DNA of 48,445 nucleotides, taken from positions 1-48,445 of IMG/VR virus record IMGVR_UViG_2571042005_000001. One strand, given 5' to 3'. Each line of letters opens with the position of its first letter. The stretch's first letter is position 1. Below, piece by piece: positions 1-48,445 of the stretch. Under the pieces are notes generated by a model. It searched no databases, was not told the DNA's origin, and saw nothing but the letters and a program-made list of their open reading frames with translations. The position numbers and the translations under genes were made by a program. Origin of the DNA: a virus (taxonomy: Duplodnaviria; Heunggongvirae; Uroviricota; Caudoviricetes).

Positions 1-4
1 CCAG

Positions 5-70
5 AACAGAGACCTTTTTGTGTGATTCACCCCCTCAAACAGAGACCTTTTTGTGTGGTTTTCACCCCCT
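5..70 (+). repeat. Iteron-like direct repeats upstream of rep
   Basis: AACAGAGACCTTTTTGTGTG at 5-24 and 38-57 (33 bp period), each followed by TTCACCCCCT; array may continue beyond the window edge. Confidence 0.8.
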
Positions 71-104
71 AAATGCGTCTGGAACGAAAGAAAAATCGTT
101 ACAC

Positions 105-148
105 TGATGTTGTTTTCTTTTAGTATTTAAATAAAAAAAACAACATCA
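105..148. promoter_or_regulatory. AT-rich inverted repeat in putative replication origin
   Basis: TGATGTTGTTTT (105-116) / AAAACAACATCA (137-148) around a 20-nt almost pure A/T loop, between iterons and rep. Confidence 0.6.
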
Positions 149-160
149 CCCTGGAGGAGC

Positions 161-1543
161 ATGCCCAAAAGCCAGAACAAAATTCCTGCTGAACGCCGTG
201 ACGAAATCAACATCGCCAGGCTGGGCATCATCAGCATCCAATCCCGGGTGGACACCAGTGTCACCCGATGGAAAACCGCCTTCGAAATTGACCGACGCCC
301 ATACCGCGTGGAATGCGTCGCACCCGATGGACGGCCCCATGGCATTGACTCCGACATTGTGCTGGCCATCCAGACCCTTTACGTGCGGGCAGGATGCCCA
401 GACCACGGCTGGGTGCACACCACCGCCTACGAACTCGTGGACCTCGCAGGCCTGCAGAAAAAAGGCGGCAGTTACCAGCGCATCAAAGAATCCCTCGTGC
501 GCCTCTACACCACCAGCTTCTTCGTCTCAGAAGGCTGGTACGACAAAAACAACCAGCGCAAATGGGGCACAGACACCATGCGCTACATCGACCGCATCAA
601 ATACCTCGGCAAAGACGAACAAACCGAACTGCCCGGGCTGGACCAGAGCTCCACCCTCAGCATCAAACTCGGCGAGCAACTCGCCGAAAGCATCCGGGCC
701 CGGTTCACCCACGTGCTTGATGGCAAACTGCTGCACCAACTGGAGCAACCCCCCGCAAGGGCCCTGTACCGCCTTCTGGAGGCCCACCGCACCACCGGAG
801 GCGTGCGCACCCTTGAACTCATCGTGAACCTCGACGACTGGCGTCACGCCTGCGGGATCAGCAGCGACCGGCCAGAAATCATCCGGCGCACCCTCACCCC
901 CGCCCACGAAGAACTCATTGCAGCAGGCTACCTGCAAGAAGTGCTGCTCGAAGGGCGCGGCAAAAAGCAAACCCTCACCTACCGGTTCCAGAACGACAAC
1001 GCCCCGGATCCGGCACTGGTGGAAATGCTCATCGGGGCTGGCTTCGCTCGGGGTGCCGCCACCGAAATGGTCAAAGTGCACGAAGACCGCATTGAACCCG
1101 CAGTGGCCTACGCCCGGCACCGCAAAGAAGCCGGCTACCAGGTCCGCAGCATGACCGGACTGATCGTGGACATCCTCAAAAACCCCGATCGTTACGTGCT
1201 GCCCAGCACCCAGAGCGTGACCACCGTGGCCCTCACTGAAATTGCACGCCTGCACGTCGAACAGGCCGAACAGCAGGCCCACAAAGAATTCGAAGCCCAG
1301 CAAGCACAACTCAAAACCCTCACCCCTGCAGAGCAGTACCAGGAAGCCAAACCCGCCCTGAACCTGCTCCTCAAAAAGCACCTCAGCAAAGACGAACTGA
1401 AACTGCTCGAACAGGCCTGCCTCTCCGGACGCATCCAAGCAGCAGAACTCAAAGACCAGGTGACTCTGGCCACCGGCAGGCTCACCCTCAGTCAATTCAT
1501 CCAAGACCTCAAAGCCCAATTGAACGAAAACCAGAACGACTGA
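161..1543 (+). CDS. repA: Plasmid replication initiator protein (RepA/RPA-like)
   Basis: GGAGG RBS; 460 aa; GRPHGIDSDIVLAIQTLY and ARALYRLLEAHR segments typical of winged-helix plasmid initiators; adjacent iterons. Confidence 0.85.
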   Translation: MPKSQNKIPAERRDEINIARLGIISIQSRVDTSVTRWKTAFEIDRRPYRVECVAPDGRPHGIDSDIVLAIQTLYVRAGCPDHGWVHTTAYELVDLAGLQKKGGSYQRIKESLVRLYTTSFFVSEGWYDKNNQRKWGTDTMRYIDRIKYLGKDEQTELPGLDQSSTLSIKLGEQLAESIRARFTHVLDGKLLHQLEQPPARALYRLLEAHRTTGGVRTLELIVNLDDWRHACGISSDRPEIIRRTLTPAHEELIAAGYLQEVLLEGRGKKQTLTYRFQNDNAPDPALVEMLIGAGFARGAATEMVKVHEDRIEPAVAYARHRKEAGYQVRSMTGLIVDILKNPDRYVLPSTQSVTTVALTEIARLHVEQAEQQAHKEFEAQQAQLKTLTPAEQYQEAKPALNLLLKKHLSKDELKLLEQACLSGRIQAAELKDQVTLATGRLTLSQFIQDLKAQLNENQND

Positions 1544-1933
1544 GTGTTTTCCGCAAACCCAAACCAGCCACTTTTGAGCATTAAGGAGCCGTGCCACATG
1601 CATGACACCACCTGAACCCCTCCCAAAAGACCACCCCTCCCCCACTCTGGGAGGGCTGCACAAAACGCCACAAGCGTGGAATAATCATTCCCAAGGACGG
1701 CTGGCGAGCCGGGAAAACGCAAAAAGGACCCCTGGGTGTGGGGACACCCAGGGGGAACGGACAAACAAATTGGTTTGATGGATCCCAAACCTCAGAACTT
1801 GGAATCCATCATAGCCGAAAAAGTCTCACCAGCGCAAGCGCTGGGCGGTGCCTCATTGCCTGAATTAAGGCGTGTTGCACATTGAAAGGCTATGGTTATC
1901 ATGCACATTCAAATTCAGCCAGAGCAGGAAACA

Positions 1934-2890
1934 ATGACCATCACCATCAGTTTTGCCGAGCGGAAGCAACTGCTCAGGACCTGCACCAATGCCTACGAGC
2001 TGGCGGGCCTCAGCATGGCCATGCTTGCCTGCGACCTCAGGCCCCTCGACAAATACGAAGAGCTGCCCTGCATGCTCGGGCGCACCGTCCGCAACGTCAT
2101 CAAAGGAGCCCAGCCGGTGCTTTCCGTATGTGCTGATGTAAGCAATTTGGAAGAATCAAAAGATTTCTTTGTTTCTGTAAGAGAGAAAAACAAAAACCGT
2201 ACATACCAACATACGGAAAGCATCCCCCAGGAGGACCGCGACCGCCTCCGGGACCTCTCCCAGAAATCCGGGGTGCGCCTCAGCCAGGTGTACGCCGCCC
2301 TGATCCGCCACGGCAACCCCCTCGACTTCCTGACTGGGCTTCTGCAGGACATTGCTGCAGCCCCCAGCTTCCAGAGGGTCATCAACGCCACTGGGCTTTT
2401 CGTCTCCCAGACCAAACTCGGGGAACGCCTGCAATTCCCTGCAGGGGTGCGCGAAGAGCAGGACCTGCAGGCCATCGAACAGCAAACGCAAGCGCTTGAA
2501 GCGCAGCGCAAAACCCAGAAACTCCTGGAGGATGCCGAGTGGCGTGAAGTCATCGGCGACACCCTGCTGGAAGGCATGACCGTGCGTTACCGGGGCGCGC
2601 AGTACACCCTCACTGCCCACCATGGTGATCACCTGACTTTGACCGGCTGGGACCAGGACGGTGAGTACCACGAGCAGGTTCAGCTCTCCGCCCTGACCCC
2701 CGGGAATTTCATGATTGTTCTTGCAGGCACTCCAGAGCCTTCCCTGCCTTCACCGGAGCCTGCACCAGCACCAGAAACACCCTTGGACATCGAGCGGGTG
2801 ATTCAGGAAGCCCTGAGTGCGGACCCCCTGACCGCGAAGTTCCTGAAGGGCCTGAAGCGCTCTGGAGGGGTGAAGGCGGCGCTTTCATGA
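1934..2890 (+). CDS. Hypothetical protein
   Basis: Long ORF (track 1892..2890); start placed at the ATG after GCAGGAA; no recognisable family. Confidence 0.7.
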   Translation: MTITISFAERKQLLRTCTNAYELAGLSMAMLACDLRPLDKYEELPCMLGRTVRNVIKGAQPVLSVCADVSNLEESKDFFVSVREKNKNRTYQHTESIPQEDRDRLRDLSQKSGVRLSQVYAALIRHGNPLDFLTGLLQDIAAAPSFQRVINATGLFVSQTKLGERLQFPAGVREEQDLQAIEQQTQALEAQRKTQKLLEDAEWREVIGDTLLEGMTVRYRGAQYTLTAHHGDHLTLTGWDQDGEYHEQVQLSALTPGNFMIVLAGTPEPSLPSPEPAPAPETPLDIERVIQEALSADPLTAKFLKGLKRSGGVKAALS

Positions 2891-2953
2891 AAGTGTTACG
2901 GATTTTCGGGTCTTTTTCGCCCATGAAGCCCTTTGAGGATTTATGCTGGAGGC

Positions 2954-3076
2954 ATGCGCCGATTCACGAAACACCTTTTGATCCTGTCCTTGCTGGCCGT
3001 CTCCTGCATTCCGACCGTTCACGCCCAAGTTCCGAGGCCACCCGGCAACTGCTCAGGCACCGGAAGTGGGTGCTGA
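2954..3076 (+). CDS. 40-aa secreted peptide precursor MRRFTKHLLILSLLAVSCIPTVHAQVPRPPGNCSGTGSGC (not in ORF track)
   Basis: TATGCT-6nt-ATG leaderless start; basic N-terminus, hydrophobic core, VHA-Q cleavage site; stop overlaps next ATG (TGATG). Confidence 0.75.
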   Translation: MRRFTKHLLILSLLAVSCIPTVHAQVPRPPGNCSGTGSGC

Positions 3077-3189
3077 TGAACGTCCAGAGAAACCCGGTGT
3101 GGGTGAAGCTGTGGCTGTTGGGGCTGTCCGCTCTGGCCCTGACAACCCTGCTGGGGCCTCCCGGCAACTGCTCTGGTGGGGGTTGCTGA
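3076..3189 (+). CDS. 37-aa hydrophobic peptide MNVQRNPVWVKLWLLGLSALALTTLLGPPGNCSGGGC
   Basis: Coupled start; shares C-terminal PPGNCSG..GC with the preceding peptide (DNA CCCGGCAACTGCTC in both). Confidence 0.75.
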   Translation: MNVQRNPVWVKLWLLGLSALALTTLLGPPGNCSGGGC

Positions 3190-3258
3190 AAGCCTTAGGC
3201 GACACCCCTTGACGCCCGAAAAACGTGTTTCAGAGAGGGTTTTTTGGTAGAATGGGTT

Positions 3259-4608
3259 ATGGTTGAGCATGCTTTGAAAACCCCTGAGCCTGTGAAAGAA
3301 AGGCCCCATTACCGCCGTTGGGCGGAGGTGCCGGAAGGACTGGTCACCAAAACCACCCTGAGACGGGAGGGCCTGAAGCCCGCCCCGAACCAGCAGCATG
3401 TGGCCACCGTGACATACGGGCCAAGCCGGGACACTGCCCTGCTGTACCGGCGCAGCGAAGCCGTTCCCAAAAAACCCCTCACCGAAGCCCAGAAAGCCGG
3501 AATCCTGAGGGCCCAGGAGACCCGGGCGGAAAATGAACGTCGGGCATACGAAAAAGAGTGGGCTCACCTGCAGGCCAGAGAGGAAGCCCGGCAGGCGCAG
3601 ATGGCTGAGGATTTCGAACGCCATTTGAAAGAAGCCCAACAGGAAGCCCTGCAGAACGTGCTGACTTTCCTTGAGCGTCACCCTCGGGACACCTGGCGGA
3701 TTCTGGACACCGAAACCACCGGTCTGCAAGGCGAGGTGATCAGCCTGAGCATCGTTGATGGGTACGGGAATGTGCTGTACGACCAGCTCCTCAGGCCCAT
3801 CCGGGATGAGATCGAGGAGGGTGCTTTCAGGGTGCACGGGATCCGGATGGAGGACCTGGAAGGCAAACCGTCATTCGCGGAGGTGTGGCACCTCGTTGAG
3901 CCCCTCTTGCGAGACAAGACCCTGCTGGCGTTCAATGCGGACTTTGATCGGGAGCGGCTGTATTACTCCCTGAGGCTCGACCCGAGTCCCTGCTGGCCGA
4001 AACCCACCCTTCTGGAGTGGGAGGGCCGGAACTCCTGGGTGTGTTTGATGCTGCTGGCCTCATCACGGCTGGGGTTCGTGAAGGAACACCGGGGGTACTT
4101 TGATGGGTTCTGGTGGTTGAAGCTCGACGAGGCCTGCTGGCGTGCAGCGATCACCCTCGGAAAGTTGCCCACCTTGAGGCCCAGGCACCAGGCCAAAGCG
4201 GACGCCCTGTCGTCCTTGGAGCTTTTGAATGACCTGCTGGAGCATGGGGCCAGAGAGCGGGACGGTCTGCCCGTGGAGCCTTTTTTGACGTGGCCGACTG
4301 CCGCTGAGGTGGAAGCGGCAGGGCTCGGGCACTGGGGCAGGGCATCATCGGCATGGCTGGAGATCACCCGAAAGGGTGCCGTGGTGGGCCGGGTGTTGTG
4401 GTGGCCAGTGAGCCGTTTGCTGCCTTGCTTCTGGGAGATGCACAAGAAACTCCCAGATCTGCCTTTTGAGGCGGTGCAGGCGTGGTGGACCGGGGCAGTG
4501 GAGAAAGCCCGGGCCTGCCAGCCGGGTGAGCTCGGTGAGTGCCGGCAGGTGATCGGAGAGTGGGGGTTCTCTCTGGACTGGTCCCCTGAACCCGAAGAAG
4601 AGGAATGA
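3259..4608 (+). CDS. DEDDh (DnaQ-like) 3'-5' exonuclease with N- and C-terminal extensions
   Basis: ILDTETTG, AFNADFD and HQAKADA motifs; TAGAAT-5nt-ATG leaderless start. Confidence 0.85.
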   Translation: MVEHALKTPEPVKERPHYRRWAEVPEGLVTKTTLRREGLKPAPNQQHVATVTYGPSRDTALLYRRSEAVPKKPLTEAQKAGILRAQETRAENERRAYEKEWAHLQAREEARQAQMAEDFERHLKEAQQEALQNVLTFLERHPRDTWRILDTETTGLQGEVISLSIVDGYGNVLYDQLLRPIRDEIEEGAFRVHGIRMEDLEGKPSFAEVWHLVEPLLRDKTLLAFNADFDRERLYYSLRLDPSPCWPKPTLLEWEGRNSWVCLMLLASSRLGFVKEHRGYFDGFWWLKLDEACWRAAITLGKLPTLRPRHQAKADALSSLELLNDLLEHGARERDGLPVEPFLTWPTAAEVEAAGLGHWGRASSAWLEITRKGAVVGRVLWWPVSRLLPCFWEMHKKLPDLPFEAVQAWWTGAVEKARACQPGELGECRQVIGEWGFSLDWSPEPEEEE

Positions 4609-4632
4609 CCGCAGCAATGCAGTTTACACATT

Positions 4633-4674
4633 TAACAGCAGATGTTTGTTGTTAAACAGATAACATCTGCTGTT
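4633..4674. repeat. 13-bp inverted repeat containing WAACA-type heptads
   Basis: AACAGCAGATGTT (4634-4646) / AACATCTGCTGTT (4662-4674); heptads TAACAGC, AAACAGA, TAACATC and reverse TAACAAC, AAACATC. Confidence 0.65.
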
Positions 4675-4679
4675 TGACG

Positions 4680-4724
4680 GAACTGAAAGCCCCCTTGCAG
4701 CACGCAGAGGGGGGTTTTCAGTTC
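4680..4724. terminator. Bidirectional intrinsic terminator
   Basis: GAACTGAAAGCCCCCT...AGGGGGGTTTTCAGTTC between convergent genes. Confidence 0.7.
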
Positions 4725-4969
4725 AGGTTTCTCTGGAAGGGGATTTCAGTGGGTTGCCCGTCAATGAACCGGATCTCGGGTTGCCAGGTGCGGAAATCTG
4801 GGGTGGCTTCCCCGAGGAGGAACAGGGGTTCCTCGAAAAGCTCGATCATGACTTGGTGGTGGATGCGGTGGCAGTTGGGGCAGGCGTAGGCCAACCCGAG
4901 GTCTGGCCAGTCAAAGTCGAAGGGGTGCTGGCAGGTGCAGCACTTGCCGTGGACCAGTTGGTCTTTCAT
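4718..4969 (-). CDS. Small Zn-finger-like hypothetical protein
   Basis: 83 aa with CCTCQH and CPNCHR motifs. Confidence 0.6.
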   Translation of the reverse strand: MKDQLVHGKCCTCQHPFDFDWPDLGLAYACPNCHRIHHQVMIELFEEPLFLLGEATPDFRTWQPEIRFIDGQPTEIPFQRNLN

Positions 4970-5163
4970 GGTTTCAGTTTTTCATGGGTGAGGGGTGCTG
5001 GGGTGGGTTGGTCTAGGGATCAGGGCTTTTTTGGAGTTTCTTCAAATTGACTTTGCGCTGTAATGCGTTTTAAGGGGTTTCGGGGTGCGGAAGGTATCAG
5101 AATACTCAAAAGGGTTTTGAGGGGGCTTGCTTTTGACTTGGCGCAATGGATTTCATCGTTAAA

Positions 5164-5188
5164 CGTTTAACAACTAACAGATAACTGC
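5164..5188 (+). repeat. Heptad cluster (parS-like)
   Basis: CGTTTAACAACTAACAGATAAC matches 7393-7414 at 20 of 22 positions. Confidence 0.65.
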
Positions 5189-5293
5189 TGATTCCTACGA
5201 TAAAGCGCACTATCGTAGACCCCTCCCAAGTTGCAGAGGACAAACCCCTCCGAGGGCTTTAAAATGAAAGGGCTCAATCCAATGGAGGCACCC

Positions 5294-5782
5294 ATGAAAT
5301 ACAGCAAGTTTGAACGGTTCAAAATGATTCAGCAAATGCGCATCCTCAAAGCCCTTTACCCCCTGCAGGCAGAGCAGTATCAGGAGAACATCAAAGTTCT
5401 GGAAAACGGCTTTGAACTCGAAATAGACGAATTGAGCGATGGGCTCTACGAAGGGCTCGATCGGCATGGATGCGAAGAAGTTCGAGCCATTCTGGACATG
5501 GTGGCCGTGATGCAGCGCTCGAACGAAAACCTCGGGTTTCCCATCCCAGAAGAAAAAGTGAAATTCCAGGGTTTTGCAGGCAACGATCACTTTGCCCAGC
5601 ACTCCTACATCAAGCACCTGATCGATGACACCAAAGAATATGAGTATATTAAAGGCGTGTTGAACAGTCACAACCCCTACACGTTTCCTTCCTATCAGAA
5701 AATGCTGGAGCGCTGGCGGAGTTGGGGGCAACCTCACCAAATGAGCGCTGAGAAAATTTTGGAGCTTCTAGACTCCCAGTGA
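5294..5782 (+). CDS. yfbU: YfbU (UPF0304) family protein
   Basis: GGAGG RBS; ERFKMIQQMRILKALYP, VKFQGFAGND, LNSH and YQKMLERW align by eye with YfbU. Confidence 0.75.
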   Translation: MKYSKFERFKMIQQMRILKALYPLQAEQYQENIKVLENGFELEIDELSDGLYEGLDRHGCEEVRAILDMVAVMQRSNENLGFPIPEEKVKFQGFAGNDHFAQHSYIKHLIDDTKEYEYIKGVLNSHNPYTFPSYQKMLERWRSWGQPHQMSAEKILELLDSQ

Positions 5783-6601
5783 TTATGCAGCTCCACGTGT
5801 GCAGTAATCAAAATCAGTAATGCTCAGCAACTCCCGGAGGTTCTGCACAGCCAGAGCTGCTCTGGATTGCTGGGTCATGGGGCCTTGCTGGACCCGCCCC
5901 TGCCAGTTCCAACCGTAAGCGGCCCACTGCACGTAACTGCTTGAATCGCTGGAGTGCACCCCGAGGTCTTGCATGAGGTGGATCAGTTCAGGGGTCCCGA
6001 GGCCAAAGGCATGCACGTGCATGGGTCCGCTTTCCTCCAGCACCGTTTCCAGCACCTGCTGGACCGCCCTGAGGTCTCTGGCTTTCGGGACCAGAGCACC
6101 CACCCCCACCCCGTCGAACCCGGCATCTCGGTAGATGCGAACGGCTTCTTTTGCGGTTTCCGGGCACAGGGTTTGCAGGCTGGCGTAAAGCCGCATGGTT
6201 TTCTGCTTGCGGTTTTTGATTGCCCACAGGGCATTCAGGATTGTGTAGTGGTACCGGCGCTTCTGCTCCTGCCAGTCCTGCTCGGGCAGCACCATGAAAT
6301 CCAGCGTGAAAGCAGTGCTGGCGTGCCGTTCCTGCAGGGCCAGCACCCCTTGAGGGGTGAGGGTCTCCCCTTTCACGGTCATGCTGGCATGGTCCCCTCG
6401 GGGGTGGAGCCGGGTGCTTTCGTGCCGACTGGCGAAGCCGCCACTGTCGATCATCAGTTTCACGGGTGGCTTGCCGGGTGGGAGTTGCAAAGCGGACTGG
6501 TGGGACACCATCACGGTGTCCACCAGAGCAGGCAGGTGGGGGCGCACCAGGTCATCGATGGGGAAGCGGCCCCCAAAGGTGGTGACCGGAATGAACTTCA
6601 T
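5783..6601 (-). CDS. tRNA-guanine transglycosylase fold protein (TGT/DpdA-like)
   Basis: IDSGGF, FTLD, HVHAFG and SDSSSY motifs in TGT order; ATGA overlap with upstream gene. Confidence 0.8.
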   Translation of the reverse strand: MKFIPVTTFGGRFPIDDLVRPHLPALVDTVMVSHQSALQLPPGKPPVKLMIDSGGFASRHESTRLHPRGDHASMTVKGETLTPQGVLALQERHASTAFTLDFMVLPEQDWQEQKRRYHYTILNALWAIKNRKQKTMRLYASLQTLCPETAKEAVRIYRDAGFDGVGVGALVPKARDLRAVQQVLETVLEESGPMHVHAFGLGTPELIHLMQDLGVHSSDSSSYVQWAAYGWNWQGRVQQGPMTQQSRAALAVQNLRELLSITDFDYCTRGAA

Positions 6602-7074
6602 GCTTCCCCCTGCTCGAAAGCCTGCTGGTAGCATTCCAGCACCTCCTCGGCACTCTGGAACAGTCGGGGTTCAGGGTCGAATTCGTCGTGGAGCATGGCG
6701 TGCCACTGGCCATTCCCGAGGCAAAGCAGGTCCATGTGGCCTTCTGGACCTTGCAGGTTGGCGATGATGCGCAGTCCACGTTGCTCGAATTCCAGAGCGG
6801 CTTTGAGCTCCTCGGGGGTGTGGACGTTCAGGCCGGTGTGGATGGCTTCGATGCACTCTTCTACGGTGCGGTGGTTGCCTTGCGCCCAGAGCACGAAGAA
6901 GGGGACGTTGTTGGTGAGGATCTGCCAGCCGGTGAGGGTGTAGGGGGCGGAGAGTGCGCGGCTGGGCATGCCAATTTCGTGATCTCCGATTTCAAACAGG
7001 AAAAATTGGTCTTTGGTGTTGTTGAAAAGGGGAAAGCCGAGGGCTTCTTCGATGGCAGCGAAGTCTGGGTTCAT
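6598..7074 (-). CDS. Hypothetical protein
   Basis: Starts MNPDFAAIEE; ATGA-coupled to both neighbours. Confidence 0.75.
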   Translation of the reverse strand: MNPDFAAIEEALGFPLFNNTKDQFFLFEIGDHEIGMPSRALSAPYTLTGWQILTNNVPFFVLWAQGNHRTVEECIEAIHTGLNVHTPEELKAALEFEQRGLRIIANLQGPEGHMDLLCLGNGQWHAMLHDEFDPEPRLFQSAEEVLECYQQAFEQGEA

Positions 7075-7250
7075 GCGGCTACCCCATCGGTTTCCACTTC
7101 GATTTCGATGTTTCCGGTGCCTTCGCATTCGGGGCAGGTCACTTCGTCGATCTCGGGGTAAACTTGCCCGTTAGAGTATGAGCGGCTTGTTTTGAAGAGG
7201 GTTCCGTGGCCTTGGCAGTAAGTGCATTCGGTGGTTTCAAAGTGGGTCAT
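7071..7250 (-). CDS. 59-aa protein with DnaJ-type Zn finger (not in ORF track)
   Basis: MTHFETTECTYCQGHG...CPECEGTG; AAGGAG RBS from the family A leader. Confidence 0.75.
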   Translation of the reverse strand: MTHFETTECTYCQGHGTLFKTSRSYSNGQVYPEIDEVTCPECEGTGNIEIEVETDGVAA

Positions 7251-7346
7251 GTTGGTCTCCTTTGGGGTTGGGTGTCGCGCGTTTGCTTCCCGGCTGGGCG
7301 CGTCCTGATGTCATTTATTGTATATCGGATAGATATACTTGTCAAC
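7248..7346 (-). promoter_or_regulatory. Family A promoter/leader, copy 1
   Basis: TTGACA-17-TACAAT, palindrome GTATATC-N5-GATATAC, hairpin and RBS; 98/99 identical to 10596-10694. Confidence 0.9.
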
Positions 7347-7392
7347 AGGTGAAAACGCGAAAAAGCCCTTGTGGGAAACTGTAAAATAAAAT

Positions 7393-7417
7393 CGTTTAAC
7401 AGCTAACAGAAAACAGA
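7393..7417 (+). repeat. Heptad cluster upstream of parA (parS/operator-like)
   Basis: TAACAGC TAACAGA AAACAGA in tandem just upstream of the parA -10. Confidence 0.7.
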
Positions 7418-7454
7418 AAATGTTTAAATTCACACAATCTGCTATGATCGAAAA

Positions 7455-8009
7455 ATGGCAACCAACCAGAAATTTGTGATGGTGGCATCAGGGAAAGGCG
7501 GCGTGGGCAAAACCACCACTACCGTGCACCTGGCCTACCTGCTGCAAGGGGTGATCGTGGACCTTGACCCCAAACAATCCACCCAGTATTTCAGCAACCT
7601 CAAAAGCCCAGTGATTGGCCTGCAAGACACCCTGCCAGAGGGCATGAATGTGATTGTGGATTTGCCTCCAAGCGCAGAGCTGGTGCAGAAGTACGCCCAG
7701 CATTATGCGGCGGCCATGACCCATGTGATCATCCCGGTGCAGCCCACCGCTGAAGATTACGCACTGGCCCGCAACCTGCACGGCATTTTTTCGGTGTTTC
7801 CGAGGGTCAAAGTGGGCATCCTCCTGAATTTCCTCGGGAACGATCGGGATTCCAAAATTGCTCCTTCTTTGATCAAAGACACTTTCAAATGGGATTTGAT
7901 CGGCCAGATCGGTTACAAGCCTGCCGTTTTCAGATCGGTGCGCGCTGCCGGAATTTCCATTGATTCGGTGGACTGCTACATGCCCACCTGCTTGTGGGTG
8001 AACTCCTGA
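7455..8009 (+). CDS. parA: ParA family partition ATPase (short, type Ib-like)
   Basis: Deviant Walker A SGKGGVGKTT, VDLDP, IVDLPP, IIPVQP; TATGAT-6nt-ATG leaderless start. Confidence 0.9.
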   Translation: MATNQKFVMVASGKGGVGKTTTTVHLAYLLQGVIVDLDPKQSTQYFSNLKSPVIGLQDTLPEGMNVIVDLPPSAELVQKYAQHYAAAMTHVIIPVQPTAEDYALARNLHGIFSVFPRVKVGILLNFLGNDRDSKIAPSLIKDTFKWDLIGQIGYKPAVFRSVRAAGISIDSVDCYMPTCLWVNS

Positions 8010-8359
8010 TGGCTGCGAAAAAGAAAACCACTGAAGAACTGCTGGAGGAAAGACGCCAGCAGGTGATGCAACAAACCGAAAAAACCTCTGAAAACTGGAA
8101 GGCCCTCAAGGCCCCAGAGCTTCCCGCCATCAAGCCCACCGAGGCCTCTGCTTCATCACCAGTGCTCACTGAACTTTTGGGTTACCGGGTGAGTGAACGG
8201 CAAAAACAATGGCTGGCTTACCATGCCGAGCAGCAAGGCATCACCTTGACCTTGATGCTCGAGGAGCTGGTGAATGCCCGGTATGGCATGCCTCCAGAGA
8301 ACTGGGTTGCGCCTTCCCATTTGCGGAAGAAGCGCAAGAGCAGGCGTGGCCACCGTTGA
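8009..8359 (+). CDS. Small ParA partner, probable ribbon-helix-helix centromere-binding protein
   Basis: TGATG coupling to parA; flexible N-terminus then YRVSERQKQWLAYHAEQQGITLTLMLEELV (RHH-like). Confidence 0.65.
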   Translation: MAAKKKTTEELLEERRQQVMQQTEKTSENWKALKAPELPAIKPTEASASSPVLTELLGYRVSERQKQWLAYHAEQQGITLTLMLEELVNARYGMPPENWVAPSHLRKKRKSRRGHR

Positions 8360-8381
8360 GTTAGCTGTTAGTTGTTAAACA
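8357..8381 (-). repeat. Heptad cluster downstream of par operon
   Basis: Reverse complement TGTTTAACAACTAACAGCTAAC matches 5164-5185 at 20 of 22 positions. Confidence 0.7.
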
Positions 8382-8433
8382 TCAGACCTGCATTGCGCGG
8401 GTCTGTTTTTTTGGCTCTGGGAGCCAGAGGGGG

Positions 8434-8545
8434 CTGACAAGTACATCAATCTGATATACAATTAAATCAAGGAAAACGAGCGCCCAGCCGGGAAGCAAAC
8501 GCGCTCGTCACACCCAATCCAACCCCCTGAAGGAGAAGGACCATG
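8434..8545 (+). promoter_or_regulatory. Family A promoter/leader, divergent copy 2
   Basis: CTGACA-17-TACAAT; GTACATC-N5-GATATAC; stem ACGAGCGC/GCGCTCGT around the invariant loop CCAGCCGGGAAGCAAAC. Confidence 0.85.
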
Positions 8546-17015: not shown

Positions 17016-18233
17016 TCAGATCAGTGCAGCGGAACGGAAGCGACCATCAATGCGGGCATGCTCGGTGATGAACTTCAGGGCCACCCGAGCGGTCTCGGAC
17101 AGGTCCGCCACTGGGACTGAGCGCACGAAATACTCTGGGGAGTCAGCGAAGGTGAATTCGTACCGGGTGCCCACGAGGGTCTTCCCGTCGTCTTGGAGGC
17201 GCAGGCTGATGCGGTCCCAGTAGTGCAGGGAAGTGGTCTCCCAGAGGATCTGGTCGTCGGGCTGGGTTTTGCCTTCCGTGCGGATTTCAGCAAACAGCAC
17301 TTTCAGGTTCCGACTGAACTGCACTTGCTGCTGTTCGGCTGCACGCTGGGCTTCCTGACGGTCCAGGACCTGCTGGGTTTCCTCTGGGGTGGCTTCGCGG
17401 TAGTAAGCGAAACGCACGTATTCCCCTTCATGCCCGAGGAATTGGTGTCCGTACATGCTGGGGGTGCTTTCGTCGCTGCGCCACACCTTACCGAGCTCGT
17501 AGTACACCACGGCTTTGCCGTTCACCAGCACAGGGGTGTCCAGAGGGGGTGTTTCGCGGGTGAGGTACAGGTGGCGGGGGTTGGGGGCTTTGCGCTCAGT
17601 GGTGGGTGCAGGGGTGGTCACTCTGGGTGCGCTGGCCTGCTGTGCTTTGCTGGCCAGTTCGGTGACCATGCGCTGGGCGAAGCCGGTGATGCCCACCAGG
17701 CGTTTTTGTTGCGCGGGGGTGCCGTAAGCCTGCACGCCTTTCTGGAGTTCCTCGGAAGGCAGGGTGCCTTTCTTGGCTTGGATGTAAGCCCGGTCGAGCA
17801 GGTCTTCGAGTTTGGCTTGCTCGACGGCACGGGTGGCTTTGTCGGCACGGTCAGCGGCGGCAGCTTTGGCTTTGCGGGTCGCTTGGCCTTTCAAGGCGGC
17901 TTCCGTTCCAGCGAACTCAGGCAGGGTTTCTGCGATGGGTTTGCTGGCCAGTGCGGTGTAGGTGCTGGCGAGGGGGCTGTTCTTGATTTGCCCGAGCGCC
18001 TGGTGAAGGTGACCGCTGAGGTCGCTGCGTCCGTTCACGGGCTGGATGAACACGGTGTTTTTGCCGCTGGCGCTGAGTTTGGTGACGCCCATTTCGATGC
18101 CGAGGTTCATGACGTGGGCGATCAGGGCAACGGTGGCTCTGGTGCGGTGGTGGGGCAGTCCGGTTTTGGCGGTACTGGCTTTGATGGCGGCTTCGGTTTC
18201 GGTGAGGCTGAAGGCGTAAATTTGGCTGTTCAT
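17016..18233 (-). CDS. Hypothetical protein, 405 aa (family B cassette)
   Basis: Starts MNSQI directly after a full family B element. Confidence 0.8.
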   Translation of the reverse strand: MNSQIYAFSLTETEAAIKASTAKTGLPHHRTRATVALIAHVMNLGIEMGVTKLSASGKNTVFIQPVNGRSDLSGHLHQALGQIKNSPLASTYTALASKPIAETLPEFAGTEAALKGQATRKAKAAAADRADKATRAVEQAKLEDLLDRAYIQAKKGTLPSEELQKGVQAYGTPAQQKRLVGITGFAQRMVTELASKAQQASAPRVTTPAPTTERKAPNPRHLYLTRETPPLDTPVLVNGKAVVYYELGKVWRSDESTPSMYGHQFLGHEGEYVRFAYYREATPEETQQVLDRQEAQRAAEQQQVQFSRNLKVLFAEIRTEGKTQPDDQILWETTSLHYWDRISLRLQDDGKTLVGTRYEFTFADSPEYFVRSVPVADLSETARVALKFITEHARIDGRFRSAALI

Positions 18234-18285
18234 GTCTGTCCTCCTACGCAAATCATTATAGACTATTTTTAAAGAATTGTATATA
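18220..18285 (-). promoter_or_regulatory. Family B promoter plus start module
   Basis: TATACA-17-TATAAT-GATTTGCGTAGGAGGACAGACATGAACAGCCAAAT. Confidence 0.9.
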
Positions 18286-18288
18286 GAC

Positions 18289-18924
18289 TCATTCCCATGA
18301 TGGGCTGTAATCAAGCCCCTTGAACAGCTCCTTGAGGCCCTTCTGCTGCTTGAAACGCAGCACCTCATCCGCATCCATCCCGAATTCCCTCGCCACCTGG
18401 TCATCCGACCAGCCCAGCTGCAAAGCCTGCGCCACAATCTCCATCATCGGCACAATCCCATGCTCACCTCTGGCCCGGTTGTGCCGGATGGTGGCCGCCA
18501 TGCGGTCCGACAACCCCTGCTGCCCAGAGCGGATCCGGGTGACCGGCAGGTAACCATGCGTGGACTGCAGAACCCGCTTACTGGTCTGCCCGACCTGGCT
18601 GCGGTGGTACCCATCCACCACCTCAAAGCCGCCATCCTCGGGAAACCCCACAATCGGCTGGGTGAAACCGTCCGCTTCAATGGAGCGCTCCAGCAGCACC
18701 ATCTCAGGTCGGGCCACCTTGTTGGGGTTGTAGGCATTCGCCTGCACCCGGTCGGGCTCCACCCACACCACCAGGTCCACCGGATGGTCCCGGAATGGGC
18801 TCACTTCGTGCAGGAGTTCCCGCACGGCATTCAGTTTCTGGACTTGCTCATCCAGAGGGAGGGCAGAGATCATCTCGGCGAGCGCTCTGGCTTGCTGCAA
18901 AATCGGATCATCAAAAAGCGTCAT
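18289..18924 (-). CDS. IbrB/YbdM-like ParB/Sulfiredoxin domain protein
   Basis: PVDLVVWV, NAYNPN, DGFTQPIV, VVDGYHR, ATIRHNRARG.H motifs. Confidence 0.85.
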   Translation of the reverse strand: MTLFDDPILQQARALAEMISALPLDEQVQKLNAVRELLHEVSPFRDHPVDLVVWVEPDRVQANAYNPNKVARPEMVLLERSIEADGFTQPIVGFPEDGGFEVVDGYHRSQVGQTSKRVLQSTHGYLPVTRIRSGQQGLSDRMAATIRHNRARGEHGIVPMMEIVAQALQLGWSDDQVAREFGMDADEVLRFKQQKGLKELFKGLDYSPSWE

Positions 18925-18934
18925 AAGCACCCCA

Positions 18935-18965
18935 CAAAAAAGGCAGGCCTGCCAGAAGCAGGCCC
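18935..18965 (-). terminator. Terminator-like hairpin upstream of the ibrB-like gene
   Basis: GGCCTGC-TTCTG-GCAGGCC then TGCCTTTTTT on the minus strand. Confidence 0.5.
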
Positions 18966-18974
18966 ACCAGAGAA

Positions 18975-19529
18975 TCAAGCGCTGAGGTCCAGCACCCGCA
19001 CGACTTCCAGCATGCCCTTGCCGGGCTGGCTGACCATTCTGACGGTCTGTCCGACCACGCCTTCACCGACCGGCACCTTGAGCGGCTGCACCACGCTGGC
19101 TCCACGCAGGGTGCGTCCGGAGAGGAAGCCCTCATTGATCTGGTCCACGGTGATCACCTCCACGAAGGTTTTCTCTCGGGCAGCCCGGAAGGCTTCCAGC
19201 AGGGTTTTGTACTGGCTGCGCAGCACGCTGACGCTGCCTTTGCATTGGTCTTGGAAGAGCATCAGGGTCTCGGCGGTGAACTGCTCGATCTCTTGGAATC
19301 GCACGGTCACCAGCAGTTCCCCGGAGCGGGTGAGCTTGCGGGCTTCCTGCATGATCGCGCCTGCGATCACGTAATGCAGGTCGGCGGGGTGCAGGCTTGC
19401 TGCATGGTCGATGATGGTGTCCAGAGCGACCTCCAGGGGGTTGAAGGTCATGGGGATGGCTTTGGGGTTCTGGTGGGTGGTGGCGAAACTGGCGAGGGTG
19501 GCTGCGAGCATCATGGTTTGGCTGGTCAT
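18975..19529 (-). CDS. Hypothetical protein (family B start module)
   Basis: Starts MTSQ after AGGAGGACAGAC. Confidence 0.75.
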   Translation of the reverse strand: MTSQTMMLAATLASFATTHQNPKAIPMTFNPLEVALDTIIDHAASLHPADLHYVIAGAIMQEARKLTRSGELLVTVRFQEIEQFTAETLMLFQDQCKGSVSVLRSQYKTLLEAFRAAREKTFVEVITVDQINEGFLSGRTLRGASVVQPLKVPVGEGVVGQTVRMVSQPGKGMLEVVRVLDLSA

Positions 19530-19546
19530 GTCTGTCCTCCTGAGGT

Positions 19547-19873
19547 TCAGAATTCACTGGGGTTGGCTTGGAACATGGCAACTTCCCGCAGGTAATCACC
19601 AATGGTGTTTTCGATGGCGGTCAAACCATCAGGGTCCACTGCATGAATGCCGTCCGGGCGGAGGTGCTGGATGCTGAAGTGGATTTCTCCATTTTCAATC
19701 CAGCAGGGCTGGCTGGTCTGCCATGCGAGGCGACGCTGCAGGTTCCATCGGGAGGAGTTCTTGGCTTCCCGTTGGGCTTCAAACCACTGGTGCAGGGCGA
19801 GTTGCTCGGGGGTGAGGATCACCCGGTAGCTGCTGCTGAGGGGCTGGGTGTTGAGACTGATCTGGCTGTTCAT
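19547..19873 (-). CDS. Hypothetical protein (family B cassette)
   Basis: Starts MNSQI after a full element. Confidence 0.75.
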   Translation of the reverse strand: MNSQISLNTQPLSSSYRVILTPEQLALHQWFEAQREAKNSSRWNLQRRLAWQTSQPCWIENGEIHFSIQHLRPDGIHAVDPDGLTAIENTIGDYLREVAMFQANPSEF

Positions 19874-19925
19874 GTCTGTCCTCCTATGCAAATTATTATA
19901 GACTATTTTTTAAAAATTGTATATA
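19860..19925 (-). promoter_or_regulatory. Family B promoter plus start module
   Basis: TATACA-17-TATAAT-AATTTGCATAGGAGGACAGACATGAACAGCCAGAT. Confidence 0.9.
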
Positions 19926-19977
19926 AGTGATGTTGTGATTTTGTATGGCATTGCACCCCAAAACGCTTCTCCTGCCC

Positions 19978-20448
19978 TCACAAAAGAGGCACACCCTGCA
20001 CCATCAACAGCTCGTACAGAGGGAAAGACCCGCGCTTGCCAGCCAGAGAGAAACCCTCCTGCTCAAACGTCCGCACGGTCGCAGGAACCGCCAGCCCCTG
20101 CACCTGCTCCAACCCGATGGCTCTGGCGTGCTCCAGACGGGCCCGGAAAAGCGCACGGTGCACCCCATACCTCCGGTAAAGCCTGCACACGAAAGCATGG
20201 GTCAACCACCCTTTTTTCTTCCCGAGGTCTTGCAGGCTGCCAACGCCCACCACGCAGCAATCATGGATGGCCACCGCCCAAGTGTGATCAGGGCTGTCCG
20301 TGAACGGCTCACCCAGCTCCTGCACGATCACCTTGTTGGCAAACAAACGGCCCATGCGTGCATAAAATTCATCGCCGCTCTGGGCACTGCTGTCCAGGTA
20401 AATGTCGATGTCCCCGAGAGGGGTTTTCAGCGTCTTAATGTGTTTCAT
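19978..20448 (-). CDS. GNAT family N-acetyltransferase
   Basis: LTHAFVCRLYRRYGVHRALF (motif A-like) and RTFEQEGF; AAGGAG RBS. Confidence 0.75.
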   Translation of the reverse strand: MKHIKTLKTPLGDIDIYLDSSAQSGDEFYARMGRLFANKVIVQELGEPFTDSPDHTWAVAIHDCCVVGVGSLQDLGKKKGWLTHAFVCRLYRRYGVHRALFRARLEHARAIGLEQVQGLAVPATVRTFEQEGFSLAGKRGSFPLYELLMVQGVPLL

Positions 20449-20697
20449 GGCGTCTCCTTGTCGTCCTGGTGCCGATATGGTGATTCCCATATCGGGATTT
20501 TGCTGTGTTGGATTCGAAGCGGGAATTCCCGTTTCGGGCCTTGATGCACCCAGAGGATTGATGGCTCTGGTCACCCAACTTTGGGCGAAAAATTCCAACG
20601 GAATACTACAGTGGTCACTCGTGTTGCAATCGAGAATGCCGTCCAGCAAAAAAATGGCCTTTTTGAAACGGGTGCAGTTTTCTGGTCAGGCCATGGG

Positions 20698-21903
20698 TCA
20701 CAACGACTGGTATTTCTCTTTCAAGGCCTGGAATTTTTCTTGCTCGCGTTTGTTCACACTGAAACTCAGGCGTTTGCAGAAGTAATCGTTTTGCAGCAGG
20801 GTGATGGCCACGTTCCGCCACGACCCGGCTTTTTTGCTTTTCTCCATCTCCGGAGTGGAGATGTCTTTCAGGTCCTCCCAGTTTTTGTGCTTCTGGAACC
20901 ATTTGATGAACACCTGGATTCGGCGTTCATAGTGATCCCGGAGCGCTGGGGGCATGCTGCCCAGCAAGGTCAGGGCATAGTCCTTCCATGTGTCGTATCC
21001 GGCTGGGAGTTCGTGCTCCAGTCGCCCGAGCATGGCGGTGTCGCCGTACATTTTGCCGAAGTTGGCCCCGCTGACCCGTTTGACGAGCTTCTGCCAGGTG
21101 TCGGGTTCCAGCAGGTGGTAGGTGTCGAGGTGCTTTCTGGCCTCCTCGCTGAACGGCTCATCGATGCGCATGTCGTGCAGGCTCATGCCTGAGAGGTACA
21201 TCAGGTCGTAAATGCGGTTGTGTGGCACGTCATGATCCCCGTGGTACGTCCAGATGTCATTGACCTCCCAGTCGTAAATCGGGTAGAAGTTCCAGCCGCC
21301 TTTGATGCGCGTGCTCCACTTCCAGCCTTCGAAGTTCTGCTTTTCGCGCTTTACGGCACGGAACCGGTTGAGGCTCTCGGAGGCCCGCAGCCCAATCAGG
21401 CTGGCCACCTCACCCCCTCGGGTTTCACTGAGATGCTGGAAGAACGCTGGGATGAACTCCTCGAAGGTCATGCCGTGCCGGTAGAACGGGAAAACGCTCG
21501 GGTCGCTGATCACCCCTGGAAGGTCGGGGATGTCCCGCACCCACACGTCCCGCTTCTCGGGGTCCCAGCTGGTCCACATGGGTTCGTGGAAGCTGGTGGC
21601 GTTGTTGGTGCTGAGCGGCAGGCACACCCAGAGGGGGTTCACGCCTGGGAGTTGCATCATCGTTTGCACGTGGTCGATGGTGGCCTGGTACTGGGCTTCC
21701 CAGTCGATGAACAGCACATCAACGGTGCGTCCCCGCTTCTCGGCTTCGGCGAGAGCGAGGTGCAGGAGGACCGTGCTGTCTTTGCCTCCAGAGAACGACA
21801 CGGCGATGTGCTCGAAGTGATCGAACACCTGCGCGATGCGTTCACGGGCAGCGACCAGCACCGACCTCTGGGGGTGGTAGGTTTTACTGGCTGTCTTGCT
21901 CAT
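20698..21903 (-). CDS. IbrA/YbdN-like PAPS-reductase (PP-loop) family protein with DUF3440
   Basis: SFSGGKDS, IGLRASESLNRF, FYPIYDW and RVSGANFG motifs. Confidence 0.88.
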   Translation of the reverse strand: MSKTASKTYHPQRSVLVAARERIAQVFDHFEHIAVSFSGGKDSTVLLHLALAEAEKRGRTVDVLFIDWEAQYQATIDHVQTMMQLPGVNPLWVCLPLSTNNATSFHEPMWTSWDPEKRDVWVRDIPDLPGVISDPSVFPFYRHGMTFEEFIPAFFQHLSETRGGEVASLIGLRASESLNRFRAVKREKQNFEGWKWSTRIKGGWNFYPIYDWEVNDIWTYHGDHDVPHNRIYDLMYLSGMSLHDMRIDEPFSEEARKHLDTYHLLEPDTWQKLVKRVSGANFGKMYGDTAMLGRLEHELPAGYDTWKDYALTLLGSMPPALRDHYERRIQVFIKWFQKHKNWEDLKDISTPEMEKSKKAGSWRNVAITLLQNDYFCKRLSFSVNKREQEKFQALKEKYQSL

Positions 21904-22303
21904 CGTCGGTCGGGGTGGGGAAGAGGTGCATCAAAGCCTGCAGGTAAACCTGCACCTCGGATTCCGCCTCAATGGTGAATTTGGGGAACACCACCGTCAC
22001 AGTGCCAGTGCCAACGATGATGCTTTTGGGTGCGCATTTGAGGCGCACGAGGGTTTTCTGGAGGGCAACCACCGCTTCTTTCGCAGCAAGGCCATCCCGG
22101 TAGGCTTGGCCTCTCTGGGGTGGCTTTTGGTCTTTGTAGATTTGCAGGGTTCGGTCATCCAACCAGAGGCTTCCCACGTGGTTGGTGATGCCTTCCGGAA
22201 CCAGTTTGTGTTCTCTGGCGATGTCCATGGCAGCCCTGGCTTTTTCGGGGTTTTTGGCGGCCCTGGCTTTCTCCAGAATCTCTTTGCGGGATGGCTTGGT
22301 CAT
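21884..22303 (-). CDS. Hypothetical protein
   Basis: AGGAG RBS; overlaps the start of the ibrA-like gene. Confidence 0.65.
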   Translation of the reverse strand: MTKPSRKEILEKARAAKNPEKARAAMDIAREHKLVPEGITNHVGSLWLDDRTLQIYKDQKPPQRGQAYRDGLAAKEAVVALQKTLVRLKCAPKSIIVGTGTVTVVFPKFTIEAESEVQVYLQALMHLFPTPTDDEQDSQ

Positions 22304-22355
22304 GGGGGTCTCCTGTGTGGGTGAAGGGACCAGCATCGCTGGTCCCTTTGCGGTC

Positions 22356-22985
22356 TCAGATGGCGATCTGGAAGTCTTGCTTCAGTTGCATGAAGACGTA
22401 CTCGTTGGCCAAGTGGCCGTTGAAGTACAGGTTGGCGGCTTCGTCAAAGGTGATGTCGATGCGGTAAACGACGAATTTGAAGGCTGAGTCGTCTTTCAGG
22501 AACACATCGAAGAAGCCTTCGCCGTCTTTGGGGGCCGGAAGGGCGTTGACGTTGTGGCCTTTGAAGTGCAGGTGAGCGTAGAGCACGCCGTTTTCGTCGA
22601 TGTCCATATTGAAGCCGCTGATGGTTTCGCTGTTTTTCAGGAAGGCTTCGGCTTTCATGCGCACCAGTCGGGTGAACACGTCGCTGGTGACCGTGACGGT
22701 CAGGGTGCCGAGAATGTCGCTGATGTCTTGCAGGGACAGGCGGGTCATGTAGGGGGAAGGGTTTTGCTGGATGGTATACAGAATTTGCTCTTGCAGGACC
22801 TGAATTTCTTTCTGCTTGTGTTCGGGCAGTTGGCCGTCTTTGAGCACCAGGCCAACCATGTCCAGGGCGGTTTGCAGGTGGTGGGTGCCAGCGCGGGTGA
22901 GCATGTTCTCGAATTCGATCACGTCACCGTAGGTGTTGAGGGCTTTGAGGGTTTGTTGTGCGAGTTGGATGATTTGGCTGTTCAT
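22356..22985 (-). CDS. Hypothetical protein (family B cassette)
   Basis: Starts MNSQI after a full element. Confidence 0.75.
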   Translation of the reverse strand: MNSQIIQLAQQTLKALNTYGDVIEFENMLTRAGTHHLQTALDMVGLVLKDGQLPEHKQKEIQVLQEQILYTIQQNPSPYMTRLSLQDISDILGTLTVTVTSDVFTRLVRMKAEAFLKNSETISGFNMDIDENGVLYAHLHFKGHNVNALPAPKDGEGFFDVFLKDDSAFKFVVYRIDITFDEAANLYFNGHLANEYVFMQLKQDFQIAI

Positions 22986-23037
22986 GTCTGTCCTCCTATG
23001 CAAATCATTATAGACTATTTTTAAAGAATTGTATATA
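22972..23037 (-). promoter_or_regulatory. Family B promoter plus start module
   Basis: TATACA-17-TATAAT-GATTTGCATAGGAGGACAGACATGAACAGCCAAAT, beginning 1 nt after the SNF2 stop codon. Confidence 0.9.
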
Positions 23038-23038
23038 G

Positions 23039-24499
23039 CTAGAGTTTGCGGAGTTCCTTGATCAGCCCAGAGCGCCCCTGCGCACTTCCCAACTTCCTCT
23101 GGAAGGTGCGCATCAAATTCTCCTTGCGGGACAGCGCCTCGTGGATCCGCTCATCCATCGAATCCCGGCACACCAAATCAAAATACGTCACCTCCCGACC
23201 CTGCCCGATCCGGTGAATACGGTCCTCACCCTGCAACCTGACCCGGTACGGAAAATCATGGTCGTAAAACACCGCAAAAGCACACTCATTGAGCGTCAAA
23301 CCCCGACCGCCGCACCTCGGACTGGCCACCAAAACCCCACCCGGGGTGTCCCGCCACCCCTGCAGGTTCTGCATGCGCCGCTCCAGAGGCAGAGCCCCAT
23401 GGAATTCGAACACTTCATGGTCCATGCCGAGGTCCGCGACCATCTGGCGGATGGAGTGATGGAACACCGACCACACCACCACCCGTTCCCCCTCCGGAAC
23501 CTGCCTCAGGACCTGCCGGAGGGTGTTGATGCGATCATGCTCCACGGTGTGCATGCGGTGACCGGAGCGCAGGCCTTTGCGGATTTCGTATTCGGTGGCG
23601 GTGTCATGCCAGTACCCTGAGCAGATTTCCCGGAGGGCCGTGAACAGCTTGAACAAGTGGTGGCTGCGGAAGTTCTCTGCCGGCATGGACAGCAACTCCA
23701 TTTTCGCCTGGTGGTACAGGGTGCGCTGCTCGTGGGTCATCGAAAAATAGTGCGTGCAGTAACGCTTTTTCGGCAAGTCCACGCATTCCTCTTTTTTGAT
23801 CTGGAACACGTAAGGCTGAATCTTCCGGGTGAGCAGGTCGGTGTTCAAATTCTGCACCACCAGCTCGGGATAATCCTTGTGGAACTCTAGGTGGTTCTGG
23901 GAAAAACTGTAGTAACTGTGGTACCCGAGGATTTTCGGGGACAGGAAGTACATCTGGCTGAACAGATCACCGTAACTCTCGCAGGCGGCGGATCCGGTGA
24001 GCAGGAACCGGTAGCGGGCTTTCTTGCCGAGCAGGGTGATGCGCTTCGTGCGGGTCGCAGTGTGCCCTTTGATCAGGTCCCCTTCATCGACCACCACCAG
24101 GGTGTTTTCGGTGATCAGACTGTGGGTGGCCAGAGTGACCCGACTGGACTGGCTGAACGACTCAAGGCCCACCACGTAAAAGTCCGCCTCCGGGATCTTC
24201 CCGACCCTCGTGGACGATGTGAACACGCACACCCTGGGGTTTTTGATGTGCTTGTGGAGTTCCATCTGCACGTTCTGCAGGGTGTTCACCGGGCAGATGT
24301 ACACCACCCGGTCGATTTTCTCCCAGCGGTCTTGGATCATGCCGATCACCGTGCGGGTCTTGCCGGTGCCGGGATCCATGAACAACCCTCCGATCCGCAG
24401 TCTCCCGAGGTGCTCCTGGGCTGCCCGCTGGTGCTGCATGGGGGCGGTGAGGAGTTCGAGGGGGGCTTTAATCGTCGAGGAGGCTGGGATCGACACCAT
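23039..24499 (-). CDS. SNF2-family helicase/ATPase
   Basis: MDPGTGKT, VVDEGD, LLTGS, GGRGLTL and QGEDRIHRIGQ motifs. Confidence 0.9.
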   Translation of the reverse strand: MVSIPASSTIKAPLELLTAPMQHQRAAQEHLGRLRIGGLFMDPGTGKTRTVIGMIQDRWEKIDRVVYICPVNTLQNVQMELHKHIKNPRVCVFTSSTRVGKIPEADFYVVGLESFSQSSRVTLATHSLITENTLVVVDEGDLIKGHTATRTKRITLLGKKARYRFLLTGSAACESYGDLFSQMYFLSPKILGYHSYYSFSQNHLEFHKDYPELVVQNLNTDLLTRKIQPYVFQIKKEECVDLPKKRYCTHYFSMTHEQRTLYHQAKMELLSMPAENFRSHHLFKLFTALREICSGYWHDTATEYEIRKGLRSGHRMHTVEHDRINTLRQVLRQVPEGERVVVWSVFHHSIRQMVADLGMDHEVFEFHGALPLERRMQNLQGWRDTPGGVLVASPRCGGRGLTLNECAFAVFYDHDFPYRVRLQGEDRIHRIGQGREVTYFDLVCRDSMDERIHEALSRKENLMRTFQRKLGSAQGRSGLIKELRKL

Positions 24500-25325
24500 T
24501 CACCTCCTGCTGTGCTTCCAGGTGCTTCCTGGCAGCTTTGGGGCTCTGGACCAGCAGGGCTTGTTCGAGCACCTCCCGGAACTGGTCGGCCACCGCTCTG
24601 GCTGCAGGGCTGAACGAAAAGCCGTGCATTTCCGCGAAGTCCTCCACCTCCAGGTGGTGCTCTGGGGGCACGAGCACCGAACCGTCAGCATATTTTGCTG
24701 CGGTGATCCGCATGGCTTTGTCGTACAAATCTTTGTTTTTCGGCCAGGACAGGGAAAAGTAATTCTTCCGCGGTCCTCTGGTGACCACGGTGACCCGGCA
24801 GGGGTTCTCTGAGTTGAACGCCCCACGGACCACCATGTCCTGCACCCCTGTGTGCCTGAGGCCCACCCGGAAGCCAGCCTGCAGGATGTTGTGTGCGGTG
24901 CTGGCCATCACGTCTGCCTGGCGGTCCATGGGGCAGTCCCGTTCCCACACCCCGAGGGTGCCGTTCCAGGAGAAGTTCAGGCTGGTGATGAGCACCCGGA
25001 AGGGCTCCAGTTTCTCGGGGAAGGACAGCTGGATGGTCGGGCCGGACTGGCTGACCCAGCACACCGTGCGGGTGCGGTGCGGACTGCTTTCCGGGAGGAG
25101 GATGGTGCTGGTTTCAGCCCCGAGCGTGCTGGTGGGGGTGAGGGTCCTGAGGGCCATGCCCATCAGGGCACTGAGCTCCTCAGGGGTGTAGGCGTCAAAT
25201 TTGGCTTGCAGGTCTTCAGGGATGTGCAGGCGGGGTCGCCTGAGCACCCCCTTTTTGGGTTTGCGTCCCCTCGGGTCTTTTTCCGGTCCGCTTTTAAGTT
25301 TTTTCTGGTCCGTTTTTGATTTCAC
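24468..25325 (-). CDS. Hypothetical phage protein
   Basis: 285 aa; basic N-terminus (PRGRKPKK); overlaps the SNF2 start. Confidence 0.75.
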   Translation of the reverse strand: MKSKTDQKKLKSGPEKDPRGRKPKKGVLRRPRLHIPEDLQAKFDAYTPEELSALMGMALRTLTPTSTLGAETSTILLPESSPHRTRTVCWVSQSGPTIQLSFPEKLEPFRVLITSLNFSWNGTLGVWERDCPMDRQADVMASTAHNILQAGFRVGLRHTGVQDMVVRGAFNSENPCRVTVVTRGPRKNYFSLSWPKNKDLYDKAMRITAAKYADGSVLVPPEHHLEVEDFAEMHGFSFSPAARAVADQFREVLEQALLVQSPKAARKHLEAQQEVNGVDPSLLDD

Positions 25326-25388
25326 TGTGCCTGTCCTCGTTTTCCGGGCTTCTCTGGCTGTCCACCCTTCAAGAACATCTTACCCTGA

Positions 25389-25418
25389 ATTGAATTGGAG
25401 TACAATTCAATGTATGCT
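25389..25418 (+). promoter_or_regulatory. Promoter with operator-like palindrome
   Basis: ATTGAATTG-N5-CAATTCAAT (25389-25411) overlapping TTGAAT-17-TATGCT. Confidence 0.6.
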
Positions 25419-25467
25419 GAAAGCACCCCGGCACCAGCCAGAGAACACGCCGGGCAGGAGGACAGAC

Positions 25468-33899: not shown

Positions 33900-35237
33900 T
33901 CAGGACGCGCGCACCAAAAGCACCCCCAACAGAAACACGTTGGCTGCCACGGTGTCGAGCGCGTCTGCTGCCACACGCCTTGCCCTGATCCCGATGGGCC
34001 TATAATTGGCGCTCTGGTTTGCCGCCACCCGAGTCAAAACGGTCGGGTAGGCGCTGCCTTGGTTGGGGGCCACTCCTGCCACGACCCCACCGGGTGCACT
34101 GAACGCCCCACTTGCTCCAGAGGCAGGCATGGGGGCACTGAACCCTCCGGTCCCAAGGGATTGCAAGCTGGCCTCCCAAGCCACACCGTTGTTGCTGCCA
34201 GTGTACCCACTTCCGAGCGCAACCGTCCAGACGAAATGGATGTCAAATGACTGCCAGTGGGATGGGATGTCCACAGCTGCATTGACAGACATCTGCGTGG
34301 CCGGGTCAAAGCTCCACGCTGGCATGGTCCCGGCGATGGCCAGAGTCGGGGCACCCTCGGAGGCGAGGAACTGAGCAGCTGGAATGAACCGCCATGTTTC
34401 CCGCATGGGAGGGGCCTGAGGGGTCACAAAACGGCTGGCCTTGAAGTGCCTTGCCACCTCATTGGCCCAGAGGGGTGAGCCTGCGTTATCGTTCGGGTGG
34501 ATGCCGTCCAACAGCAACAAATTCGCCGTATAAGACGGATCATTCAAAAACGCCTGTGTGACGTTAATGCACCCGTAGCCCTCGGAGGCACAGAGTTCCG
34601 CCACCACCCGCATGCGGATCAGGTGGTTGGTCCTCTCGACATCCCCAGTTCCCCTCGGGTTCTGAAGGGTGCAAATGATCCCGGCACTGGGCCACGTCTC
34701 CTGAATTTTGCGGATCAGTGGGTAGTGTGTGGAGCGGTAGGTGCTGCCCACCCCTGTGGTGTTGTGGCCGTAATTGATCATCACGAGTTGAGGGGTCATG
34801 CTGGACATCACGGCCCACCGTGCCTGAGTTGCCACTGGGTAGGATGCCTGCGTACCGGACGCACTGCCGTTCCAGATCGTCAGGGTGCGTCCGTTTGTTC
34901 CGGTTTGCAGGGTTACAGCGGAGTTCCAGGTGTCGTTTGTGTCCTTCCATGTCCTGTACAACACGGTCCACGCCGGGAACATGGCTGCGAGTTTGAGGGC
35001 CAGCAGGTAAACCCATCTTGTGTTGCTGGCCCCGGTGCTGTCCCCCACAACGAACATGGCTGCATCCTCCGCCCCGAGCATCATCCTCTGAATAAGGATG
35101 GCAGCTTGCTGAGCAGTGATTTGACCGCTGGCAGCAATTTCGGCAGCGAGTTGGTCTTTGTTGAGGCCCGTGGTGTTGATGCCCATCTGGGAAGCCAATT
35201 TCTTCAGGTCTTGACTGGGAGGCGGACCAAATGACAT
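33900..35237 (-). CDS. SGNH/GDSL hydrolase domain protein, probable tail-associated esterase
   Basis: VVGDSTG, INYGHN and DGIHPN blocks; last gene of the late operon. Confidence 0.8.
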   Translation of the reverse strand: MSFGPPPSQDLKKLASQMGINTTGLNKDQLAAEIAASGQITAQQAAILIQRMMLGAEDAAMFVVGDSTGASNTRWVYLLALKLAAMFPAWTVLYRTWKDTNDTWNSAVTLQTGTNGRTLTIWNGSASGTQASYPVATQARWAVMSSMTPQLVMINYGHNTTGVGSTYRSTHYPLIRKIQETWPSAGIICTLQNPRGTGDVERTNHLIRMRVVAELCASEGYGCINVTQAFLNDPSYTANLLLLDGIHPNDNAGSPLWANEVARHFKASRFVTPQAPPMRETWRFIPAAQFLASEGAPTLAIAGTMPAWSFDPATQMSVNAAVDIPSHWQSFDIHFVWTVALGSGYTGSNNGVAWEASLQSLGTGGFSAPMPASGASGAFSAPGGVVAGVAPNQGSAYPTVLTRVAANQSANYRPIGIRARRVAADALDTVAANVFLLGVLLVRAS

Positions 35238-35749
35238 CAGTTGCCTCCATAGTAAGTGACGTACAGCTTCCCCGAGTTGCTGGCTGCAATGAACCGAGCT
35301 GCTGCAATTTGGGCTTTCAGCAGCACGATGGAGCCACCGTCATACTGGATGTACCCACTGGTGGCCGTTGGCAGTTTTGCTGCCCCGAGCAGTTTGAAGC
35401 GCACATCAATTCCTTGCACTTGGATTTCGGCTCGGGTTGCTCCTGCAGGAATGCTGGCCAGCGGGACTGCCACTCCTGCAACAGTCAGTTCCTCATCATC
35501 AAGGATGTTGAGGACTGCTGGACTGGTAGCGTCCCCTCCCGTCACCACCGGAATGCTGCCACCCTTCAGATCGGGAGTGCGGTCCAGCAAGGCCTGCAGC
35601 CGTGCCCCGAGGGCAGTTGGGAGCACTTTTCTGACTCCAGGTGAGACTTCCACCTCTTCCTGCAAGACAACCTTAAGTTTCCCGGAAGCATCATAAGAAT
35701 CCGGGTTATCCTCATCGAGACGCCCAGGGTACTTCTGGTATTCGGTCAC
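35237..35749 (-). CDS. Hypothetical virion-associated protein
   Basis: GTG start overlapping the upstream stop; 170 aa. Confidence 0.6.
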   Translation of the reverse strand: MTEYQKYPGRLDEDNPDSYDASGKLKVVLQEEVEVSPGVRKVLPTALGARLQALLDRTPDLKGGSIPVVTGGDATSPAVLNILDDEELTVAGVAVPLASIPAGATRAEIQVQGIDVRFKLLGAAKLPTATSGYIQYDGGSIVLLKAQIAAARFIAASNSGKLYVTYYGGN

Positions 35750-36105
35750 TCCAACCCCACCTTTCTGGCCCAGAACTGGCCTTCCTTGCGGTCCAGCAAG
35801 GCGTCCGCAATGACGTTCTCTCCGGCCAAGGGAAGCACGAAATTCTTCCTCGGGGCCATCTTCGGCAAGGTGCACTCCAGATGAAGCTGCACGGCTTTGC
35901 AGGAAGGGTCATTCACCCTGAGATCCACCCCGCGAATGAACAAGGTGCCGCCCAGCAGGTCTGCTTCCCCAGAGGAAACCACCACCTGCTTGCTGTCAGC
36001 GGTGACCTTCCCACCGTGGGGGTCCACGGGGCCTTTCTGGAACACGAAGCTGCACGAGACCAGCCCGAGCAAGCTCAGCAGGACCACTGCCCGGAAGCCC
36101 CTCAC
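35746..36105 (-). CDS. Lipoprotein (possible spanin-like lysis accessory)
   Basis: MRGFRAVVLLSLLGLVSC lipobox. Confidence 0.6.
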   Translation of the reverse strand: MRGFRAVVLLSLLGLVSCSFVFQKGPVDPHGGKVTADSKQVVVSSGEADLLGGTLFIRGVDLRVNDPSCKAVQLHLECTLPKMAPRKNFVLPLAGENVIADALLDRKEGQFWARKVGLE

Positions 36106-36452
36106 TTGGCGTCCTCCACACGCCCAGGCTCAAGCTCTGGGGCATCGGTGACGGGGGGTTCGCTGAGGGCATTGAGTTTCCCGAGCAGGAATTCGCAGGC
36201 CTCATCGAGCACCTCATCGACCACTTTCTTGACCCAGCGGTCATCGATGTCGGTGTCTTTGAGGACGGGTGTGTTCGCAGTGAAACGGGCGTACAGTTCC
36301 ATCACCCGAGCGGTGGCCTGCTGGCGTTTTTCCTCAGAAAGCCACTTCTGTCCTTCTGCAGCGGCGAATTCAATGGCGGCCACTTCAACTTCACTGACGG
36401 CGAGCAGGGCGAAGCGGAACAGGTGGTCTTTGATTTGCTGAAGTTTTTCCAT
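36102..36452 (-). CDS. Hypothetical protein in lysis region
   Basis: GGAGG RBS; 116 aa, helical. Confidence 0.65.
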   Translation of the reverse strand: MEKLQQIKDHLFRFALLAVSEVEVAAIEFAAAEGQKWLSEEKRQQATARVMELYARFTANTPVLKDTDIDDRWVKKVVDEVLDEACEFLLGKLNALSEPPVTDAPELEPGRVEDAK

Positions 36453-36523
36453 GGTCGTCCTCCATGACGAAAATCCCGCCAGTTGGCGGGTGAGAAAGAG
36501 AGCGGATTTTCAGGGGTTTCCGG

Positions 36524-36840
36524 TCAGATTGTGTTCCCCATGTGCCCAAACCTAAAAATTGAGTGAACTCTGGAAGGGTTTTCCATCGGCCCAGAGGGGA
36601 ATCTCAGATTGTGGTGCCCATGTATCGGTTCATGGGTGTTCGCTGAGTGATGCAGGCATCAAATGGAACATAAGCTCTGGCGAATGGAGCATAAGGACTG
36701 AAACTCGGCTTATGATCCATTTGAAAGGTCCTTATCTCGGGTTTGCAGGCCTTATCTCGGTTCCTGAGGGCTTATCTCGGGTTTGCAGCCATGGCAGTAA
36801 GGGCAGAGCTATGGTTTTAAAGCTTATTGCCATAGCTCTG
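36524..36840. repeat. Multi-repeat non-coding region
   Basis: Two 20-bp repeats (36524, 36604); AATGGANCATAAG x3; CTTATCTCGG x3 at 20-bp period; 11-bp stem 36804-36840. Confidence 0.8.
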
Positions 36841-36867
36841 GACTGAAAACCACAGGTTTCCCGAGGG

Positions 36868-37119
36868 TCAGCAGGGCTGGATGTGCCCTTCCTGAACGAA
36901 GAAGTGCGCCTTGCAGTTCTGGTGCCCGCAAATCACCGAAGGGCTCAAGGTGGGTGCGGGGTCGGGTCCGGTCAGGTGCTGCTGGATGCTGCTGTAATTC
37001 AGGCAGACCGGGCAGCAAATCAACCGTTGGCCATCGGATCGGATCAGGATGTCGCCGGGCAGGGCTGCGCGCAGCCGATCCGATCTGACCACTTTGCTTT
37101 TGAGGGACTGGAATTTCAT
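36868..37119 (-). CDS. DUF6527-like small Cys-rich protein
   Basis: CCPVC...PTLSPSVIC...CKAHFFVQEGHIQPC; ATGA overlap with the endolysin stop. Confidence 0.6.
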   Translation of the reverse strand: MKFQSLKSKVVRSDRLRAALPGDILIRSDGQRLICCPVCLNYSSIQQHLTGPDPAPTLSPSVICGHQNCKAHFFVQEGHIQPC

Positions 37120-37733
37120 TTCAGACTCTGGTAAGCCACATTGAAAGCCCACTTGCGGGTCTCAATGCCGTGGTGACCACCGTTCACCCCTCGGGTGACG
37201 CTGTAAATGTCATTCCGGTCGGCAGCTTCATTCAAATTGCGGGCCTTCCAGTAAGCGGCAGCCACCAGAGCGCTCACTCCAATTTGCAGGAGCAAGTCCG
37301 GGTTTTGGAGCAGGTTGAAGCCGGTCATCTGGCCGTAGGTTTTGTAGTTGCTTTTCCCGGTGAGTTGGATCATGCCCATGCCCCGGTAGCGGTACCCATC
37401 GCCGGACGCTTCATCGCCGTTCCCCATGCGGCCCGAGTAGACTTTGTTGGCGAGCCTCTGGGGGTTCATGGCGTAAGGGCGGGCGGATTCCACGGTCGGG
37501 AAGCGCAAAGGCCACACTTCAGTCATGCGTTTCGCACTGTAGTACAGCACTTCCTCTTTGGGCACCAGTCCGGACTCAGCGGTGAGTTGCCCGAGGAAGT
37601 GGGCTTTCCGGAGGGGCGTGTTGATGCCGAATTGATCGCAGGCCTTCTCCAGTTTCTCAGCGGTGACTTCAGCGGTCGCTCTGGGAATCTTGGGGTTCAG
37701 GGCGAGCACCAGCTTTGCAGTGATGGGTTTCAT
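37116..37733 (-). CDS. Glycoside hydrolase family 19 endolysin
   Basis: HFLGQLTAESG, YRGMGMIQLTGKSNY, VNGGHHG. Confidence 0.92.
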   Translation of the reverse strand: MKPITAKLVLALNPKIPRATAEVTAEKLEKACDQFGINTPLRKAHFLGQLTAESGLVPKEEVLYYSAKRMTEVWPLRFPTVESARPYAMNPQRLANKVYSGRMGNGDEASGDGYRYRGMGMIQLTGKSNYKTYGQMTGFNLLQNPDLLLQIGVSALVAAAYWKARNLNEAADRNDIYSVTRGVNGGHHGIETRKWAFNVAYQSLK

Positions 37734-38020
37734 GGTTTCACCAGGTTGATTCGGCGCACGGCGAGCACCCCGGCGACCCGTTCCAGTTTCATCTGGAGTT
37801 TCAGGCCGGGGCGAAGCTCAGCCCAGAACACCGCCCGACCAACCGGGCGGCCATGGATCTGGTAGACCGTGCTGAACGTGCAGTACAGCTCCCCGTGCTG
37901 CAAAGTGTAGATTTTGCGTTGCACTTCGCTGACGTTGTAGGCCACGCCGGACGTGGGAATCCACTCCGCGCGGGCCATCGGCAACACCAGCAAGGCAAAG
38001 GCCAGCAGGAAACGTTTCAT
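37730..38020 (-). CDS. Secreted hypothetical protein
   Basis: MKRFLLAFALLVLPMARA signal peptide; GAGGAGGAG RBS. Confidence 0.7.
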   Translation of the reverse strand: MKRFLLAFALLVLPMARAEWIPTSGVAYNVSEVQRKIYTLQHGELYCTFSTVYQIHGRPVGRAVFWAELRPGLKLQMKLERVAGVLAVRRINLVKP

Positions 38021-38349
38021 GCTCCTCCTCCTCTGGATTTCATCAGGAGCCTGCGCACAGGTGGAACGAAGTGCGACAGGATCACCGACACGTAAAGCAG
38101 CAGGAAACCCCAAGTGAGACTCGGGGCAGTCCTGACGAAAGTGGTGACCATCAGCAAGACGGCAATGAAGGCCACCAGCCAGTTGATGGTGACGAGCAGC
38201 GTGGATTCCCTGAGGTACCGCACGCCCGTCATGAAAAATGCAATGGCGAACATCAAATGCAGCACCAGCACCCACAGCCAGGAGTCCTGCCCGAGGGGTG
38301 TTTCCGTGAGATAAATGCCCAGGGTGAAAAGCCAGTCATGGAATGTCAT
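38017..38349 (-). CDS. Membrane protein (holin/antiholin-like)
   Basis: 3 hydrophobic helices inside the lysis cassette. Confidence 0.6.
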   Translation of the reverse strand: MTFHDWLFTLGIYLTETPLGQDSWLWVLVLHLMFAIAFFMTGVRYLRESTLLVTINWLVAFIAVLLMVTTFVRTAPSLTWGFLLLYVSVILSHFVPPVRRLLMKSRGGGA

Positions 38350-38716
38350 TGTCCTCACCTGCTTTCTTTTCAGGGGTGGGCTTGAGGGCCCCGAGGATTC
38401 CGGTGGTGGCGTCGATGACTTTGCCGATCACGGCGTCCACTTTCGGACCGTGCTTTTTGATGGTGGCACGGGCCCCGAAGTAACCGGTGATGGTGGACAC
38501 CAGCAAAGCCCAGGGGACACCCAGTCCGGATTCCAGGCACATCCAACCGAAAATGACGGCGAAGAGGGCGGAAAGCCAGCAATCTGCGATCAGCACCCGC
38601 CACTTGGGTTGGTGGCGTGCAAATTGGAGGCTTGCCAGTCGAGCGAAAAGCCCGAGCACTGCAAAGGCCGTCAGGTAATGCCACAGCGGCAGGGCGTTGA
38701 GGGAGTTTTCAGGCAT
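38336..38716 (-). CDS. Probable phage holin
   Basis: 3 TM segments ending ITGYFGARAT and a basic tail; upstream of endolysin; AAAGGA RBS. Confidence 0.7.
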   Translation of the reverse strand: MPENSLNALPLWHYLTAFAVLGLFARLASLQFARHQPKWRVLIADCWLSALFAVIFGWMCLESGLGVPWALLVSTITGYFGARATIKKHGPKVDAVIGKVIDATTGILGALKPTPEKKAGEDNDIP

Positions 38717-38748
38717 ACGCCGTCCTTTCTGCGCACGAGCAACCAGCA

Positions 38749-38816
38749 TGCAACCCCCACTGGGAGACAATGGGGGTTGCACGAGCCCCCGAGAGATGAC
38801 GCCTCTCGGGTTTTTT
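38749..38816. promoter_or_regulatory. Two hairpins between tail gene and holin
   Basis: TGCAACCCCCA/TGGGGGTTGCA (38749-38781) and CCCGAGAG/CTCTCGGG followed by T-run on the plus strand. Confidence 0.5.
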
Positions 38817-38818
38817 GT

Positions 38819-40432
38819 TTACGGGGTGGTTCTCCATTCGACCCAGCGGTGAATTCGCACAGGCAAAGGCCTTGCCAGGTCGAGTTCCTTGCGGATCAGC
38901 AGTCCTCCTTCCCCCCCGGCGAGCAGGGCGAACAGTGGGTTTTCGGATGGTGAGAACGTGTGGGTGCTCTGGCTGGCCATCTGCTGGCCGTCGCTGGAAC
39001 GCCACACCCCTCCCAAGGTCAGGGTGCTTTGCACTGCGTTGGAGGTGAGGGTGAATTCGAAGCGGTACTTCACTCCGGTCTCCAGAGCCCCGAGGTCACC
39101 GGTGGGCGTCTGGTTGCCTGCGCCGATGCCTGTCTGGAGTTTCAGGGTTCCAGTGTGGTCCCTGAGGAGCCCGAAGAAAGTCCGGGCCCCTGTTTGCATG
39201 CGGTTTTGCTGCACCCCGAAAGCAATTCCTTCCAAGACGTCCGGGTGCAGGTGGGGCAGGGCGGTCAGTTCGATGATGCAGTGCTGCGTGACCACCCCTC
39301 CAACCGGGTTGCTGGTCGGCACATCCAGCCGGGTGAGGTGCATGCCGGACACGTCGTAAGTGCCGGCTTGATTGACAGTCACGGCTTCCGGTTCGATGCG
39401 GTCCCCGATGTTCTTGAAGGCCATCGGCAAACTGATCCCGGCAGGGGCGTAAGGGGCGGTGTACACCACTCCGGCAGCGTTCCTGACCAGCGTGTCGGTG
39501 ATCAGGTTCCGGTCTTGCAAAATCCCGCCGTAACTGTAGAAACTCGGGATCACCTGAATGTCTCCAGAGATGCGTTTCAGGCGGAGTTGGGCATCTTTCG
39601 GGAACACCGGAAGGCCCGGGAAATCGAAGTCGATTTGCGAGTGGGTGTTGTTGGCGATGTTGCCGACATCCACGCTGCAGGCAGACACCACCGTCGCCCC
39701 GTCCATGATGGCCAGTTCGAACAGGGCGGTTTTGGTGGGGTCGTTGCTGCAGTTGAACCACACGGCGATCTTCTCGAAGATCAGGTCGGTGCGGTTCATG
39801 AATTCCACGTACCATTCGCTGTTCGCCTGGTGGGAAGTGTCCATGCGGAAGGTGCCGAAACGGCTGATCGTCCCTCCGTACAGAACGTCCTGATCTGCCG
39901 TGGTGAACTGATCGGATCTGAGCCCCCAAGATCCGGGTGCCTGGTCTTCGTTCAGGCCACTCGGGGCAGTCAGGAAGCCGCCAGAGTCGTACAGGCCGAC
40001 TGGGGCGAGGGGGTAAGGGACGAGTTCACCTGCCGGGTTGCTGCGCAGGCCGTAAAAGGCAGGGGTGCCGTCAGGCATGCGCAGCTTGCCGGTCAGCAGT
40101 TCCGGGACTGCGAAGGTGACTTTGCCGCCAGATTCAGACGGCTGCACCTCCCCATCCTCATTGAGCAGGGACAGCAGGCTGACAGGTGTCAGGTAGTCGG
40201 CTTTGTGGCCAATCACCTGCATGGGGGTGCCGCTGAACGGAATGACTTTCAGCAGTTCCCCCGCCTCAAAGGTGATCGGCAAGTCCCCTGGGAGGTTGAT
40301 GAACATGCCGTTCTTCTGGATGTCTCCGCCGATCACCTGGGTGATGGTGAACGGCAAGAGGTTCTCTGGGATTGGGAATTCCATGATGGAGCCCGCCACG
40401 ATGAACGGGGCGGGCAGGTGCAGGTTGGTCAT
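38819..40432 (-). CDS. Tail fibre / receptor-binding-like protein
   Basis: 537 aa, beta-rich, located between tail genes and lysis genes. Confidence 0.55.
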   Translation of the reverse strand: MTNLHLPAPFIVAGSIMEFPIPENLLPFTITQVIGGDIQKNGMFINLPGDLPITFEAGELLKVIPFSGTPMQVIGHKADYLTPVSLLSLLNEDGEVQPSESGGKVTFAVPELLTGKLRMPDGTPAFYGLRSNPAGELVPYPLAPVGLYDSGGFLTAPSGLNEDQAPGSWGLRSDQFTTADQDVLYGGTISRFGTFRMDTSHQANSEWYVEFMNRTDLIFEKIAVWFNCSNDPTKTALFELAIMDGATVVSACSVDVGNIANNTHSQIDFDFPGLPVFPKDAQLRLKRISGDIQVIPSFYSYGGILQDRNLITDTLVRNAAGVVYTAPYAPAGISLPMAFKNIGDRIEPEAVTVNQAGTYDVSGMHLTRLDVPTSNPVGGVVTQHCIIELTALPHLHPDVLEGIAFGVQQNRMQTGARTFFGLLRDHTGTLKLQTGIGAGNQTPTGDLGALETGVKYRFEFTLTSNAVQSTLTLGGVWRSSDGQQMASQSTHTFSPSENPLFALLAGGEGGLLIRKELDLARPLPVRIHRWVEWRTTP

Positions 40433-40444
40433 GCGGGTCCTTTC

Positions 40445-42934
40445 TCAAGTTTTGACGCTGGTCACGCACCACACGAGCTGGCTGACCTGAAGGCCGTTTT
40501 CGAGCTGCAAGGTGAGGGTCAGGCCGTCCATGGGTTGGATGCTCGTCTGAATCACCAGACTGAAGGGCCGCCAGCCCCTCGCTGGAACCTCCTGACCTTC
40601 GATGGTCGGCTTTAGGCCACGCCCGAGCCAGAAGCACTCGGGTTGCGGACTTGCGGGGGTTTTCAGTCCGGTGAGGTCGCCTTTTGCCCGGCCGTGCAGT
40701 TGGATCACGGTGCTGCCCTGCACGGGGATGGGTTCGAAGGTGAGCCTAAATTTCCCCCCTGAGATGTACGTCTGGTCGTTCTGCTCGTCTTGGCTTTCCC
40801 AGCCGAGCGGCAAATCCATTTTCTTCTGGAGGGCTTCAAGGGCTGCAGCTTCCGCTTCGGCTTTCTGCTGTGCGGTGCCCACGAAATCCATGATTTCCAC
40901 CGATTGCACCGTCCGAGCGGGGGTTTCCCCTCTGGGAACGGGCAGCATGCGGAACTCAATGGCTTTGAAACCCAAAGGCTCGAAGGTGGAACCGACTGGG
41001 CTGTACCCGGGCTTGGTGGCGTCCGGAATTTCAGGCACAGGGATCACATCGGACACCACCAGTCCCGTGCGGGTGGTGGGTACACTTCCGCCTTCCTGCA
41101 GGTAAGTGCGGTAATCCAGGCGGCTTTTTGGGCGGCTGAGGTCTTGCTCTTGCCACTCTGCTGCCCCGAGGTCGCGCCATGCGTCAAGGTGAGACAGGCC
41201 GATGATGTACTTTCCGGCTGGGTGTTCTGCTGCGATGTGGCAGCGGTCCAGTGGGAAGCTGTGGTGGGCGTAAGGGCTGGTGGCCGCTTTGAACTCCAGG
41301 TCTTCAGGGAGGCCCATCTGCCTGAAGAATTCCGGCCAGGTGAGGGTGAGGGTGCTTTCAAGGTGCAGGTGGATTTGCACGTGTGTGGTGCTGCACAAAA
41401 TCAATGTTTGCCTGTCTGGTTTCCCTTCCTGCACGTCCCTGAGGGCAGCCCAGTAAAGCCACATTCCGGTGACCGGTTGGCCATTCACTTTCACGTGGCT
41501 GTCCGCGAACAGGCGCTCACCGTAACCGTAGTAGGTTTCAGCGTCATGCACACTGAAAAACCCCCCGAGGTTCGGGCTGGTGAAAAAAGGCCGGTGGTCC
41601 ATCGGGGGCAGGGGGGCAGGGGGGGTGTTCCCGTTCGGCATGGAGACCAGCACGGCATTGTCGAACTCCGGGCCTCTCCTCTCATTGCCGCCCGGAACGT
41701 CCGGGAATTCACCGGTGATGGGGTTGCAGCTCGGCACGGGCTCCGTCCAGTCTTCCTCCTCGTAGAACACCCCGCCCGGCGAGAGCCGCCCGAGGGATTC
41801 CGGCATGAATTCCGAGAGCAGCACCAAGTTGGTGACCGGCCACCATCCGTCCGTGATCGGGCAGTACGCCTCCCAGCGCGCGAAGTCGGGGTAAGGCTCG
41901 AAGCGACCTGTCTGCCAGTTCCAGCTCGGCATGTACACCATCACAATGCGCAGCTTCCCTGCAGGCTGACGGTACTTCTCTGCGCGCCTCGGGAAAGTCA
42001 ACGGTGGGTCCAAGTAACGCCAGGTTTCGATGTACAGGGTGGCTTCCTGCCACACGCTCACGTCGGTGCTGGTGGTCAGTGACTCCAGGGTTTCGGTGCC
42101 TGTCTCGTAATCCACCCGCGTGCCTTGGGTGGTGTAAACGATGCGCTCACCGGACCTGGCACCTCCTTCCCCGAGGTGAAAGTACGCCTGGCTGTCAACG
42201 AACACCGTTTCAGTGGTGATTTTCGGGTAGCCCTGCAGGTACTGCGCGAGGGTGCGGGTGCCAACCGGGGGCGGCAGGTGGTACAGGTTCGACTCCAGGT
42301 GCAGCCCGAGCTGGTAGGTGCGGTTCACGTCAGGCACGTAATGGTGGATGGTGTAAGCCCCACTGGAATACTCTGGCCGGAAGGCCGTGCGGGTCTGGTG
42401 GTCGATTTTCTGCCATGCCGAGGAATTCCCGAACGACAGGTAATGCTGGTGCCTGACCCCGAGGTCATCGAGGGGCTCTGAATGCCTCGGGGAATGCTCG
42501 CTGTGCTCCTGCGGAAGCAGGGTTGCGCTGAAAGCCGGGGCATTCAGGTGCAAGCGGTTCAGTTTCGGTTGCCAGAGGTCCGTGAAGCGCTGCGGTCCCT
42601 GGAAAGCCAGGTCGGTGGGAATCCCGACGTGCTCCACCCGGTAGGTGTTCACTCGCCTGTGGGGCTGCGCCTGGAAGTGCATCCGCTGCCCTTCAAGGGT
42701 CGGGGTGAGCCTAACGCGGGTTTTTGGCCTCGGGTTCTGCAGGTACCTCGCTGGGACATTCACGATTTCACTGGAATCCAAGCGGACCTGCACGAACGTC
42801 GGAGTGGTGAACAGCACCACCCCCCACGCTTCCTGCACCGGCACCGTTTCGGTCTTCTGGTGTTTTCGTTTGATGCCAGCCAGGTACTCCCAGATTTCCG
42901 TCCAGGAGTACTCTTTCATGCGCCCACCACCCAT
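40445..42934 (-). CDS. Large tail-associated protein
   Basis: 829 aa in the late operon; no specific motif recognised. Confidence 0.6.
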   Translation of the reverse strand: MGGGRMKEYSWTEIWEYLAGIKRKHQKTETVPVQEAWGVVLFTTPTFVQVRLDSSEIVNVPARYLQNPRPKTRVRLTPTLEGQRMHFQAQPHRRVNTYRVEHVGIPTDLAFQGPQRFTDLWQPKLNRLHLNAPAFSATLLPQEHSEHSPRHSEPLDDLGVRHQHYLSFGNSSAWQKIDHQTRTAFRPEYSSGAYTIHHYVPDVNRTYQLGLHLESNLYHLPPPVGTRTLAQYLQGYPKITTETVFVDSQAYFHLGEGGARSGERIVYTTQGTRVDYETGTETLESLTTSTDVSVWQEATLYIETWRYLDPPLTFPRRAEKYRQPAGKLRIVMVYMPSWNWQTGRFEPYPDFARWEAYCPITDGWWPVTNLVLLSEFMPESLGRLSPGGVFYEEEDWTEPVPSCNPITGEFPDVPGGNERRGPEFDNAVLVSMPNGNTPPAPLPPMDHRPFFTSPNLGGFFSVHDAETYYGYGERLFADSHVKVNGQPVTGMWLYWAALRDVQEGKPDRQTLILCSTTHVQIHLHLESTLTLTWPEFFRQMGLPEDLEFKAATSPYAHHSFPLDRCHIAAEHPAGKYIIGLSHLDAWRDLGAAEWQEQDLSRPKSRLDYRTYLQEGGSVPTTRTGLVVSDVIPVPEIPDATKPGYSPVGSTFEPLGFKAIEFRMLPVPRGETPARTVQSVEIMDFVGTAQQKAEAEAAALEALQKKMDLPLGWESQDEQNDQTYISGGKFRLTFEPIPVQGSTVIQLHGRAKGDLTGLKTPASPQPECFWLGRGLKPTIEGQEVPARGWRPFSLVIQTSIQPMDGLTLTLQLENGLQVSQLVWCVTSVKT

Positions 42935-43116
42935 TCACCGGTGAGGGGATCTTTCTGGAGGGTGACCCTCTGGCCCCGAGGGGGGAAACTGTACCCCTGC
43001 ACCCGGGCAACCATGCGCTCTTCGGTGCGTGCCCCGTTCAGGATCCGCAGCCTTGCGCACATCACCCCTCCCAGGGTCGGGTACAGCACGTGCGCCTCGA
43101 TGGTGTTGTCGTTCAC
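42916..43116 (-). CDS. Small tail-associated protein
   Basis: GTG start overlapping the upstream stop; 66 aa. Confidence 0.5.
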   Translation of the reverse strand: MNDNTIEAHVLYPTLGGVMCARLRILNGARTEERMVARVQGYSFPPRGQRVTLQKDPLTGEWVVGA

Positions 43117-45221
43117 GGCAGAATCACCTCCCCGGTGATGGTCATGCTGAAGCCCGCAGCGGACTGCATGCTGGCCTGAATTCCAGTGATGGTGTACCCG
43201 TCGATCACCTCCCGGTAAGCAACAGGGATCGGCAAGCACACCTTCCACTCGCGGGTCTTGCGGACCTTGCTGTTCTCCAGGATGTAACTGGCGAGGCCCT
43301 CAAGGTTCGTTTCGGTCGGGAAATCCTCCTCCTGCCTGCCCGACCCGTAAGGGTCCACATGCTCGTGCTCTCTGGGAATCAGGATGGTGTCCTCGTCGCA
43401 CTGGCAACTGCTGGAGTCCGGGGCGTTGTCGGTGGTTTCAGACTGGCTGCTGATCACCCCGCTTTTCTTCTCGACGCCCACCCAGCTTTTCCCGGTCTTG
43501 TCGAACACCGGGACGAGCTGGTCGCCGCTGGTGGTGGTCTTGTAAATCCACTGGCCATTCCCGATCGGCAACCAGGTCTCCTCGGTGACGGTGTTCACCC
43601 TCAAACCAGTGGTGAACTGCTCATTGACCGTGCCCATGTTCTCGACGGCAAGGCTGCCTGTTTTGGTGGTGAGGGTCACCCTGCGCTTCAACCACCCTTG
43701 AGGGCTCCACTCGTACAGCACTTGCGTGGTGCTCTCCGACAAAAGTTGCCCCGCAGAAGTCCCGAACTGGTAGCCCGGAATGCTCAAAATGGCCTGCTGG
43801 AGCTGCGCATTGAACGGGTAAGCCCACTCGCGGTGCTTCTGGTACGTGCTGGTCAGTTGACCTTCGCAGGTGCTGGAGTACCGCTTGTAGGTGTTGGTTT
43901 CGCTGATCGGAACCCGAGTGAACACCCGGTCCGGCAGCTTCTTCCCTTCAGGGGCCTTCACCGTCACGGTGCTGATCACCACGGTTCCTTCCCGCACCAC
44001 CTTCCCGCCCTCTTTCTGGACGCTGCTGTACGTGGTCCCCCCAGGGGTGGACGTCTCACTGCGGTCTATGTAATTCTTGCTGAGCTCGAATTCCTTCGCG
44101 GCCTGATCCGGGTCACCAGACAAATCAAAAGAAGCAAAATTTGCCTCCTCGGGCATCCCGGTGAGTTTCAGGAACCCGAGTTTCTCCCGGTAAGGGGTGT
44201 TGCTGGACGTTTCCTCGCAGTACCTGCGCAAAGTGGAGGAGGATATTCCAGCGGACCCCTTGTTTCCGCCCGGCGCGATGACCAGCAGGGTGTCATTGTC
44301 GAGGGTGGCGAAAGTCGCCCCGAGCTTGCCGTAAAAGTCATTCAGCACCTGCTGCAAGGTCTTCCCGAACGTGCTGTAATCGCTGCTGGTGCCTTGGATG
44401 ATTTCACCACTGAAAGCACTGGCAAACGAGCCGGGCAAAAAGCGCACCTGCAGGTCCGCAGCTTGAATGGCTTCCTGCAGCAACGCCCGGACAGGCTTGC
44501 GTTTCCTGAGGGCTTTTCTCTGCGAGCAGGACGCCCCAGAGCGGCCCTCCTCGGGCATTCCGGCCCACGGGATGAGCTCCGGCAGGGGCGCGCCGAGCTT
44601 CTTCTGGATGGGTGAACTGAAGTTCAATTGCGTGTCCGACCCTGAACGGGTGGTTCGGGTGCTGGACGCCCCGTTCCCCTGCAGGCGTTCCGTGGTGAAA
44701 CTCAACCGTTGCCTGTTGGCTTTGTTGGTGGCCACCACCGTGATGCGCTGCAAACTGTCCGACATCGATGCGTGCAGCCCATCGAACGTGCACTGCAAAC
44801 TCACCCCGAGGCCATCGGGCCTGCTGTACGTCCAGCTTTTCAGTTTGTCGCCCAGCACACTGGAATGCTGCGTGAACGCCCAGGATTCCGCCACCCCGGA
44901 CCGGACTGCGCCGTGGCCAGCGGGAGAGGACGCCCGCACTTCATGCCGGGAGAGGTAATCGCTCGGGCTGGTGCAGGCCCGCACTTCATGCACCGCAGTC
45001 AACTCAGGCCTGACCCGGGCCACCACCAGGTGACTGAGGTCCAGCTCGGGCATGGTGCTCGCCTGCACTTCGTGCTGCAAGCGGATGCTGGTGCTGGCTT
45101 TCACTTCATGCCGACTGAGGGTGCTGCTGCTGACCTGCACTTCATGCCGGACGCCGTAAGAGCTGCTCGCCAGCACCGTGTGCGCCAGATGGTAATCACC
45201 GTTGATCAGGATGAACGGCAT
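43113..45221 (-). CDS. Tail/baseplate hub-like protein with N-terminal HEVxAS repeats
   Basis: 702 aa, third gene after tape measure; S/T-rich. Confidence 0.6.
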   Translation of the reverse strand: MPFILINGDYHLAHTVLASSSYGVRHEVQVSSSTLSRHEVKASTSIRLQHEVQASTMPELDLSHLVVARVRPELTAVHEVRACTSPSDYLSRHEVRASSPAGHGAVRSGVAESWAFTQHSSVLGDKLKSWTYSRPDGLGVSLQCTFDGLHASMSDSLQRITVVATNKANRQRLSFTTERLQGNGASSTRTTRSGSDTQLNFSSPIQKKLGAPLPELIPWAGMPEEGRSGASCSQRKALRKRKPVRALLQEAIQAADLQVRFLPGSFASAFSGEIIQGTSSDYSTFGKTLQQVLNDFYGKLGATFATLDNDTLLVIAPGGNKGSAGISSSTLRRYCEETSSNTPYREKLGFLKLTGMPEEANFASFDLSGDPDQAAKEFELSKNYIDRSETSTPGGTTYSSVQKEGGKVVREGTVVISTVTVKAPEGKKLPDRVFTRVPISETNTYKRYSSTCEGQLTSTYQKHREWAYPFNAQLQQAILSIPGYQFGTSAGQLLSESTTQVLYEWSPQGWLKRRVTLTTKTGSLAVENMGTVNEQFTTGLRVNTVTEETWLPIGNGQWIYKTTTSGDQLVPVFDKTGKSWVGVEKKSGVISSQSETTDNAPDSSSCQCDEDTILIPREHEHVDPYGSGRQEEDFPTETNLEGLASYILENSKVRKTREWKVCLPIPVAYREVIDGYTITGIQASMQSAAGFSMTITGEVILP

Positions 45222-45231
45222 TCAGCCCCCC

Positions 45232-45579
45232 TTAACGGAACTTGGCTTCAACGTAGGCATTGTCCATGGAGAGCGGCACGGCGTCCGGAGGGACCGTCCA
45301 CTGCAAATCCACGGTGATGTGACTCCCAGGGTCGAGGGTCGCAGCGAATTCCGTGAAATCGTCGGTGAGGGGGATCCCGGACACCGATCCGATCAGGCCC
45401 CCATCGGCCATGCTGCTCTGGTTGAGCCGCAACCGCACACTGCTCACGGTTTCCGTGCCGGTGTTCTTCAACCACAAAGTGAAAGCCGGGGTGGTGGTGC
45501 CGACATCCACATCCCCGAGGTTGGTGGTGTCCCCTGCTGGGGTGTCGTCGGGCTTCGTCCAAGTGAGTTCTTTGCTCAT
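45232..45579 (-). CDS. Ig-like small tail protein
   Basis: NLGDVDVG...FTLWLKNTGTETVSSV resembles an Ig-like/ASH beta-sandwich. Confidence 0.55.
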   Translation of the reverse strand: MSKELTWTKPDDTPAGDTTNLGDVDVGTTTPAFTLWLKNTGTETVSSVRLRLNQSSMADGGLIGSVSGIPLTDDFTEFAATLDPGSHITVDLQWTVPPDAVPLSMDNAYVEAKFR

Positions 45580-45989
45580 GCGTCCTCCTGGTACTGCAAG
45601 ACGAGCTTCAGGCCGTAAACGTCGGCTTTCGGCCCGGTGGTGTTCGGGTCCATCAGTTTGCGTGGGAACGAAGGGTTCTCGGCCACCACGCAGTTCTGCC
45701 AGACGGTCAGGGTCGGTTCGGTGTAATTCTCCCTGAGGGTGATCACGTCCCCGACCTCCAAGGTTTTCAGTTGCTGGTGCTCAGCGGGCCAGAGGGGTGC
45801 GTCCTCTGGCAGTTCGATGGTGATGCGCCACACCCGGGTGGGTGCGACGCGCGTCACCCGCAGCCCATCGAGCGTGGAGACCTCATTGACCTCTTTGACT
45901 TTCTGGGCATTCACGGGCTTCTTGTGCACGGCTGGGGGGCTCGATAAGGTCACCCCGTTGATGTCGAGCACCAGAGGCAGACGGCTCAT
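45576..45989 (-). CDS. Distal tail-like protein
   Basis: 137 aa directly downstream of tape measure. Confidence 0.5.
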   Translation of the reverse strand: MSRLPLVLDINGVTLSSPPAVHKKPVNAQKVKEVNEVSTLDGLRVTRVAPTRVWRITIELPEDAPLWPAEHQQLKTLEVGDVITLRENYTEPTLTVWQNCVVAENPSFPRKLMDPNTTGPKADVYGLKLVLQYQEDA

Positions 45990-48445
45990 GGGTTTCCTTT
46001 CAGGGTTTCTTCTCTGGCCATGCCAGATTTGATGAGGTCGAGGGTTCTGCTGGCCGCCATCTGGGCGAGCTTCTCAGGGTCGTTCACTTCGTAAGCGTGG
46101 ATGTTCACGTCCCCCACGTGGATTTCGGTGTTGATGACCTGAGAGACCCGGGTGGTGCCTTCAGCGACCGGGACGGGTTTCACGCCGGTCACCTCTGGGA
46201 CTTTCAGGTTGGCGAGGCCCCGTTCCATTCCGGTCCGGACGGCCACTTCAATTCCGGCAGTCAGTTCAGAGAGGCGGTCCGGCAGGGCCTCAAAGAACGA
46301 ACTGAGGGGGTCTTTGTCCTTGAGGGAGTCGATGATGCCCTGAATGTCAGACAGGGAATCTCGGATGGTGACGGCGTTCTCTGCTGGGATTTCGAAGGTG
46401 AACGCTTCAGCGAGCGATTGCACTTGCGCGAGCCTGCTGGCCGCGTCGTTGATGTTGAAGCGGAACTGGTCGCTGCTTTTCGCCACGCTTTCCACGGCCA
46501 CCTGGGCGTTCACGAGCAGGTTCACGTCCTTGCTGACCCCGAGGCCGCGTTCATCGGCCTGGGAGAGCACCTGGTCGTATTCCTGCTTGGCTTTGGTGAG
46601 CGCCTGGAGGGCATCGGCTTGCTCCTGAGGGCTGCCGGTTTGCTGGGCTGCCTTGAGGAACGTCAGGGCGGCTTGCAGTCTGCCTTCAGCCACTCGGGTT
46701 TCATCCCGCAGTTGACTGTCGGTGAGTTCACCTCCCTGGAAGGCTTTGCGGGCCTCGCTGATCGCACTGAGCAGGTTGCTGTTCCCGGTGAAAGCGGCCT
46801 TCTGGGCATCAGCGACCCCTTTCAGGGCTTCCCGTTTGCGGTTGATGGCCTGAATCAAACCGTCCATCTTCCCGGAGGCTTCCTGTGCTTCCTGTGCGGT
46901 CAGACCGATGCCCGACCTGACTTTCTCCAGCAGAGGGGCGGTCTGCGCGGACACCAGAGCCAGTTCGCTTTCCGCCTGCATCAAATTGCGGGTGGCGAGC
47001 TCCACCCCTTCGAGGGGCACCCCGGCTGCGTTCTGCAAGTCCCGCATTTTGCCTTGCAGGGCAATGCGGAGGTTTTCACGCTCCTCAAGGGCTTTTTGCA
47101 GCTGCTCTTGCTTTTGCAGCTCAGCGGTCTGGGCTTTGGCGAGGTCCACTTGGAGGCGTTTGCGTTGCAGGAAAGTCAAATCCTGCTTCTGCAAATCCTT
47201 CTGGATCCGGCTGACCTGCTCACCGGCTTCCAGCACATCAAGGTAAGCATTCGCCACCCCGTCATCTGCCAGACCGGACAACTGGGCGAGGCCAGCAATT
47301 GCGGCATTTCTGGCTTCGACCTGCAGGAGGTTCAACTCCACCCCGAGGTCAAACAACTCACCTTGACGGTCCAGAAGCTGCCCGTACAGGCCGTTCCGTT
47401 CCGTGACCAGCTGGTTGATGCTGGCTTCGCTGTCCCCTCGGGCTTTCGCCAGCAGGATTTCACGGTCCTGGAATTGAATTTCTTGCAGCACCCCCTGAAT
47501 GCGGAGCCCCTTGACCCTGAGTAAGGCCTGCTCGCTGTCCGCTTGCCGTTCCAGCAAATCCAAGTTGCTGTTCTGCAAGGCGACGCTGGCCTTGAAGCGG
47601 TCCTGTTCCCGTTGACGCACCTGGTCTTCAAGTTCATTCCGGGCGGTCAGCAGGTTCGTTTCGGCATTCACCACCTGAAGGCGGGCCTGCAGCACATCCT
47701 GACTGCTCGCACCAGTTTGAAGCACGGAATTCAAGGTTTCTCTGGAGACGGCCAGTTCACGCTCAGCGAGCTGAACCCGCCCCTCCTGCACCTGCAAGGC
47801 ATTGCCGTCCGAGCGGTCTGATGCAGCACTCCGGTTGAGGAGGGCCGCAGCGAGATCCAACTCGGCACGCAACTGCTCACGCTTCACCCCGAGGGTGCTT
47901 TGCAGCAGGTTCTTCTGGGCTTCATACAGGGCGGTTTGCTTGCCGATCACCTCGATTTTCTGCTGCTCAATGTCCTTCGAGGACGCCCCTTGCCGTTCCA
48001 TGAACGCCAGCACCCCTTCAGCCGCCACCAATTCCTGCTCAGCCAGTCCAACCTGGGCTTGCCGGGAAGCCAGCACCTGCTGTTCCGTCACCGCGCGCGC
48101 ATTCTGGGCCTGCACCTGGGCGGAAAGCAGTGCCAGAGTGCCTTGCAAGGCACCCCGTTCACTCTGGATCCGGGCTGCGAGTTCCTGCGACCGGGCTTGA
48201 TTCAACTGCTGCTCTTTCGACAGCACCTCCACCCTCTGGCGGTCCAGTTCGACGCTCGTTGCGCCGTTCTGTTGCAGCAGGTTGAACGCTGCCCTCGCAG
48301 CGGCCAGTTCACGTTCAGCGAAAAGCACCTGCTTTTGTTTCACCTGCAGGGCTTCGCCGTCCGTGCGGGACTGGCTTTCACTGAGCTTCAAGGAGGCTTC
48401 CTGCACATCAAAGCCCCGGGTCAACGCTGCGAGCTGCTGGTCCAG
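45986..48445 (-). CDS. Tape measure protein, 3' part (5' end beyond window)
   Basis: More than 812 aa, A/Q/E/L-rich coiled coil; frame open to the window edge; C-terminal QVINTEIHVGDVNIHA tail typical of TMPs. Confidence 0.8.
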   Translation of the reverse strand: MDQQLAALTRGFDVQEASLKLSESQSRTDGEALQVKQKQVLFAERELAAARAAFNLLQQNGATSVELDRQRVEVLSKEQQLNQARSQELAARIQSERGALQGTLALLSAQVQAQNARAVTEQQVLASRQAQVGLAEQELVAAEGVLAFMERQGASSKDIEQQKIEVIGKQTALYEAQKNLLQSTLGVKREQLRAELDLAAALLNRSAASDRSDGNALQVQEGRVQLAERELAVSRETLNSVLQTGASSQDVLQARLQVVNAETNLLTARNELEDQVRQREQDRFKASVALQNSNLDLLERQADSEQALLRVKGLRIQGVLQEIQFQDREILLAKARGDSEASINQLVTERNGLYGQLLDRQGELFDLGVELNLLQVEARNAAIAGLAQLSGLADDGVANAYLDVLEAGEQVSRIQKDLQKQDLTFLQRKRLQVDLAKAQTAELQKQEQLQKALEERENLRIALQGKMRDLQNAAGVPLEGVELATRNLMQAESELALVSAQTAPLLEKVRSGIGLTAQEAQEASGKMDGLIQAINRKREALKGVADAQKAAFTGNSNLLSAISEARKAFQGGELTDSQLRDETRVAEGRLQAALTFLKAAQQTGSPQEQADALQALTKAKQEYDQVLSQADERGLGVSKDVNLLVNAQVAVESVAKSSDQFRFNINDAASRLAQVQSLAEAFTFEIPAENAVTIRDSLSDIQGIIDSLKDKDPLSSFFEALPDRLSELTAGIEVAVRTGMERGLANLKVPEVTGVKPVPVAEGTTRVSQVINTEIHVGDVNIHAYEVNDPEKLAQMAASRTLDLIKSGMAREETLKGNP

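What the first reader, a model, noticed from the sequence alone, without database searches (positions are those of the whole stretch)
2954..3189. Hidden tandem pair of tiny secreted peptides sharing a PPGNCSG..GC C-terminus (candidate phage/plasmid signalling or RiPP-like peptides)
Seen: the ORF track shows one 100-aa ORF, but the region reads better as two coupled genes. The first is a 40-aa precursor (MRRFTKHLLILSLLAVSCIPTVHA|QVPRPPGNCSGTGSGC) with a TATGCT-6nt-ATG leaderless start and a signal peptide. The second is a 37-aa peptide (...LSALALTTLLGPPGNCSGGGC). They are joined by TGC-TGA-TG and both contain CCCGGCAACTGCTC. Both end in Cys with a second Cys 5-7 residues upstream, which suits a disulfide or thioester ring. 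Known: phages and plasmids use exported short peptides for lysis-lysogeny or transfer decisions (arbitrium AimP, Rap-Phr), and agr peptides use Cys thiolactones. Inference: a possibly undescribed peptide communication system in the rep region of this phage-plasmid. No RRNPP-type receptor is visible in the window.
Basis: partly seen in the sequence, partly recalled or inferred. Interest (0 to 1): 0.82.

Follow-up and report, generated by a model that had tools for sequence, protein, structure and literature searches.

The report
Two hidden exported cysteine-loop peptide genes
Two tiny overlapping genes that public annotation hides inside a 100-codon ORF are very probably real and encode exported peptides with a shared cysteine-loop tail. 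They resemble the small secreted peptides that sit behind TPR 'receptor-like' proteins in this Deinococcus lineage, so they may be cell-to-cell signals of a phage-plasmid, but no function has been shown.

Summary
ORF A (2954-3076, 40 aa) and ORF B (3076-3189, 37 aa) overlap in TGCTGATG. Both start with an export-type hydrophobic segment and end in PPGNCSG..GC.

- **Translation is supported.** The two tails differ by 4 synonymous changes, one replaced codon and an in-frame 6-nt indel. In strain variants from metagenomes, 4 of 5 substitutions are synonymous. One is silent in ORF A but Leu>Pro in the annotated 100-aa ORF. A leaderless-type -10 (TATGCT) lies 6 nt before the ATG.
- **No homologue outside the lineage.** None turned up with the searches that were run.
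- **Second pair.** An earlier scan note (e1-5384122) led me to a second coupled pair on the same replicon.
- **TPR cassettes.** About 480-aa TPR-fold proteins occur in all 3 genomes of this genus and in none of 122 other genomes of the family. In 14 of 15 loci one is followed within 55 nt by a 36-64-aa signal-bearing peptide that ends in C-x2/3/6-C. This is the RRNPP layout.
- **Nearest cassette.** One lies about 5.3 kb from the pair on this circular 112-kb phage-plasmid.

The signalling reading is therefore plausible but unproven (about 0.4). The RiPP and agr readings are not supported.

The parts
2942..2947 (+). -10-like hexamer TATGCT, 6 nt upstream of the ATG of ORF A (leaderless-type promoter)
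   Evidence: Sequence. TANNNT at 5-7 nt before an ATG occurs at 1.26% of genome ATGs. The same design (TAAACT-6-ATG, TACACT-7-ATG) precedes pair 2, the C1 paralogue and P0006. The Deinococcus -10 motif lies 6-7 bp upstream of leaderless ORFs (PMC12340547; PMC4007540).
2954..3076 (+). ORF A (pepA), 40 aa. It has an n-region MRRFTKH and an h-region LLILSLLAVS. There is a lipobox-like LAVS|C and/or a signal-peptidase I site VHA|Q. The tail is QVPRPPGNCSGTGSGC (C-x6-C-COOH).
   Evidence: Both substitutions in the 98.5%-identical metagenome variant are synonymous in this frame: 2990 TTG>CTG and 3004 TCC>TCT. The change at 2990 is Leu>Pro in the 100-aa frame.
3074..3078 (+). TGATG stop/start overlap (translational coupling of ORF A and ORF B)
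   Evidence: The identical TGCTGATG junction occurs in pair 2 at 27602-27609.
3076..3189 (+). ORF B (pepB), 37 aa. The N-flank MNVQRNPVWVK (+2) is followed by a 15-residue hydrophobic segment with no obvious cleavage site, so it reads as a signal anchor with the N-terminus inside. The tail is GPPGNCSGGGC (C-x4-C-COOH).
   Evidence: Variants: 3108 AAG>AAA and 3174 TCT>TCG are synonymous, and 3098 is a conservative Val>Ala. GC3 is 0.81 in this frame.
3036..3057 (+). Repeat copy 1 (GGCCACCCGGCAACTGCTCAGG), which encodes ..PPGNCSG of ORF A
   Evidence: family D7. Both mismatches to copy 2 are synonymous third positions.
3155..3176 (+). Repeat copy 2 (GGCCTCCCGGCAACTGCTCTGG), which encodes ..PPGNCSG of ORF B
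2887..3189 (+). Publicly annotated 100-aa ORF. Its first 63 codons are probably not a gene.
   Evidence: It is the only product of this region in the public collections. It has no Pfam or NCBIfam hit. It carries a radical Leu>Pro change in the strain variant where ORF A is silent. The -10 element and the signal peptide of ORF A lie inside it.
27362..27607 (+). Pair 2, first gene (81 aa). It reads hydrophobic N-terminus, then GPPKGCSSC ... PCNGC ... PCGYC-stop. It has a leaderless-type TAAACT-6-ATG.
27607..28014 (+). Pair 2, second gene (135 aa, P0004). It has six (G/P)CxxC motifs, ends PCSMC-stop, and is coupled by TGCTGATG.
   Evidence: Paralogue P0005 on contig C1 matches at E = 8e-11. The only outside homologue is P0006, on a phage-plasmid-like metagenome contig.

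Best explanation
The region holds two real, unannotated, translationally coupled genes.

How I think it works:
1. A leaderless transcript starts at or next to A2954, driven by the -10 TATGCT (inferred).
2. Ribosomes make the 40-aa ORF A, stop at UGA 3074-3076, and restart on the overlapping AUG to make the 37-aa ORF B (inferred from the TGATG overlap, which recurs in pair 2).
3. ORF A carries a Sec/lipoprotein-type signal and is exported. It is then released after VHA|Q or lipid-anchored at Cys18.
4. ORF B is a signal-anchored membrane peptide with its C-terminus outside.
5. Both therefore display the same selected element outside the cytoplasm: PPGNCSG(x)nGC-COOH. Its two cysteines can close a 6- or 8-residue disulfide loop (inferred).

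Most likely role: they are extra, receptor-less ('orphan') copies of the Cys-loop propeptides found in this genus. Those propeptides are normally encoded directly behind a cytoplasmic ~480-aa TPR-fold protein, which is the RRNPP layout. The pair would then be pheromone-like signals of the phage-plasmid. They would be read by its own TPR protein, 5.3 kb away next to the Cro-like switch gene, or by a host paralogue.

Shown: the ORFs exist, they are under purifying selection, and they have export features. Inferred: processing, loop formation, receptor binding and any effect on lysogeny or copy number.

The confidence of 0.4 is for the whole statement, signalling role included. That the two ORFs are real exported peptides I put at about 0.8.
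For: Translation:
- The paralogous tails differ by 4 synonymous changes against 1 replaced codon and an in-frame indel.
- In strain variants, 4 of 5 substitutions are synonymous, and one is Leu>Pro in the rival 100-aa frame.
- GC3 is 0.72 and 0.81 in the proposed frames, like neighbouring genes.

Start:
- TATGCT-6-ATG (1.26% background).
- The same design occurs at three homology-supported relatives of pair 2.
- Literature on leaderless -10 motifs agrees.

Second instance of the cassette: pair 2 has the same junction and a similar upstream box.

Link to signalling:
- The TPR family is confined to the genus: 3 of 3 genomes, against 0 of 122 in other genera of the family.
- 14 of 15 loci have a propeptide -3 to +55 nt downstream that ends in C-x2-C (12 cases), C-x3-C (1) or C-x6-C (1).
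- The AF2 model has pLDDT 90.9 and is an all-helical repeat. In the VIA-align search, PlcR-PapR, AimR, a phage Rap with its peptide, RapI, NprR and ComR are among the top 12 of 48,161 chains at Z 12-13.
- The cassettes meet the published RRNPP signature for propeptide size and adjacency. A Sec signal and TPRs are seen by eye or by predicted fold only, and 2 of the 12 proteins aligned exceed 500 aa.
- One cassette is on this circular replicon.
- pepA against two cassette propeptides scores 56-59, while region-preserving shuffles give about 24 with sd about 5.5, and 0 of 4000 shuffles reach the observed score.
- The tails align as GPP..G.C(S/V)G..(G)C-stop.

Transcription: a bona fide RNA-seq library holds a contig on 3003-3164.
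Against: - No TPR gene adjoins the pair. The upstream 332-aa ORF has no TPR or other family hit, and its distant relatives have no downstream peptides.
- Against a realistic background of 92,950 small ORFs of the genome, the pepA similarity is not significant. phmmer gives E = 1.3 at rank 6, and an HMM of cassette propeptides gives E = 380. That HMM also recovered only 1 of 4 true cassette peptides.
- The shuffle null is lenient, because all signal peptides share an n-h-c order.
- ORF B has no cleavage site, so it may never be released.
- TPR solenoids match each other easily, so Z about 13 is borderline by the tool's own note. Foldseek found only generic TPR/PPR proteins.
- The C-terminal domain of the TPR protein has no recognisable DNA-binding fold.
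- The pair is absent from the other two species of the genus, and from 364 genomes of the phylum.
- The RNA evidence comes from contigs only, with no strand information, and DNA carry-over is possible.
Confidence: 0.4

Rival explanations
1. The peptides are real and exported but are not signals. They are small envelope-acting accessory proteins of the phage-plasmid. Options are entry or superinfection exclusion, a membrane toxin for post-segregational killing, or a redox or metal-binding function. In this reading they are minimal members of the phage-borne hydrophobic-N-terminus + (G/P)CxxC family (pair 2, P0005, P0006).
For: - ORF B resembles the N-terminus of that family (..NPLWLVALTALLTLLLGPPKGC.. 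against ..NPVWVKLWLLGLSALALTTLLGPPGNC..). It ranks 9th of 108,997 ORFs with the family N-terminus HMM.
- It shares the TGCTGATG coupling and the leaderless design with pair 2.
- ORF B looks like an uncleaved membrane anchor, and ORF A has a lipobox.
- Family members sit in variable 'moron' positions next to restriction-modification or methylase genes and lysis genes.
- The pair lies in the maintenance region between RepA and ParA, where plasmids often keep killing or exclusion genes.
Against: - The HMM E-value is 1.7, which is not significant.
- The pair's tails are C-x4/6-C, not PCxxC.
- Selection has kept the exported tail while the hydrophobic parts have diverged beyond recognition. This is the reverse of what is expected for a pore-forming type I toxin.
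- No antisense promoter or terminator was found, and there is no Rfam hit such as Sok-like RNAs.
- No function is known for the CxxC family either.
Confidence: 0.25
2. The pair are precursors of a ribosomally made, post-translationally modified peptide (RiPP), or of an agr-like cyclic thioester. The Cys, Ser and Thr residues of the tail would be the modified core.
For: The tails are Cys/Ser/Thr/Gly-rich, and the last residue is always Cys. A C-terminal Cys is what AviCys-forming decarboxylases need (my own knowledge). The two paralogous cores recall multi-precursor clusters.
Against: - No AgrB was found in the 97%-complete genome.
- No MNIO/DUF692 was found.
- HFCD flavoproteins occur only on contigs C59 and C63, and all 17 radical-SAM hits lie off this replicon and away from the cassettes.
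- The ORFs of the window and of the cassette flank that I scanned gave no maturase domain.
- Sec-type signals are unusual as RiPP leaders (my own knowledge).
- AgrD needs a C-terminal recognition tail after the ring, and that tail is absent here.
Confidence: 0.07
3. The annotated 100-aa ORF (2887-3189), coupled by ATGA to the upstream 332-aa gene, is the real gene. ORF A is then a chance overlapping frame.
For: Gene callers chose it. Its ATG overlaps the upstream stop. The frame stays open in the strain variant (P0008). Codon-usage scores do not separate the frames.
Against: - It has a Leu>Pro change where ORF A is silent.
- The PPGNCSG..GC tail of ORF A is kept by synonymous changes in a frame that is not the 100-aa frame.
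- A -10 element and a textbook signal peptide lie inside it.
- The N-terminal 63 residues have no family hit.
- The analogous public call at pair 2 (P0001, 215 aa) is demonstrably the wrong frame, because the CxxC frame has homologues.
Confidence: 0.07
4. The repeat acts at the DNA level as an operator or iteron, or the ORFs are decaying remnants of propeptide genes with no present function.
For: The repeat is a 22-nt direct repeat in a replication region. The pair is lineage-restricted. A relative that is about 95% identical in the exonuclease gene has unrelated sequence upstream of 3198, so the cassette is dispensable.
Against: - There are only two copies, 119 nt apart, and none elsewhere. 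The true iterons (AGAGACCTTTTTGTGTG) lie at the contig junction.
- Differences between the copies fall on codon third positions, which a DNA-binding site would not explain.
- Both ORFs are intact in three independent assemblies.
- No RNA structure signal was found (z about 0).
Confidence: 0.08

Closest known systems
RRNPP-type propeptides (Phr of Rap-Phr, AimP of arbitrium, PapR, NprX), as defined by the five-criterion signature in PMC10075063
   Same: They are small (validated range 21-50 aa). They have an N-terminal Sec signal, and the active part is at the extreme C-terminus. They are carried by phages and plasmids near control regions. The genus has receptor-plus-propeptide cassettes with exactly the RRNPP gene order and spacing, and their TPR-fold proteins resemble PlcR, AimR, Rap and NprR in structure search.
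   Different: The pair has no adjacent receptor. Known RRNPP systems are described only in Firmicutes and their mobile elements, and their mature peptides are linear and lack a conserved terminal Cys pair. ORF B looks membrane-anchored. The local TPR proteins have no HTH, and Pfam TPR models hit only weakly.
The Cys-loop propeptides encoded behind ~480-aa TPR proteins in this genus (defined here; 14 examples)
   Same: They have a signal or lipobox, a Pro/Gly-rich linker and a tail that ends in Cys with a second Cys 2-6 residues upstream. Two tails are close to the pair's: GPPTTGPCSGTC and GPPQPGGYCVGNTAGC, compared with GPPGNCSGGGC and RPPGNCSGTGSGC. One has the same C-x6-C spacing as ORF A.
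   Different: The pair is not next to a TPR gene. It is a coupled tandem, while the cassettes have one peptide each. Sequence similarity is not significant against a genome-wide background.
Phage-borne (G/P)CxxC-repeat proteins: pair 2 (27362-28014), P0005 (contig C1 prophage region) and P0006 (metagenome phage-plasmid)
   Same: They have a hydrophobic N-terminus followed by GPPxxC, and the last residue is Cys. They share the leaderless -10 design. Pair 2 shares the two-gene TGCTGATG coupling and lies on the same replicon.
   Different: Those proteins are 81-173 aa with 3 to about 10 CxxC units. The pair has a single loop with 4 or 6 residues between the cysteines. The HMM link is not significant (E = 1.7).
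Type I toxins of plasmids (hok/sok-like) and small tandem lipoprotein pairs (entericidin A/B), named from my own knowledge
   Same: They are peptides of 35-50 aa with one hydrophobic helix. They lie in a plasmid maintenance region. Hok has an overlapping upstream frame (mok), and entericidins are a tandem pair.
   Different: No antisense RNA signal or Rfam match was found, and there is no Pfam match to Hok or Entericidin. Conservation lies in the exported tail rather than in the helix.

Membership tests
RRNPP quorum-sensing system (signature of PMC10075063) | Small propeptide (10-100 aa) | tested here: met
   40 aa and 37 aa.
RRNPP quorum-sensing system (signature of PMC10075063) | Propeptide secreted through Sec (SignalP-positive) | tested here: inconclusive
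   No SignalP was available. By eye, ORF A has an n-region (+3), a 10-residue h-region, and VHA|Q or the lipobox LAVS|C. ORF B has a 15-residue hydrophobic segment without a cleavage site.
RRNPP quorum-sensing system (signature of PMC10075063) | Receptor of 250-500 aa with TPRs | tested here: not met
   The flanking genes are a 332-aa ORF with no family hit and a DnaQ-like exonuclease. The nearest TPR-fold protein (484 aa) lies about 5.3 kb away across the circular junction.
RRNPP quorum-sensing system (signature of PMC10075063) | Receptor and propeptide genes are direct neighbours (-50 to 191 bp) | tested here: not met
   Not met for the pair. It is met for 14 of 15 TPR loci elsewhere in the genus (-3 to +55 nt).
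Genus-specific TPR-linked Cys-loop propeptides (defined here) | Export signal plus a tail ending in Cys, with a second Cys 2-6 residues upstream | tested here: met
   ORF A is C-x6-C-stop and ORF B is C-x4-C-stop. The family shows C-x2-C (12 cases), C-x3-C (1) and C-x6-C (1).
Genus-specific TPR-linked Cys-loop propeptides (defined here) | Detectable sequence homology | tested here: inconclusive
   In the shuffle test, 0 of 4000 shuffles reach the observed score against two members. However, phmmer gives E = 1.3 at rank 6 of 92,950, and the family HMM gives E = 380.
(G/P)CxxC-repeat phage proteins (pair 2, P0005, P0006) | N-terminal hydrophobic segment + GPPxGC, and a terminal PCxxC | tested here: inconclusive
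   ORF B has ..TTLLGPPGNC.. (HMM E = 1.7, rank 9 of 108,997). The terminal motif is C-x4-C, not PCxxC.
agr-type autoinducing peptide (AgrD/AgrB) | AgrB processing protease, and a C-terminal recognition tail after the ring Cys | tested here: not met
   PF04647 has no hit in the 97%-complete genome. The peptides end at the Cys.
RiPP precursor | A maturase (radical SAM, MNIO, LanD/HFCD and the like) encoded nearby | tested here: not met
   Searches place none on contig C14. The ORFs I scanned on C14 gave no maturase domain. Only the families named were searched.
Type I toxin-antitoxin (hok/sok-like) | Antisense RNA gene overlapping the toxin mRNA | tested here: inconclusive
   No promoter-like or terminator-like site lies on the minus strand over the pair, and there is no Rfam match. 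However, Deinococcus promoters fit the sigma-70 consensus poorly.
Bacterial lipoprotein | Lipobox [LVI][ASTVI][GAS]C after a charged n-region and an h-region | tested here: inconclusive
   ORF A has L-A-V-S-C with Cys at position 18. This fits the looser PROSITE-type pattern, which I recalled from memory. Four cassette propeptides have similar boxes (LSSC, FCSC, LVSC, LIAC). Lipidation cannot be tested here.

The most novel reading that the evidence does not exclude
A Deinococcus lineage and its 112-kb phage-plasmid use an undescribed RRNPP/arbitrium-like peptide language. The words of this language would be disulfide-closable Cys-loop tails (C-x2-6-C-COOH), read by HTH-less TPR proteins.

The phage-plasmid would carry three layers of it:
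- One receptor-propeptide cassette beside its Cro-like switch.
- The two orphan coupled propeptide genes studied here, beside its replication origin.
- Poly-(G/P)CxxC proteins that could be multi-copy propeptides or decoys.

This would be the first such system outside Firmicutes.
Probability: 0.25. Interest if true: 0.85.

Novelty: new variant of a known kind. Interest (0 to 1): 0.62.

Why it matters
Peptide signalling with a cytoplasmic TPR receptor (RRNPP, including phage arbitrium) is described as a Firmicutes trait. Large surveys have looked only there (PMC10075063).

If these Cys-loop peptides are signals, three things follow:
- Phage and plasmid communication extends to the Deinococcus-Thermus phylum.
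- The signals would use a new chemical form, a C-terminal disulfide loop.
- The system is directly testable, because it needs only 10-16-residue synthetic peptides.

The case also shows a practical annotation problem. Standard gene callers replaced at least four small leaderless genes on this replicon with longer wrong-frame ORFs.

Tried and rejected
**An error of mine.** (protein 2), 24, 25/34 and 26 used window:27606-28011, which is one base out of frame. They therefore searched the wrong-frame ORF (the same frame as the publicly called 215-aa P0001). The single exhaustive HMMER job was lost this way. The correct frame (27607-28014, P0004) was then searched only with the word-indexed tool. 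The pair and its family have never been compared exhaustively with the 1.84-billion-protein library.

**Searches that found nothing:**
- blastn of 2600-3600 against plasmids and phages.
- Word-indexed protein search with ORF A.
- Related loci of the 332-aa ORF in genome contigs.
- The PPGNC[S]G pattern in 364 genomes of the phylum gave 39 hits outside this genome. All 32 that I read in frame were off-frame noise inside GC-rich genes.
- Pfam, NCBIfam and PHROGs on all the peptides.
- ESM Atlas ([wrong frame], 96).
- Rfam.

**Tests that were uninformative or negative:**
- RNA folding gave z about 0.
- Codon-usage likelihood could not separate the frames of such short genes.
- The downstream regions of 13 distant relatives of the 332-aa ORF hold no secreted peptide.
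- The exonuclease homologue in a sister species is not syntenic.
- The C-terminal domain of the TPR protein was folded alone and matched no known fold (best Z 5.1). I therefore make no DNA-binding claim.

**An observation I left out of the argument.** Some CxxC 'codes' in the poly-CxxC proteins match host propeptide codes (for example PCSGC and PCGNC). I judged this explicable by composition.
Full report
**1. The observation**

- ORF A runs 2954-3076 and encodes 40 aa.
- ORF B runs 3076-3189 and encodes 37 aa.
- They overlap in TGCTGATG.
- Both end in PPGNCSG..GC-stop, and both tails contain the 14-mer CCCGGCAACTGCTC.
- TATGCT lies 6 nt before the first ATG.
- ORF B is the in-frame C-terminus of a 100-aa ORF (2887-3189), whose ATG overlaps the stop of the upstream 332-aa ORF.
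- Public collections hold only that 100-aa product (P0007) and a strain variant of it (P0008). They hold none of the small ORFs queried.

The surroundings are a plasmid-type maintenance region. RepA is at 161-1543. An unknown 332-aa ORF follows, then the pair, then a DnaQ-like exonuclease with its own leaderless-type promoter (TAGAAT-5-ATG at 3259). Further on are a TGT-like gene and ParA. The window also holds a tail-fibre match and an MmeI-type enzyme.

The window is the first 48 kb of a 112,445-nt contig. The last 35 nt of that contig repeat its first 35 nt. Iterons (AGAGACCTTTTTGTGTG) span this junction, so the replicon is circular. I did not verify the name.

**2. Are the two small ORFs translated?**

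Three independent lines say yes.

(a) The pair carries its own internal comparison. The tails are encoded by a diverged repeat: CCA CCC GGC AAC TGC TCA GGC ACC GGA AGT GGG TGC TGA against CCT CCC GGC AAC TGC TCT GGT GGG GGT TGC TGA. The differences are four synonymous third-position changes, one replaced codon, and a 6-nt in-frame indel. Most synonymous sites have changed while the peptide has been kept. The two copies lie in different genomic frames. So each frame is read, and the tail is the selected part. The N-terminal halves share no recognisable sequence.

(b) Natural variants agree. A metagenome contig (run X2) covers 2600-3600 at 98.5% identity, without indels.
- In ORF A it has TTG>CTG (Leu) and TCC>TCT (Ser). 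Both are silent.
- The first of these is Leu>Pro in the 100-aa frame.
- In ORF B it has Val8>Ala and TCT>TCG (Ser).
- A second run (X3) adds AAG>AAA (Lys).
- A third assembly (X6) shows the 2990 change again.
- In total, four of five substitutions are silent. By my own binomial estimate, P is about 0.016 if 25% of random changes were silent.

(c) The start looks genuine.
- TANNNT placed 5-7 nt before an ATG occurs at only 1.26% of the genome's ATG triplets.
- In Deinococcus this arrangement is the promoter of leaderless mRNAs (PMC4007540; PMC12340547).
- The same design precedes three relatives of pair 2 whose coding status rests on homology.

Weaker points: GC3 is highest in the proposed frames. 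A true RNA-seq library (X11) holds a 171-nt contig lying on 3003-3164 and nothing else of the kilobase. That is contig-level evidence without strand information, and DNA carry-over cannot be excluded.

There is no RNA structure signal and no Rfam match. The repeat has only two copies, so a DNA-level or RNA-level reading is unlikely.

**3. What the peptides look like**

ORF A has a standard export signal. It has a charged n-region (MRRFTKH) and a 10-residue h-region. After these comes either a lipobox-like LAVS|C or a signal-peptidase site VHA|Q. Processing would leave a 16-23-residue product.

ORF B has a +2 N-flank and a 15-residue hydrophobic stretch with no cleavage site, followed by GPPGNCSGGGC. 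That predicts a membrane anchor with the N-terminus inside and the tail outside.

Both would present PPGNCSG(x)nGC-COOH outside the cytoplasm. The two cysteines could form a loop. These are readings of the sequence. I could not run SignalP.

**4. Relatives**

Nothing similar turned up in any of these searches:
- plasmid or phage records;
- the word-indexed 5.8-billion-protein set;
- 364 genomes of the phylum;
- Pfam, NCBIfam, PHROGs or the ESM Atlas.

The pair is therefore lineage-restricted. A relative that is about 95% identical in the exonuclease gene has unrelated DNA upstream of 3198. This suggests the pair is a movable cassette.

- It has a leaderless-type TAAACT-6-ATG and the same TGCTGATG junction.
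- Both genes have hydrophobic N-termini (the first is followed by GPPKGC), then 3 or 6 (G/P)CxxC units, and both end PCxxC-stop.
- Its second gene has a paralogue in a prophage-like region of contig C1 (P0005, E = 8e-11).
- It has one outside homologue (P0006, E = 2e-27). That homologue lies on a metagenome contig with ParA, a GH19 endolysin and a tape-measure gene.
- The public gene call at pair 2 (P0001) is in the wrong frame.

ORF B resembles the N-termini of this family. With a family HMM, however, it reaches only E = 1.7, at rank 9 of 108,997 ORFs.

**5. An unexpected context: TPR-peptide cassettes**

I scanned the genome for small ORFs that combine a signal sequence with a C-terminal Cys pair. 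Four more turned up, and each lies directly behind a ~480-aa protein.

That protein family is confined to the genus. It is present in 3 of 3 genomes, with 3-8 matches to the query in each, and in 0 of 122 genomes of the other genera of the family.

In 14 of 15 loci the gene is followed, -3 to +55 nt downstream on the same strand, by a 36-64-aa ORF. Each such ORF has a Sec or lipoprotein signal, a variable Pro/Gly/Ser-rich linker and a tail ending in Cys. The spacing is C-x2-C twelve times, C-x3-C once and C-x6-C once. The fifteenth locus is cut by a contig end.

Apparent orthologues keep the signal sequence but differ in the tail (..PAKPCTTC, ..PSQPCSGC, ..PLAPCGNC). Pherotypes diverge in the same way.

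An AlphaFold2 model of the protein is confident (pLDDT 90.9) and is an all-helical repeat with a small C-terminal domain. In a search without Foldseek, the top 12 of 48,161 chains include the following, at Z 12-13:
- MalT domain III;
- PlcR-PapR;
- AimR;
- a phage Rap with its peptide;
- RapI;
- NprR;
- ComR.

By the tool's own note, this range is borderline for helical repeats. Foldseek returned only generic TPR/PPR proteins. Pfam TPR models hit only weakly. The protein has no HTH, and its C-terminal domain matches nothing.

Measured against the published five-point RRNPP signature (PMC10075063), the cassettes meet propeptide size and adjacency. The Sec signal was judged by eye, and TPR content is seen in the predicted fold rather than by HMM. 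Two of the 12 aligned proteins (502 and 512 aa) also exceed the 500-aa limit.

No paper in the library links RRNPP systems to Deinococcus.

One cassette lies on this very replicon, at C14:108441-110051 on the minus strand. It sits about 1.9 kb from a small HTH switch gene and the iterons. Across the circular junction, that is about 5.3 kb from the pair.

**6. Does the pair belong to that peptide class?**

By architecture, yes. It has an export signal, a Pro/Gly linker, a terminal Cys and a second Cys within 6 residues. The tails align:

| Peptide | Tail |
|---|---|
| Host cassette, C26 | GPPTTGPCSGTC |
| Its orthologue in a sister species | GPPQPGGYCVGNTAGC |
| Replicon's own cassette | GGNPPGPCASC |
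| ORF A | RPPGNCSGTGSGC |
| ORF B | GPPGNCSGGGC |

ORF A scores 56-59 against two cassette propeptides. Shuffles that keep signal and tail apart give about 24, with sd about 5.5, and 0 of 4000 reach the observed score.

That null is lenient, because all signal peptides share a common order of regions. Against all 92,950 small ORFs of the genome, phmmer gives E = 1.3 at rank 6. A family HMM gives E = 380, although it recovered only one of four true members. Homology is therefore suggestive, not shown.

The defining adjacency to a TPR gene is not met. The 332-aa neighbour has no TPR signal, and its distant relatives have no downstream peptides.

**7. Other readings**

- agr-like: there is no AgrB in the genome, and no residues follow the Cys.
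- RiPP: there is no MNIO in the genome, and no radical-SAM or HFCD gene on the replicon or beside the cassettes.
- Type I toxin or exclusion protein: this is possible, given the maintenance-region location, the anchor-like ORF B and the lipobox of ORF A. But selection acts on the exported tail and not on the helix, and no antisense RNA signal was found.

**8. Verdict**

The pair is very probably a real two-gene cassette (about 0.8) that annotation pipelines miss.

My best mechanistic reading (about 0.4) is that these are orphan Cys-loop propeptides of a genus-specific, RRNPP-like TPR/peptide repertoire, carried by a phage-plasmid near its origin and switch. A non-signalling envelope role is the main rival (about 0.25).

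The finding is a new variant of a known kind. The wider cassette family deserves its own follow-up.

One error of mine cost the exhaustive HMMER search. It is recorded under Tried and rejected.

Noticed in passing
G000 contig C14:108441-110051 (L052:4442-6052, minus strand); also G000 C26:24511-26164, C30:36188-37791, C13:13771-15380; loci L058-L071: A genus-restricted family of ~480-aa TPR-fold proteins. Each is followed within 55 nt by a 36-64-aa signal-bearing peptide ending in C-x2/3/6-C (14 of 15 loci in 3 genomes). This is the RRNPP layout. One cassette sits next to the phage-plasmid's HTH switch gene and iterons.
   Followed up: partly
window 27362-28014: A second coupled pair (81 aa and 135 aa) with a leaderless -10, the TGCTGATG junction and 3 or 6 (G/P)CxxC units, each gene ending PCxxC-stop. 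Public gene calling has a wrong-frame 215-aa ORF there instead (P0001). It lies beside an MmeI-type restriction-modification gene (28052-30910, minus strand).
   Followed up: partly
L056:7609-8013 (G000 C1:340608-341012, minus strand) and L057:8001-8522: Paralogue P0005 (134 aa, 7 CxxC) lies in a prophage-like region next to a methylase/Mrr-fusion gene and a GH19-like lysis module. The only outside homologue, P0006 (173 aa), lies on a 58.7-kb metagenome contig with ParA, LPD29, a GH19 endolysin and a tape-measure gene. Both have TTGACG ... TACACT-7-ATG promoters.
   Followed up: partly
window 1-70 and L052:8215-8446 (C14 end): The contig ends overlap by 35 nt, so the replicon is circular (about 112.4 kb). 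At least six or seven iterons (AGAGACCTTTTTGTGTG[G/A]TT) span the junction between a small HTH gene and repA.
   Followed up: yes
window 3198 and upstream: In run X6, a relative that is about 95% identical in the exonuclease gene has 107 nt of unrelated sequence directly upstream of 3198. So the peptide pair ends at a recombination or cassette boundary 9 nt after its stop codon.
   Followed up: no
window 3219-3261: The exonuclease gene probably starts at ATG 3259, not at TTG 3244. It is preceded by TGGTAGAAT (an extended -10) 5 nt upstream. The strain variant has TACAAT there. An imperfect palindrome, GAAAAACGTGTTTC, lies just upstream.
   Followed up: no
window 2913-2934 and 27329-27350: The two pairs share an upstream box, TTTTTCGC(C/A)(C/A)ATGAA..CCCTT (local alignment P about 0.01 by shuffling). 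It may be a common operator.
   Followed up: partly
G000 C46:4773-4856 and C10:48811-48897: Two further tiny ORFs have a hydrophobic N-terminus and a terminal Cys pair: MRNKVPSPTFWWVSLVLLLDAGCSPMC and MKFFALWLAVLSVYNCLRARVNKWCSRC. I did not examine their neighbours.
   Followed up: no
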